Notes under the pieces: generated by a model
Told to the model about the DNA's origin: nothing
What the model saw: the letters and a program-made list of their open reading frames with translations, nothing else
Database searches by the model: none
Translations under genes and position numbers: made by a program
In this document: positions 1-64,000 of the stretch, piece after piece
Position numbering within the stretch: position 1 is the first letter of the stretch
How the letters are laid out: each line of letters starts with the position of its first letter
Assembly (NCBI GenBank): GCA_002733505.1
Contig: NVVW01000001.1
Coordinates: 88,200 to 152,199 of the forward strand
Source: Methylophaga sp.
Lineage (GTDB): Bacteria; Pseudomonadota; Gammaproteobacteria; Nitrosococcales; Methylophagaceae
Direction: 5' to 3'
DNA: 64,000 nucleotides

Positions 1-150
1 ATGTGTTTAACGTTTAAGATGGAAGTCACATTCTATTCAGCATACGTTCAGCTTAGTTTTGCTAAGGTAAGCCATAACAGCCAATAAAAGAGCTGGGGTA
101 CTAAAATTTAGTAATCACGAAGTACAATTATTTTTCAACCGGAGAGAAAA

Positions 151-570
151 ATGAAACTCAACAAAAAACTTATTCTGCTTGCCAGTGCTGCAACATTAGC
201 GTTTAGCGCGGTATCATTGCCCACTTATGCTGATGATAAATCCTACACCGTGACAGATGAAAAATATCTTGATGCGGATACTTATAAAGGCTTTAAATTA
301 TTCCGCAACTGGTGTGCACGCTGTCATGCTAAATATGGTATGGGTAACGATGATGGCGGCCTTGGTTCAAATTTACTTGAAAGCGTAAAAACAATCTCTA
401 AAGAAGAATTCTTTAGTACTGTTGAAAATGGTAAAGCTGGCCAAATTGGGAGTATGCCAGCATGGAAAGCTAATGCTAAAGTTATGGAGGATCGTGAGCT
501 AATATATAGCTATCTACAAGCACGTTCCGATGGTGCGATTGGCAATATCAAACCTAAAAAAGCAAAATAA
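151..570 (+). CDS. periplasmic monohaem c-type cytochrome
   Basis: 139-aa ORF. Signal peptide MKLNKKLILLASAATLAFSAVSLPTYA. Single CxxCH motif (CARCH). Candidate distal Met in GSMPAW. GGAGAG RBS upstream. Confidence 0.8.
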   Translation: MKLNKKLILLASAATLAFSAVSLPTYADDKSYTVTDEKYLDADTYKGFKLFRNWCARCHAKYGMGNDDGGLGSNLLESVKTISKEEFFSTVENGKAGQIGSMPAWKANAKVMEDRELIYSYLQARSDGAIGNIKPKKAK

Positions 571-756
571 TTTCCAAGTCATTAGCCCACCTATTCTTTA
601 ACCCATTGCTTTTAGTTAACGAGCTCTGGGTTATCGAATAGCAATTCACATTTTTCCACTCAAAATAAAAACTGTTAGCATTTAACCTCAAGCGCATAGG
701 CTTTTTTCGGGGTTTAAAAACCATCTATTTTAGGTGTTTCTCTCATTTTAACGATT

Positions 757-908
757 TATATACCCGTAATCATTCAATCTGTGAATTTTCGCTCTTCCGT
801 CACTCCGGTATGCTTTTAGCCGGGATCTCCGCACAAGCAAGACTCTGGCTTGGGGAAGCATAGGGTGACGAGGGGGGTTTTTGCAATTTGAATGATTATA
901 GGTATATA
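757..908. mobile_element. MITE-like element, family 1 (about 152 bp) with about 21-bp terminal inverted repeats
   Basis: Left end TATATACCCGTAATCATTCAA; right end TTGAATGATTATAGGTATATA (19/21 complementary). The core carries the GTCAC/GTCAT...CCGG palindromic module also seen at 8095, 20335, 57340 and 62702. No coding capacity. Confidence 0.7.
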
Positions 909-1231
909 CCTATGATAAATGAAATTGTATTTAGTACTTCATTTGACACAGACCCTAGACATTACGGTACGATTTAAAATAAAAAACAAGTTATCTAACA
1001 CAGTTTCTCTATTCACAATAGATAATCATACCTTTATTATTAGGTGTCCTCAATAAAAACAATAAACCTCTTATAAACAATGCTTTACAGGATGCTTTTA
1101 CCTTTGATGAAAGTTAAATAATATTTCTATTCAGCTTAGGTTCAGTTTCAATGTGGCATAATGTGTGGGCATATAACGCAAAAGTAGAACAGAATATGGC
1201 AAATAACTTTAACAACAACGAGAGAACTATA

Positions 1232-1654
1232 ATGAAATATACAAAAACACTTATCAGCACCGTCCTAGGTGCATCAGTATTACTATCATCGACCGTTATG
1301 GCTAAAGACCATGTAATCAAAGCGACTGCGGTAAAATTTAAACCTCTAGTGGTTAAAATTGCACCTGGTGACACTGTTTCTTGGGAAGATATGAGTATCC
1401 ATCTTGTTGAAACGATAGATGGCATGATCCCTGAAGGCGCTGAGGGTTTTATGTCAAAATTAGGGGAGAATTTCCAAACACCACCATTGACTGTTGAAGG
1501 TGCTTATTTCTACAAATGTACACCTCATTGGGGTGCCGGAATGGGTGGTGTAATTATTGTGGGTAATCCAACAAACCTTGAAGCCATCACCGCTACCAAG
1601 CCTAAAGGTGCTTTCAACCGCTTAGTGAAAAAAGCAAATAAGGCAATGCAATAA
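1232..1654 (+). CDS. pseudoazurin (type 1 blue copper protein)
   Basis: ORF 1151-1654, trimmed to ATG 1232, which precedes signal peptide MKYTKTLISTVLGASVLLSSTVMA. C-terminal copper-ligand loop YKCTPHWGAGMGG (Cys-x2-His-x4-Met) is typical of pseudoazurin. Confidence 0.8.
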   Translation: MKYTKTLISTVLGASVLLSSTVMAKDHVIKATAVKFKPLVVKIAPGDTVSWEDMSIHLVETIDGMIPEGAEGFMSKLGENFQTPPLTVEGAYFYKCTPHWGAGMGGVIIVGNPTNLEAITATKPKGAFNRLVKKANKAMQ

Positions 1655-1689
1655 ATAACAGCCTTAGGTTTTAATTAAAATGTCTATTA

Positions 1690-1736
1690 ATCCACACCTC
1701 TTAACGAACAAGTCGTTAAGAGGTGTGGATTTAGAT
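1690..1736 (+). terminator. rho-independent terminator after pseudoazurin
   Basis: Perfect 18-bp stem ATCCACACCTCTTAACGA / TCGTTAAGAGGTGTGGAT with a 5-nt loop, followed by a T-rich tract. Confidence 0.7.
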
Positions 1737-1785
1737 TATTGTACCCGTGACCCTTCACATTCTTACAGCGAACACCTTTAAATTT

Positions 1786-2037
1786 ATGCGCTTTTTACGT
1801 CTTTTTTTACTGTTCTTACTTACTTCGGCTGCATCTGCATCTGAAGATAAAGTTGAATTACCTTTAACAAAGCAATCTGCTGCTGAAATAATCCAACTAA
1901 AATCTAGTGGTAAAATATTATCGGTAGATAACCAAGAAAAGGATGGGGAAATACTTTTTCTCATCAAAGTACTGCATACTAATGGTAAAATAAAAATTTA
2001 CTCACTTGATGCCTCGACGGGGCTTCCACCAAAATAG
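1786..2037 (+). CDS. small secreted PepSY-like protein
   Basis: ORF 1747-2037, trimmed to ATG 1786 (MRFLRLFLLFLLTSAASA signal). About 60-aa mature domain with a PepSY-like pattern (AAEII...GKILSV...LIKVLHTNGKIKIYSLDASTG). Lies directly upstream of a two-component pair, a common PepSY context. Confidence 0.55.
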   Translation: MRFLRLFLLFLLTSAASASEDKVELPLTKQSAAEIIQLKSSGKILSVDNQEKDGEILFLIKVLHTNGKIKIYSLDASTGLPPK

Positions 2038-2051
2038 TTGTCTGTACTACT

Positions 2052-2732
2052 ATGCGTATATTATTAATCGAAGATGAAAATAAAATTCGTCAACAAATAA
2101 CTAAGCAACTCCAAGAGAAAAATTTAACTGTTGATGCTGCTGATGATGGGAGTGAAGGCCTTTTTCTTGGCTTAGAATACCCTTATGATGTTGCTATTAT
2201 TGATTTAGGGCTCCCTAAATTATCAGGAATTGAAATCATCCAAAAACTTCGTCAACAAAGTAAAAGTTTTCCCATACTCATCTTAACAGCGAGAGGACGT
2301 TGGCAAGATAAGGTTGAAGGCTTAGAAGCCGGTGCTGATGATTATCTTGTCAAACCTTTTCATTTTGAAGAGCTTTTAGCGCGAATTAATGCACTTGCTA
2401 GGCGTGCGTCCGGTTGGTCAAGTTCTGCTTTGCAGTGTGGCGCATTGCGCCTAAACCCTAGTAGCCAAGATGTCACTAACAATGATAAACCGGTTGAGCT
2501 AACTGCCTATGAATACCGTCTATTGCATTATATGATGTTGCATGCAGGCGAAGTATTGTCTAAAACCGAACTCACCGAACATATCTACGAACAAGATCAT
2601 GACCGTGATAGTAATGTTATCGAGGTTTTTATCAAGCGCCTGCGAGCCAAGCTTGATCCTGACAAGAAAATCAACCCAATAGAAACATTACGTGGGCGCG
2701 GATATCGGTTAACATTACCGCGTGCTAATTAA
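2052..2732 (+). CDS. OmpR/PhoB-family response regulator
   Basis: 226 aa. Receiver domain (MRILLIEDE..., VAIIDLGLP, LILTAR) plus winged-helix output (ELTAYEYRLLHYMM, IETLRGRGYRL). Confidence 0.9.
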   Translation: MRILLIEDENKIRQQITKQLQEKNLTVDAADDGSEGLFLGLEYPYDVAIIDLGLPKLSGIEIIQKLRQQSKSFPILILTARGRWQDKVEGLEAGADDYLVKPFHFEELLARINALARRASGWSSSALQCGALRLNPSSQDVTNNDKPVELTAYEYRLLHYMMLHAGEVLSKTELTEHIYEQDHDRDSNVIEVFIKRLRAKLDPDKKINPIETLRGRGYRLTLPRAN

Positions 2733-4077
2733 ACAACTTTCTTTTCGAAACCGCTTACTGCTTACCGCAACTTTAGTCTTAGTTGCCTTTTTAGGTCTGT
2801 CTGCCTTCAGTTTAAATAATGCATTTAAAACAAGTGCTGACAAAGCGCAATACCAAAGACTACAAAACTATGTTTATAGCATTTTATCCCTTATTGAATT
2901 TCATAATAGCGGTTTAGTTAAGATGCCTTCTAGGCTACCCGAACCAGAGTTTTCTATCCCAAACTCTGGTTTATATGCCCAAATCTCTCGAGATCAACAT
3001 ATCTTTTGGCAGTCACCTTCTGCATTAGGCCGCTCTTTAAATTTACCGCTGAAAACCGAAGGTAGCTTGACCGAGCAAGTATCCGTCGTGACAATTAAAG
3101 ATGAAGGTGATTTTATTACCATGACGTATGATATTGTTTGGGAAAATGACTTTGAGCAAAATTTTAATTTCACCCTCAATATAGCAGAAGCATTAAGTTC
3201 AATTAAACAAGAAAAAATGGGTTTCCAGCGTAGCTTATGGTATTGGTTAGGTGGCACAGGATTAATGTTGTTAATTGCTCAAGCATTAATATTACGCTGG
3301 AGTTTACGCCCTTTAAATGATGTGGCTGATGATCTGAATGCGATTAAAAGCGGTGATAAAAAGCGCTTATCTAAGGATTACCCGGCAGAGCTTAATCAAC
3401 TTACCCAAAATATCAATATTCTGCTTGATCATGAATATTCGCGTCGAGAGCGTTATAAAAACTCACTTGCTGATCTTGCTCATAGTTTGAAAACACCTTT
3501 AGCTGTCTTGCGAGGTGAATTCGATAGCAATACTCAAATTTCTGAATTACGTACCACCGCAAACGAACAATTAAATCGTATCTCAGACCTAGTAGATTAT
3601 CAATTACAACGCGCTTCTACTGAAGGTCAAAGTAGCTTACAAGCACCTGTGTCGCTTGGGGACATGATCTCTAAAATATTAAAATCACTTGATAAAGTTT
3701 ACCTCGCAAAAAAGATCCACCACCAATTTGAAATACAACAAGACATCTTTGTTCATGCAGATGAAGGCGACATGTATGAGTTATTAGGGAACTTGCTTGA
3801 TAACGCCTATAAATACTGCAATAAGCAGGTCAATATTCTAGTTCATTGGCAATCTAGCCTGCTTGAAATAATCATTGATGATGATGGTTCTGGCGTACCA
3901 GAACGTGAAAAACATACCATTATAAAACGTGGCAAACGTATTGATACTGAAGTCGAAGGCCATGGACTTGGCTTAGCGATAGCAAGTGATATTGTTAATG
4001 CTTATCAAGGCTCAATTAACTTAACAGAAAGCCCGATTGGCGGGGCACGGTTTATTATTCAATTACCTAAAAGCTAA
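2722..4077 (+). CDS. sensor histidine kinase (PhoQ/QseC-like architecture)
   Basis: 451 aa. GTG start overlaps the regulator stop. Two TM segments flank a periplasmic domain. H-box LADLAHSLKTPLAV; N/G boxes GNLLDNAYKY, DDDGSGVP, GHGLGLAIA. Confidence 0.85.
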   Translation: MLIKQLSFRNRLLLTATLVLVAFLGLSAFSLNNAFKTSADKAQYQRLQNYVYSILSLIEFHNSGLVKMPSRLPEPEFSIPNSGLYAQISRDQHIFWQSPSALGRSLNLPLKTEGSLTEQVSVVTIKDEGDFITMTYDIVWENDFEQNFNFTLNIAEALSSIKQEKMGFQRSLWYWLGGTGLMLLIAQALILRWSLRPLNDVADDLNAIKSGDKKRLSKDYPAELNQLTQNINILLDHEYSRRERYKNSLADLAHSLKTPLAVLRGEFDSNTQISELRTTANEQLNRISDLVDYQLQRASTEGQSSLQAPVSLGDMISKILKSLDKVYLAKKIHHQFEIQQDIFVHADEGDMYELLGNLLDNAYKYCNKQVNILVHWQSSLLEIIIDDDGSGVPEREKHTIIKRGKRIDTEVEGHGLGLAIASDIVNAYQGSINLTESPIGGARFIIQLPKS

Positions 4078-4598
4078 ATTTGCCCTGCTTGGCATTGTTG
4101 CAAATATTTAAACAATAACCGTGCTGATTTAGCGGGCTTGTTCTGCTCCACTTCTTTATTAGCATTTCTGACTAATTGACGAACATGCTGAATATCAAAA
4201 TCATTAAATTCCGTGCGTAATGTTGCCATCACATCATTATCGCCTGCCAGCAATTGATCTCGCCACTGTTCTAATTGATGGAACTGTTTAATTTCACCAT
4301 TATGCTGCTGGCGTATCTTATCTAGGCTGAGTTTGATTTCGTCGTAATTCTCATCAACCATTAAGCCGCCAATAGTTCCCGTTTGCCTCTTTAATGCGCC
4401 CCGCGTCATACCTTGAGCTTTTAGCAATGCTTCATACAAACGCTCAGATAAATTAAGTTTATCGAGATCTTTAATGGGTAGCTTAAGTAGCTCTTTTCCT
4501 AAGTCTTTTAACGCTAATAACTCGCGTTTGACTTGAGATTTGCTTTTCTCAAATTGCCATTCGTCTTCGTATGTCCCTTTTTCACCAAATTTTTTCAT
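4074..4598 (-). CDS. yjgA: YjgA/DarP-family (DUF615) ribosome-associated protein
   Basis: 174-aa highly charged helical protein. N-terminal SKSQVKRELLALKDLGKELLKL pattern matches my recollection of the YjgA family. ATGA overlap with the upstream usp gene. Confidence 0.7.
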   Translation of the reverse strand: MKKFGEKGTYEDEWQFEKSKSQVKRELLALKDLGKELLKLPIKDLDKLNLSERLYEALLKAQGMTRGALKRQTGTIGGLMVDENYDEIKLSLDKIRQQHNGEIKQFHQLEQWRDQLLAGDNDVMATLRTEFNDFDIQHVRQLVRNANKEVEQNKPAKSARLLFKYLQQCQAGQI

Positions 4599-5464
4599 CG
4601 TATTAGCAAAAAGTTAGTGCTACTTTCTAGCAACATTCGAGTAGTAAAACTGCCAAAGAATAGACCATGTACTTTGCCGTGGCTAAATGCACCCATTGCT
4701 GTGGTATCAATATCATTTTCCTGCTGATAACGAATAAGTTCTCCAACTGCTTCGCCTGATATGGCTTTAGTTTTTGTATTGATATTACCTTGCGCTAAAA
4801 CACTTTTTCCTTCAGCGACAAGCTTCTCTGCATCCGCTAAGTTTTTATCAACACAGACCAAATGCACTTCTAATGATGCCGTACAAAACATGCCTTGTTT
4901 AATAAATTCTAGTGCTATTTTAGAAGTTGGACTGCCGTTATAAGCAAACATTAATTTTTTAGGTTCAGCTAGCTTTTCATCTTTCACGATAAATATGGGA
5001 GTATGAATGGCGCGTATAGCCTCTTCTAATTGCGAGCCTAAGCCTTTTTTATTGCCGTCGTGATCTTCACCTTTAGAGCCTAATACAACCATTATTATTT
5101 CAGCTTCTAGATCAGCCAATGCTTCTGGTAGTGTACCGTGACGCTGTTTTGCAATGATCTCTGTTAAGCCTGCTTGCTCAGCCATATTCTTGGCATTGTT
5201 TAATATCGTTTTACCTTCAGCAATAAGCCGTTTACTTTCAGCACGCTCTTCATCTGACAGCTCATCTAATAAATGTTCTTTCATATTTGGCGTGAGTCTG
5301 CCTTCATGGTCGGCATTTTCGCTACGATGTGAATGCTCGATAGTGTGCAAAAACTTAATAGGAGACTGACTATTTTGTGAAAGCCAAATAGCATAGCCTG
5401 AAACGGCATTGCCAAGCTCTGAACCATCTATGCACGCAAGCACGTACTTTTTAGCTGAACTCAT
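4595..5464 (-). CDS. tandem-domain universal stress protein (UspA family)
   Basis: 289 aa with two Usp-like halves. Each ends in a glycine-rich ATP-loop-like motif (VVLGSKGEDHDG; TAMGAFSHGKVHGLFFGSFT). Confidence 0.8.
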   Translation of the reverse strand: MSSAKKYVLACIDGSELGNAVSGYAIWLSQNSQSPIKFLHTIEHSHRSENADHEGRLTPNMKEHLLDELSDEERAESKRLIAEGKTILNNAKNMAEQAGLTEIIAKQRHGTLPEALADLEAEIIMVVLGSKGEDHDGNKKGLGSQLEEAIRAIHTPIFIVKDEKLAEPKKLMFAYNGSPTSKIALEFIKQGMFCTASLEVHLVCVDKNLADAEKLVAEGKSVLAQGNINTKTKAISGEAVGELIRYQQENDIDTTAMGAFSHGKVHGLFFGSFTTRMLLESSTNFLLIR

Positions 5465-5466
5465 TA

Positions 5467-6957
5467 TTAATTTCCCCCCATAATTTTTTCAATTTCTTCA
5501 GGTTTATCATGTACGGCAAATTTATCAAGCAAGGTTTCACTGGCATCATTTAAGCCAATAATACTGACGTCTGCACCTTCACGACGCAATTTAATCACTA
5601 CTTTATCCAATGCTGCTACCGCTGTAATATCCCAAAAATGGGCACGATGGACATCAATTACAATTTTATCAACCGCTTCCTTAAAGTCAAAAAAGGCGAT
5701 AAATTTATCAGATGAATTAAAAAAGACTTGTCCTATAATAGTATAGCTTCGTGTATCTGTGTCCTCATTATAAGCTGATTCGACATACATAAACTGACTT
5801 AAGCGTTGTGCCATAAATAATGAACCAATCAAAATCCCGGTAAATACACCGAATGCTAGGTTATGTGTCCAAACTACCACTATGACCGTTGCTATCATTA
5901 CTGTAGAGGCACTAGTTGGGTTAGTTTTAAGCGATTTAAGTGACCCCCAATCAAAGGTACCAATCGATACCATAATCATCACCGCAACTAATGCCGCCAT
6001 CGGCACGATAGACAAAATATCGCTTAAAAACACCACTAGAATCAATAAAAATACACCTGCAACCATAGTCGACAAACGACCGCGACCACCCGATTTTACA
6101 TTAATAATTGATTGACCAATCATCGCACAGCCTGCCATGCCACCAATGAGACCTGAGCCAATATTAGCAATGCCCTGCCCTTTGCACTCACGTTTTTTAT
6201 CACTTTCAGTATCGGTTAGCTCATCAATCACATTGGCAGTCATTAATGATTCCAACAAGCCGACAATAGCAATAGATATTGAATACGGCAGGATAATGCT
6301 AAATGTTTCCCAGTTAAGCGGCACATCCGGCCATAAGAAAATAGGTAAGGTATCAGGTAAATCACCCATATCACCGATAGTACGGACATCAATATCCATA
6401 AAATAAACAATCAGTGTAATCACCACAATATTAACCAGTGGTGAGGGTAAAATCTGACCCAGTTTAGGTATATAAGGGAACAGATAGATGATTCCTAATC
6501 CTAGCGCCGTTAAAGCGTAAACATGCCATGTCACACCGGTCAACTCAGGTAATTGAGCCATAAATATCAATATTGCCAAGGCATTCAAAAAACCCGACAT
6601 CACTGATTTAGAGATAAAACTCATGAACTTATGGAGGTTAAGGTAGCCTGCCACAATCTGCAAAATCCCCGCCAACACTGTTGCGGCTAATAAATACTGC
6701 AAGCCATGATCTTTAACTAATGTAACCATTAATAATGCTGTTGCAGCAGTGGCAGCAGAAATCATCCCTGCACGACCACCTACAACGGCTATCATTACTG
6801 CAATCGCAAATGAAGCATACAAGCCCACTTTAGGATCAACACCAGCAATGATAGAAAAAGCAATGGCTTCTGGCACTAACGCCAATGCAACAACAATTCC
6901 AGCAAGAATGTCTCCTCGGATATTCCCCAGCCAGTCTTGTTTAGCCGATAACAGCAT
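5467..6957 (-). CDS. SulP-family anion transporter with C-terminal STAS domain
   Basis: 496 aa. Polytopic membrane core followed by a STAS-like tail (IIGQVFFNSSDKF...IDVHRAHFWDITAVAALDKVVIKL). Confidence 0.9.
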   Translation of the reverse strand: MLLSAKQDWLGNIRGDILAGIVVALALVPEAIAFSIIAGVDPKVGLYASFAIAVMIAVVGGRAGMISAATAATALLMVTLVKDHGLQYLLAATVLAGILQIVAGYLNLHKFMSFISKSVMSGFLNALAILIFMAQLPELTGVTWHVYALTALGLGIIYLFPYIPKLGQILPSPLVNIVVITLIVYFMDIDVRTIGDMGDLPDTLPIFLWPDVPLNWETFSIILPYSISIAIVGLLESLMTANVIDELTDTESDKKRECKGQGIANIGSGLIGGMAGCAMIGQSIINVKSGGRGRLSTMVAGVFLLILVVFLSDILSIVPMAALVAVMIMVSIGTFDWGSLKSLKTNPTSASTVMIATVIVVVWTHNLAFGVFTGILIGSLFMAQRLSQFMYVESAYNEDTDTRSYTIIGQVFFNSSDKFIAFFDFKEAVDKIVIDVHRAHFWDITAVAALDKVVIKLRREGADVSIIGLNDASETLLDKFAVHDKPEEIEKIMGGN

Positions 6958-7092
6958 AGTGCGCTTCCTTAATACAAATTTAACAGAGTATTATACCGCA
7001 AAAATAATTAGATACTTATCTGTATCTTTTCATTTAAGATGATTAACAATTAGCGTATATTACAATTCGTTAATCATTAGTTTATCCTCAAA

Positions 7093-8073
7093 ATGGAGTT
7101 ATCGGTGAATACACATAAATTCAAAATGCAAGGTAGCTTATCTATCAGCACTATTATTTTTATTCTAGTGGTTGTTGTTGCTGGCGGAGCTTATGCGTAT
7201 ATTGACAATCAAGCTGATCTGCGTGCAGAAGAAGTAATAATATCAATAGTTGAAGATGCGAAAGCACAAGGGGTAGATATTAGTTATGACACCATTGATA
7301 CATCCCCTATCGCACGTAGTATCACCCTACAAAATTTCAAAATTAGCGGTGCACAACAAGCTCCTGATGTGATCCTTGGTAATGTCGTTATTTCTGGCTT
7401 AAATTGGCGGTCACTTCAGGATGCACAAGACCATATCCCTTTATCTATGAGCATAGAGATTACTGATGGTAAAATACTGTTAGATGAAGAAATGATTGGT
7501 GATGATCAAGACCTAAAATCATTTGTGGAGGTAATGGGAGATGAACTTAACTTCACACTACATGCAAACTATAACGTAGATGAATCAACAGGAATTCTTA
7601 CCGCTTCGCTTGTACAACAACTTGATGATAATTTCAGTCTCAAAGCTAATTTAGAATTTGGAAATACGGGCTGGTTGGCCTATGTGAAAACGGGTGAGCC
7701 TTTAGATAATTTAATCTTGGATTTATTGGCAACCACGCTGAATGATCTTTCAATAGCATTTCGAAATGAAGGGATTATTGAAAAGATCCGCACCGTATCA
7801 GCAAAACAAACGGGGCTATCAAGTCAACAGCTAACCGAACAAGCGGTTCAAAACATCCGTCAAATACAAGCATCATTACAAAACTACAACCCGGTCTACT
7901 CGCTTATGCTTGAAGAGCTTATAAAATTCACTGAGCAACCTAATCAACTACTTATCAGTATCGATCCTGAACAGCCTTTAACCAGTGATGATTTTCTAAA
8001 AGTGTTTATGGGCGGCCAATCTGCCCCATTTGATTTAATGAAAAAAGCACAACTATTTATTAGAGCAAACTAA
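7093..8073 (+). CDS. hypothetical membrane-anchored protein
   Basis: 326-aa ORF with one N-terminal TM (ISTIIFILVVVVAGGAYAYI). No family recognised. Start codon uncertain. Confidence 0.5.
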   Translation: MELSVNTHKFKMQGSLSISTIIFILVVVVAGGAYAYIDNQADLRAEEVIISIVEDAKAQGVDISYDTIDTSPIARSITLQNFKISGAQQAPDVILGNVVISGLNWRSLQDAQDHIPLSMSIEITDGKILLDEEMIGDDQDLKSFVEVMGDELNFTLHANYNVDESTGILTASLVQQLDDNFSLKANLEFGNTGWLAYVKTGEPLDNLILDLLATTLNDLSIAFRNEGIIEKIRTVSAKQTGLSSQQLTEQAVQNIRQIQASLQNYNPVYSLMLEELIKFTEQPNQLLISIDPEQPLTSDDFLKVFMGGQSAPFDLMKKAQLFIRAN

Positions 8074-8094
8074 GTTAATCATCATCTATGCCCG

Positions 8095-8232
8095 TGATCA
8101 TTCAATGTGTGCATTTTCGCTCCTCCGTCACTCCGGTATGTTTTAAGCCGGAGTCTTGTTTGTGTGGAGATCCCGGCTAAAATCATACCGGGATGACGAA
8201 GATTTTTTTGCAAATTGAAGTAATTTGGGTAT
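8095..8232. mobile_element. MITE-like element, family 1 (hybrid termini)
   Basis: Left end TATGCCCGTGATCATTCAA (variant-1 TIR). Right end TTGAAGTAATTTGGGTATAA (variant-2 TIR, as in the 48934 copy). The core is homologous to the 757-908 copy. Confidence 0.65.
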
Positions 8233-8382
8233 AACGGCGAATTAAGCTTTGCATAAAAAATGTACGCTTGAACGATTTGTTCTCATCTCCTTCGGGGGTG
8301 AAACAAACCGTTCAAGTGGTTAACTCGCCGGAGGCGGTGGGAACAATTATTCTTAGTCCGTTTCGATTGCTTTTGATGAGAT

Positions 8383-8547
8383 TTACTCCCCTTGAACCGT
8401 CACAATCACCCGTCGGTGGTGACTATGGGTACGGTGCTCCCACAAATATACGCCTTGCCAAATACCTAAATCACCACGACCATTGCTCACAGGAATAGTC
8501 AGATCAGGATTAGTAAGCACCGTTCTGATATGTGCGCTCATATAGTT
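8383..8547 (-). pseudogene. orphan 3' fragment of a second, diverged yjbQ (UPF0047) paralog
   Basis: The last about 54 codons (YMSAHIRTVLTNPDLTIPVSNGRGDLGIWQGVYLWEHRTHSHHRRVIVTVQGE) match the YjbQ C-terminal consensus. Upstream residues of the 80-aa ORF are unrelated. About 50 percent identical to the neighbouring fragment at 8706-8954. Confidence 0.6.
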
Positions 8548-8705
8548 TGTACGGATGACCAACAATAAAAATGGACAAGCTAAACTCATATAAAATATCA
8601 TTCCCATTAAATTAACTTCGTCCACTTTTTTGTTCTTTTATGGACAAAACTCATACCATATGTCCATTTTTTGCCGTAAATTTTAATAGTGAACTAAATG
8701 ACAGA

Positions 8706-8954
8706 CTACTCTTTTCCATTTATGGTCACAATGATATTTCTACTGCCACCCTTATTTCTATGCTCACAAAGATAAACTCCTTGCCATATTCCAATATTTA
8801 AATTGCCGTTTGTTATCGGTAAACTTAGGTTGAACCCTAGAATACTACCTTTGATGTGTGCAGGAATATCATCCGAACCTTCATCCATATGTTTATAATA
8901 AGGTTGATTTTCTGGTACCGTACGGTTGAAGAAACATTCAAAGTCTTCACGTAC
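8706..8954 (-). pseudogene. yjbQ: yjbQ 3' portion (C-terminal about 80 codons), separated from its 5' portion by the insertion
   Basis: Reading the minus strand from about 8949 gives EDFECFFNRTVPENQPYYKHMDEGSDDIPAHIKGSILGFNLSLPITNGNLNIGIWQGVYLCEHRNKGGSRNIIVTINGKE. This is colinear with the C-terminal two thirds of YjbQ. The ORF track shows only the last 60 aa. Confidence 0.75.
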
Positions 8955-8972
8955 TGTACCACTACACTTAGC

Positions 8973-9401
8973 GATGGTCGGGCTATCCGCACATTCAATG
9001 TGATTGACGACTATAACCGTGAAGCTTTGGGAATTGAGGTCGATTTATCACTACCAAGTGCTCGGGTCATTAGAGCATTAGAACAAATCATTGAATGGCG
9101 CGGTAAACCTAAGGCGATACGCTGTGACAATGGATCTGAATATATCAGCCAAACTCTTGTTGACTGGACGAATAAGCATCACATTACCTTGCTGTATATT
9201 CAGCCTGGAAAACCAACACAAAATGCGTATATTGAACGATTTAATCGGACTGCTCGTCATGAATGGTTAGATCTTCACTTGTTTGAATCAATTGAGCATG
9301 CTCAATTACTAGCCACACAATGGATTTGGACTTACAATAACGAACGGCCGCATTCAGCAATTGGTGGTGTTCCACCTCGGTACTTACTGGATGTAGCATA
9401 A
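8973..9401 (+). mobile_element. IS3-family transposase OrfB, C-terminal remnant (IS407-group-like)
   Basis: Residues from about AIRTFNVIDDYNREALGIEVD through IRCDNGSEYIS...YIQPGKPTQNAYIERFNRT...YNNERPHSAIGG show the DDE/RNase-H core of IS3-family OrfB. OrfA and the N-terminal part of OrfB are absent. The first about 40 codons of ORF 8856-9401 are antisense yjbQ, not transposase. Confidence 0.8.
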
Positions 9402-9405
9402 ACCT

Positions 9406-9909
9406 CTATTTTTGACTTAGGTTATTAATGGGGGGATTACAATATGAGTCGCTTTCGGCCAGATCTACAAAGAATAGTTTCAGAACAACTAATGCGAGTA
9501 AGCCCGCCCCTGCAAACCAAAATACTCGCAATGATTTTTTAGATGCAAAGGACATTAATATCACTGCAATCACACTCCATACAATTGAGGTTGTTGATTG
9601 ATATACGCTTGAATTCATCAATGCATGATCCGAATATGAAACATTAGCAAAGAAATGTACTGTTCGAGCAATCACTATATTTATCCAGATAAATGCCATC
9701 AATCCAGCCACGCCATAAATAACGGTTGTCGACATTGCGATAATTTGAGTCTGCTCTGAACGATTAATAAACCACAACCAGCCTGCAATTAATGCAAATA
9801 CGAGCGCTTGTGTAATATCCAGAGGATTAAGCACTGGAATATAGCTAAATGCACCTGTTTGATAGGAAGCGGCATACTGCCAGATCAATATATGGGTAAT
9901 AAGCACCAA
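9406..9909 (-). pseudogene. fragment of a polytopic membrane protein (DUF2339-like C-terminal region)
   Basis: 167-aa all-TM ORF ending ...LLALVVLKLFFVDLAESDS, then unrelated residues where the IS remnant abuts. A short out-of-frame start segment (MLTVALSVLGLIFG) lies at about 9944. The family call is from memory. Confidence 0.45.
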
Positions 9910-10056
9910 AAATCAAGCCCAGCACAGATAAAGCTACTGTCAGCATTCCAGTTCTCCTCAAATATTAAATTGCATAATATCTTTGTCTGAGAAAACTAGC
10001 TATTGATTAAGTGGACTTAGTTCAAGAAATCAAGAGTATTTGGCTTTTTCAAGGAT

Positions 10057-11322
10057 TTATAAAGTAACCCCTAATGCTTGGTTTACATTTGCAATCATAT
10101 GTTTAATATCAATTTCTAATGCTAGCTTGCGATTAGTTGACATGTTAGCTAGCGACTGACTTCGTAATAAACTAACGAGATCAATTTCACCCAAATCAAA
10201 TGCTCGTTGCTGTAATGCTAAGTATTGCTGAGTTGTAGTATTTTGCTCTTTCACTAACTCAAGTTGCTGCTGTTTTGTTTCAAGATCGTGTAAGTGAGAA
10301 AATAATATAATATTAAGTTCTCGTTCTAATTGTTGACGAGAAATTTCAGCGTCGGCTAATTCTTTTGCCGCATTAGCAACGGCAGGTTGACGATAAACCG
10401 TATCATCAAAAGCAAAGCTAATACCTACACCAATGCTGTTATTGAAATCTTCACCATGACCTGCACCTCGCTCACGTCGTACACCAACTGATAACACAGG
10501 ATTAATTGCACCATCAAAATAAGCAATATCCTGCTTAGTTCGTAGCGTATTAATTTGTTGTTCCATTATCATCAATGATGGATGCTGTTGGGGGATCAGT
10601 GCGGCTGAATGGTGCTCACCAATTGTATTTTCCGCTAATGTTTCTTCATATTGTTGTGGCAAAGAATCTTCACCTGTAATACGTCGATAGCTTGTTAAAG
10701 CATGTTCTAGTTCAGCTTGTGCCAGCAAATATTGACTATGCATCTCTATTGCATTGGTACTAGCCAATAATCGCGCTGTTCCTGCCAATTCACCGGCTTT
10801 CACCCGAGCAACCACATCTTGCTCTAGTTTCTGTGCCGATTGCCATACTTGATAAGCTTGTGATGTGGCATTATCTGCTAACACTGCTTTCCAGATAAGT
10901 TCACGCACTATTGCTGACGCATCTAACCGTATTTGTTTTTTATAAGCAGGTAATTCAGCCGTCATCTTTTCCGAAAGGGTCAGTTGTTGCTGCTTTTGAC
11001 CCGCTAACCATAATGGCAGGTCGACACTGCCTTCCCATTCTTGCAAACCATCATTACTACCAATAACATCATTTTGATGCATCAAGTTAATACTTGCTGC
11101 ATCTGCAAAACGAGCATTAGCCAACGATGAATTTGCATTTATTTGTTGCTGTTGAGCTAAATCATTGTGGTGTGCAGGATGCTGTTGATACACCTTGTCA
11201 GTCAGTGATGACAAGCTGAGATCATTAGATAGCTCAAGTTTTACTTCTTCAGCTAGCAATATGGGTGGTGCAATAAACCCAATAATAATCAATAGTCTAG
11301 TAAAAATAACTCTAAACAACAT
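10057..11322 (-). CDS. outer-membrane efflux protein (TolC/CzcC family)
   Basis: 421 aa, signal peptide, two-repeat coiled OEP pattern. Last gene of the RND operon. Confidence 0.85.
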   Translation of the reverse strand: MLFRVIFTRLLIIIGFIAPPILLAEEVKLELSNDLSLSSLTDKVYQQHPAHHNDLAQQQQINANSSLANARFADAASINLMHQNDVIGSNDGLQEWEGSVDLPLWLAGQKQQQLTLSEKMTAELPAYKKQIRLDASAIVRELIWKAVLADNATSQAYQVWQSAQKLEQDVVARVKAGELAGTARLLASTNAIEMHSQYLLAQAELEHALTSYRRITGEDSLPQQYEETLAENTIGEHHSAALIPQQHPSLMIMEQQINTLRTKQDIAYFDGAINPVLSVGVRRERGAGHGEDFNNSIGVGISFAFDDTVYRQPAVANAAKELADAEISRQQLERELNIILFSHLHDLETKQQQLELVKEQNTTTQQYLALQQRAFDLGEIDLVSLLRSQSLANMSTNRKLALEIDIKHMIANVNQALGVTL

Positions 11323-11379
11323 AAAATGTATCCCTTGTGATAATTTCTAAATATTTCAAAAATATAATCTGTAATTTTA

Positions 11380-11676
11380 TCAAATGCTGCCACTTTTTAA
11401 TAATGGCATTAACCAATAATGTATACCTGTATTTTGAAAGTCTTCCTCAAGCCCCGTGATAACTGCTTCAGCTAAATTCTGCTCAAGCTCGATCCACAAA
11501 GCAATCTGTTTTCTTCGTCCAGTTACTTGTTCTGACACGCTCATTTCATGTCCCGTACCGTGCCCACTTGCAGATAGCGAAGTAAAGCCCGTTATATCCG
11601 GCCGATTTAATAGCCAATCGACCAATACATCTTCAATCTTTGGCACGGCAATAATTGTTAATAAGCATTTATTCAT
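11380..11676 (-). CDS. small DUF3240-like protein associated with heavy-metal RND pumps
   Basis: 98 aa. Start overlaps the pump stop by 4 nt. Size and pattern (IIAVPKIEDVLVDWLL...FTSLSASGHG) recall the DUF3240 proteins found next to CzcA-type genes. Confidence 0.55.
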   Translation of the reverse strand: MNKCLLTIIAVPKIEDVLVDWLLNRPDITGFTSLSASGHGTGHEMSVSEQVTGRRKQIALWIELEQNLAEAVITGLEEDFQNTGIHYWLMPLLKSGSI

Positions 11677-14600
11677 GCTGGCACCTCCTTGCTTGATACC
11701 GTTTTTGCTTCACCAAATCGTTTATAAAATTGTGGTAACAATACGAGTGTTAACATGGTTGCTGTCACCAATCCACTGATGACAACAATCGCTAATGGAC
11801 GTTGAATTTCTGATCCCGGGCCGGTGGCAAACAAGAGTGGTATTAAACCAAAACTTGCAATGCTTGCCGTCATCATAACGGGGCGTAAACGGCGCATAGC
11901 GCCTTCTCTTACTGCCTGATCCATTGATAATCCAAGGGAGCGCAACTCATTAAAATAGGTCACCATGACGATACCGTTGAGAACAGCAATCCCTAATAAA
12001 GCAATAAAACCAACGGATGCGGGCACTGACATATATTCACCTGTTATCCACAATCCAACAATACCACCAACCAGTGCGAACGGCACATTACTTAATACCA
12101 ATAAAGCTTGACGAACAGAATGGAAAGTCGAAAATAGTATTAAAAAGATAAATAATAAAGCAACGGGCACAACAATAGCGAGCCTTTTAGCAGCACGTTG
12201 TTGATTTTCAAATTGCCCTCCCCACGCTATTGAGTAGCCTGTTGGTAAAGCAATATTATCCGCAACTGTGCGTTTCGCTTCATCAACAAAGCTAACTAAA
12301 TCCCGGCCACCCACATTTGCCACGACAACCGACATGCGTTGTCCCATTTCCCGTTTAATCGATACAGGCCCCTCTATTCGTTCAAGTTTAGCAATACGTG
12401 ATAACGGCACTTGCTCTCCATTAGCTGCCATCAAATGTATATTAGTGAACTCGGCAGGTGATGAACGTAAGTCATCATCGCCTTTTAATACCAGTGGTGT
12501 ACGCCTAGCACCTTGATAAACTGTCCCTACTTCGCTGCCTTCAATTAATACGCGAAGTTGAGGCATAATATCATCCATAGTCAAACCTACACGGCCAGCA
12601 GCTAAACGATCAATTGCAACACGGTAATATTGCGCACCCTCCGTTTGAGAAGTGATAACATCTTCCGCACCATCAATGGCGCTCACAAGACCAACAATTT
12701 GATTGGCTAACTGGCTCAGTTCATGACCACTCTCCCCAAATATTTTAATCGCTAGATCGCCACGCACGCCTGTCAACATTTCTGACACACGCATTTCAAT
12801 AGGCTGGGTAAAACCAAAAGCAATACCTGGGAACTGGGTTAAAACATGGCGAATTTTTTCTTTCAGTTCATTTTTTGTTTTAACTTGCCATTGTTCACGA
12901 GGCTTTAACACTAGAAACATATCTGTTTCGTTTAACCCCATAGGATCTAAACCCAGTTCATCAGAACCCGCCCGGGCAACAATACTGGTTATTTCAGATA
13001 CATTATTCAGTATCGCCATTTCGACACGTTGGTCCAATTCAAGTGATTGTTCAAGCGTAATTGAAGGTAATTTTTCCAATTGCACGATGATGTCGCCTTC
13101 ATCCATCGTAGGCATAAAGCTTTTACCCACTTGGGTATAAATAAAACCAGCGGCTACCAGTGACAAAATGGCAATCACGTTAACAATTCCACTATGCGCC
13201 AATGACCAATCCAGCACTGGTGCATAAAGCTGCTTCATCATTCGCGGTAACCAGGGTTCGGTATGAGGTACATTTTTTAATAAATACGAAGCTACCACAG
13301 GAATAACCGTTAGCGATAGTAATAATGATCCACTTAAAGCAAATACGATGGTCAATGCCACAGGAATAAATAATTTACCTTCTAAGCCTTGCAATGTAAG
13401 CAAGGGCAAAAATACGATGATAATGATCAGGATGCCAGAGGTAACGGGTGTAGCTACATTTTTAACGGCACGATAAATTAGATGTAAACGGGGTAATAAC
13501 TTGGTCTTTTTAGCATCGGCAAGTTCAGACATAATGTTTTCAACTACTACAACAGCCGCATCAACCAGCATACCAATCGCAATCGTCAAACCACCCAAAC
13601 TCATCAAGTTGGCTGACAAGCCAAACTGATTCATCAGTACAAACGTAATCATTGCTGATAAAGGAAGAACCAAAGCAACCGTTGTCGCTGCTCGCAAGTC
13701 ACCTAAAAATAATAATAGCAATATCAAAACCAACACAATGGCTTCAATTAAGGCTTTGCTCACCGTTCCAATTGCTTTTGAAACAAGATCACCACGATTG
13801 TAAAACACATTGATACTGACATCTTCAGGAAGGCTTAGCCTAATCTCGTCCAGTGTTGTTTCAATGTCTTCAACCACCTCTCTGGCATTAGCACCGCGCA
13901 GGCTCAGTACCAAGCCTTGAACGGCTTCACCTTGTCCATCTTTAGTAACACCACCATATCGTGTCAGGCTACCAAAACTAAGTTCTGCCACATCACTTAA
14001 TAATACGGGCTCTGTTAAATGTGGCCTAATTACAATGGCTCGCAGGTCATCTAACGATTGAATACTGCCTTCGGCACGAACAATTAAAACTTCTTCACCA
14101 TCATTTATTCGGCCAGAACCATCATTACGATTATTGGACTCGAGAGCTTGTTGCAGCTGCTCTAAACTAATGTTTCTTGCTTGTAACTTAGCAAGATCAG
14201 GTGTTACTTGAAATGTTTTAGCATGACCGCCAAGTGAATTCACATCTGCCACACCAGGTACACTGCGTAATGCAGGTCGAATAACCCAATCTAACAATAA
14301 GCGACGATCAATCAAACTCATTGACTCACTATCAACAGTGAACATGAAAATCTCACCTAGCGGTGTTGTCATTGGAGCCAACCCGCCGGTAACACCTGGT
14401 GGGAGCTGATCTCGCAACCCAGCTAGACGTTCAGATACCTGCTGTCTCGCCCAAAAAATATCAGTGCCATCTTCAAAGTCTATTGTAATGTCAGTTAGGC
14501 CATATTTAACGACCGAACGTAACATTTCCTGTTTAGGTATTCCTAACATCTCAACTTCGAGAGGCAGGGTAATTCGCGCCTCAACTTCTTCAGGAGTCAT

Positions 14601-14765
14601 TCCTGATGCCTTAAGAATAACCTTAACCTGAGTTGATGACACATCAGGAAATGCGTCTATCGGTATTTGATTAAATGCTTTCCATCCTGCACCTGTTAGG
14701 CCGAGAATAACGAGCAACATTAATAAGCGCTGCGATAAAGAAAATTGAATTAATTTAGCCAGCAT
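11673..14765 (-). CDS. heavy-metal efflux RND transporter (CusA/CzcA family)
   Basis: 1030 aa. 12-TM RND layout with two large periplasmic loops. TM4 motif AIGMLVDAAVVVVEN is typical of the HME-RND family. Substrate not assignable by eye. Confidence 0.9.
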   Translation of the reverse strand: MLAKLIQFSLSQRLLMLLVILGLTGAGWKAFNQIPIDAFPDVSSTQVKVILKASGMTPEEVEARITLPLEVEMLGIPKQEMLRSVVKYGLTDITIDFEDGTDIFWARQQVSERLAGLRDQLPPGVTGGLAPMTTPLGEIFMFTVDSESMSLIDRRLLLDWVIRPALRSVPGVADVNSLGGHAKTFQVTPDLAKLQARNISLEQLQQALESNNRNDGSGRINDGEEVLIVRAEGSIQSLDDLRAIVIRPHLTEPVLLSDVAELSFGSLTRYGGVTKDGQGEAVQGLVLSLRGANAREVVEDIETTLDEIRLSLPEDVSINVFYNRGDLVSKAIGTVSKALIEAIVLVLILLLLFLGDLRAATTVALVLPLSAMITFVLMNQFGLSANLMSLGGLTIAIGMLVDAAVVVVENIMSELADAKKTKLLPRLHLIYRAVKNVATPVTSGILIIIIVFLPLLTLQGLEGKLFIPVALTIVFALSGSLLLSLTVIPVVASYLLKNVPHTEPWLPRMMKQLYAPVLDWSLAHSGIVNVIAILSLVAAGFIYTQVGKSFMPTMDEGDIIVQLEKLPSITLEQSLELDQRVEMAILNNVSEITSIVARAGSDELGLDPMGLNETDMFLVLKPREQWQVKTKNELKEKIRHVLTQFPGIAFGFTQPIEMRVSEMLTGVRGDLAIKIFGESGHELSQLANQIVGLVSAIDGAEDVITSQTEGAQYYRVAIDRLAAGRVGLTMDDIMPQLRVLIEGSEVGTVYQGARRTPLVLKGDDDLRSSPAEFTNIHLMAANGEQVPLSRIAKLERIEGPVSIKREMGQRMSVVVANVGGRDLVSFVDEAKRTVADNIALPTGYSIAWGGQFENQQRAAKRLAIVVPVALLFIFLILFSTFHSVRQALLVLSNVPFALVGGIVGLWITGEYMSVPASVGFIALLGIAVLNGIVMVTYFNELRSLGLSMDQAVREGAMRRLRPVMMTASIASFGLIPLLFATGPGSEIQRPLAIVVISGLVTATMLTLVLLPQFYKRFGEAKTVSSKEVPA

Positions 14766-14799
14766 AATTTAGTCCTTTCATTCGAATAGTAGTGAACAT

Positions 14800-15879
14800 T
14801 TACTCACCTCCTAACCATGCCGATTTCACAGTAGCGGTGCCTTTGATAACAATCTTCTGATCAATTGATAGAGCACCACTTACAATAACTTTGTCACCCC
14901 GTTCACTGGTCACCTTAACTATTTGATTAACAAAACCTTCCTCCGTTTTTACAAATACCGCAGTATTACTTTCATAGCGGAAAATAGCCGTTCGTGGCAA
15001 TTCAAACTGAGGCTCATCACTCTGCTGAACGAAACAAACTTGTATAAACTCACCCGGCGTTAGTTGTTCCGTATTTTTGCTAACTTTCGCACGCACTAAA
15101 ACACCTTGATCAGCAGCATGCACTTCTCGACCCACCGCAATCACATGACCATTAATTTCTTTCTCACACACGATAAGTGGGTCATTAACTTTAACTTGCT
15201 GAACAATATCTAATGGCACATGAATTTCTAACCATAGTGGTGATAACTGAGCAATTTTATATATGGGATCAGCTGCAGTTAATCGTTGCCCTGCAGTAGC
15301 AAATTGTTTCATCACTACTCCATCTGAAACGGCAGTAACCGTAAGGTGACTATTGAGTTCACGCGTATTATATAATTGTTTAATCGCCTTCACATCCATG
15401 CCCGCTAACTCAAGTGACTTTTTATACAAAGCCACTTCAGTTTTGTCTTGTTGATAACTTGATTGAGATTGACGATAACGTCGTTCGGCAATAATACCTT
15501 CTTCAAACAAGCTTTTATCTCGACGCATTTCTCGTAGCGATTGTGACATTCGGCTAAGTGCTTGTAAGTAATCATTCTGGCTAGCCAATAATTGTGGACT
15601 ATTCATTTGCGCTAACGCTTGACCAGCCACAACATTGTCACCTTCAGCCACCATCATAATTTCTACCACACCATCCTGCGGCGCACTGATAACTCGCTGT
15701 GATTTATTTGGAATAGTCACTTGCGCAGGTAATTTATTGCTAAGGGAGTGACTTACTAAAATAGGCTGCCCTAGTTCAATACCTATATGAGAAATTTCAT
15801 CGGCACTGAATGTCACTGCTTCATTAGCAGTAGCAGACAATGAAAAAAGTAATAAAAACAAGCTTGTAATACGTTTCAT
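14800..15879 (-). CDS. RND efflux periplasmic adaptor (membrane fusion protein)
   Basis: 359 aa, signal peptide, lipoyl/coiled-coil/beta-barrel adaptor pattern. Immediately upstream of the pump. Confidence 0.85.
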   Translation of the reverse strand: MKRITSLFLLLFSLSATANEAVTFSADEISHIGIELGQPILVSHSLSNKLPAQVTIPNKSQRVISAPQDGVVEIMMVAEGDNVVAGQALAQMNSPQLLASQNDYLQALSRMSQSLREMRRDKSLFEEGIIAERRYRQSQSSYQQDKTEVALYKKSLELAGMDVKAIKQLYNTRELNSHLTVTAVSDGVVMKQFATAGQRLTAADPIYKIAQLSPLWLEIHVPLDIVQQVKVNDPLIVCEKEINGHVIAVGREVHAADQGVLVRAKVSKNTEQLTPGEFIQVCFVQQSDEPQFELPRTAIFRYESNTAVFVKTEEGFVNQIVKVTSERGDKVIVSGALSIDQKIVIKGTATVKSAWLGGE

Positions 15880-15897
15880 TTAATTATTCTCTTAAAA

Positions 15898-16519
15898 TTA
15901 TTTTTTGTAACCAGTAAACATGGCTTTAACTAAATTATCATCATGCACCTTACTAGAGACAAAGACACCAACAATATGTAGCACTATAAGTAACAACATC
16001 AAATTAGCAAAGAACTCATGGATTTCTTCCCAAAACTCTTCTTCTTCACTGTCTTCACCTTCCTCACCCTGTTCAACATGACCTGAAGCATTCGCTGAAT
16101 TTATAAAATAACTGGTATCTGTTTCTGCCAAAGGCCCATGCCCCTCCACCCCATAAACTTTCAAGCCACTGACTGTGGTGATCAATAATGTCAGTAGCAA
16201 AGCCATTACCATCAAGCCTCCTAGTGGGTTATGGCCACGATAATGCTTGGCTGTTCCAGAAATCATTCCTTTTGCGTAGCTAACAACTTCTCGCGGACTA
16301 AAAATAAAATCTTTAAACCGAGCATGTTGGCTACCTACAAATCCCCAAACAACACGAAAGACTACTAGTCCTAAAATAAAGTAGCCAGAATAAACATGAA
16401 TCATGCTTGCATCTTCACCACTAACTATAGGCAACAACAAAAGCAATAACTAAAGACCAATGAAATAAGCGAATAGCAATATCCCATACAAGTTTAGAAT
16501 CATCTTTTGACTGTTTCAT
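15898..16519 (-). pseudogene. cytochrome b561-like (Ni_hydr_CYTB-type) membrane protein, frameshifted
   Basis: ATG 16519 opens MKQSKDDSKLVWDIAIRLFHWSLVIAFVVAYS, then stops. The family sequence continues in another frame as ...SGEDASMIHVYSGYFILGLVVFRVVWGF (ORF 15898-16446). One-base shift near 16425-16432. Acidic loop EQGEEGEDSEEEEFWEE. Confidence 0.65.
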
Positions 16520-16655
16520 AATATTTCTACTTTCCTAAGATTACGGCTACAGATTACAAGCTATTTTCGATGGATACTATCGGGTATCTGTCCTATAATG
16601 CCTGTAACAGACCATATGTCCCATCCATTTCAAGTCGCTTCTTTCGAGGATTACC

Positions 16656-17153
16656 GTGCCCAATATTAAAACAATTGCCATCTTCATAATATTGTTAGTT
16701 GTTATGGTTTCTAACAGCGTAGACTTTTTCCACGACTTTGTTAGAGATGAACCTGTCTGGCACTTAATTGAAGAAAGCATCGTCATTACACTAGCGTTTG
16801 GATTAATCATTTATATAGTGATTAATCTAAGGCAAAAAAAACGTGATTTACAAGCTTTAGTACAAGAACTTGAATCAAGCGAACACTCTTTAGAGAAATC
16901 TAATGCCCTAATTCAGAACGCTAGAAAAGAATACAGCAAAGTTATTCACAAACAATTTGATGATTGGCAACTCAGTCATAGCCAACAACAAATTGCGTTG
17001 TTGCTATTAAAGGGACTGAGTTTTAATGAGATCGCAGCAATTCGAGACACCAAAGAAAAAACAGTTCGGCAACAAGCATCTGAGATCTATAAAAAAGCAG
17101 GTGTGGCAGGCCGACATGTATTTTCTGCTTGGTTTTTTGAAGACTTTTTATAA
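16656..17153 (+). CDS. membrane-anchored LuxR-family HTH regulator
   Basis: 165 aa: two N-terminal TM helices, a coiled-coil linker, and a C-terminal LuxR/GerE HTH (LSHSQQQIALLLLKGLSFNEIAAIRDTKEKTVRQQASEIYKKAGV). Divergent from the efflux operon. Confidence 0.7.
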   Translation: MPNIKTIAIFIILLVVMVSNSVDFFHDFVRDEPVWHLIEESIVITLAFGLIIYIVINLRQKKRDLQALVQELESSEHSLEKSNALIQNARKEYSKVIHKQFDDWQLSHSQQQIALLLLKGLSFNEIAAIRDTKEKTVRQQASEIYKKAGVAGRHVFSAWFFEDFL

Positions 17154-17215
17154 AGCAAAAACCCTGATTTTATGTGATGCTTCATTGATAACCGTTATAC
17201 GAAAAAGGACTAACC

Positions 17216-18083
17216 ATGAAATGGCGTAACCGACGAGTCAGTAAAAATATTGAAGATAGACGCAATCAAACGACCCGAGGAGGTAGAGCGGCAAAAGGTA
17301 GTATTGGCACCATCGTTGTTGCGCTTGCTGCAATGTACTTTTTGGGTGTTGACCCTCAGTTAGTGATGAGTTTATTAGGTGGAAGTTCATCGCCCGCCAC
17401 TACGCAAACCGATCCCAACTATCGGCCTAGTGCTGAGCAACAAAAACTTGCCCAATTTACCGGTGTTGTATTAGCCGACACCGAAGACACATGGAACCCG
17501 TTATTCCAACAAATGGGTAAGCGCTATCAAGAACCAAAATTAGTATTATTTACTGATGCTGTTCGTTCAGCATGTGGCCATGCACAAGCTGCAATGGGGC
17601 CTTTTTATTGTCCCGGTGATAATAAAATCTATATCGACCTCGGCTTTTATCAACAACTTAAAAATCGACACAATGCACCCGGCGATTTTGCTCAGGCTTA
17701 TGTTATCGCCCATGAAGTAGGTCACCATGTGCAAAACCTTCTTGGCACATCAGGTCAAGTTCACAAGGCTCAACGTAGTATGAGCAAAGAAAAAGGCAAT
17801 CAATTATCTGTAATGTTAGAACTACAAGCCGACTGTTTTTCCGGCGTGTGGGCACACCATACACAGCGTGCTAAACAAGTGCTCGAGCAAGGTGATATAG
17901 AAGAAGCCCTCACCGCCGCCAGCGCCATTGGCGATGACCGCTTGCAAAAACAAGCCAAAGGGTTATGCTTCACCAGAATCATTCACCCACGGCACATCAC
18001 AGCAACGAGTTCGCTGGTTCAAAACAGGTTTCAGCCAAGGAACCGTAGAAAGCTGCAATACCTTTGAAGCAGCAAGATTGTAA
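17216..18083 (+). pseudogene. ypfJ: YpfJ-family neutral zinc metallopeptidase, frameshifted near the 3' end
   Basis: MKWRNRRVSKNIEDRRNQ N-terminus and HEVGHHVQN zinc motif. After ...[10 protein letters not shown] the family C-terminus ([39 protein letters not shown]) continues in the +1 frame to the stop at 18081-18083. The shift lies in the AAAGGG run at 17957-17962. Confidence 0.75.
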
Positions 18084-18103
18084 ATAGAAGAGATCACTAG
18101 GTA

Positions 18104-18665
18104 ATGCTAAATATATTAAAAAATGAAAAAGCGATATTTGTTTCATTAATTGCACTGATTGCTCTTACACCGCTAAAGCATCAAATTTTGCACTCATCGC
18201 TATATACAACTTAGCACTATTCCTTATCTTTGCAGTGATTATGTATGCTGCTGTAAACAGTGGCACATCATGCAAAAATGTTGGCTGAAAAATATGGCAA
18301 ACCCTATGGTACCATGATCTTAACCTCATTAGCAGTGGTGGTTGAAGTGCTGATTATTGGCATTATGATGAGCCATTCTGAAAACATTAATCTGGTCAGA
18401 GATACTATCGTTGCTGCTGTACTCTCGATATTAACGGCCTACTAGGTATCGCAGCCATCATTGGCGGTATCAAGCATGGTGAGCAAGATTATAACTTTGA
18501 CTCTACCAATTCTTACATTTCGATGATCGTTGTAGCAATCGGAATAGCCATGGTATTACCCATGTTTGTGCCTGAAGCAATGGGTACAACCTATCTAATA
18601 TTTGTAGCCGTGATGTTCATCTTAATGTTCATCATTTTCACCCGCATTCAAATCAAAGAACATAG
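18104..18665 (+). pseudogene. chaA: Ca2+/H+ antiporter (ChaA-like) N-terminal remnant with frameshifts
   Basis: Three frames together give HHAKMLAEKYGKPYGTMILTSLAVVVEVLIIGIMM...LVRDTIVAAVLSIL, then NGLLGIAAIIGGIKHGEQDYNF...IAMVLPMF...FIIFTRIQIKEHSY. This is colinear with the first half of ChaA as I recall it. It ends abruptly at about 18665. Confidence 0.6.
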
Positions 18666-18865
18666 CTACCTCCGTTTTGTAGTTTAAAATGCCTGAGTAG
18701 TAACTCTCTTTCTTTTTCTGAAGTTATCTTTCCTGCAATCCACAGTTGTCTTAACTCAAATGCATAACCATCTTGCTCCGTAACAGGCGCTAAACCTTCA
18801 AGTGCTGCATTAGCATCAGTACGGTTCGCTGCTTTTATTCGCACATTAATTTCTTTTTTAGTCAT
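18653..18865 (-). CDS. VbhA-like antitoxin-domain protein (orphan, no Fic partner)
   Basis: 70 aa. RIKAANRTDANAALEGLAP resembles the VbhA inhibitory helix (RRDARNALASQRLEGLEP in Bartonella VbhA, from memory). No Fic/Doc gene is adjacent. Confidence 0.45.
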   Translation of the reverse strand: MTKKEINVRIKAANRTDANAALEGLAPVTEQDGYAFELRQLWIAGKITSEKERELLLRHFKLQNGGSYVL

Positions 18866-19081
18866 AACGCGATCAGTATTACTCCTAACACTCGCTTAAG
18901 AAATGTTTTAAGCACATTTAAATATTGTATATTCATATTGAAAAGTCATCACTAAATTCTGTCAAGTTGCTTTGAGCATAACTTATGCTCTTTGGGCAAA
19001 ATTACAGTCCTTATTATGAAGCTTATATTTAAAAGGTATTATCCATTAACTTGTTATATCACCCGTATAAGAATAGTGTAT

Positions 19082-19267
19082 TTATATCACCCGTACATCA
19101 GGATCGGCATTTTCACATAACATTAACGATGCACTGGTGTGTTGGACAAAAATATGGCATGTACCTGTTTGAATATCAGATTTCTGAACAAGTTGTTGGA
19201 TCTGCTGGGTGATATTAGTTGTGCTACGACCACACGTTGTGTAACTTAATACTTGCTGATAAATCAT
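19082..19267 (-). pseudogene. yjbQ: yjbQ 5' portion (first about 58 codons), truncated by the insertion
   Basis: MIYQQVLSYTTCGRSTTNITQQIQQLVQKSDIQTGTCHIFVQHTSASLMLCENADPDVR matches the YjbQ N-terminus (HTSASL...NE..DP.VR). It is followed by VI-stop, read from island DNA. The ATGA start overlaps the upstream gene. Confidence 0.75.
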
Positions 19268-20316
19268 TTGACTAGCCCTTGTTCAAAGTACGATTTTGCT
19301 TTAGCTGACTTGATGGTAGCTCGCACATAAGCCGCTGCTTGCTGTGGTGAGTCTTGCAAGCCAAAATGGTTGAGCGCCATAGCGGCACCCAAAACTAAAC
19401 TATCAAATGCCGCGCCAGCATGGCCTGATAGTGCATTTAGACCCAGTTCAACCGTTTCTGCTGCTGTCACCTGTTCATTTTTCTGCGGTTGCACGCCGCG
19501 TGTGTTTTGTTCCAGACCAAACTGCTTTGGTGAAACAGGATATTGCTTCGCTTGTCCTTTGTGTTCAGTAAAACAATTAGATCCTGCTCGCAGTGTTGGC
19601 AAAATGCCGCCTTCGATGCCTCGCACCATTAATGTGGAAGCAAAACCCGCTTGTTCCGCTAGCCATGCCAACACAGGTGGATAGGCTTTGTGAACAAAAC
19701 CAATTTGTAGATAGGTGCTTTGCTGCGCCTTGATCGGCATAACCAGTTTTTCAAGCGTGGCTAAACTAGGGCGTTTTATGATGCGAGTTCTTAAATCTTG
19801 TAAAGCATATAAACGGGGTGTTGCTTGTGCTTGATCGAGATACGCCCAACCAATATCAGCATTATTGACTCGTTCGGTAGCTTGCTCTACCGAAAGCTCG
19901 GTTGCTATACCTGCATGCTCTAAAACCTGTGAATGCGTCACCCCAAATTTAGGCCCCATTTCTTTCACGCCTTGGCTAATTGTCGGTAAGCCACACGCGG
20001 CTAATACCGCAGGTAAAAAAGCGGCTATTGGGCAGTGTCGGTTATAGCCATTGAAGGGATCGGAGATAATTAACAGTTCATCTACTTTAGATGAGATTTG
20101 CTTTGTTACTGATTGAATTGATTGTAAAATTCCAAGGTTTTCATCATCCGTTTCACGCTTCATTCGCAAAGCAATCAAGAAAATAGCTGCTTGAACAGGA
20201 TCCGCTCGCCCAGTTAATATTTCATCCATAGCCAGCTGTGATTCTTGTTGCGTTAGGTCTTTGCTCAGGTGCGGCCCTGTGGCGACCTTTTTGATTGCTT
20301 TAGCTACTGCTGTCAT
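19264..20316 (-). CDS. TrpD-like (glycosyl transferase family 3 fold) protein of unknown function
   Basis: 350 aa. N-terminal helical bundle (LTQQESQLAMDEILTGRADPVQAAIFLIALRMKRET) as in anthranilate phosphoribosyltransferase. The GTGGD PRPP loop is replaced by SDPFNGYNRH. Confidence 0.6.
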   Translation of the reverse strand: MTAVAKAIKKVATGPHLSKDLTQQESQLAMDEILTGRADPVQAAIFLIALRMKRETDDENLGILQSIQSVTKQISSKVDELLIISDPFNGYNRHCPIAAFLPAVLAACGLPTISQGVKEMGPKFGVTHSQVLEHAGIATELSVEQATERVNNADIGWAYLDQAQATPRLYALQDLRTRIIKRPSLATLEKLVMPIKAQQSTYLQIGFVHKAYPPVLAWLAEQAGFASTLMVRGIEGGILPTLRAGSNCFTEHKGQAKQYPVSPKQFGLEQNTRGVQPQKNEQVTAAETVELGLNALSGHAGAAFDSLVLGAAMALNHFGLQDSPQQAAAYVRATIKSAKAKSYFEQGLVK

Positions 20317-20334
20317 GTTGGTTCCTATTGAAAT

Positions 20335-20411
20335 CCCGTCATCCCGCTAGGATTTTAGCCGGGATCTATTTTGTAAATACTAGATTCCCGCTTAAAACAT
20401 ACGGGAATGAC
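20335..20411. repeat. solo palindromic module (GTCATCCCG ... CGGGAATGAC)
   Basis: About 77-bp imperfect palindrome. Left arm GTCATCCCGCTAGGATTTTAGCCGGGATCT; right arm reverse-complement GTCATTCCCGTATGTTTTAAGCGGGAATCT. Lies 3 bp from the ligA stop. Confidence 0.65.
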
Positions 20412-20414
20412 ATT

Positions 20415-23223
<2,809 letters not shown>

Positions 23224-23270
23224 GAAGCCTTATAATATGAGCTGATTTTACCTTAAATTGAGATTTCAAA

Positions 23271-23660
23271 ATGTCCACAACAGCAAGTAAACAATTAGAT
23301 ACCTTCGACAATGCAATTCCTGAGCGTGATTATACCATTCACATCGAGACAGCTGAATTTACTTGTTTATGCCCGATGACGGGGCAGCCTGATTTTGCCA
23401 CCATTAAAATTGATTATGTGCCCGATCTTAAATGTGTCGAATTAAAATCATTCAAATTGTATATCTGGTCATACCGTGATGAAGGCGCATTTCACGAGAA
23501 AGTCACCAATCAAATTTTAGATGACTTAGTGGCGGCAACCAATCCTCGGTTTATCCGTGTCACTGGTATTTTTAATGTGCGTGGTGGTGTTTATACTAAT
23601 GTGGTGGCAGAGCATAAAAAAGAAGGCTGGGTTGCGCCGACTCCCGTGCATCTACCTTAA
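23271..23660 (+). CDS. queF: NADPH-dependent 7-cyano-7-deazaguanine reductase, short (type I) form
   Basis: 129 aa. Catalytic Cys motif [17 protein letters not shown] and the QueF motif region. Single-domain length. Confidence 0.9.
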
Positions 23661-23693
23661 CGTACCCCGTCATTCCAGTGTAAGGCGGCAATC

Positions 23694-24962
23694 ATGAATA
23701 ATGCCTTTATTGGTATCGATCTTGGCACATCAGGGTGTCGAGTCATTGCTATTGATGATCAAAGCAATATTATCGCCACTGCGCAACAATCACTGCTAAT
23801 TAATTCCACGGCTCACCCTAAATCAGAACAAGATGCTAATTATCAATGGCAGGGGGTTCTACAAGCTCTAATTCAGATCATCTCACAGTGCCAAGACTAC
23901 ACCATTCAAGCAATTGCAGTCGATGCCACCTCTGGCTCAATTTTACTCGCTAATCAGCAAGGCGAAGCTATTAGCCCTATTATTATGTATAACGATGCAC
24001 GCGCTATAAAACAAAGTGAACAAATTGCTGACATTGCACCTGCCGAATCAGCAGCACATGGCAGCACTAGTGGGCTTGCCAAGCTACTTTATTTACAGCA
24101 ACACAACACTATCCCAGCAAATGCTAAACTATTGCACCAAGCAGATTGGATCAACTTTAAACTAGGTGCACCATTGGCTATTAGCGACCCTAATAATGCG
24201 CTTAAAACAGGCTATGATCCGATTAAACAATGCTGGCCTGATTGGATTGCTAGCCTTACTGATAAATCCATATTACCCAAAATCGTCGCTCCCGGCACGG
24301 TGATAGCAACATTATCTCCGTCCTTATGCCAAACTTTAAAGCTGAGTAATACACCCAATATTATTGCTGGCACCACCGATAGTATTGCTGGCTTAATCGC
24401 TACAGCTGCCAATAAGCTAGGTGATGCTGTCACCTCCTTGGGTTCAACATTAGTGGTGAAACTGATTAGCGATAAACCGTTATTTATTCCTAAACAAGGT
24501 ATTTACAGCCATCGTTTAGGTGATAAATGGTTGGTGGGCGGAGCATCAAATAGCGGCGGCGCAGTTCTTAAGCATTACTTTGACAGTCAACAACTTAAAC
24601 AACTAAGCAAACAAATAACATTAAATTGTAAGCCTGCTGATTATTATCCCTTATTAACCGCTGGTGAACGTTTTCCGATTAATGATCCAATGCTTCAACC
24701 TAGACTAACTCCCCGATCAACAAATGATACTGAGTTTTTACATGGTATGCTCGCAGGCATGGCAAAAATAGAACAGCAAGCTTATCAATGTCTGCAAGAT
24801 GCAGGGGCAGTGCCTGTAACAAGCATTCGCACAGTAGGTGGTGGAGCAATTAATCAAATCTGGCAGGCTATACGTCAACAGCACATTGCCGTACCGTTTA
24901 TCACTGCTAAATATACCGAAGCTGCCTATGGTGCGGCATTATTAGCCCAAGGAAACACCTAA
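23694..24962 (+). CDS. FGGY-family carbohydrate kinase
   Basis: 422 aa. N-terminal phosphate-1 motif IGIDLGTSGCRV and C-terminal GGGAINQIW actin-fold ATPase motif. Confidence 0.75.
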   Translation: MNNAFIGIDLGTSGCRVIAIDDQSNIIATAQQSLLINSTAHPKSEQDANYQWQGVLQALIQIISQCQDYTIQAIAVDATSGSILLANQQGEAISPIIMYNDARAIKQSEQIADIAPAESAAHGSTSGLAKLLYLQQHNTIPANAKLLHQADWINFKLGAPLAISDPNNALKTGYDPIKQCWPDWIASLTDKSILPKIVAPGTVIATLSPSLCQTLKLSNTPNIIAGTTDSIAGLIATAANKLGDAVTSLGSTLVVKLISDKPLFIPKQGIYSHRLGDKWLVGGASNSGGAVLKHYFDSQQLKQLSKQITLNCKPADYYPLLTAGERFPINDPMLQPRLTPRSTNDTEFLHGMLAGMAKIEQQAYQCLQDAGAVPVTSIRTVGGGAINQIWQAIRQQHIAVPFITAKYTEAAYGAALLAQGNT

Positions 24963-24964
24963 TC

Positions 24965-25699
24965 GTGAGCGAATTCTTCAAAGGCGCAGGCTACTTATTT
25001 AAAGGTTTTGGCTTAATTCATAAAAAAGGCATTCGAAAATTTGCCTATATTCCCATGGCAATTAATACGCTGTTGTTTAGCTTTGCTATTTGGCTAGGCG
25101 TGAATAAATTCGACCAATGGATAAATCATTTTATTCCGACATGGTTACCAGAATGGCTATTGAGCTGGATAATGTGGTTTATTTGGCCATTATTTGCTGG
25201 CTTATTGATTTTAATTGTCTTTTTCAGCTTTTCTATTATTGCCAATCTACTCGCCGCACCGTTTAATGGTGTCTTAGCCGAAGCGGTTGAAACAAAATTA
25301 TTAGGTGAAACACCGCCCAATCTATCATGGAAAGAGATTTTAAAAGATGCCCCAAAATTAATTTGGAATGAAATACGTAAGTTGATGTATATCTTAATGT
25401 GGATGGTGCCACTGTTCATATTCTCATGGATACCAGTACTTAATATCATCGCTCCAGTATTATGGGTAGCCTTTTCAAGCTGGATGTTAGCACTTGATTA
25501 TCATGATTATCCTATGGGCAATCATCAATTAAAATTTCCTCAACAACGTGCATTATTACGACAGAAACGTTCACTGGCACTTGGGTTTGGTCTAGCAACA
25601 CTCGGCGCCACTATGATTCCTTTTGTGAACTTTTTGGTGATCCCTGCTGCGGTAGCAGGAGCTACGGCTTTGTATTTGGATAACTTCTCTCAAGCGTAG
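24965..25699 (+). CDS. cysZ: sulfate transporter CysZ
   Basis: 244 aa. CysZ-type N-terminus (FKGAGYLFKGFGLI...GIRKFAYIPMAINTLLF) and a 4-TM layout. Confidence 0.8.
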   Translation: MSEFFKGAGYLFKGFGLIHKKGIRKFAYIPMAINTLLFSFAIWLGVNKFDQWINHFIPTWLPEWLLSWIMWFIWPLFAGLLILIVFFSFSIIANLLAAPFNGVLAEAVETKLLGETPPNLSWKEILKDAPKLIWNEIRKLMYILMWMVPLFIFSWIPVLNIIAPVLWVAFSSWMLALDYHDYPMGNHQLKFPQQRALLRQKRSLALGFGLATLGATMIPFVNFLVIPAAVAGATALYLDNFSQA

Positions 25700-26141
25700 C
25701 GCAACCTACTGTGCCTTGCTGCCAAGTTTCGACATAACAGGATCCAATGGTGTTTTCGTCAAGAATACGACCATGAACAAAGCCATGGCTATTGGTTGAA
25801 ACCCACGTAAATGAAATATTATCAGGATAAATAACACCGAAAAAGTTTTTGGTGCCATCAGCATAAGTAAACGTGCCTCGGAAACGGCGATCTTTTTGCT
25901 CGATTATTTTAATGGTTTTATTATCCCATTCTTTATAACCTTTTGCATCTGAAATGATGACGTTTTTTCCACTCCATGTTCCAAGAAGGTTAGGAATATC
26001 TGAACCGAAGGGTTTATTATTAACATAATAAACACATACCAAACCGACACTATTAATAATAACTAAAACCCATAATAGTATTTGTGAGAGTGAAAATCCT
26101 ACTTGCTGTTTATGCATAACTACCTCCTTATTTATAACCAA
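25662..26141 (-). CDS. hypothetical membrane-anchored small beta-rich protein
   Basis: 159 aa with one TM (FSLSQILLWVLVIINSVGLVCVYYV). The 3' end overlaps the cysZ 3' end by 38 bp. A truncated paralog lies at 29821-29964. Confidence 0.5.
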   Translation of the reverse strand: MVINKEVVMHKQQVGFSLSQILLWVLVIINSVGLVCVYYVNNKPFGSDIPNLLGTWSGKNVIISDAKGYKEWDNKTIKIIEQKDRRFRGTFTYADGTKNFFGVIYPDNISFTWVSTNSHGFVHGRILDENTIGSCYVETWQQGTVGCATLERSYPNTKP

Positions 26142-26536
26142 GTTTTCATAATTCAGTATTACTATTATGGAAAATAAATACTAACTATTTATATTCCATA
26201 ATAGTTAATTAGACTGATATATCTATACTCTTAAATTCAAAGAAAATTCGTGTATCTCATTCAAATGAGATTAAAATATGAATATTGAAGATAATAATGT
26301 ACATGAAAAAAGATATTAAAGATAACTACAGAAGGGGGCTCACGCTGAAAAAAATTTTGATAGAAATCTCCCCACAACAAGTTTCATCAAATGCTTTAAG
26401 CCCTATTTAAAACAAAGAAAATGTCCATACAGTGTATTTACCACTCAAGATAGACAATGAATACGCGAAGGTGCCTAGTTAACACCCGTTGATTCGTGTT
26501 AGAAAGGCTTGAGTTAATAGCTAAAGAGGAAGGTTT

Positions 26537-27195
26537 ATGAAAAATAAAACAGTGACACTGACAGATAACGAAACAGGTAAACAATTAGTCATGAATGTTT
26601 TACAACCTAGTATCGGCCCCCTACTATTGATATTGGTGCTTTATATTAAAGAATTGGGTTATTTCACTTTTGATCCTGGGTTCGTTTCTACAGCTAGTTG
26701 TAAAAGTGCCATTACTTATATGGATGGAGAACAAGGCTTATTAGCTTATATTGAAGAGACTTCATTGCTCGCGCTAAAGATAAAAATGATTCATTCCGCC
26801 TGATGGGATTTGGCCACCGTGTTTACAAAACATACGATCCCCGTGCAAAAATAATCCGTAAGATCTGTCATGAGATCCTAAAAGGCCACGATGGGGGTGA
26901 AAAGATACAAACCATGCTTGATGTTGCGATGAAATTAGAAAAAAAAGCACTTGACGATGATTATTTTAAATCTCGGAATTTGTACCCTAATGTTGACTTT
27001 TATTTAGGTCTAATTTTTCTTGCCATGGGCATTCTATTGAACATGTTTACCGTTATTTTTGCTATGTCGAGAACCATAGGCTGGATATCGCAATGGAATG
27101 AAATGATGACCGACAGTCAATGCCTTATTGGTCGACCACGTCAATTGTATACTGGCAAAGAGTTACGTAAGTATAAACCCGTAAATGAGCGTTAA
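26537..27195 (+). pseudogene. gltA: citrate synthase (gltA) pseudogene with internal deletion and frameshifts
   Basis: N-terminal GltA residues (LGYFTFDPGFVSTASCKSAITYMDGEQGLL) are joined at about 26750-26760 directly to the C-terminal third ([30 protein letters not shown]...). About 200 codons are missing. Compensating frameshifts at the C-run 26617-26621 and about 26641-26650 put PTIDIGALY in another frame. Confidence 0.75.
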
Positions 27196-27304
27196 TTTAG
27201 ACCTATTTCCTGTCCGACTCTAGGTTTGAATATTTATCACCTGTAGTGAGTAGCTTTAGAATCAGTGCCATGGTATTTCGTCATTGGCAATTAAAATCTC
27301 GAAA

Positions 27305-28777
27305 TTAACTCAGTTTCAGCGTGGATAAAGTATCATTGCGGATAGACATAAATAAGTCTTTATGCGAAACAATGGATATGCCATAAGACGGGATGATTTT
27401 TCGTATTCTATCTTGCCATTCTTCTGTTGCTAATTGTTCAGCAAAACAGTCTTCGATAATTTCTAAAATAATGGGCACCAAAATTGAGGCTCCAGGTGAG
27501 GCACCTAATAAGCCCGCCAGTGAGCTATCATTTGTATGAAGAACTTCTGTTCCAAATTCTATTTTCCCACCATGTTCTGGACATTTTTTAATTATTTGCA
27601 CGCGCTGTCCTGCAGTGTGCAGTATCCAATCCCCATCTTTTGCTTCAGGAAAATACTCCCGTAAGGCACTCATGCGCGACTTTTGTGTCTGAAATGCTTC
27701 TTTTACCAGATAAGTAATCAGATCAAAATTTTTCATGCCGACTCTCATCATTGGCCAGATGTTATCAGGCTTTATAGACATAAAAAGATCCCAAGCAGAA
27801 CCGTATTTTAAGAACTTGGTCGTAAAGCCTGCAAAAGGACCAAACAGTAATGCTTTCTCGCCATCAATAATTCGAGTATCGAGGTGCGGAACAGACATGG
27901 GCGGCGCACCGACAGAGGCTTTACCATAAACCTTGGCTAAATGTTGTGCTACAAGTTCTGGCTTTTTACACACCAAAAATTGGCCGCTTACTGGAAATCC
28001 ACCATAACCTTTGGCTATGCCTGCTTTTTGTAAAAGCTGTAATGCAGCTCCACCAGCACCAATAAAAACAAAAGCCGCGTTAATCATAGTTATCGTGTTT
28101 TGTTTTTCGTTTTTAATTGTGACATTCCAGCGACCATCATTCTCTTGGTTTAAATCTTTAACAGAATGATTTAATAAAAGCTCAAAATCCTCTTGCGTTT
28201 GCAAATGTTCAATCATACCACGACTAACAGCAGCAAAATTCACGTCAGTTCCATGCGCAACTCGCGTTGCAGCAACTTTTTCATCTGGATCTCGCCCTTC
28301 CATAATTAACGGCATCCACCTCATTAATATTTTGGGATCCTCAGTAAATTCCATAGCTGCAAACATCGGGTGTTCGATCAGGGCTTTCTGGCGTTTACGA
28401 AGAAAATCAACATTTTCCTCTCCCCAAACAAAACTTATATGAGGCACAGGATTGATGAATTTTTCAGGTGAAGGTAACGCACCTAATTTAACGAGATGCG
28501 ACCAATATTGCAGGCTCACTTCATAACGAGCGTTAATACCGTATGCTCTATCCACATTAACGCTGCCATCTTGTTGTTGTGGCGTATAATTCAATTCACA
28601 ATAGGCCGCATGCCCCGTACCAGCATTATTCCAACCATCACTGCTTTCTTGAAGCGGCTTATCTAAACGCTCAACCATAGTAATCGATATGGTCGGATCA
28701 AGTTGTTTGAGCATGGAACCAAGAGTCGCACTCATTGCTCCAGCACCAACTAGCAATACATCTGTTGTTTGAACCAT
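27305..28777 (-). CDS. mqo: malate:quinone oxidoreductase
   Basis: 490 aa. FAD fold DVLLVGAGAMSATLG. Full-length colinearity with Mqo as recalled. Confidence 0.9.
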   Translation of the reverse strand: MVQTTDVLLVGAGAMSATLGSMLKQLDPTISITMVERLDKPLQESSDGWNNAGTGHAAYCELNYTPQQQDGSVNVDRAYGINARYEVSLQYWSHLVKLGALPSPEKFINPVPHISFVWGEENVDFLRKRQKALIEHPMFAAMEFTEDPKILMRWMPLIMEGRDPDEKVAATRVAHGTDVNFAAVSRGMIEHLQTQEDFELLLNHSVKDLNQENDGRWNVTIKNEKQNTITMINAAFVFIGAGGAALQLLQKAGIAKGYGGFPVSGQFLVCKKPELVAQHLAKVYGKASVGAPPMSVPHLDTRIIDGEKALLFGPFAGFTTKFLKYGSAWDLFMSIKPDNIWPMMRVGMKNFDLITYLVKEAFQTQKSRMSALREYFPEAKDGDWILHTAGQRVQIIKKCPEHGGKIEFGTEVLHTNDSSLAGLLGASPGASILVPIILEIIEDCFAEQLATEEWQDRIRKIIPSYGISIVSHKDLFMSIRNDTLSTLKLS

Positions 28778-28884
28778 GTAACCACTGTTCCTATATTTCT
28801 TTGTTATATTGATAGTAAGGTCTTAGGGAAATCATTGTTGTAATTTTGTTACCACTTATTGTAACAAATTTTCTATTGAAATCA

Positions 28885-29830
28885 TTATTTTAACGCTGTT
28901 CAACACATATCGGAATATAACGTCACTTGGTTTGGCTTAACGCCTTCTCGTTGACAAATATCTGTCATTAGAACAGCGGCTAATGCACTCGATTCCATTT
29001 CATAAACTTGCCAACCAACAATCTTTCGACTGTAAATATCCATGACCATATACAGATAAAAAAACAGCCCTAATAGCTGGTGTCGGTAAATAAGTAATAT
29101 CCCAGCTGTAAATCTGCTTCGGTGCAGTAGCCTTTAATGCTTGTGGTTTATTGACGGACTTCACAGGCTTGGATTTTAACCTATGCTGTAGCTGTTTCTC
29201 TGATTTCAAAATGCGATAGAATGTTGACTCTGAAGCGATATATTCTCCTTTATCGGCAAGTAAAGGCACGATTTTACTGGGTGACAAATCAGCATATTCA
29301 GGCTTGTTAGCTGTTTAGTCCCTGAATAACACGCTGGCACTCAAGTTCGGTAAGCTTGTTATTGACCTCACGACGGGCTTCTAAACGACCATCTTGCTGC
29401 TTATCCGGTGTTATCCAACGTTGAAATGTTTTTGCACTAATACCCATCGCCTCACAGGCAGTTGATTGTCGCGCACCAGCGGTTCTGGCTTCTGCCACCA
29501 AATTCATTATCTTTACGCGTTCATGACTCATTGTAAGTTGTCCTCGTCGTTGCCCCAGATCGCATTGACTTTTTTTTGGAGAACGATGATTGCCGCTGTT
29601 TCGGCGAGCGCCTTGTCTTTACGATTAATTTCTTTTTGTAATGCTTTATTATCCTTACGTAACGCCTTGTTGTCTGATCTTATATTGGCCTTTTTAGTGA
29701 TGGCCGATCGATCAATAAAATCTTGTTTCCATTGCTTTATGTGATGAGGAAAAATACCTTTTTCACAGCATAATTCATTGTTTTTTTCATCATCAAGTGC
29801 AGCACTGCTAATCACCATATTTAATCGTTC
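28885..29830 (-). mobile_element. IS3-family insertion sequence remnant, truncated at both ends and frameshifted
   Basis: OrfA C-terminal leucine-zipper part (ORF 29528-29818). OrfB N-terminal HTH (MSHERVKIMNLVAEARTAGARQSTACEAMGISAKTFQRW). Then a frameshift at about 29300, SPSKIVPLLADKGEYIASESTFYRILK...WDITYL, another frameshift, and an end just after ...VTLYSD. The rest of the DDE core and both IRs are missing. Confidence 0.75.
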
Positions 29831-29964
29831 TTCGGAATTTCTGAATCTATCGGCTTATTATGGGCATAGTAAAGATAGGCCAAACCAATACTGTTAACGA
29901 TAACCAACATCCACAACAGTATTTGCGAGAGTGAAAAACCTGATTGCTGTTTAAGCATCACCAT
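29821..29964 (-). pseudogene. truncated paralog (5' end only) of the 25662-26141 gene
   Basis: MVMLKQQSGFSLSQILLWMLVIVNSIGLAYLYYAHNKPIDSEIP compared with MHKQQVGFSLSQILLWVLVIINSVGLVCVYYVNNKPFGSDIP. Homology stops at the IS remnant. Confidence 0.55.
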
Positions 29965-29974
29965 TTCCTTTTTA

Positions 29975-32197
<2,223 letters not shown>

Positions 32198-33364
32198 TTA
32201 GTTTCCTGATTTTTTAATGCGTTCTATCGCTTCTAATAAACGCTGTTCATGGGTAGTATAAGCAAAACGTATATGTTGTTCAGCTAAATTATTACCAAAG
32301 TCATTGCCCGGTGTAACCGCTACGCCCGTTTTCTGTAACCAATATTTACAGAGCGCCATGCTATCAGGCGACCTTTCATTGAGTAAGGCGCTACAGTTTG
32401 CATAGATATAGAATGCACCTTGCGGCGTTGTTTTCACCTCAAGACCTAAGCTTTGCAATGCGGGTAATAATGTATTTCTGCGTTGCTCAAAAAGCTGTCT
32501 TCGCTGCGCTAGAATAGCTAAGGTATCACTATTAAATGCTGATAATGCCGCATATTGCGATACAGTTGGTGCCGCTAGAAATAAATTTTGTGCTAATTTA
32601 TCCATAATAGGCACATATTGTTCTGGTGCAACTAGCCAACCTAATCGCCAGCCTGTCATGCCAAAGAATTTTGAAAAGCTGTTTATCACAAAGGCATTTT
32701 GATCCACTGACAATACTGTAGGCGTGTCGATACCATCATAAGTTAAGCCATGATAAATCTCATCAACAACAAAACTTCCCTGCTTTGCCCTTATTGCTGC
32801 GGCTAAGTCACTCAGTTGCTGACGCGATAATACGGTACCGGTAGGATTCGATGGCGAAGCGACTAACGCTAAGGTCGTATCATCATCCCAATGCGCATTA
32901 ATATGCTCAGCAGTAAGTTGATAATTATCGGATCCATCAACAGCGATTAATTGCGCTTGACCTTCAACAAAGCGAGCAATATTTCGATTACAAGGGTAAC
33001 CAGGATCAGCCAGCATTACTTTTTTATCACGCTCTAATAGTGCCCCCAGCACCAACATTAATGCACCTGAAGCGCCCGGAGTAATTACGACACGGTTTGC
33101 TGACACCGCGACTTGATAACGCGTTTGATACCAATTCGCTATTGCTTCTCGTAATTCAGCTAAACCTAATGCCGGTGTGTAGTGCGTTTTAGCTGATTTT
33201 AATGCCGCAATACCTGCATCAATAATCGGTTGGGGTGTATCAAAATCCGGTTCCCCCACTTCCAAATGGATAATATCCCTACCTTGTGCTTCTAGCCTTT
33301 TAGCTTGCGCCAAAATATCCATTACGTGGAAGGGGCTAATTTCCTGCGCACGCTGGGCAATCAT
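32198..33364 (-). CDS. class I/II PLP-dependent aminotransferase
   Basis: 388 aa. SPSNPTG, the NSFSKFFGMTGWRLGW Lys motif and a C-terminal Arg region. Confidence 0.85.
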   Translation of the reverse strand: MIAQRAQEISPFHVMDILAQAKRLEAQGRDIIHLEVGEPDFDTPQPIIDAGIAALKSAKTHYTPALGLAELREAIANWYQTRYQVAVSANRVVITPGASGALMLVLGALLERDKKVMLADPGYPCNRNIARFVEGQAQLIAVDGSDNYQLTAEHINAHWDDDTTLALVASPSNPTGTVLSRQQLSDLAAAIRAKQGSFVVDEIYHGLTYDGIDTPTVLSVDQNAFVINSFSKFFGMTGWRLGWLVAPEQYVPIMDKLAQNLFLAAPTVSQYAALSAFNSDTLAILAQRRQLFEQRRNTLLPALQSLGLEVKTTPQGAFYIYANCSALLNERSPDSMALCKYWLQKTGVAVTPGNDFGNNLAEQHIRFAYTTHEQRLLEAIERIKKSGN

Positions 33365-33879
33365 TTTATGCCTGTGCGTTGTAACGGTATTAAATCATCA
33401 ACCGTTACTAAAGAACCTGAGATAGTCTTCCCTGAAATGGTTTCACATGCCAAATCAGCTTCGCCTAATGTGTTTGTTACTAATACTGTTACATTTTCCG
33501 GTGTTGTAATTGTCGCAATCGCTAGTCGCAAACCGCGCGATCTAGTCTCATTTATTAAACCTATAACACTCGGACGTAGCGCAATTGCATTTGACTCTAA
33601 TAATTTCACATAATGTTTGGTTTTTGCAGCATGCAACAAAGCAATAAACCGTGCTAAATCACCATCATAGTTAAAGTCAGTTTTAACGTCTGATAAAAAA
33701 TGACGAATACGTTCATTACCGCCCGTCACAGCTAGTAATTACCCATGTAATTCTTCATTCCAGTTCCAGTCTAAACCGGCATCTGAAAACGCCATACTAA
33801 AGGCAACTCGGTGTCCATCACGTTCTGTTTCAGCTAATGTGCTGTCCACATCAAAAATAACTGCTTTTAATTGCGTCAT
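33361..33879 (-). pseudogene. HAD-superfamily hydrolase (CbbY-like) with in-frame stop and missing C-terminal motifs
   Basis: ATG 33879 gives MTQLKAVIFDVDSTLAETERDGHRVAF... (HAD motif I DxD). An in-frame TAA at 33739-33741 precedes LLAVTGGNERIRHF. The ORF ends after about 169 codons without HAD motifs III/IV. Confidence 0.6.
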
Positions 33880-33992
33880 ATCACTCTTTTCTGCTTAAAA
33901 ATAAGGTAAAATAATAACAAATTTTTGCACCCTTTGGGAGTTTCTGTTATAAGATTCGCCCTTGATTTTGAAAAAACACATTTGAGGTTTAC

Positions 33993-34415
33993 ATGAGCTC
34001 TACACAGTTTGATGCGAAATTCACGCCCTATAAAGAAAAGAAGGCTGAGGATTACATGAATGACGATCAATACGCGCATTTCAGAATAATTCTTGAAGAG
34101 TGGAAAAATGATCTAATGGAAGAAGTGGATCGGACCGTCCATCATATGCAAGATGATGCGGCTAATTTTCCTGATCCAAATGATCGTGCATCACAAGAAG
34201 AAGAATTCACGCTGGAACTGCGTACCCGTGATCGTGAACGTAAATTAGTCAAAAAGATTAAACAGTCTCTGGAAGATCTGGATAAAGGTGATTATGGTTA
34301 TTGTGAATCATGTGGCACCAATATTGGTATCCGTCGCCTTGAAGCCAGACCAACCGCTACATTATGTATAGATTGTAAAACATTAGATGAGATCCGCGAA
34401 AAGAACCGCGTTTAA
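33993..34415 (+). CDS. dksA: RNA polymerase-binding transcription factor DksA
   Basis: 140 aa. Coiled-coil tip [11 protein letters not shown] and C4 zinc finger CESCGTNI...CIDCK. Confidence 0.9.
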
Positions 34416-34444
34416 ATAACGCCTAGTTCACTCCGTACTAATAA

Positions 34445-34475
34445 AAAAGCCCCGACAGTATCGGGGCTTTTTTGT
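34445..34475 (+). terminator. rho-independent terminator after dksA
   Basis: AGCCCCGA cagta TCGGGGCT followed by TTTTTT, with an A-run on the 5' side. Confidence 0.8.
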
Positions 34476-34704
34476 GCTAGAAATAAAGGCTAGTTAGCAA
34501 AAACCTTTTCACGATAAGTATTTTTCGTCAGGACAAGGCAAAAATTGTCGACAAATCTGTCAGGAACAGATTTGGATTTACCCTGCAAAGGGTGAAACAC
34601 AAGGATGTGTTTCATCAAAAAGCGCAGTTTACTAGTGTAAATGAGCATTTTGAGACCATTTTTAACGCAGGCATGGCGGAAAAGACGACTCGTGTAATGG
34701 TTTT

Positions 34705-35304
34705 TTATAGGTCGTCGCCGTGTTTCGCTAGATAATCAGCAACGCCAGCAGCGTCAGCCTTCATACCTTCATCACCTTTGTTCCAGCCCGCTGGGCAAAC
34801 TTCACCATGCTCTTCATGAAATTGAAGTGCATCAACCAAACGCAGCATTTCATCTACTTCACGACCTAAAGGTAAGTCATTGACTACTTGATGACGAACA
34901 ATGCCTTCTTTATCAATCAAAAAAGAACCACGCAACGCAATGCTTGCCGGGTGCTTAACACCATACTTTTTCATGATTTTGTGATCAGTATCAGCTACTA
35001 ATGGGAAATCAATTTGACCAATACCGCCATCTTTAACGGCGGTATTACGCCATGCTAAATGGGTAAACTGTGAATCGATTGAAACACCAATAACTTGAAC
35101 ACCACGCTCTTTAAATGCGGCAACACGGTGGTGATGAGCAATAATTTCAGATGGGCAAACAAAGGTGAAATCTAGTGGGTAAAAGAATATAACAACATAT
35201 TGACCTTTATAATCAGCTAATGAAAAGTTCTCATTAATTGTATTATCAGGCATTACCGCTGCTGCTGTGAATTTTGGGGCTTTTTTTGTTACTAAAACGC
35301 TCAT
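34705..35304 (-). CDS. typical 2-Cys peroxiredoxin (AhpC/Tsa family)
   Basis: 199 aa. Peroxidatic Cys in DFTFVCPSEI, resolving Cys in GEVCPAGW. Confidence 0.9.
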   Translation of the reverse strand: MSVLVTKKAPKFTAAAVMPDNTINENFSLADYKGQYVVIFFYPLDFTFVCPSEIIAHHHRVAAFKERGVQVIGVSIDSQFTHLAWRNTAVKDGGIGQIDFPLVADTDHKIMKKYGVKHPASIALRGSFLIDKEGIVRHQVVNDLPLGREVDEMLRLVDALQFHEEHGEVCPAGWNKGDEGMKADAAGVADYLAKHGDDL

Positions 35305-35344
35305 AATGACTCCTATTTAAATTATTTTTTAGTGTTGAACTATC

Positions 35345-35442
35345 CTAGGGAGGCTCTGATCAAGTCCAATTAGTTTAGGCTTGCTAAAAGTGTCGCTATT
35401 TTCTGCGCCTAATTCTAATCGACTTAATCAGAGACTCCCTAG
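35345..35442. mobile_element. MITE-like element, family 2 (about 98 bp)
   Basis: TIRs CTAGGGAGGCTCTGATCAAGTC / GACTTAATCAGAGACTCCCTAG (20/22 complementary). Lies in the peroxiredoxin promoter region. Confidence 0.65.
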
Positions 35443-35475
35443 ATAAATAGTCGAGTAAAACACTCAGCTATCGTA

Positions 35476-36438
35476 TCAATAACGATTGATATTGTCTAAC
35501 TTATTTGGTGCTAAGAAATGACTGCGATATTGGGTAGGGCTTTGTCCAAAAAACCGAGAAAATCGACGGCTAAAATGGCTTAAATCATTAAAGCCCGTGT
35601 GATAACACACCTCACTAACCTTGTTGCCAGCTTGCAGTAGTTTTGCTGCATTTTTTAAACGTTGTTGTTGTAAGTATTCACTGGGAGAACATCCTAACTG
35701 TTTCTTGAATTCCGTATACAGCTTACTTCTGCTCATGCAGGCTAAACGACACAATACATCAATATCTAGGGGTGATGCACTATATTCTGTTAAATAGCTG
35801 ATGGCTGAAGTAACACCTGTCGCATCAGGGGCGCGACGACAATATTCTAATAATTGTTCTCGACCCTGTTCTCTTAACAATCTGATAACAAGCTCAGAAA
35901 CACCTAAATCAACCATCATTTCTTTATCGGGATGATTGTGTGTAAATAACGATACTAGTTTTTCTAATAACTGTTGTGTTGCTTCCGTATGGTGTGTGTG
36001 TACAATATGAGGCTGATATTGCCAGTCATGTTCTAGCTTACCTAATGGAGTAAGATCTCTCATCTTTTCAGCTACAGTTTCTATCCGTTCTTTTGATATT
36101 TCAATGGTAAGACAGGTCGTCGGTTGCGCTTCATTTGCTTCAGGAAAATCAATTTCAACATATTCCCCTGGCGACATAACAAAAGATTCATGCGGTAGAA
36201 AAACCTGAGCGTTTGCTAATCCTTTATGCACCGAATGCATCACCTTTTTGCCCGTCACCATGCCACAAAAAAGTAATTGATCAGCGCCGAGCCCCACTCG
36301 TGATGCGGTGCGATAAGTATCATAAATACTTAATTCTGAATCTGGTCCTTGAAAAGAAACCTTATTTTCAATCAATAAGTGTCGCTGCTCGCGCCTGCTA
36401 TCTAAATCTAGTTGCGGATCTTTCATCATGTTAACCAC
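35476..36438 (-). CDS. AraC-family transcriptional regulator
   Basis: 320 aa. C-terminal double HTH (LCRLACMSRSKLYTEFKKQLGCSPSEYLQQQRL...CYHTGFNDLSHFSRRFSRFFGQSP). Divergent from the aldehyde dehydrogenase gene. Confidence 0.85.
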   Translation of the reverse strand: MVNMMKDPQLDLDSRREQRHLLIENKVSFQGPDSELSIYDTYRTASRVGLGADQLLFCGMVTGKKVMHSVHKGLANAQVFLPHESFVMSPGEYVEIDFPEANEAQPTTCLTIEISKERIETVAEKMRDLTPLGKLEHDWQYQPHIVHTHHTEATQQLLEKLVSLFTHNHPDKEMMVDLGVSELVIRLLREQGREQLLEYCRRAPDATGVTSAISYLTEYSASPLDIDVLCRLACMSRSKLYTEFKKQLGCSPSEYLQQQRLKNAAKLLQAGNKVSEVCYHTGFNDLSHFSRRFSRFFGQSPTQYRSHFLAPNKLDNINRY

Positions 36439-36574
36439 GTTTAAGATACATATAAAATCTAATTCTCCGACTATTTTGGACGCTTAGTCAAGTTTTTAGG
36501 AATAATAATCAACATGTCTCTCAGTAGCTGGTTTATGATTCAGTTTTATATTTTCTAAATGTTGGGTACAGATT

Positions 36575-38095
36575 ATGGTCTATGCAAATCCAGGAACGCA
36601 AGAAGCCGTTGTTTCATTTAAAGAACGTTACGGCAATTATATTGGTGGCGGATGGGTTGCTCCTGTAAAAGGTGAGTATTTCGCTAATATCACTCCGGTG
36701 ACAGGCGAAGTCTTTTGTGAAATTCCCCGTTCAACGGAAGAAGATATTAATCTAGCGCTTGATGCCGCGCACGCTGCCAAAGATGCTTGGGGTAAGACAT
36801 CGGTTACTGAACGCTCTAATATTTTATTAAAAATAGCTGATCGTATCGAAGAAAACCTTGAAATGTTAGCCGTTGCAGAAACATGGGATAACGGTAAAGC
36901 TGTCCGTGAAACCCTTAATGCTGATGTACCACTCTGTGTGGATCACTTCCGTTATTATGCCGGTTGTATGCGCGCGCAAGAAGGTACTATGGGTGAAATC
37001 GATGAAACCACCGTTTCCTATCAATTTCATGAACCTTTAGGAGTGGTAGGTCAGATTATACCGTGGAACTTCCCATTATTAATGGCGGCATGGAAACTTG
37101 CTCCAGCCTTAGTGACAGGCAACTGTATTGTAATGAAACCGGCGGAACAAACACCCGTTTCTATCCTTAAATTAATGGAAGTTATTGGTGATTTGTTGCC
37201 ACCAGGTGTACTTAATATTGTAAATGGCTTTGGTAGAGAAGCAGGTGAAGCATTAGCAACCAGTACCCGCATTGCAAAAATAGCATTCACCGGTTCAACC
37301 CCCGTCGGTCAACATATTCTTAAATGTGCCGCAGAAAACTTAATTCCATCAACCGTTGAATTAGGCGGGAAATCTCCGAATATTTTCTTTGAAGACATCA
37401 TGCAGCAAGAAGATGATTACATCAGCAAATGTGCTGAAGGTGCTGTTTTAGCTTTCTTTAACCAAGGTGAAGTATGCACTTGTCCTTCTCGTGCCCTGAT
37501 TCAAGAAAGCATTTATGATGAATTTATTGCTATTGTCATTGAGCGTTCTAAGAAAATTATTCGTGGTAATCCGCTCGATACCGATACCCAAGTGGGCGCT
37601 CAAGCGTCACAACAACAGTTTGAAAAGATCCTAGATTACATTGAAATCGGCAAACAAGAAGGTGCTGAACTATTAATCGGCGGTAATATTGCCCAAGTCG
37701 GCAGCGAATTTAATTCTGGTTACTATATTGAACCCACCTTATTCAAAGGCACCAACAATATGCGGATCTTCCAAGAAGAAATTTTTGGCCCTGTTGTTTC
37801 AGTGACTACTTTTAAAGATGAAGCTGAAGCTTTAGCTATTGCCAATGATTCGGAGTTTGGTCTGGGCGCAGGTTTATGGACGCGCGATATGAACCTTGCT
37901 TACCGTATGGGACGAGGCATTCAGGCAGGTCGAGTATGGACAAACTGTTATCATCTCTACCCTGCTCATGCCGCATTTGGTGGCTATAAAAAATCAGGCA
38001 TTGGTCGTGAAACCCATAAAATGATGCTTGATCATTATCAGCAAACTAAAAACTTATTGGTAAGTTATAGCACTAGCCCTCTTGGCTTCTTCTGA
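36575..38095 (+). CDS. NAD(P)-dependent aldehyde dehydrogenase (AldB/ExaC-like)
   Basis: 506 aa. ELGGKSP glutamate motif and catalytic Cys in [12 protein letters not shown]. Confidence 0.9.
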
Positions 38096-38174
38096 CTTAA
38101 CCCGAGCACTTGAGCTTACTTATAAATGTCTATATTATGTAGTCATATTTTCATTATTTTTTATAGGGGGTAAA

Positions 38175-38411
38175 ATGAAAGCTTCTATTGTAGATTTAAG
38201 GTATAAAACAGCTGATATTTTGAAAGCACTTGATAGAAATGAAAGTGTTAGTGTTATGTATCATGGTAAGATTAAAGGCATTATCAAGCCTGTTAAGGAA
38301 AAATCTTTTTCTAAGGTTAAAGATCATCCTTTCTTTGCTATGAACAATGATGCCGAGCAATCCGTATTGCAAGAATTAGAGACGCTAAGAAAACCACGTC
38401 ATGCTCTATGA
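38175..38411 (+). CDS. type II antitoxin (Phd/YefM-like N-terminus) paired with VapC
   Basis: ORF 38082-38411, trimmed to ATG 38175 behind an AGGGGG RBS. 78 aa, MKASIVDLRYKTADILKALDRNESVSVMYHGKIKGIIKP. The stop overlaps the vapC start. Confidence 0.6.
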   Translation: MKASIVDLRYKTADILKALDRNESVSVMYHGKIKGIIKPVKEKSFSKVKDHPFFAMNNDAEQSVLQELETLRKPRHAL

Positions 38412-38778
38412 TACCGATATTTTAATTTGGATCCAAAGAGGCAATGAAAAGGCGGCAAGACTCATTGAAAAAGATGAAGACAAACATCTTTCAATTCAAA
38501 GTTATATGGAACTATTACAAGGTGCAAAAAATAAAACCCATCACCGATATGTGAAAGACTTTATTGCTGAATTTGAGTTTTCCATATTACCTTTAACTGA
38601 AAACATAGGTCATAGAGCTTTGATATACGTAGAAGAACACGCACTATCATCTAATATGAGAGCGGGTGATGCAATTATTGCAGCTACTGCAAATGAGAAT
38701 AATATGCCTCTTGTTTCCAGCAATGTAAAACATTTTAAAGCTATAAAAAAGCTACAGCTAAAAGCATTCAAACCATGA
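38401..38778 (+). CDS. vapC: PIN-domain ribonuclease toxin VapC
   Basis: 125 aa. Acidic PIN residues in MLYDTDIL, SYMELLQG and RAGDAIIAATA. 11-nt overlap with the antitoxin. Confidence 0.8.
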   Translation: MLYDTDILIWIQRGNEKAARLIEKDEDKHLSIQSYMELLQGAKNKTHHRYVKDFIAEFEFSILPLTENIGHRALIYVEEHALSSNMRAGDAIIAATANENNMPLVSSNVKHFKAIKKLQLKAFKP

Positions 38779-38790
38779 GAGAATACTTCC

Positions 38791-40755
<1,965 letters not shown>

Positions 40756-40869
40756 TGATCGCTATTATCCCTTCACTCCCGCACACTTAATCAGAGCCTC
40801 CTTAAGCAGAAGTCTGTAATATGACCCCATAGATTCCCGATAAAAGATCTCGGAATGACAAAGGAAATT

Positions 40870-41274
40870 ATGGCAAAAAAAGAAATACCCTCAGATGAAA
40901 GCCAACGATTAGATAAATGGTTATGGGCTGCGCGATTTTATAAAACGCGTAGTCTTGCTGTAGAGGCCGTTAATGGTGGCAAGGTTCATCTGAATAAGAA
41001 TCGTGTTAAACCCAGCCGTACTATCAAGCCTGATGATATATTAACCATATCAAAACCGCCTTACCAACATATCATTACCGTATTAGCCCTAAATAAACAA
41101 CGTCGCCCTGCTCCCGAAGCACAGCAACTCTATATTGAAAGTGATGAGAGCATCGCTAAGCGAGAGAAACTTTACCAAGAAATAAAAAACCAGCCTTTAG
41201 GATTTCGACATGAAAAAGGCAGGCCTAACAAGCGTAATCGCCGCCATATTATAAAATTCACTCGTAAATCTTGA
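40870..41274 (+). CDS. hslR: ribosome-associated heat shock protein Hsp15 (S4 domain)
   Basis: RLDKWLWAARFYKTRSLAVEAVNGGKVHLN S4 motif. Start moved from 40855 to ATG 40870 because 40855 lies inside a repeat half-module (GGAATGAC) and 40870 follows AAGGA. Confidence 0.8.
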   Translation: MAKKEIPSDESQRLDKWLWAARFYKTRSLAVEAVNGGKVHLNKNRVKPSRTIKPDDILTISKPPYQHIITVLALNKQRRPAPEAQQLYIESDESIAKREKLYQEIKNQPLGFRHEKGRPNKRNRRHIIKFTRKS

Positions 41275-41774
41275 AAATTAATGAATATTCTTGTCAACCA
41301 AATTCATTTAGCCCAGTTGTATTAACGGTAGACGTTCTACAATCAACGGAGAAATAAAATGAAGGTACACTTAACGCTTCTTAAATAGAGGCTGTTCCAC
41401 CCTAAACTTTAAGTGTCAAAATGTGACGCACTTTGCGCATTTGAGGGAAAAGTGTGCGGTACGTCTAGAAAAATATGTGATGCCACTCACATTTTACTAT
41501 TTTATCCAACCCCTAAAATTGGTTACTTTGTAGCTACCACTTTATAGCAATAACCGTTCTTTAATACTCCTAAACCTAGACTACAACTTAATTCATGTAT
41601 TTTATTATTATATTTAATTTTTATTTTCCATGTTTTTCATAATGAAAGTCAAACTATTTTTCATCAATTAAACGCCTGACTGCGCTAGACATAACGCCTT
41701 GTTTCAGTCAAAAATAAGGTGCATAGGAATTTAAACATTTATGCTATACAAATTAATTTCAGGAGATAAAAGGA

Positions 41775-42695
41775 ATGGATAATTTAGCACGTTTGGACAG
41801 CTTACAAGGTAGTAATTTGGCGAATATTTCGCACCTTCAGGAAACTTATCAGCACCAAGTTCAGGAAAATGAGAATCAATACTCTCAATTAGCAACACAT
41901 TATGATGCTAAATATAAAATAGCTTGGCTTTTAATGAAATCAGCACCAAGACCCTGTTTTACACCAATATTACTAAATGATTTAAAATCGCACGTAAATC
42001 ATATCAAAACTGAAATGTCTTATACGCGTAACGAGAAATATGATTATCTTGTTTTAGGCTCAAATATAGAGGGGATTTTTAATCTTGGCGGTGATTTAGA
42101 TTTATTTCGCACACTGATTGAGCAAAAAAACCGGGAAGGATTACTAGCTTATGCCATGGCAGGAGTTGATCTCGTTTATCAAAACATGAAACATTTTGGC
42201 CTTGATCTGACTACCGTTTCCCTTATCACAGGTGATGCTTTAGGAGGTGGGTTTGAAGCTGCCATGTCAGCAAATCTAGTCATTGCCGAACGTGGCGTAA
42301 AGTTAGGTCTGCCTGAGGTGTTATTTAACCTGTTTCCAGGAATGGGAGCCTACTCGATACTTTCAAGAAAAGTGGGCACTGTCGTTGCCAAAAAGATGAT
42401 TTTATCTGGAAAATTATATAGTTCTGAAGAACTTTTTGATATGGGAATCATTGATATTTTAGCTGATAAAGGCGAAGGGGAACTCGCACTATACAAACAC
42501 ATAAAAGCAGCAAAACGCTCACCTAATAGCTTTAGTTCAATGGCTAAAATCAACGATCTTTGTAATGAGATCCCGTATCAAGAGTTTGTTGATATTGCTA
42601 ATATTTGGGCTGATGCTGCTTTAAACCTATCAGATAAAGATTTACGAATGATGGATCGTTTAGTCTCTCGCCAAAGTAAAAGGTTCGTAGCCTAA
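41775..42695 (+). CDS. rpfF: RpfF-like crotonase-fold DSF-family signal synthase
   Basis: 306 aa. PRPCFTP...FNLGGDLDLF...GDALGGGFEAAMSANLVIAERGVKLGLPEVLFNLFPGMGAYS...DRLVSRQSKR is colinear with Xanthomonas RpfF as I recall it. The two catalytic Glu lie 20 residues apart. AGGAG RBS. Confidence 0.7.
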   Translation: MDNLARLDSLQGSNLANISHLQETYQHQVQENENQYSQLATHYDAKYKIAWLLMKSAPRPCFTPILLNDLKSHVNHIKTEMSYTRNEKYDYLVLGSNIEGIFNLGGDLDLFRTLIEQKNREGLLAYAMAGVDLVYQNMKHFGLDLTTVSLITGDALGGGFEAAMSANLVIAERGVKLGLPEVLFNLFPGMGAYSILSRKVGTVVAKKMILSGKLYSSEELFDMGIIDILADKGEGELALYKHIKAAKRSPNSFSSMAKINDLCNEIPYQEFVDIANIWADAALNLSDKDLRMMDRLVSRQSKRFVA

Positions 42696-42707
42696 ACCCA
42701 CCCAAGC

Positions 42708-45260
42708 CTAACCAGCAGTATTATTACCTGCCAAATCAACTGTAACAGCCTTAGCTACCGCTTTATTTAAGGCTGTTACAGTATTATTGTATATCATCTT
42801 AATATCCTCACTTAATTGAAGCATCTTTTCTGTTCCAATATCATAAGGCTTATAGGACTCTCCTTGACGGCATATATCTACCAGTTTAGTTGCGCCCAAC
42901 TCAGCTGCCGATCCTTTTAGCGCGTGCAGCGATTCGCGTATTTGAAGATAATCGTCATCAATCGCATTGTCAATTCTGGCTATTTGTTTTTCACCATCAA
43001 ATATAAAACCTTTAATTAATTTTGCAATAAAAGCCGGATCAGTGTCCAACATAATTAATGACTGGAATATATTTTCATCAAACCACTCTCCTTCTACGGC
43101 ACGTTTCTCTTCCCCAGTTATATTAACTGGAAGCCGTGCTACCTTCTGCTGACCTACTTCTTTACCTTTGCTAGATGTTGATAATTTTGCAATTTTTACT
43201 AATAATTCTTTTGAATCAAGCGGCTTAGTTAAAAATTCATCTACGCCTGCATCAAGGCTTGCTTGTCTTGCTTCAGGTGTCGCATCTGCGGTGAGCATAA
43301 TGGTTGGGATCTGTTGCTCAGCACTCATATATTGCATCGCTAAGACCACTTCATCACCTGAACGTCCTGGCATGTTCTTATCAACAATGAGTAAATCAAT
43401 TTTTTCAATGTCTGCTTCTAAAATATCCAGCGCTTTTTCACCATCATCTGTAAGAATGACTGAATGGCCTGCTCGCCTTAATATTCCATCAATAACTTTT
43501 TGATTTACTAAATTATCTTCTGCGACAAGAATAGTTAAAGGTTTAGCCCCTATTTGTCTTGCATAATGCTCTGAAAGAGAAACGACATTTTCTGCATTTG
43601 AGTGAATGCTTTGTGCGGCATGAATAGCATTAAATAATAAGCGTTTGTCAAGAATGTCAGTAATCACTGATATATAATGCTCACCTATATCTTCTTCTAA
43701 CAAGTTATCACCGCGATTATTTAACAATACCCATGAAATATTATTTAATAACTGTTCTACTTTAAGCATTTCTGAGAACTGTTTGGGTGTAAAATCAGCC
43801 AAACATTGTCGTTCGACCAAAACCACTTTATGCCCATCTCCTTGTTCAATAGCTTGACTCAATAATTTTAATGCGTTAACAGGCGAATTCACTTCATCAA
43901 ATTTTATTTTCCAACTTTCTAACATTGGTTTTAATTCTGCTGCTGTTTGCTCACCGGACATTACAAGTAGCTTATTATCAGAAATATCTAAGGAATCATA
44001 TGGAATAATGTTGAAAGGTAATTCAAACCAAAATGTTGAGCCCTTATACCGTTTACTTACTACGCCTATTTCTCCCCCCATTAATTCCACCAACTCTTTT
44101 GAGATTGTTGTTCCAAGACCGGTTCCGCCCTCTTTTGTCTGACCTACTTGAGTGAAATCATCAAACACACTATCAATCACATCCGTATCAATACCTATTC
44201 CGGTATCTTTTATTTCAAAACGTAGTTTCGTCGTAGCTTCATCATTGCTGAGGCTATAAAGATGTAGATTAACCGAGCCTTGTTGGGTGAATTTAATCGC
44301 ATTACCCACTAAATTAATCAAAACTTGTCTTATATGCGGCTGATCGCCTTCAAGCAAAAACGGCACGTTAGAATCAATTGTGCACGAAACAGTTAAGCCT
44401 TTGGTATTCCCTATTGGCCTCTGCAGTTCTAGAACCGAATTAACCAAGGCATGTAAATCTAAGCGTTTTTTGGTTATTTCAATCTTACCTGCTTCAATTT
44501 TGGAAATATCTAATACTTTTTCAATTAATCCAAGCAGTGTATGAGCGGATTTATGCATTGTATTGGCTAAATCAGACTGTTCACTATTCAAATCTGTTTC
44601 TCGCAACAAATCACCCAAACCAATTACGCCGTTAAGCGGTGTCCTTAATTCATGTGACATATTGGCTAAAAACCGGCTTTTAGCTTCATTTGCTTGCTTC
44701 GCCGTTTCTGTTGCCGCATGTAATTTCTTTATCAAGAAAGCGGCATATAAAGGTATTAATGCCAATAAGAACAATAAGCTGTGGGCAATGGCAATATTTT
44801 CAGATGTTTGCCAATATTCACCAAATTCAGTTGCGGTCACAAAACCAAACAGACCTATTGCTAACGATATATATAAATAATTAACACCAAATCGAAAACC
44901 ATTGCCCAGGATAACCCACAAATAAATACCGAAGAAATAAATACTTTCCGATCCAGCCATCATCATTGCAGATGACAAGGTTATGATATCTAACAAGATT
45001 CCTGCAATTCGACGAATAGGTGAAGAGACTGGCTCAATAAGAAGTGCTGCAGTAAGAACCATAGCACCACTATAAAACCATAGCATTGGTTTTGCCAGTG
45101 GCGAAACTATTCCTGCATCCGTCCAAGGAATAGAAAAATAGAGCACAAGGCACAGCCCGATTACTAATCGGATGATGATTTGTTCAGGCTCAGAGTCTTC
45201 AATATTTTTTACACGCTCTCGAAACCATGTCAAGCCTTTACTTTTGAACATAGCACTCAT
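42708..45260 (-). CDS. rpfC: RpfC-like hybrid sensor kinase (TM sensor, HisKA-HATPase, REC, HPt)
   Basis: 850 aa. Multi-TM N-terminus. H-box FLANMSHELRTPLNGV. HATPase motifs DTGIGI and GGTGLGTTISKELVELMGG. Receiver LLIVDKNMPGRSG. C-terminal HPt SLHALKGSAAELGA. Confidence 0.75.
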   Translation of the reverse strand: MSAMFKSKGLTWFRERVKNIEDSEPEQIIIRLVIGLCLVLYFSIPWTDAGIVSPLAKPMLWFYSGAMVLTAALLIEPVSSPIRRIAGILLDIITLSSAMMMAGSESIYFFGIYLWVILGNGFRFGVNYLYISLAIGLFGFVTATEFGEYWQTSENIAIAHSLLFLLALIPLYAAFLIKKLHAATETAKQANEAKSRFLANMSHELRTPLNGVIGLGDLLRETDLNSEQSDLANTMHKSAHTLLGLIEKVLDISKIEAGKIEITKKRLDLHALVNSVLELQRPIGNTKGLTVSCTIDSNVPFLLEGDQPHIRQVLINLVGNAIKFTQQGSVNLHLYSLSNDEATTKLRFEIKDTGIGIDTDVIDSVFDDFTQVGQTKEGGTGLGTTISKELVELMGGEIGVVSKRYKGSTFWFELPFNIIPYDSLDISDNKLLVMSGEQTAAELKPMLESWKIKFDEVNSPVNALKLLSQAIEQGDGHKVVLVERQCLADFTPKQFSEMLKVEQLLNNISWVLLNNRGDNLLEEDIGEHYISVITDILDKRLLFNAIHAAQSIHSNAENVVSLSEHYARQIGAKPLTILVAEDNLVNQKVIDGILRRAGHSVILTDDGEKALDILEADIEKIDLLIVDKNMPGRSGDEVVLAMQYMSAEQQIPTIMLTADATPEARQASLDAGVDEFLTKPLDSKELLVKIAKLSTSSKGKEVGQQKVARLPVNITGEEKRAVEGEWFDENIFQSLIMLDTDPAFIAKLIKGFIFDGEKQIARIDNAIDDDYLQIRESLHALKGSAAELGATKLVDICRQGESYKPYDIGTEKMLQLSEDIKMIYNNTVTALNKAVAKAVTVDLAGNNTAG

Positions 45261-45285
45261 TCGTTTCTTTCCTGTTCACTCTATT

Positions 45286-46470
45286 TTAGGAGCCTGGGTT
45301 ATCGGCATACTTACTTTCAATATTTTTTATTTTGTCGTATCGCTTTAAAAAAGCATCAACACATTCAGGATCGAAGTGCTTGCCTGATTGTTGTTTTAAA
45401 TAATCCAATGCTTCTTCTACCGGCCATGCCATTTTATACGGTCGCGCAGATATCAAAGCATCATACACATCGGCCACTGCAACAATTCGACCTATAAGCG
45501 GAATAGCTGCACCTTTTAAACCTTTTGGATAACCACTTCCGTCAAACTTCTCATGATGTGTCAGGGCAATAATGGCTCCCATTTGCATATATCTTGATTC
45601 ACTATCGACAAGAATATCATGACCTATTTCCGCATGTTGCTGCATTATTTCCCATTCTGCAGCATTAAGTTTTCTGGGTTTAAGCAGTATTCCATCAGGA
45701 ATTCCTATTTTGCCAATATCATGCATAGGAGCCGCATACTCAAGAAAATCACATTCCTCTTCTGATATACCTAATTCTTCTGCAATTTGACGTGAATATT
45801 TTGCCATTCTGATAACATGATTACCTGTTTCTTCATCACGATATTCACCCGCTTTCGCCAAACACAACAGTGTTTCCTTCTCACGCGCAATAATCTGCTC
45901 GGTTGCCAGTTCAACTTGCTGCGCCAACCATTGTGCTCGTTTTTGAATAATTGAGTGCTGCTCACTCAGTTTAAGCAGATTTCTACAGCTAGTTCTACAC
46001 TCGATATGATCAATGGGACGTGTTAAAAATGCGGTTGCCCCCGCTTCTAATGCGCTATACCGTACTGTTTTTTCATCCGCAATGGTTATCATCATAATGG
46101 GGATGTCTTGGCAACCTTCTCGGCCACGGATTTTTGTTATGAAATCAATACCATTCATATCTGGCATTCGATAATCAGTAACAATTAAATCAGGATGATT
46201 ACTATCTAACCATTCTAATGCATCAGCCGGGTGTTCAAATTCATGCAGTACAATATTACCCATCACCTGATGAAGAATTTTGCCCATAATCATCCTGCCC
46301 GTTGATTCATCATCAACGATAACTACATGTTTATTGAGATCAGGAACTTTCACTAAATTCCGACCTGTTGCGTAAGAGACATGATGTTCATTTATACTGT
46401 CTTTATATTTAATTAAAGCCATCTGAGCATTCTCTTTCCGTCGAATATATACATCCTTTAATATCGGCAC
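45286..46470 (-). CDS. rpfG: RpfG-like response regulator with HD-GYP c-di-GMP phosphodiesterase domain
   Basis: 394 aa. Receiver (VVIVDDEST...DLIVTDYRMPDMNG) plus HD-GYP (APMHDIGKIGIP...HHEKFDGSGYPKGL). The start codon is uncertain (GTG 46470 or ATG 46422). Confidence 0.8.
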   Translation of the reverse strand: MPILKDVYIRRKENAQMALIKYKDSINEHHVSYATGRNLVKVPDLNKHVVIVDDESTGRMIMGKILHQVMGNIVLHEFEHPADALEWLDSNHPDLIVTDYRMPDMNGIDFITKIRGREGCQDIPIMMITIADEKTVRYSALEAGATAFLTRPIDHIECRTSCRNLLKLSEQHSIIQKRAQWLAQQVELATEQIIAREKETLLCLAKAGEYRDEETGNHVIRMAKYSRQIAEELGISEEECDFLEYAAPMHDIGKIGIPDGILLKPRKLNAAEWEIMQQHAEIGHDILVDSESRYMQMGAIIALTHHEKFDGSGYPKGLKGAAIPLIGRIVAVADVYDALISARPYKMAWPVEEALDYLKQQSGKHFDPECVDAFLKRYDKIKNIESKYADNPGS

Positions 46471-46636
46471 TAAAGGCTCATATCTTTAGCTACCATCTTT
46501 ACTATAATTGTTAAACCTGAAAAATTACTTCGCAAACCACCACCAAAATCACACCTAAAATAATACTACCTTTGCAAGAAAAATAAAAGTAAAATTATTT
46601 ATAATCATTGATCTAGTAGCATATCTTAATTAATAA

Positions 46637-46802
46637 CTTAAGGAATATCTGCTCAAGTCTGGACGAAATAGCTTGCGTCAAAAATATTCAATTTTAAGGT
46701 GGAAAATGAAGGTAAAGCGCGCTATTGCAAAGTTTTTAACGTAGAAGCTGGATATTTTGAGCGTATGATATAAGTTCATGACTTGAGTAAAGCCTCCTTA
46801 AG
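46637..46802. mobile_element. MITE-like element, family 2 variant (about 166 bp)
   Basis: Ends CTTAAGGAATATCTGCTCAAGTC / GACTTGAGTAAAGCCTCCTTAAG are related to the 35345 copy and to a solo end at 40785-40806. Confidence 0.55.
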
Positions 46803-46826
46803 AGTGCATTCTTAAATATCAAACTA

Positions 46827-47645
46827 TTATTGCTTGTATTGTTCTATTCTATTAAATACTAAAAAATGCTTACCTTTAGCGCGTGCCACTAAACCAATTC
46901 CAATTTTTTGAGCAATACTCAACCCCATTTCTGTGATCCCAGAACGTGATAAAAGCAAGGGAACCTGCATCTGAGCAACTTTAATAACCATTTCAGATGT
47001 AAGCCTGCCTGTTGTATAAAATACCTTGTCAGCACCTGACACGTCATTCAATAACATCCAACCAGAAATGGCATCAACAGCATTGTGCCTACCCACATCC
47101 TCAACAAAAACCTGGACTTGACCTGAGTTTGAGCACAAAGCACAGCCATGTACCGCCCCAGCCTGTTTATATACTTTATTATATTCAGTTAGCCCAGCAA
47201 GCACTTGATAGATTGTATCTGCTGTAAAATCTGAGCATGTAATGGTCAGTTTCTCTAACGATGCCATCACATTACCAAACATGGTTCCCTGACCACAGCC
47301 ACTTGTCACTGTACGTTTTGATAAGATCTCGTCAATATCTAGCTGTTGCTGTTGCGTTGTTACCGCAACAGCCTCAACATCCCAATCGACCTGTATTGCA
47401 ATAATATTACTCAAAGATTGAATTAAACCCTGATTACGCAAATAACCCAGTGTCAACAGCTCTGGTTGACTGCCCATTGTCATCAACGTTACTATCTCTT
47501 TTTTATCAAGATATATCGTCAGCGGCCTTTCGCCCGTTAATGCGATTTCACGTGTTTCCCCATGCTCATCTACCACTTGGGTCGAATAAAGCGTATTAAT
47601 GCCTTCATTGGTCATTATTGGCCGAAAATCAGCCACCCGTAGCAC
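46827..47645 (-). CDS. fdhD: formate dehydrogenase accessory sulfurtransferase FdhD
   Basis: 272 aa. VTSGCGQG catalytic Cys loop and the VGRHNAVD motif. Confidence 0.85.
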   Translation of the reverse strand: MLRVADFRPIMTNEGINTLYSTQVVDEHGETREIALTGERPLTIYLDKKEIVTLMTMGSQPELLTLGYLRNQGLIQSLSNIIAIQVDWDVEAVAVTTQQQQLDIDEILSKRTVTSGCGQGTMFGNVMASLEKLTITCSDFTADTIYQVLAGLTEYNKVYKQAGAVHGCALCSNSGQVQVFVEDVGRHNAVDAISGWMLLNDVSGADKVFYTTGRLTSEMVIKVAQMQVPLLLSRSGITEMGLSIAQKIGIGLVARAKGKHFLVFNRIEQYKQ

Positions 47646-48636
47646 TCATATGTCTAAATATAATCGGCTGCTCACTAATATTAAAATTATGGCCTTCAGG
47701 TTTAATATCCATCGACTTAATAATCGCCTCTTTTAATCGTTCAATATCGCCAGGATAGCGGCGAATAATGCCTCGAAGATCGACAGAGTGTTCCTGACCT
47801 AAACACAGCAATAAGCGCCCTTCAGTTGTGACGCGTACACGATTACAGCTTTCACAAAAATTATGGCTATGAGGCGAAATGAAACCTATCTTACTTTGTG
47901 TGCCTGCTAGCTGATAGTATCGAGAAGGTCCACCAGTAACACTCGTGCTTCGGTGTAACTGAAAGCCTGTTTGTAGTATTGCTAACACTTCATCGCTAGA
48001 GCAAAAACTCTCGGCACGTTGATGGGTAACATGGCCTAACGGCATTTCTTCAATGTAAGAAATATCAAGATCATTGTGAATCGCAAAATTAGCAAGATCA
48101 ATAACTTCATCATCATTACGACCTTTCATAATGACCGCATTGAGCTTAACGCGCTTAAAACCCGCCTGTTTAGCAGCATCGATACCATCTAGAACAGTAT
48201 CCAAATTCCCTGTTCTGGTTAATGCCTTAAACCGCTCTTGCCTCAAGGAATCAAGGCTTATATTAATTCGGTCAACACCGGCCTCAGCTAATTTCACAGC
48301 ATATTTCCGCAACTGAGAGCCATTTGTTGTTAATGTTAACTCTTTCAGTACTGTTGTTTGTTTAAGCTTACCGATTTCAGCCATAAGCCAATCAACATTG
48401 CGTCTCACAAGAGGTTCACCGCCAGTGATCCGCACTTTCTCCACGCCTAATTCACAAAAAGCACGCAATAAAAATAGAATTTCTTCTAAAGTCAATACCT
48501 GTGCCCGCGGCATAAAGGTCATCTCTTCATCCATGCAATAGACACAACGAAAATCACAGCGATCTGTTATCGACATACGAACGTACGTTACTTTTCGACC
48601 AAAGCGGTCAATTAATTGGGGCTGATTTTCTAACAT
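47629..48636 (-). CDS. moaA: GTP 3',8-cyclase MoaA (radical SAM)
   Basis: ORF 47629-48708, trimmed to ATG 48636 (MLENQPQLIDRFGR). CDFRCVYC radical-SAM cluster, a C-terminal CxxCxRxR cluster and a GG tail. Confidence 0.9.
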   Translation of the reverse strand: MLENQPQLIDRFGRKVTYVRMSITDRCDFRCVYCMDEEMTFMPRAQVLTLEEILFLLRAFCELGVEKVRITGGEPLVRRNVDWLMAEIGKLKQTTVLKELTLTTNGSQLRKYAVKLAEAGVDRINISLDSLRQERFKALTRTGNLDTVLDGIDAAKQAGFKRVKLNAVIMKGRNDDEVIDLANFAIHNDLDISYIEEMPLGHVTHQRAESFCSSDEVLAILQTGFQLHRSTSVTGGPSRYYQLAGTQSKIGFISPHSHNFCESCNRVRVTTEGRLLLCLGQEHSVDLRGIIRRYPGDIERLKEAIIKSMDIKPEGHNFNISEQPIIFRHMSATGG

Positions 48637-48732
48637 AATCTTATAGATCGTACGCGCTCCATTTAAAAGTGCAAGCATAAATGATATTTCAGCTTGTTTT
48701 GTTACCACGATTCGCGTATTATTTCGCGTCTT

Positions 48733-48822
48733 GGAGAGTTGACAGAGCGGCCGAATGTACTGGTCTTGAAAACCAGCGTAGGTTTATCCCTACCCAGGGT
48801 TCGAATCCCTGACTCTCCGCCA
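48733..48822 (+). tRNA. tRNA-Ser (anticodon UGA)
   Basis: Manual cloverleaf. Acceptor GGAGAGT/ACTCTCC. Anticodon stem CTGGT/ACCAG with loop CTTGAAA (TGA). Long variable arm. T-arm CAGGG TTCGAAT CCCTG. Encoded GCCA end. Confidence 0.9.
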
Positions 48823-48830
48823 CAAACAAA

Positions 48831-48862
48831 AAGCTCGCTCCTCTTGGCGCGGGCTTTTTTAT
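48831..48862 (+). terminator. probable terminator after tRNA-Ser
   Basis: Imperfect GC-rich stem AAGCTCGC...GCGCGGGCTT followed by TTTTTT. Confidence 0.45.
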
Positions 48863-48933
48863 AATATCTTACAAATTTAAGCCAGTATGATCGCGAAGAG
48901 CACGGTCAAATAGCTTTATATTCCTGACCACGA

Positions 48934-49192
48934 TATATACCCAAAATACTTGAAGATGCAGATTTCAGAGCTTAGCACGAATGTCAGAGCAAGGCGCAAT
49001 GTGCAGGCACAAAAAATATGCTCCTCGGCAACTGCTCCTGCGTTGCTCTACTAAGTTACATCCATGTAACGATGCATTTTCTGCATACACTCCATCCATG
49101 GAGATAAATGACTTATTCTGCGTATTTATGCCTAGAATATAATGGCTTCTTCTCTTGCTGAAACCTGCACCTTTAAGTAATTTGGGTATATA
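48934..49192. mobile_element. MITE-like element, family 1 variant-2 termini (about 259 bp)
   Basis: Ends TATATACCCAAAATACTTGAAG / CTTTAAGTAATTTGGGTATATA. The interior has short perfect hairpins (GTTACATccATGTAAC, CTCCATccATGGAG) and shares an inverted segment (GTCAGAGCAAGGCG.AATG) with the 62854 copy. Confidence 0.65.
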
Positions 49193-49311
49193 ACCTTATA
49201 CTCACCTTCCAAATCACGTATAATTTAATAAAGCTTGATATCAAATTAATTGGAACTTAAAATACCCCCTCTAAGTCTTATTTATTACTTGCAATAACTA
49301 CGGAGATTTTC

Positions 49312-49974
49312 ATGCAATTAAATAGTACTGTTGTTCGTTCAGAAGAATCGATCTTTCAAACCAACAAAGTAATTAAAAATACTTATATGTTGTTATCAAT
49401 GACGCTATTTTTTAGTGCCATTACCGCATATCTCAGTATGGCTATGGGCACAGGCTTTGGCATGGCACTTGTTGCTAATATTGTTGCCATTGTGCTGTTG
49501 TGGTTTGTTTTACCTAAAGTAGCCAATTCTGCAACCGGCATCCCTGTTGTTTTTGCCTTTACCGGTTTGCTTGGTTTTGGTTTAGGGCCACTGCTTACTT
49601 ATTATCTCGCTATGGATCCTTCTGTAGTTATGACTGCAATGGGCGGCACCGGCGCTATTTTCATCGCACTATCAGGCTACGCCATTACCACTAAGAAAGA
49701 TTTTAGCTTTATGGGCGGATTTTTAGCGGTCGGTTTGTTTGTATTAATTGGTATAATGATTTTAAACATATTCTTGCAAATACCTATACTAGCACTGGCG
49801 TTAAGTGGTGGTATCGTGCTGGTGATGAGTGGTTTAATTTTATATCAAACATCCGCTATCATTAACGGTGGTGAAACAAACTATATTATGGCTACGGCTA
49901 GTCTGTTTTTATCTATATTGAACATATTCACTTCGCTATTGCATATCTTAGGTGCATTTTCGGGCAATGATTAA
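49312..49974 (+). CDS. BAX inhibitor-1/YccA-family membrane protein
   Basis: 220 aa, 7 predicted TM helices. The N-terminal VIKNTYMLLSMTLFFSAITAY pattern is typical of the family. Confidence 0.85.
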   Translation: MQLNSTVVRSEESIFQTNKVIKNTYMLLSMTLFFSAITAYLSMAMGTGFGMALVANIVAIVLLWFVLPKVANSATGIPVVFAFTGLLGFGLGPLLTYYLAMDPSVVMTAMGGTGAIFIALSGYAITTKKDFSFMGGFLAVGLFVLIGIMILNIFLQIPILALALSGGIVLVMSGLILYQTSAIINGGETNYIMATASLFLSILNIFTSLLHILGAFSGND

Positions 49975-50004
49975 GTTAGATAAACTCTAGCATTGAAAAA
50001 TAAT

Positions 50005-50040
50005 AAGCCGTTTTAGATTTATTCTAAAACGGCTTTTTTA
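50005..50040 (+). terminator. rho-independent terminator
   Basis: AAGCCGTTTTAG atttatt CTAAAACGGCTT followed by TTTT. Confidence 0.8.
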
Positions 50041-50052
50041 TAGGACATAAAT

Positions 50053-50232
50053 ATGGATTGGCTACAAATAACTCAGGCTCTGTTCTTAGCAGCTATGATG
50101 GTCTTTATTTTCCCAATGGTGAAACGGTCATTTAACAAACCAGGTGAATCTTCAGGAAAATGGGGTTCTATTGTTATGCCTTTAATTATAGTAATCGCTA
50201 TTGTTGCTCTGCTTATCAGCTTTGTACAATAA
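50053..50232 (+). CDS. possible 59-aa small membrane protein
   Basis: Below the ORF-track cutoff. AGGA lies 9 nt upstream of the ATG. Two hydrophobic helices (ITQALFLAAMMVFIFPMV; IVMPLIIVIAIVALLISFV). No family recognised. Confidence 0.35.
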   Translation: MDWLQITQALFLAAMMVFIFPMVKRSFNKPGESSGKWGSIVMPLIIVIAIVALLISFVQ

Positions 50233-50727
50233 TTAATTCCTCACTGATCTATCTTGAATAATTTGATAAATCACGCCATCACGAAAGATAATATAGTGCC
50301 TAAAGCGACCGTATTTTTTGAATGTCCATTTTTCCATTTCATAGCTTTCAAGTGATACATAATGATAACCATAATAACCCCGATGATGTACCTCAAATGA
50401 TTGTATATAGCGTTTTATAGCACTTGGCTTATTACTTAGGCCACAAGATTGGGTCACCTCATTTATAGTCATCTCAGCATGAAGTAAGCGATTACCGCAA
50501 CGGTATGAATCCACTATTTGCTGACCCTCAGACAATTTTATTTTTGCTAGTGGGATGGTTCTTTGAACTTCATCATAACAGTTAACTCGCGCCTGTTTAC
50601 CGTTCAAATAATCGCATGAATTAGAATATTCAATTGATGTTGATAATACGGTAGAAGACATTAGCAACAATCCTAAGCTAACTGCTGTTTTTTGTGTTTT
50701 TGTTGACCGTTTTTTACGTACACTCAT
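50233..50727 (-). CDS. hypothetical secreted protein (DUF2845-like C-terminus)
   Basis: 164 aa, signal peptide. Four Cys, and a C-terminal KWTFKKYGRFRHYIIFRDGVIYQI pattern. Confidence 0.45.
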   Translation of the reverse strand: MSVRKKRSTKTQKTAVSLGLLLMSSTVLSTSIEYSNSCDYLNGKQARVNCYDEVQRTIPLAKIKLSEGQQIVDSYRCGNRLLHAEMTINEVTQSCGLSNKPSAIKRYIQSFEVHHRGYYGYHYVSLESYEMEKWTFKKYGRFRHYIIFRDGVIYQIIQDRSVRN

Positions 50728-50757
50728 AATGAATGGACAAACAAAACCTAAATCCGT

Positions 50758-51729
50758 TCACGCGGCGCTAGCAATAAATGTCGCCCGAATCGGTGCTGGA
50801 TAACCTTCAATGGTTTTTGTAGGATCATTTGGATCGAGAAAATCAGCCAAAGACTCAAATGTCATCCAATCTGTTGCTCGCTGCTCTGCAATCGTGGTGG
50901 CATTACTTTCCACACAACGCACATTGTTAAAGCCACAGCGTCGCAACCATAATTTCATCGTTTCAATGGTGGGAAAGAACCAGACATTACGCATTTTTGC
51001 ATAACGGCCTTCTGGTACTAATACCTGACCTTGTTCACCCTCAATAATGAGTGTCTCTAGCACTAACTCACCTCCCGGTCGCAAGCAGGCACGTAGCTCA
51101 TAAAGGTGATCCAACGGTGAGCGGCGATGATAGAGGATCCCCATTGAAAACACGGTGTCAAAACAGGACAAATTATCAGGTAGATCTTCGATGCCTAATG
51201 GCAATACATAATGATTGCTATCACCAATATAACGTTGCATAACATGATATTGCATCACAAATACTAGGGTTGGATCGATGCCAATAACTAAATCAGCGCC
51301 CTGCCCCAACATCCGCCAGCCGTGATAGCCATTACCACCGCCAACATCCAGCACTTTTCGCCCCGTTAAAGGCTGAATATGAGGCAATATACGATCCCAT
51401 TTCCAATCGGAATGCCACTCTGTTTCAATTGTGATGCCTAATAAGTTATAAGGTCCTTTTCGCCATGGGTGAAACTGTTTAAGATTTTCTATAAAATCTG
51501 CTTTATCAGTATCACGCAGATCGCCAGCATCACCAATTACAACTTCATTTTCCAATTCAATACTCGTTGGCGTTGCTGCTGGTAATGCCGCTAGTGCTTG
51601 CTGCCATTGTTCCATTCTGCCATGACCATCGTCTGCTAATCGTTCAGCAACTATTTGTTTTATCTCTTCCGCCCAACCTGACAAGCCCAGATTATCTAGC
51701 TGTGGATATAATAAATCATACGGGCTCAC
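50758..51729 (-). CDS. cmoB: tRNA U34 carboxymethyltransferase CmoB
   Basis: 323 aa. SAM fold [11 protein letters not shown]. Overlaps the cmoA stop. Confidence 0.9.
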
Positions 51730-52469
51730 TTTAGCGCCACCAGCGATATAAAATTAAAACATTGGAACCACATAGTGCTAGATGCAAAGCCAGCATCAGC
51801 CAAACGTTGTTGATGTGTTGCTAATGTTTCGGGGATCAGTACATTTTCTAACGCTGTCCGTTTTTGGCTGATCTCTAAATCGCTGTAGCCATTGGCACGT
51901 TTAAAATCATGATGACTTTCATTCAGAAAGCTATCCCTAGCCTCATCTTCAAAGCTAATCTTCTCCGATAAAATTAAAATTCCACCAGGTTTCAGCCCAT
52001 CATAAATACGTTTAATGAGTGCTGCTCGCTCGGCAAGCGGTATAAATTGCAAGGTGAAGTTCATCACCACAACCGAGGCATTTTCAATGCTGACATCTTC
52101 AATATCAGCACAGATAAGCGTAACCGGCACCCTCGATGATTGATCAGCATCAAATATCGTTTGAGCGCGATCGATCATTGCAGAAGAATTGTCGACAGCG
52201 ACAATAGTGCAGTTATCGTGTGTTATTTTCTGACGCATTGACAAACTTGCCGCACCTAATGAGCAACCTAAATCATAGCACTGACTATTTTGTTGCGCAT
52301 ATTTAGCAGCAAAAACACCAATCATGGAAATAATATTGCCATAGCTCGGCACGCTGCGTTGGATCATATCGGGAAAGACATCAACCACCCGTTCATCAAA
52401 ACTAAAATCAATCAGATCATCTAAGGCTGAAGCATAAATAGAATCTGCTTTACGCACGTTTTTGCTCAC
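51726..52469 (-). CDS. cmoA: carboxy-S-adenosyl-L-methionine synthase CmoA
   Basis: 247 aa. [23 protein letters not shown]-terminus and [13 protein letters not shown] motif. Confidence 0.9.
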
Positions 52470-53142
52470 CTTTTTTGTTAGCTACGTTATCACGTAAATA
52501 GACAGGCATCGCTTGTTCAGCAGGCAGTAAGCGCCCCGCAGCCGCCTCAATTTGGGCTAATTTAAGCACGCTACTCGCTAAGGGATACTGTTTTACACTG
52601 ACTTGCTCTAAATTGCCCGCAAAATTTTGACGTAATATCTCATCATATTCCCCCCAACCCGTGCCAATGCCCGTCCATTGTTGCTCACTCTCTGGCAGGT
52701 AATTCTCTGGCGGACACACTCGTTCAATGCCCACTAACGACACTATTCCTTGCTCTCGCCGATAACTCGCCGCATAAATCTCACCCATGCGTGCATCCAT
52801 AGCAACCGCTATATCGTCAATAGCTAACTCATCCGCCGCACCTTGTGCCACCGCCGCTAATGATGAAATGGCAATAACAGGAATATCTCTAGCAAACGCA
52901 ATACCTTGCGCCACACCCACAGCTATTCGAACACCGGTAAATGAACCCGGCCCACGCCCAAAAGCAATGACTTCGATTTCAGCAATAGTCGTTGCCGCTT
53001 GCTCAAAAAGCGCATCCATCAAGCCTAAAATCAAATCAGAATGACCACGTTGCGTCATTTCAACCCGCTCAAACAGCTGCCCTTGATATAACAAAGCCGC
53101 AGAGCAACATTCAGTACACGTATCTAAAGCAAGAATATTCAT
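52450..53142 (-). CDS. tsaB: tRNA t6A biosynthesis protein TsaB (YeaZ)
   Basis: 230 aa. ILALDTCTE...[22 protein letters not shown]. Confidence 0.85.
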
Positions 53143-53352
53143 TTTGTAATTAATCTGTAAGTTAGCGATAATAAAGCATCATTATAATTCAAATTGTCTA
53201 CATTAAAGGAGATAATCGTGGGGTATATTATTGATGCTGTTTTTATCATGCGTGAGCTGCTATTACTGACTTTTGTAGTTACCACTTCAGCTATGGGTAT
53301 TATCGGTGGTCTGTTATTATTGGATAACAATAATTTGTAGGAGAATTCAATC

Positions 53353-53586
53353 ATGGCTGAAGAACATATAGAAGTGCTTGATTTAGTCTCAAATGGTGAT
53401 TGGGATGGTGCTCATCATTTAATACAAGAATGTAATGATGAACTTGCTTGCTTAATTCATGGCTACTTGCATCGAGAAGAAGGTGATTTGAGCAATGCGA
53501 GTTATTGGTACAGTCGTGTTGGACAAGATGTGCCTGATAACTCGCTTGAAGAAGAGTTTAATCGGCTTTACAGTTTAGCTTCTTAA
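53353..53586 (+). CDS. hypothetical small acidic protein
   Basis: 77-aa ORF with an AGGAG RBS. No family recognised. Confidence 0.45.
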   Translation: MAEEHIEVLDLVSNGDWDGAHHLIQECNDELACLIHGYLHREEGDLSNASYWYSRVGQDVPDNSLEEEFNRLYSLAS

Positions 53587-53675
53587 CTGTTATTTAAGCT
53601 CCGCTGATCTTTCATTAGATTGCCGCTAAAAACATGCGGAAACGAAGTAACCGCAGGATCAATGACGGGCTACTT

Positions 53676-55847
53676 TTAACGTCTCCTCGGCTTAGCTTTG
53701 CTCTTATTTGAATTTGGTCGTACATGTTGGGTGCGAAAAGATTTAGCTTGCGTACTACGACGGCTGATGCGTTTGCCTTCACCCTGCCCGCCTGTTCCAG
53801 CTGGTTGCCATGTGGGGATCAAATGCTTTTTACCATTGCCAATCAAATCAGCTCGCCCCATTTTATTTAAGGCATCACGCAACATCGGCCAATTCTCAGG
53901 ATCGTGATAACGTAAAAATGCCTTATGCAATCGCCTAACTTTGATTCCTTTTGGTACGGTAATATCGCCGCCTTTGCGCTTCACTTTACGCAAGGTGTTT
54001 TTGCCAGAATGGTACATTGCGGCGGCGGCTGACATCGGCGAAGGTAAGTATGCCTGAACTTGATCAGCTCTAAAGCCATTGCGCTTTAACCAAATAGCTA
54101 AACTCAACATATCTTTATCGGTGGTGCCAGGATGTGCTGCAATAAAGTAAGGGATCAAGTATTGTTCTTTTCCTGCCTCTTTTGAATATTTATCAAACAT
54201 TGCTTTGAATTTATCATACGTGCCAATACCCGGTTTCATCATTTGATCTAACGGGCCCTCTTCGGTGTGTTCTGGCGCTATTTTTAAATAACCACCCACA
54301 TGATGTGTCACTAATTCTTTAACATATTCAGGAGATAATACTGCTAAGTCATAACGCAAACCCGATGCAATCAATATTTTTTTTATACCCGGCAAGACTC
54401 GCGCTCTTTTATAAAGGTTGATCAGCGGTGTATGGTCTGTGCCTAAGTTTTTGCAAATAGTCGGGAATACGCAGGATAAACGCCGACAACTGGCTTCAAT
54501 CACTTTACTATTACACGCCAGTCGATACATATTGGCTGTCGGCCCGCCTAAATCTGAAATAACACCGGTAAATCCCGGTGTGGTGTCGCGAATAGCTTCA
54601 ACTTCTTTAATAATCGAATCTTCGCTGCGACTTTGAATAATACGCCCTTCATGCTCGGTAATTGAACAAAAAGTACAACCGCCAAAACAACCCCGCATAA
54701 TATTGACCGAAAATCGAATCATTTCATAAGCAGGAATGTTTTTATCACCGTATTGCTTATGTGGCACACGGCTATAAGGCAAATCAAACACACCGTCCAT
54801 TTCTTCAGTCGTTAATGGAATCGGTGGTGGGTTTAACCAAACATCGCGTTCACCATGCTGTTGTACCAAAGCTAAGGCATTGCCTGGATTGGTTTCAAGA
54901 TGAAGAATGCGAGAGGTATGCGCATACAATACGGAGTCACTTCGTACTTGTTGATAAGCAGGCAGGCGAATTACACTTTTTGATGAATCTTTCGGCATCA
55001 CTTTATGAAAGCGAATTATATTGGTTTTTGGCTCGTCTTCTTTGTTTTTCTCGGTTTCAGCCTTTGATGTTTCACAACTGGCTTCTGTTTGCATAGCGTA
55101 AGGATCAATCGGTGGGTTAACCTTGCCCGGTGTGTCTACACTAGTTGAATTTTTCTCCCACCAACCTTCACGCTGACCATGTTTAGTGATAAATGCAGTG
55201 CCTCGAATATCGGTTAATTCGGATACGGACTCATTGGCAGCTAAACGGTGGGCGATTTCGACTACTTGTCGTTCACCATTGCCGTAAACTAATAAGTCCG
55301 CTTTGGCATCCATAATCACACTGCGGCGTACTTTCTCAGACCAATAATCAAAATGAGCAATGCGGCGCAAGCTGGCCTCGATACCACCTATAATGATGGG
55401 CACACCTTTATATGCTTCTCGACAGCGCTGGCTATACGGCACTACACAGCGATCAGGTCGCTTACCACCCTCAGCTGCGGCAGTATACGCATCATTGCTG
55501 CGAATACGGCGATCAGAGGTGTAGCGGTTGACCATCGAATCCATATTACCGCCGGTCACACCAAAAAACAGATTGGGTTCACCTAGCTGTTTAAAGTCCT
55601 CGGCACTCAACCAATCAGGCTGCGAAATAATGCCCACTCTAAAACCTTGTGATTCCAACAATCGACCAATAAGCGCCATGCCAAAACTGGGATGATCGAC
55701 ATAAGCATCGCCTGTTACTAGGATAATGTCACACGAATCCCAGCCAAGATCATCCATTTCTTCACGAGACATGGGTAATTGTGGTGCCACACCAAAGCGA
55801 TGTGCCCAAAATTTACGGTTGGAAAAGAGTTCAGGGGCGAGCTGCAT
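53676..55847 (-). CDS. ygiQ: YgiQ-family (UPF0313) radical SAM protein
   Basis: 723 aa. N-terminus [44 protein letters not shown], radical-SAM cluster [10 protein letters not shown], basic C-terminal tail. Confidence 0.9.
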
Positions 55848-55932
55848 AAAGCCTCAATACAAAAAGTTCAAAAATCTTATAGTGAACTATTCTAACAAAA
55901 CTAAGCAAATACCCGAGAGTTTTTATCGGGAT

Positions 55933-56487
55933 TCAATCAATAATACTTACTTGAGTGCCATTTTTGACATACGCCTTTAATATTTCAACCTCATGATTTC
56001 TTAGCGCAATACAGCCTTGCGTCCAATTAGCAATTTGATGAATTTCAATTTTATCTTGTGTTTCAATGCCAATACCATGAATGCCTATAGAGCCACCTAG
56101 TGGCGTATCCTGCGGTGGTGTTTTCCCTGCAATATGCGCATCTAGAATCGCATTATATTCTGCTTTAGTTATAAGCTTAGATGCTAGAGCCGTTATCGCA
56201 TCATTGACGCTGGGATAATCTAACTGTAAAAAAAGATGAAAACGGTCACTACTACGAATTTTCTTGATTCGATACGTTCCTTTTGGTGTTGTGCGATCAC
56301 CGCGCTGCAGTTTAGCTTTTCTACCACCACTGCCAAATGCTGCTCTAAAAGAGTTTAGTACAACATCATTTTTTACAATTAATAATTTATGTTCTGAGCG
56401 TATGACTATTAACTCAACTTCTTCAGACGCGCTTGCACTTGCTGTAGTGCAGAATATACACATAATGATAAATACTATTTTATACAA
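55933..56487 (-). CDS. L,D-transpeptidase (YkuD domain)
   Basis: 184 aa, signal peptide. Catalytic IGIHGIG...NWTQGCIALRN His/Cys motif. Confidence 0.8.
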   Translation of the reverse strand: MYKIVFIIMCIFCTTASASASEEVELIVIRSEHKLLIVKNDVVLNSFRAAFGSGGRKAKLQRGDRTTPKGTYRIKKIRSSDRFHLFLQLDYPSVNDAITALASKLITKAEYNAILDAHIAGKTPPQDTPLGGSIGIHGIGIETQDKIEIHQIANWTQGCIALRNHEVEILKAYVKNGTQVSIID

Positions 56488-56564
56488 GTCATTCCTTTAA
56501 AATTTGGCTTAATTCGAGGATCACTTTAACACATACAACAGAAGGCACCATGTCACTGCTACTC

Positions 56565-57299
56565 TTATTTAGCATGCCCTTGATATAATAATTTATTCAT
56601 TGTGGTTATCGTGCTAACACTAATTTCTTTAGGGCAAACACGTTCACATTCGCGATAATTACTACAACCGCCAAAACCTTGTTCATCCATAGCTTCAAGC
56701 AATTTCTCAGCACGTTTTTTATCCATTTGGCCTTGTGGCAAGGTCGACAAGTGCGTCACCTTAGCGGCAACAAATAGTGTTGCCGAAGCATTCGGGCAAG
56801 CCGCAACACACGCACCACAGCCGATACATGTTGCAGAATCAAACGCCGCATCAGCTACTTCTTTTTCAATAGCAATCGTGTTGGCTTCACCTGCTGAGCC
56901 AGTTCGAATTTCAATATAACCCCCTGCTTGAATAATTTTTTCAAACGAAGTTCTATCAACAATTAAATCTTTAATAATAGGAAAGGCAGTAGCGCGCCAT
57001 GGTTCAATCCATAATTCGCGCTCATCAGCATAATCGCGCATATATTGCTGACAGGTGGTGGTTGCGCGATGTTTGCCATGCGGCGTTCCGTTAATAACCA
57101 AATTACACGAACCACAAATGCCTTCACGACAATCAAAATCAAAGGCAATCGCTTCTTTATCCGACTCGATTAACTGCTCATTTAAGGCATCTAACATTTC
57201 TAAAAATGAGGTGTCGGCGTTAACCTCTATTTGATGCTGTTCAAATTCACCTGTTGAATCTGCATTTTGTTGCCGCCAGATATGTAGTTTATAAATCAT
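56565..57299 (-). CDS. sdhB: succinate dehydrogenase/fumarate reductase iron-sulfur subunit
   Basis: ORF trimmed to ATG 57299 (MIYKLHIWRQQ). Cys clusters CREGICGSC, CIGCGACVAACP and C..YRECERVCP. Confidence 0.85.
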   Translation of the reverse strand: MIYKLHIWRQQNADSTGEFEQHQIEVNADTSFLEMLDALNEQLIESDKEAIAFDFDCREGICGSCNLVINGTPHGKHRATTTCQQYMRDYADERELWIEPWRATAFPIIKDLIVDRTSFEKIIQAGGYIEIRTGSAGEANTIAIEKEVADAAFDSATCIGCGACVAACPNASATLFVAAKVTHLSTLPQGQMDKKRAEKLLEAMDEQGFGGCSNYRECERVCPKEISVSTITTMNKLLYQGHAK

Positions 57300-57339
57300 G
57301 TATATACTCAGTGAAGTTGCAGATAATAGCAATCAATAG

Positions 57340-57407
57340 CCCGTCATCCTCGAGATCTTTTATCGAGGATCTATAGACTCCGGCTAAAAGCATGCGGGAG
57401 TGACGGG
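57340..57407. repeat. solo palindromic module in the sdhA-sdhB intergenic spacer
   Basis: CCCGTCATCCTCGAGATCTTTTATCGAGGATCTATAGACTCCGGCTAAAAGCATGCGGGAGTGACGGG. Same module as at 20335 and inside the family 1 MITEs. Confidence 0.65.
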
Positions 57408-57436
57408 AAATAGAAATCTGCATTTTCAATTATCCC

Positions 57437-59377
57437 TCATCTATAATTTCTTGTTGTGGGTCTTACAAATTCAAAATGCAATTCTTCTTTATAGAGAACC
57501 GGCACACTCAAATCACCACTATATTGCCATGCTGCCACATAACAAAAATCTTCGTCATGCCGCTGCGCCTCACCATCACCGGTGATGTGCTCTTCTCTAG
57601 CATGGCAACCGCACGATTCTTCCCGCGTTAATGCATCAATACACATTAATTCCGCTAGTTCAAAAAAGTCAGCTATGCGTCCCGCTCGCTCTAATGTTTG
57701 ATTAAGTGTTTCATCACTGCCTGTTATTTTGACTTGTTGCCAAAATTGTTCTCGTAAGGTTTTAATCTGTTTTATTGACTGTTCCAAAATTGATTTCTCA
57801 CGCGCCATTCCGCAGGCATTCCAGATAATTTGTCCCAACTTTCGATGGAACTCATCGGCTGTTTTTTGTGGGGCTGGCGCATTCATTAATCGTTGAATTT
57901 TATCTTTACAAGCTTGCAAAGCCTGTTCTGCTTCTGGATAAGTTTGCGTAATATCTAAAGGTTTTTGATGTGCAAGATAATTTGACACGGTTGATGGCAA
58001 TACAAAATAACCATCGGCCAAGCCTTGCATTAAAGCGCTGGCACCTAAACGATTGGCACCGTGATCAGAAAAATTGGCCTCACCACCAGCAAACAAACCA
58101 TCAATAGAGGTCATCAAATTATAATCAACCCATAAACCACCCATGGTGTAATGCACCGCCGGATAAATACGCATCGGCGTAGTGTAAGGATCTTCAGCAG
58201 CAATATGTTGATACATATCAAATAGGTTGCCATATTTTTCACGTATCGCATCCAGTCCCTGATCTTCTATTGCTTTAGCAAAATCGAGATAAACCCCCAG
58301 TTTTTTGCCCTCAATATCATGCCCCACGCCGCGACCTTCATCGCAAATCAGTTTTACGGCACGCGAAGCAATGTCGCGTGGCACTAAGTTGCCAAAAGCG
58401 GGATACATTCGCTCCAAGAAGTAATCACGATCGTGCTCGGCAATATCTTCCGGTTGTTTATCACAATCGGCTTTATTTTTAGGCGCCCAAATTCGGCCAT
58501 CATTACGCAATGATTCACTCATTAAGGTTAATTTCGATTGCAACTCACCCGCCTGAGGAATACAGGTCGGATGGATCTGAGTGAAACACGGGTTAGCAAA
58601 CAAAGCACCGTGTTTATGTGCCCGCCACACTGCCGAAGCATTACAACCTTTGGCATTGGTCGAAAGGTAAAATATATTGCCATAGCCGCCGGTACAGAGT
58701 ATGACAACATCCGCCATATGGGCTTCCAATTTACCCGTTACTAAATCTCGTGAAACAATGCCCTTTGCTTTGCCATCAATTAAAATCAGATCCTGCATCT
58801 CACTACGAGAATGATGGACAACGGTGCCTTCTTCAATTTGCTTACTCATGGCCTGATACGCACCGAGCAATAATTGTTGGCCTGTTTGACCGCGCGCATA
58901 GAATGTTCGAGAAACCTGCGCACCACCAAAAGAACGATTGGCTAAATAACCACTGTATTCACGTGCAAAGGGCACGCCTTGAGCGACTGCCTGATCGATG
59001 ATGCTAGTGCTGAGCTCTGCAAGGCGAAATACATTGGATTCACGGGCGCGATAATCGCCGCCTTTTATGGTGTCATAAAATAAGCGCCAGGTGCTGTCTC
59101 CATCATTTTGATAGTTTTTAGCTGCATTAATACCACCTTGCGCGGCAATACTGTGTGCGCGGCGTGGGCTGTCTTGAAAACAAAACGTTTTAACCTTATA
59201 GCCCATCTCACCTAACGAGGCTGCCGCGGCCGCACCAGCGAGCCCAGTGCCAACAACAATAATATTATATTTTTTCCTGTTGGCTGGGCTAACAATTTTC
59301 AAATCAAACTTATGTTGTGTCCACCTGTTCTCCAGGCTGCCTTTAGGGGTATGGCTATCTAATTCAAAATCAGTCAT
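57437..59377 (-). CDS. sdhA: succinate dehydrogenase/fumarate reductase flavoprotein subunit
   Basis: ORF trimmed to ATG 59377 (MTDFELDSH), which forms an ATGA overlap with the sdhC stop. FAD fold [12 protein letters not shown] and covalent-FAD His context [10 protein letters not shown]. Confidence 0.9.
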
Positions 59378-59961
59378 GGCATCACAAAATAAATATAAAG
59401 AGGAACAGAAGCAAAACCGCCTGTTAAGGCTAGTACACCCGCCCAAACTAGACCGTGGTAAATAACCGATGTTTTGCCTAGTGTTTGCAAAACATTGGCT
59501 AGGGAGTGACTCAAATGCATCGTCAACACCAACAGTCCTGCTAAATAAAACAAGAGCATCGGTGCAGATTGAAATTGTGCGGTCACTTCTTCATACAATG
59601 CACTGGTATCAAATAATAATGATTGAATAATATGTATGACTATAAAACCGAATAAAAAAATAATACTAAGCGTAACTAGAAATGCCGGTATTTTAAATTT
59701 ATCGTGTTTAGCATAATCAATGGTGCGCGCTTTGGCGTTCACTTTTCGAATTTTTATCGCTACTTTCACATGGATGGCTATTGCAACCAGCATCAGCAAC
59801 AAGACACTCCATCGAATTAACCCTGTGTTATAAACATCATAAAAACGCGTAAATGCAGCTTCGGAGAAAAAACTCAAGTTTGAAAGCATGTGGAACACTA
59901 GATAAACGGTCATTACTACACCTGCCAGCGCCATCACTCTTTTATGCAGCTGTAGAACCAT
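59374..59961 (-). CDS. sdhC: succinate:quinone oxidoreductase cytochrome b subunit, b558 (single large anchor) type
   Basis: 195 aa, 5 TM helices. Four His at 24, 64, 110 and 152 are spaced like the bis-His ligands of Bacillus subtilis SdhC (28, 70, 113, 155, from memory). First gene before sdhA-sdhB. No sdhD. Confidence 0.7.
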
Positions 59962-60464
59962 TAACTTTCCATATCTACTAATAGATCTTCACTATCACGC
60001 CGAGGCTTTAGCTTTTCTTTTTCAATGCTGCGGATACAACTATTCCAACGCAAAGTAGCTTCATCATTTTTTTCTGGGCATCGATCAATGGCTTGCTGAT
60101 AGCAGTGCAATGCCTCAATAAAACAATCATAAGCAAAGGAGTGAGACATCGACTGAGCGAGCAAATGTCGCGCTCTACGTTCATTTAATAAACCCGCGTA
60201 ATAATAGCGTTGATACTGACTGTCCAATTTTTCAATTGTGCGTTCAATGATTTTAATTTGTGTTTGATTTTCGGCTCGAGCAATCTGATCTAACAATGCA
60301 AGAATATAGACAATCAAAACATCTTGATTCTCTGGAGCAACATTAAGTATATCGAGACAAATACTTTCAGCTATTTCAGGTTCAAGTAAAGAGCGATATT
60401 GCTTGGCTTTTTCCAACGCTTTATCAACAGCGCTGATGCGAATATCATGTAACTTTAGTTCCAT
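59961..60464 (-). CDS. hypothetical helical (TPR-like) protein co-oriented with sdhCAB
   Basis: 167-aa ORF. The stop abuts the sdhC start codon (TAATG junction at 59961). No family recognised. Confidence 0.45.
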   Translation of the reverse strand: MELKLHDIRISAVDKALEKAKQYRSLLEPEIAESICLDILNVAPENQDVLIVYILALLDQIARAENQTQIKIIERTIEKLDSQYQRYYYAGLLNERRARHLLAQSMSHSFAYDCFIEALHCYQQAIDRCPEKNDEATLRWNSCIRSIEKEKLKPRRDSEDLLVDMES

Positions 60465-60645
60465 TTAATTCATTCCTAATTGCCAAGAGTTTAAGTTAGA
60501 CTACATTTAGTAGCATTTTATTACAAGATATCGACAACTATAAGTAAATCTATACTCTATTTAGGCGTATTTAATGGAGTAAAAAGGCGATTTCTGCTAT
60601 CTTGCACGCTTATTATTTAGCTTAAATTTCTTGCAGATAAACCTT

Positions 60646-62664
60646 ATGTCACGAAAAATTCTTGTTACCAGCGCGCTACCTTATGCCAATGGCTCTATTC
60701 ACCTTGGTCACCTTGTTGAATATATTCAAACCGATATTTGGGTGCGTTTTCAAAAAATGCGTGGTCATGAATGTCATTATGTATGCGCTGATGATGCCCA
60801 CGGCACGCCTATTATGTTACGTGCACAAAGCGAAGGTATCACACCTGAAACATTGATCGCCAATACGCAACAAGAACATCAAGCTGATTTTGCTGATTTT
60901 AATATCCACTTTGACAATTATCACAGCACCCACAGCGAAGAAAATAAGGCGTTAGCCAACCAGATATATCTTGCTAATAAAGCAGCGGGGCATATTACCA
61001 CTCGCACCATTAGCCAAGCCTATGACCCCGAAAAAGAAATGTTCTTGCCTGATCGTTTTATTCGAGGAGAATGCCCTAAATGTAATGCCGCTGATCAATA
61101 TGGTGACAACTGTGAAGCCTGTGGTGCAACCTATGATCCGACCGACTTAATCAACCCTGTTTCAGCGGTTTCTGGGGCGACACCGATCACTAAAGATTCT
61201 GAGCATCACTTTTTTAAACTAGCTGATTTTGAAGATGATTTGAAAAAATGGACGCGCGCAGGACATTTACAAAAAGAAGTCAGCCATAAATTAGATGAAT
61301 GGTTTGAAAGTGGTTTGAGGGATTGGGATATTTCGCGTGATGCGCCCTACTTTGGTTTTGAGATTCCCGACGCACCCAATAAATATTTTTATGTATGGCT
61401 CGATGCACCGATTGGCTATTTAGCTAGCTTCAAACACTATTGTGATCGCACCGGTGTGAATTTTGATGAATATATGAACGCCGACAGCACCACCGAAATG
61501 GTGCATTTTATTGGCAAAGATATTATCTATTTTCACGCGCTATTTTGGCCTGCAACGTTACAAGGTGCAGGTTTTAGACTGCCCACCTCTATTTTTGCCC
61601 ACGGTTTTTTAACGGTTGATGGCAAAAAAATGTCTAAATCACGCGGCACCTTTATCAAAGCACGTACTTATTTAGACCATTTAAACCCAGAATATTTACG
61701 TTATTATTATGCCGCTAAATTAGGCTCAGGCATTGATGATATTGATTTAAATTTAGAAGACTTCCAAAACCGTATCAATTCTGATTTAGTCGGCAAAGTA
61801 GTCAATATCGCCAGCCGTTGTGCCGGCTATATTAATAAGAAATTTGATGGCCAATTATCAGCAACATTAGCTGACAGTGCTTTATTTGACGAATTTACAG
61901 CTCAAGCGGATGCCATTGCAGATAAAATGGAAAAACGTGAGTTTGGTCATGCCATGCGTGACATTATGGCACTAGCTGATAAAGCCAATCAATACATTGA
62001 TGAAATGAAACCATGGGCTTTAACTAAAGAAGAAGGCAAAGAGCAACAAGTTCACGATATTTACAGCATGGGCATTAACTTATTCCGCGTGTTAATTATC
62101 TATTTAAAACCCGTTTTACCCGCTACGGTTGCACAAGCAGAGGCATTCCTAAATATTGAACCACTGCAATGGGATGATGCTACAACACCGTTGCTTAACC
62201 ATACTATCAGCAAGTTCAAACCACTAATGACACGTATTGAAACGGATAAAATTGAAGCAATTCAAGAGGCATCCAAAGAAACACTTGTAGCTAAAACACC
62301 GGTTCAAGAAAAGAAGAATGATATCGAACCCATAGCTGATGAAATAAGCTTTGATGATTTCGCTAAAATCGACTTAAGGATTGCCAAAATAGTTAATGCC
62401 GAACACGTCGAAGGTGCGAAAAAATTACTAAAACTCACCTTAAATATTGGCAATGGTGAAAAACAAGTGTTTGCCGGTATTAAATCAGCTTACGCCCCAG
62501 AAGATTTAACAGGAAAACTCACTGTAATGGTAGCCAACCTAACACCACGAAAAATGCGTTTTGGTGTATCCGAAGGCATGGTATTAGCAGCAGGCCCAGG
62601 CGGTGAGGATTTGTTCATTCTTAACCCTGATGAGGGTGCTCAGGCCGGGATGCGGGTTAAATAA
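60646..62664 (+). CDS. metG: methionine--tRNA ligase
   Basis: ORF trimmed to ATG 60646. HIGH-type motif (SIHLGHL), Zn knuckles CPKC...CEAC, KMSKS, and a C-terminal tRNA-binding (EMAP-like) domain. Confidence 0.95.
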
Positions 62665-62701
62665 ACAAGGTAGCATTATAACAAAATAGTAGTGACCACA
62701 T

Positions 62702-62858
62702 TTATACCCGTGATCATTCAAGTTGCATAATTTACACGTCATCCCTGAGATCTTTTATCGGGGATCTCTAGCGGAAACACTAGACTCCCGCTAAAAGCAT
62801 GCTGGGATGACGAGATTTATACAAGATCATCTACAAATTGAATGATTATGGGTATATA
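62702..62858. mobile_element. MITE-like element, family 1
   Basis: TTATACCCGTGATCATTCAA ... TTGAATGATTATGGGTATATA. The core contains the full palindromic module GTCATCCCTGAGATCTTTTATCGGGGATCT...AGACTCCCGCTAAAAGCATGCTGGGATGAC. Confidence 0.7.
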
Positions 62859-63018
62859 CCCATAATCATTCAATCTGTAAATTTCAGACCAAAAGCTAGA
62901 AAGCCAGAGCTACGTTGCAATGCTTGATAAGGACTAGTCATTACCTGCGCATTACGCCTTGCTCTGACTTCCTATTTTTACCCTGAACCTTCACAGATTG
63001 AATGATTACGGGTATATA
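62854..63018. mobile_element. MITE-like element, family 1 termini with a different core
   Basis: TATATACCCATAATCATTCAA ... TTGAATGATTACGGGTATATA. It shares its first bases (TATATA) with the right end of the preceding copy. Its right end touches the nadD stop codon at 63019. Confidence 0.7.
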
Positions 63019-63654
63019 TCATGGTTTTTTATACAATCCCAACATACTAATTAATTGAATAACTGCATCGGGTAATAAAAATTGTGGATTTGAACCGTAA
63101 GCAATCTTGGTACGAATTTCTGTGGCTGAGATGGCTAGTTGCGTCACATTAACTTGCCAAATTTTTCCTGCTAGCTGCGCCGAGCCACCATCAATTGCTA
63201 AATATTGCTTGTACCAGCCAGTCATTTCATCTGACATTGTTAATATTTCATCTGGTCTTTGCATCACTACGATATGCGCTAGATCCAATAATTCCTGCCA
63301 GCGGTGCCATGTTTGAATATAAGAAAAAGCATCCGTGCCCATCATCAAATACAATGGGCTATTTGGGAATTCTTGTCGTAAACTAAGTAATGTATCGACC
63401 GTGTATGAATTGCCATCTCGATGAAACTCTCTATCATCCACCACAAATTGTGGATTATTCTTCACCGCCAGCTGCAACATGGTCAAACGTTGTTCAGGTG
63501 TAGCTTGTGGTTGACCGCGATGCGGTGGACGCACACTTGGAATTAAGTGAATTCGATCTAAATCCAATTGCTCCGCCACATCCAGTGCAGGTCTTAAATG
63601 CCCAAAATGAATAGGATCAAATGTGCCACCCAAGATTCCGATAGATTCTGCCAT
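63019..63654 (-). CDS. nadD: nicotinate-nucleotide adenylyltransferase
   Basis: 211 aa. GILGGTFDPIHFGH nucleotidyltransferase motif. Confidence 0.9.
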   Translation of the reverse strand: MAESIGILGGTFDPIHFGHLRPALDVAEQLDLDRIHLIPSVRPPHRGQPQATPEQRLTMLQLAVKNNPQFVVDDREFHRDGNSYTVDTLLSLRQEFPNSPLYLMMGTDAFSYIQTWHRWQELLDLAHIVVMQRPDEILTMSDEMTGWYKQYLAIDGGSAQLAGKIWQVNVTQLAISATEIRTKIAYGSNPQFLLPDAVIQLISMLGLYKKP

Positions 63655-63736
63655 AACACTATTATTTCCATTTAAAACATAGCCCTCCCCTGCTGGGGAG
63701 GGTTGGGAGAGGGCTTTTACTTATTTATCCAAGTGT

Positions 63737-64000
63737 TTAACTGCGAATTTGTCCACTACCCAATACGATCCATTTTTGCGAGGTTAGCCCTTCTAAACCG
63801 ACAGGGCCTCGTGCATGGATTTTATCGGTAGAAATACCAATTTCAGCCCCTAAGCCATACTCAAAACCATCCGCAAAGCGGGTTGAGGCATTGACCATCA
63901 CCGAGCTTGAATCTACTTCGGCTAAGAAGCGACGTGAGCGTGCATAGTCTTCGGTGACAATGGTTTCAGTGTGTCCTGAGCTGTGTTTGTGAATATGATC
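63737..64000 (-). CDS. proA: gamma-glutamyl phosphate reductase, C-terminal part (5' end outside the window)
   Basis: The minus strand reads [91 protein letters not shown]. This is the ProA C-terminal consensus. Confidence 0.85.

Follow-up and report, generated by a model that had tools for sequence, protein, structure and literature searches.

Rpf-type DSF signalling modules

Among the described systems, the one closest to the locus considered here is the rpf cluster of Xanthomonas, represented in this work by a reference locus (L084) in which rpfB and rpfF run towards rpfC, rpfH and rpfG on the opposite strand (rpfB-rpfF > < rpfC-rpfH-rpfG). The membrane-proximal residues R-x-D-S-E-x-x-Q of Xanthomonas RpfC are essential for DSF sensing, and Arg15 of Xcc RpfC is required for the full DSF response (PMC5391125). 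Outside the xanthomonads, rpfFCG clusters have been recorded in Leptospirillum, Thiobacillus, Methylobacillus and Methylophaga (Ryan et al. 2015; PMC4504480), and a survey of marine metagenomes has catalogued both RpfF and RpfC/G (PMC12781772). The cluster of Leptospirillum is reported to be unidirectional, with rpfC split in L. ferriphilum, and Leptospirillum bearing it makes DSF-family compounds (PMC8357829). A different solution is found in the RpfF-RpfR (BDSF) systems of Burkholderia and Cronobacter, where the receptor is a PAS-GGDEF-EAL protein, in contrast to the membrane hybrid kinase and HD-GYP regulator of the locus reported here. Beyond DSF signalling, the ShkA-type hybrid kinases of Caulobacter are relevant, as they carry a pseudo-receiver between the CA and REC domains.

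The DNA analysed is a stretch of 64 kb, hereafter the window, for which an earlier note had proposed an rpfF/rpfC-rpfG-like module. Our analysis indicates, on the strength of its sequence, that the three genes very probably form an orthologous rpfF / rpfG-rpfC module for DSF-family cell-cell signalling in an uncultured Methylophaga-like gammaproteobacterium. Like the clusters of Leptospirillum, Thiobacillus, Methylobacillus and Methylophaga, it is a triad outside the xanthomonads that lacks rpfB, and it belongs to the Methylophaga clade.

Organization of the locus and identity of its host

The rpfF-like gene, encoding a DSF-family synthase of the crotonase fold (306 aa), occupies positions 41775..42695 of the plus strand. 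Its stop codon (42693-42695) faces that of the rpfC-like hybrid sensor kinase gene (42708..45260, minus strand, 850 aa) across a spacer of exactly 12 bp (42696..42707), and beyond the kinase gene lies the rpfG-like gene for a REC + HD-GYP response regulator (45286..46422, minus strand, 378 aa from ATG 46422), the kinase stop codon being at 42708-42710. All three open reading frames are full length and each has a Shine-Dalgarno site, that of rpfF being AGGAGA 8 nt 5' of the start. The earlier note was thus right about the three reading frames and their positions, about the 12-bp convergent gap and about the likeness to the Xanthomonas arrangement of rpfF against rpfC-rpfG, which is borne out by orthology to the reference locus and an identical layout; it had, however, placed the REC + HD-GYP gene after the kinase gene, and while both genes are there, rpfG is transcribed first and rpfC second, with a 25-bp gap, as in Xanthomonas.

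In several respects the locus reproduces that of Xanthomonas. The core proteins are 41% (F), 40% (C) and 45% (G) identical, the rpfF and rpfC stop codons converge across 11 bp there and 12 bp here, rpfG precedes rpfC on one strand, and the catalytic Glu pair, the H-D-H relay, the HD-GYP motifs and an input domain with a DSE..Q tail are shared. It differs in that Xanthomonas has an rpfB 5' of rpfF and an rpfH that separates rpfG from rpfC, neither of which is at this locus, and in that the host is of a marine methylotroph-type lineage rather than a plant pathogen. The genes 5' of rpfF are hslR and then, two genes away, an AMP-binding gene that proved to be acs (acetate--CoA ligase, 1039 bits); no FadD/RpfB-type ligase adjoins rpfF, as had been noted before, an absence that was counted against a DSF module, and a tblastn search with Xanthomonas RpfB matched acs alone (28% identity). 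The same search with Xanthomonas RpfH matched nothing but the membrane domain of the kinase itself, and no gene for a PAS-GGDEF-EAL receptor was found in the part of the window from 36.5 to 50 kb. RpfR-like neighbours do occur in related loci, in another set than the one that carries the F-C-G triad.

The host had been described as Alteromonadales-like, an attribution that the data rule out. MetG is 92% identical to proteins of Methylophaga metagenome-assembled genomes (MAGs) and about 80% identical to those of cultured Methylophaga species, and among its top matches every taxon-specific name is Methylophaga, the remaining named ones being only "Gammaproteobacteria bacterium". The nearest genome, the MAG Methylophaga sp. 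NORP65, is syntenic with about 82% DNA identity. The sequence of the locus turns up solely in metagenomic DNA runs and in no RNA-seq run, and its host is an uncultured Methylophaga-like gammaproteobacterium of the subsurface or of seawater, the source environments being crustal fluid and seawater. The suggestion that such a circuit is uncharacterised in this lineage holds in part: rpfF-rpfG-rpfC clusters in Methylophaga were already on record, as cited above, but no experimental work on DSF in this genus was found in the literature. The earlier note had named a lack of co-conservation of the three genes in related genomes as a ground for refuting its reading, and this ground falls away: 44 of the 83 related loci have F, C and G in the same convergent order, and they range over many phyla, with Methylophaga, Thiobacillus, Zetaproteobacteria and Nitrospirae among them. 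Of the cultured Methylophaga, M. thiooxydans is one that carries the cluster.

The RpfF-like synthase

The synthase carries the motifs PRPCFTP, FNLGGDLDLF and GGGFEA...LPEVLFNLFPGMGAYS, with two glutamates (Glu161 and Glu181) spaced 20 residues apart, all as the earlier note had read them, and matches the Pfam family ECH_1 (E 3.4e-19). These glutamates align with the catalytic pair of the Xcc RpfF structure 3m6m and are invariant in 22 homologues; in Xcc RpfF the pair is E141 and E161. Against the RpfF of the Xanthomonas reference locus the identity is 41% over 245 aa (E 5e-70). The earlier note had put forward a phylogenetic placement among RpfF, DspI and Bcam0581 as against housekeeping hydratases. 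Comparison with solved structures places the protein with the DSF/BDSF synthases: 7zq7 (1.6e-58), 3m6m (2.8e-57), 6dgn (2.7e-56) and 5fus (1.2e-55) are matched with 192-202 bits, as against at most 56 bits for generic hydratases (about 1e-14) and 52.7 bits for 5wyb (4e-13). Of these, 6dgn, deposited as RpfF, is in our reading the Cronobacter protein, 5fus Bcam0581 and 5wyb DspI. The window protein is about 37% identical to 6dgn, and the synthases of the RpfF-RpfR systems share with it the family NF006452.

Family models agree with this placement to different degrees. In NCBIfam NF006452, to which Xcc RpfF (396 bits) and 6dgn RpfF (398 bits) belong as well, the protein passes the cutoff of 177 with 355.7 bits. 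It falls below the cutoff of 550 in the RpfF equivalog NF053515 (233.8 bits), and this was counted against the assignment to a DSF module; NF053515 is, though, a narrow model of the xanthomonad protein sensu stricto, giving 184 bits for 6dgn RpfF and 218-251 bits for the homologues of Methylobacillus, Thiobacillus and Acidithiobacillus. Many of the homologues are labelled 'DSF synthase' in IMG, and in a neighbour-joining tree the window protein lies inside a Methylophaga-type clade whose members are all linked to C and G. An N-terminal extension of 45 aa had been attributed to the synthase, but it measures about 17-19 aa when Xanthomonas RpfF or the NCBIfam profiles serve as reference, and about 14 aa when other Methylophaga homologues do.

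The RpfC-like sensor kinase

The hybrid kinase has the parts ascribed to it previously, namely a sensor with several membrane segments, an H-box, an ATPase domain, a receiver and an HPt domain, as is evident from the Pfam domains HisKA, HATPase_c, Response_reg and Hpt and from five or six hydrophobic segments in residues 24-183. The RpfC-type input domain (residues 1-185; 44706..45260, minus strand) consists of a short N-terminal tail and about five membrane helices, and is followed on the same strand by HisKA (DHp) and HATPase_c (CA) in residues 193-417 (44010..44684), by the canonical receiver in residues 577-690 (43191..43532; E581, D582, D627, T657 and K679) and by HPt in residues 749-803 (42852..43016). 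The phosphorelay residues are H203, D627 and H779, and these, together with K679, are invariant in 44 homologues.

Similarity to Xanthomonas RpfC is strongest in the N-terminal half, with 40% identity over residues 10-418 (E 6e-95), a stretch that takes in the tail of the sensor and every membrane helix, and falls to 28% across REC-HPt. The input domain is colinear with the Xanthomonas N-terminus MKSPLPWLKRRLSGRADSEHAQNLIR, the alignment starting at residue 10 here and residue 5 there. The tail reads IEDSEPEQ as against RADSEHAQ in Xanthomonas; of the five residues that sense DSF next to the membrane, four (D22-S23-E24-x-x-Q27) are kept, and the position of Xcc Arg15 is taken by Ile20, a difference from Xanthomonas that was counted against a DSF module. 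The nearest relatives have DAEPEQ, so that the Ser18 position is changed as well. The kinases of Methylobacillus and Methylophilaceae differ further from that of the window in being short (about 715-740 aa), in lacking the pseudo-receiver described below and in having the tail motif C-D-x-L-E-L-E-Q.

A pseudo-receiver between the CA and REC domains

The kinase is 124 aa longer than Xanthomonas RpfC because CA and REC are separated by an additional domain of about 110-120 aa, a pseudo-receiver (about residues 428-550; 43611..43979, minus strand) that Xanthomonas RpfC is missing. Glu483 stands at the position of the phospho-Asp, the acidic pocket is absent and so is the conserved Lys. The H-to-D spacing is accordingly 424 aa, as against 314 aa in Xanthomonas RpfC, where H198 and D512 were read off the sequence of the Xanthomonas locus. 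With this domain the kinase departs from the domain complement of Xcc RpfC, and its architecture, not being identical to the characterised one, was again counted against the assignment.

A degenerate receiver-like segment had been noticed before, and profile-profile comparison establishes that it is real. In hhalign the profile of the segment matched the kinase's own REC with 96.8% probability (E 2.5e-10) and the REC of the RpfG-like protein with 94.3%, as against 0.1-0.3% for the HPt or sensor domain, and in the PDB it matched mainly receiver domains (best 3grc, E 2.4e-6). Nine single pseudo-receiver segments gave no Pfam match to Response_reg even at E 10, so that the similarity is visible to profile methods only, and an AlphaFold2 run on the segment as a single sequence gave an unusable, all-helical model (pLDDT 44.8). 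The long form of the kinase is present in 48 of the 55 related loci that bear RpfC, including those of Thiobacillus, Acidithiobacillus, Zetaproteobacteria and Nitrospirae. Its domain order, DHp-CA-pseudoREC-REC, is that of ShkA. The best structural match to the core of the kinase is 6qrj, deposited as 'Hybrid kinase' and, we assume, ShkA itself, with a match that is confined to DHp-CA (residues 198-417).

The RpfG-like regulator

The REC and HD-GYP domains announced for the third protein, with the motifs HDIGKIG and HHEKFDGSGYP, are found in the list of open reading frames and by Pfam (REC and HD_5/HD; HD_5 E 1.1e-35). Identity to Xanthomonas RpfG is 45% over 366 of 378 aa (E 3e-115), and the HD-GYP protein 4mcw is matched with E 3.8e-60. 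The latter is presumably PmGH, whose metal-ligand numbering did not map cleanly onto the window protein, and the HD-GYP assignment is based on the identical motifs that HMMER aligns between the window protein and 4mcw. Residues D53, D54, D99, T129, H250 and H305 (the latter two being the His of the HD and HH motifs) and the GYP motif are invariant in 42 homologues. The canonical receiver Lys (CheY K109) is replaced by Arg151, a further difference that was counted against a DSF module; Arg is found in 29 of the 42 homologues, and Lys in the other 13 and in Xanthomonas. The maximal reading frame begins at GTG 46470 (394 aa), but the alternative ATG at 46422 (378 aa), with GGAAAGAG upstream, is the more likely start from sequence comparison, since the protein is annotated with 376 aa in relatives and has 378 aa in Xanthomonas.

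Upstream regions

The 500 bp 5' of rpfF (41275..41774, plus strand) are AT-rich, share conserved blocks with loci of the NORP65 clade in alignment and constitute a putative promoter/operator region. The earlier note had seen here a non-coding leader of about 500 bp; the gap is of that length, but a transcribed leader finds no backing, and a search of 41000-47000 against Rfam at E <= 1 gave a single spurious snoRNA match. Within the region, 284 bp 5' of the rpfF ATG, lies a perfect CRP/FNR(Clp)-type palindrome, TGTGA-N6-TCACA (TGTGATGCCACTCACA, 41476..41491), a candidate operator that sets this locus apart from that of Xanthomonas. It is the sole perfect site in the window, with 0.12 expected. 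Loci of the NORP65 clade retain the half-sites with a different spacer, and in 1.29 Mb of related loci seven of the eight perfect sites fall within 300 bp upstream of an rpfF homologue. The palindrome suggests transcriptional control of rpfF by a CRP-family regulator; those ORFs of the window that were scanned include no gene of the CRP/Clp family. The stretch between rpfG and the end of fdhD (46423..46826, minus strand) is the putative promoter region of the rpfG-rpfC operon, in which no specific element was identified, and consensus scans for promoters and terminators gave results at or below chance level.

Proposed mechanism and alternative explanations

By analogy with the known systems, the RpfF-like crotonase would dehydrate 3-hydroxyacyl-ACP from fatty-acid synthesis to cis-2-enoyl-ACP and would then split the thioester to yield a diffusible cis-2-unsaturated fatty acid. 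This signal would bind the RpfC-like kinase at its short N-terminal tail and membrane helices, and phosphate would pass, after autophosphorylation at H203, to D627, H779 and finally D99 of the RpfG-like regulator. The HD-GYP domain of the latter would hydrolyse c-di-GMP, with a possible shift in c-di-GMP-controlled behaviour, e.g. attachment versus motility. The earlier claim of a functional DSF-type circuit is supported in part, by orthology, by the catalytic and relay residues, by the conserved sensor motif and by the co-conservation of the triad, while function as such is deduced by homology, so that the signal chemistry, ligand binding, phosphotransfer, phosphodiesterase activity and regulated traits should be regarded as predictions.

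Of the other explanations, the one that survives best accepts the orthology but holds that the module does not report the density of its own population: RpfC and RpfG would mainly sense exogenous fatty acids, and RpfF would be chiefly an acyl-ACP thioesterase for membrane lipid homeostasis or a partner of the kinase. In Xanthomonas the broad thioesterase activity of RpfF is counteracted by RpfB, according to the study of Bi et al. 2014 (cited in PMC4504480), and no rpfB is adjacent here; RpfF has been reported, in Xanthomonas and Xylella, to interact with RpfC and to have catalysis-independent roles in signalling; and the changes in the sensor tail, at Arg15 and in the nearest relatives also at Ser18 (DAEPEQ), would fit as well. 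The catalytic Glu pair and the residues lining the pocket are, however, strictly conserved among homologues, which argues for retained enzymatic synthesis of a signal, and synthase and sensor are closely co-inherited, as a self-signalling circuit predicts. We consider this explanation improbable.

Decay of the cluster in this lineage would account for the two replacements at positions that are conserved as a rule, the sensor having Ile in place of Arg15 and the receiver of RpfG having Arg in place of Lys, yet it is very unlikely, given three full-length reading frames with Shine-Dalgarno sites, catalytic and relay residues that are all intact, an Arg that is the majority state of the homologues and sister-species orthologues (82-91% identity) that keep the same reading frames. 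That the crotonase is a housekeeping enoyl-CoA hydratase of beta-oxidation beside unrelated two-component genes, as the generic Pfam families (ECH_1 and ECH_2 only) and the NCBI family name 'crotonase/enoyl-CoA hydratase family protein' might imply, is effectively refuted by the synthase scores, by a convergent adjacency that recurs across distant phyla and by a kinase input domain homologous to that of Xanthomonas RpfC.

Implications

The orthologous rpfF / rpfG-rpfC module is an ordinary member of a known DSF system, one more intact cluster in a genus already known for such clusters, and alone it changes little. The new points are modest, namely the pseudo-receiver of the kinase, absent from Xanthomonas RpfC, and the conserved CRP-type palindrome 5' of rpfF. 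It is conceivable, if speculative and on balance unlikely, that the long-form RpfC is the DSF sensor as it commonly occurs in nature, that its pseudo-receiver adds a regulatory step, for example as a dock that sequesters RpfF or as a ShkA-type feedback module that binds c-di-GMP, and that together with the CRP/Clp-type operator it would close a feedback loop through which c-di-GMP acts on signal synthesis in marine bacteria of the Methylophaga type. The site 5' of rpfF offers a concrete regulatory hypothesis, and, as the pseudo-receiver is present in most RpfC proteins outside the xanthomonads, what has been concluded from Xanthomonas RpfC, for instance the sequestration of RpfF by the REC domain, may not transfer directly.

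Organization of the cluster and its host

The DSF signalling module proposed in an earlier note is formed by three ORFs, all recovered at the positions claimed and with every motif that had been quoted: an rpfF-like crotonase gene (41775–42695, plus strand, 306 aa; Pfam ECH_1), an rpfC-like hybrid kinase gene (42708–45260, minus strand, 850 aa; HisKA, HATPase_c, Response_reg and Hpt), and an rpfG-like regulator gene (45286–46470, minus strand, 394 aa as maximal ORF; Response_reg plus HD_5/HD). A Xanthomonas RpfF was identified with the Xcc RpfF sequence as query, and its contig (L084) served for comparison; the order there is rpfB and rpfF, converging on rpfC (726 aa), rpfH and rpfG (378 aa). 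The claimed gap between the convergent rpfF and rpfC genes is confirmed, the stop codons being 12 bp apart in the window (42696–42707) and 11 bp apart in Xanthomonas (L084, 8871–8881). A spacer this short cannot accommodate a terminator, so that transcripts from the two sides may overlap in both lineages. On the minus strand rpfC lies 25 bp after rpfG, with a ribosome-binding site AGGAAA, and the order of transcription is therefore rpfG and then rpfC. The start of rpfG is most likely ATG 46422, giving 378 aa, because a GGAAAGAG site lies upstream, RpfG of relatives is called at 376 aa, and Xanthomonas RpfG has 378 aa.

The attribution to an Alteromonadales-like chromosome is not borne out, as both MetG and synteny point to Methylophaga. 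MetG of the window shares 92% identity with proteins from Methylophaga MAGs and 79–80% with those of cultured Methylophaga species; among its top matches all taxon-specific names are Methylophaga, the other named ones being only ‘Gammaproteobacteria bacterium’. The best genome match to RpfF (89%) is the MAG Methylophaga sp. NORP65, on whose contig the gene order of the window is kept, with a DNA identity of about 82% (ahpC, araC-type, exaC, acs, hslR / rpfF, rpfC, rpfG / fdhD, moaA). The window sequence itself is present in subsurface, seawater and marine metagenomes, and the genes around the cluster are ordinary chromosomal housekeeping genes. The cluster occupies the same chromosomal site in the Guaymas MAG B21_G2 (compared with window 34.7–48.7 kb), in which the products of the flanking genes show high similarity (ExaC 92%, Acs 88%, Hsp15 88%) and RpfF, RpfC and RpfG share only 62%, 60% and 70% identity; the signalling genes thus diverge much faster than their neighbours. 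Between exaC and acs lies a small two-gene pair (38082–38778), in which an antitoxin-like ORF (about 38175–38408) overlaps a PIN/VapC-like ORF (38401–38778) with weak, below-cutoff matches to VapC NCBIfam models. Since the pair is missing at the equivalent site in the sister-species contigs L001 and L004, it is a lineage-specific toxin–antitoxin-like insertion.

The predicted DSF-family synthase

Comparison by score with RpfF, DspI, Bcam0581 and hydratases, among which a phylogenetic placement had been proposed as a check, groups the crotonase with the DSF synthases. Among solved structures it scores 192–202 bits against Xcc RpfF (3m6m), 7zq7, 6dgn and 5fus vs. at most 56 bits against ordinary enoyl-CoA hydratases, and 52.7 bits against 5wyb; we take 6dgn to be Cronobacter RpfF, 5fus Bcam0581 and 5wyb DspI. 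The catalytic Glu pair is matched by E161 and E181, which, together with the flanking GGG, PGMG and Trp278 positions, are invariant in a 22-sequence alignment. NCBIfam NF006452 matches at 355.7 bits (cutoff 177); with the same model Xcc RpfF reaches 396 bits and 6dgn RpfF 398 bits, and the model hence describes the broad DSF-synthase family. The protein falls below the narrow RpfF equivalog NF053515 (233.8 bits, cutoff 550), which rejects 6dgn RpfF as well (184 bits). There are more than 6,900 homologues, many named ‘DSF synthase’ in IMG. Identity to Xanthomonas RpfF is 41%.

The sensor kinase and its regulator

RpfG is 45% identical to Xanthomonas RpfG over its whole length, and RpfC is 40% identical to Xanthomonas RpfC over residues 10–418 and 28% over REC-HPt. 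In RpfG the normally invariant receiver Lys is replaced by Arg (residue 151 in the 394-aa numbering, window 46018–46020), as in 29 of 42 RpfF/RpfC-linked homologues, whereas Xanthomonas RpfG has Lys. The RpfC alignment starts within the N-terminal tail (window LTWFRERVKNIEDSEPEQIIIRLVI; Xanthomonas LPWLKRRLSGRADSEHAQNLIRIII), where residues R15, D17, S18, E19 and Q22 are essential for DSF sensing (Cai et al. 2017, PMC5391125). The window kinase retains D22, S23, E24 and Q27, but has Ile in place of Arg15; among 44 long homologues these positions hold E in 44, Q in 41, D in 36, S/T in 29 and R in 26. In the closest relatives, the NORP65 clade (L001, L002, L004), the kinase reads DAEPEQ where the window reads DSEPEQ, which places Ala at the position of Xcc Ser18; S18A there impairs DSF sensing, and signal specificity may have shifted between sister species.

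Xanthomonas RpfC has nothing equivalent to residues 419–555 of the kinase. The degenerate receiver-like segment guessed in this region is, as judged by profile comparison, a pseudo-receiver (43611–43979, minus strand, residues 428–550) between HATPase_c and REC. A profile of residues 428–572 built from 43 homologues matches the receiver of the kinase itself with 96.8% probability (E 2.5e-10) and the RpfG receiver with 94.3%, vs. only 0.1–0.3% for HPt or sensor profiles. Against the PDB the segment HMM finds mainly receiver domains (3grc, 2.4e-6, then PleD, CheY, PhoB and DivK). Neither the acidic pair nor the conserved Lys is present in the segment, and Glu483 occupies its phospho-Asp position. 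Single pseudo-receiver sequences gave no Pfam match, and single-sequence AlphaFold gave no usable model (pLDDT 44.8). The His-to-Asp spacing is 424 aa in the window vs. 314 aa in Xanthomonas RpfC, and 421–437 aa in 48 of the 55 RpfC-bearing related loci; short spacing occurs only in the Methylobacillus, Methylophilaceae and Sulfuriferula group and one other locus. Most non-xanthomonad homologues (48/55; loci L005–L074) harbour the pseudo-receiver, which is absent from Xanthomonas RpfC and the Methylobacillus-type short forms. A literature search found no publication in which a pseudo-receiver is connected with RpfC.

The region upstream of rpfF

The 500-bp region upstream of rpfF has no credible Rfam match. 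The sole perfect TGTGA-N6-TCACA palindrome of the window, where 0.12 are expected, lies at 41476–41491; the NORP65 clade keeps its half-sites with a different spacer. In 1.29 Mb of related loci, which are not independent and represent roughly three lineages, seven of eight perfect sites are located no more than 300 bp upstream of an rpfF homologue, and palindromes with one mismatch or none show an enrichment of about 13-fold in this interval. Related marine lineages also keep the palindrome upstream of rpfF. About 50 bp upstream of it, the window shares with the NORP65 clade another conserved block, GTGAC-N6-TGCGCATTT (about 41420–41441). The palindrome corresponds to the CRP/Clp consensus, and in xanthomonads Clp is the output of the Rpf pathway that responds to c-di-GMP. 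For Stenotrophomonas, control of rpfF by CRP is on record through a reference listed in PMC4504480. A CRP-family protein may regulate rpfF in the lineage of the window, as we infer from the site.

Distribution and significance

Co-conservation in related genomes was examined in 83 loci (80 genome contigs and three metagenome contigs), of which 44 hold all three genes in the same convergent order and 13 hold rpfF and rpfC; rpfC is missing in the other 26, many of these loci being short contigs or carrying a GGDEF-EAL (RpfR-like) gene nearby. Among the hosts are Methylophaga, Zetaproteobacteria, Thioalkalivibrio, Acidithiobacillus, Thiobacillus, Sideroxydans, Methylobacillus and Nitrospirae. An NJ tree puts RpfF of the window inside a Methylophaga-type clade, each member of which is linked to rpfC and rpfG. 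The absence of an adjacent rpfB, pointed out earlier, holds for the window; an rpfB-like ligase lies close to rpfF in only one of the 83 loci, so that its absence is the rule outside xanthomonads.

Clusters of rpfF-rpfG-rpfC were already noted in Methylophaga, Leptospirillum, Thiobacillus and Methylobacillus (Ryan et al. 2015, PMC4504480, citing Ryan et al. 2008), and the implied novelty was overstated. Leptospirillum with such a cluster makes DSF-family compounds (PMC8357829), and among marine MAGs both RpfF and RpfC/G are listed by a cold-seep survey (PMC12781772). For Methylophaga, no DSF experiments were found in the literature. Of the earlier note, then, the rpf orthology stands, and the taxonomic attribution and implied novelty do not. 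The rpf interpretation is right at the level of orthology, and a function in DSF signalling can be predicted from homology with good confidence. The cluster represents an uncharacterised case of the already-known rpf system, in which two features are modest leads that merit testing, namely the pseudo-receiver in the long form of RpfC and the CRP-type palindrome in front of rpfF.
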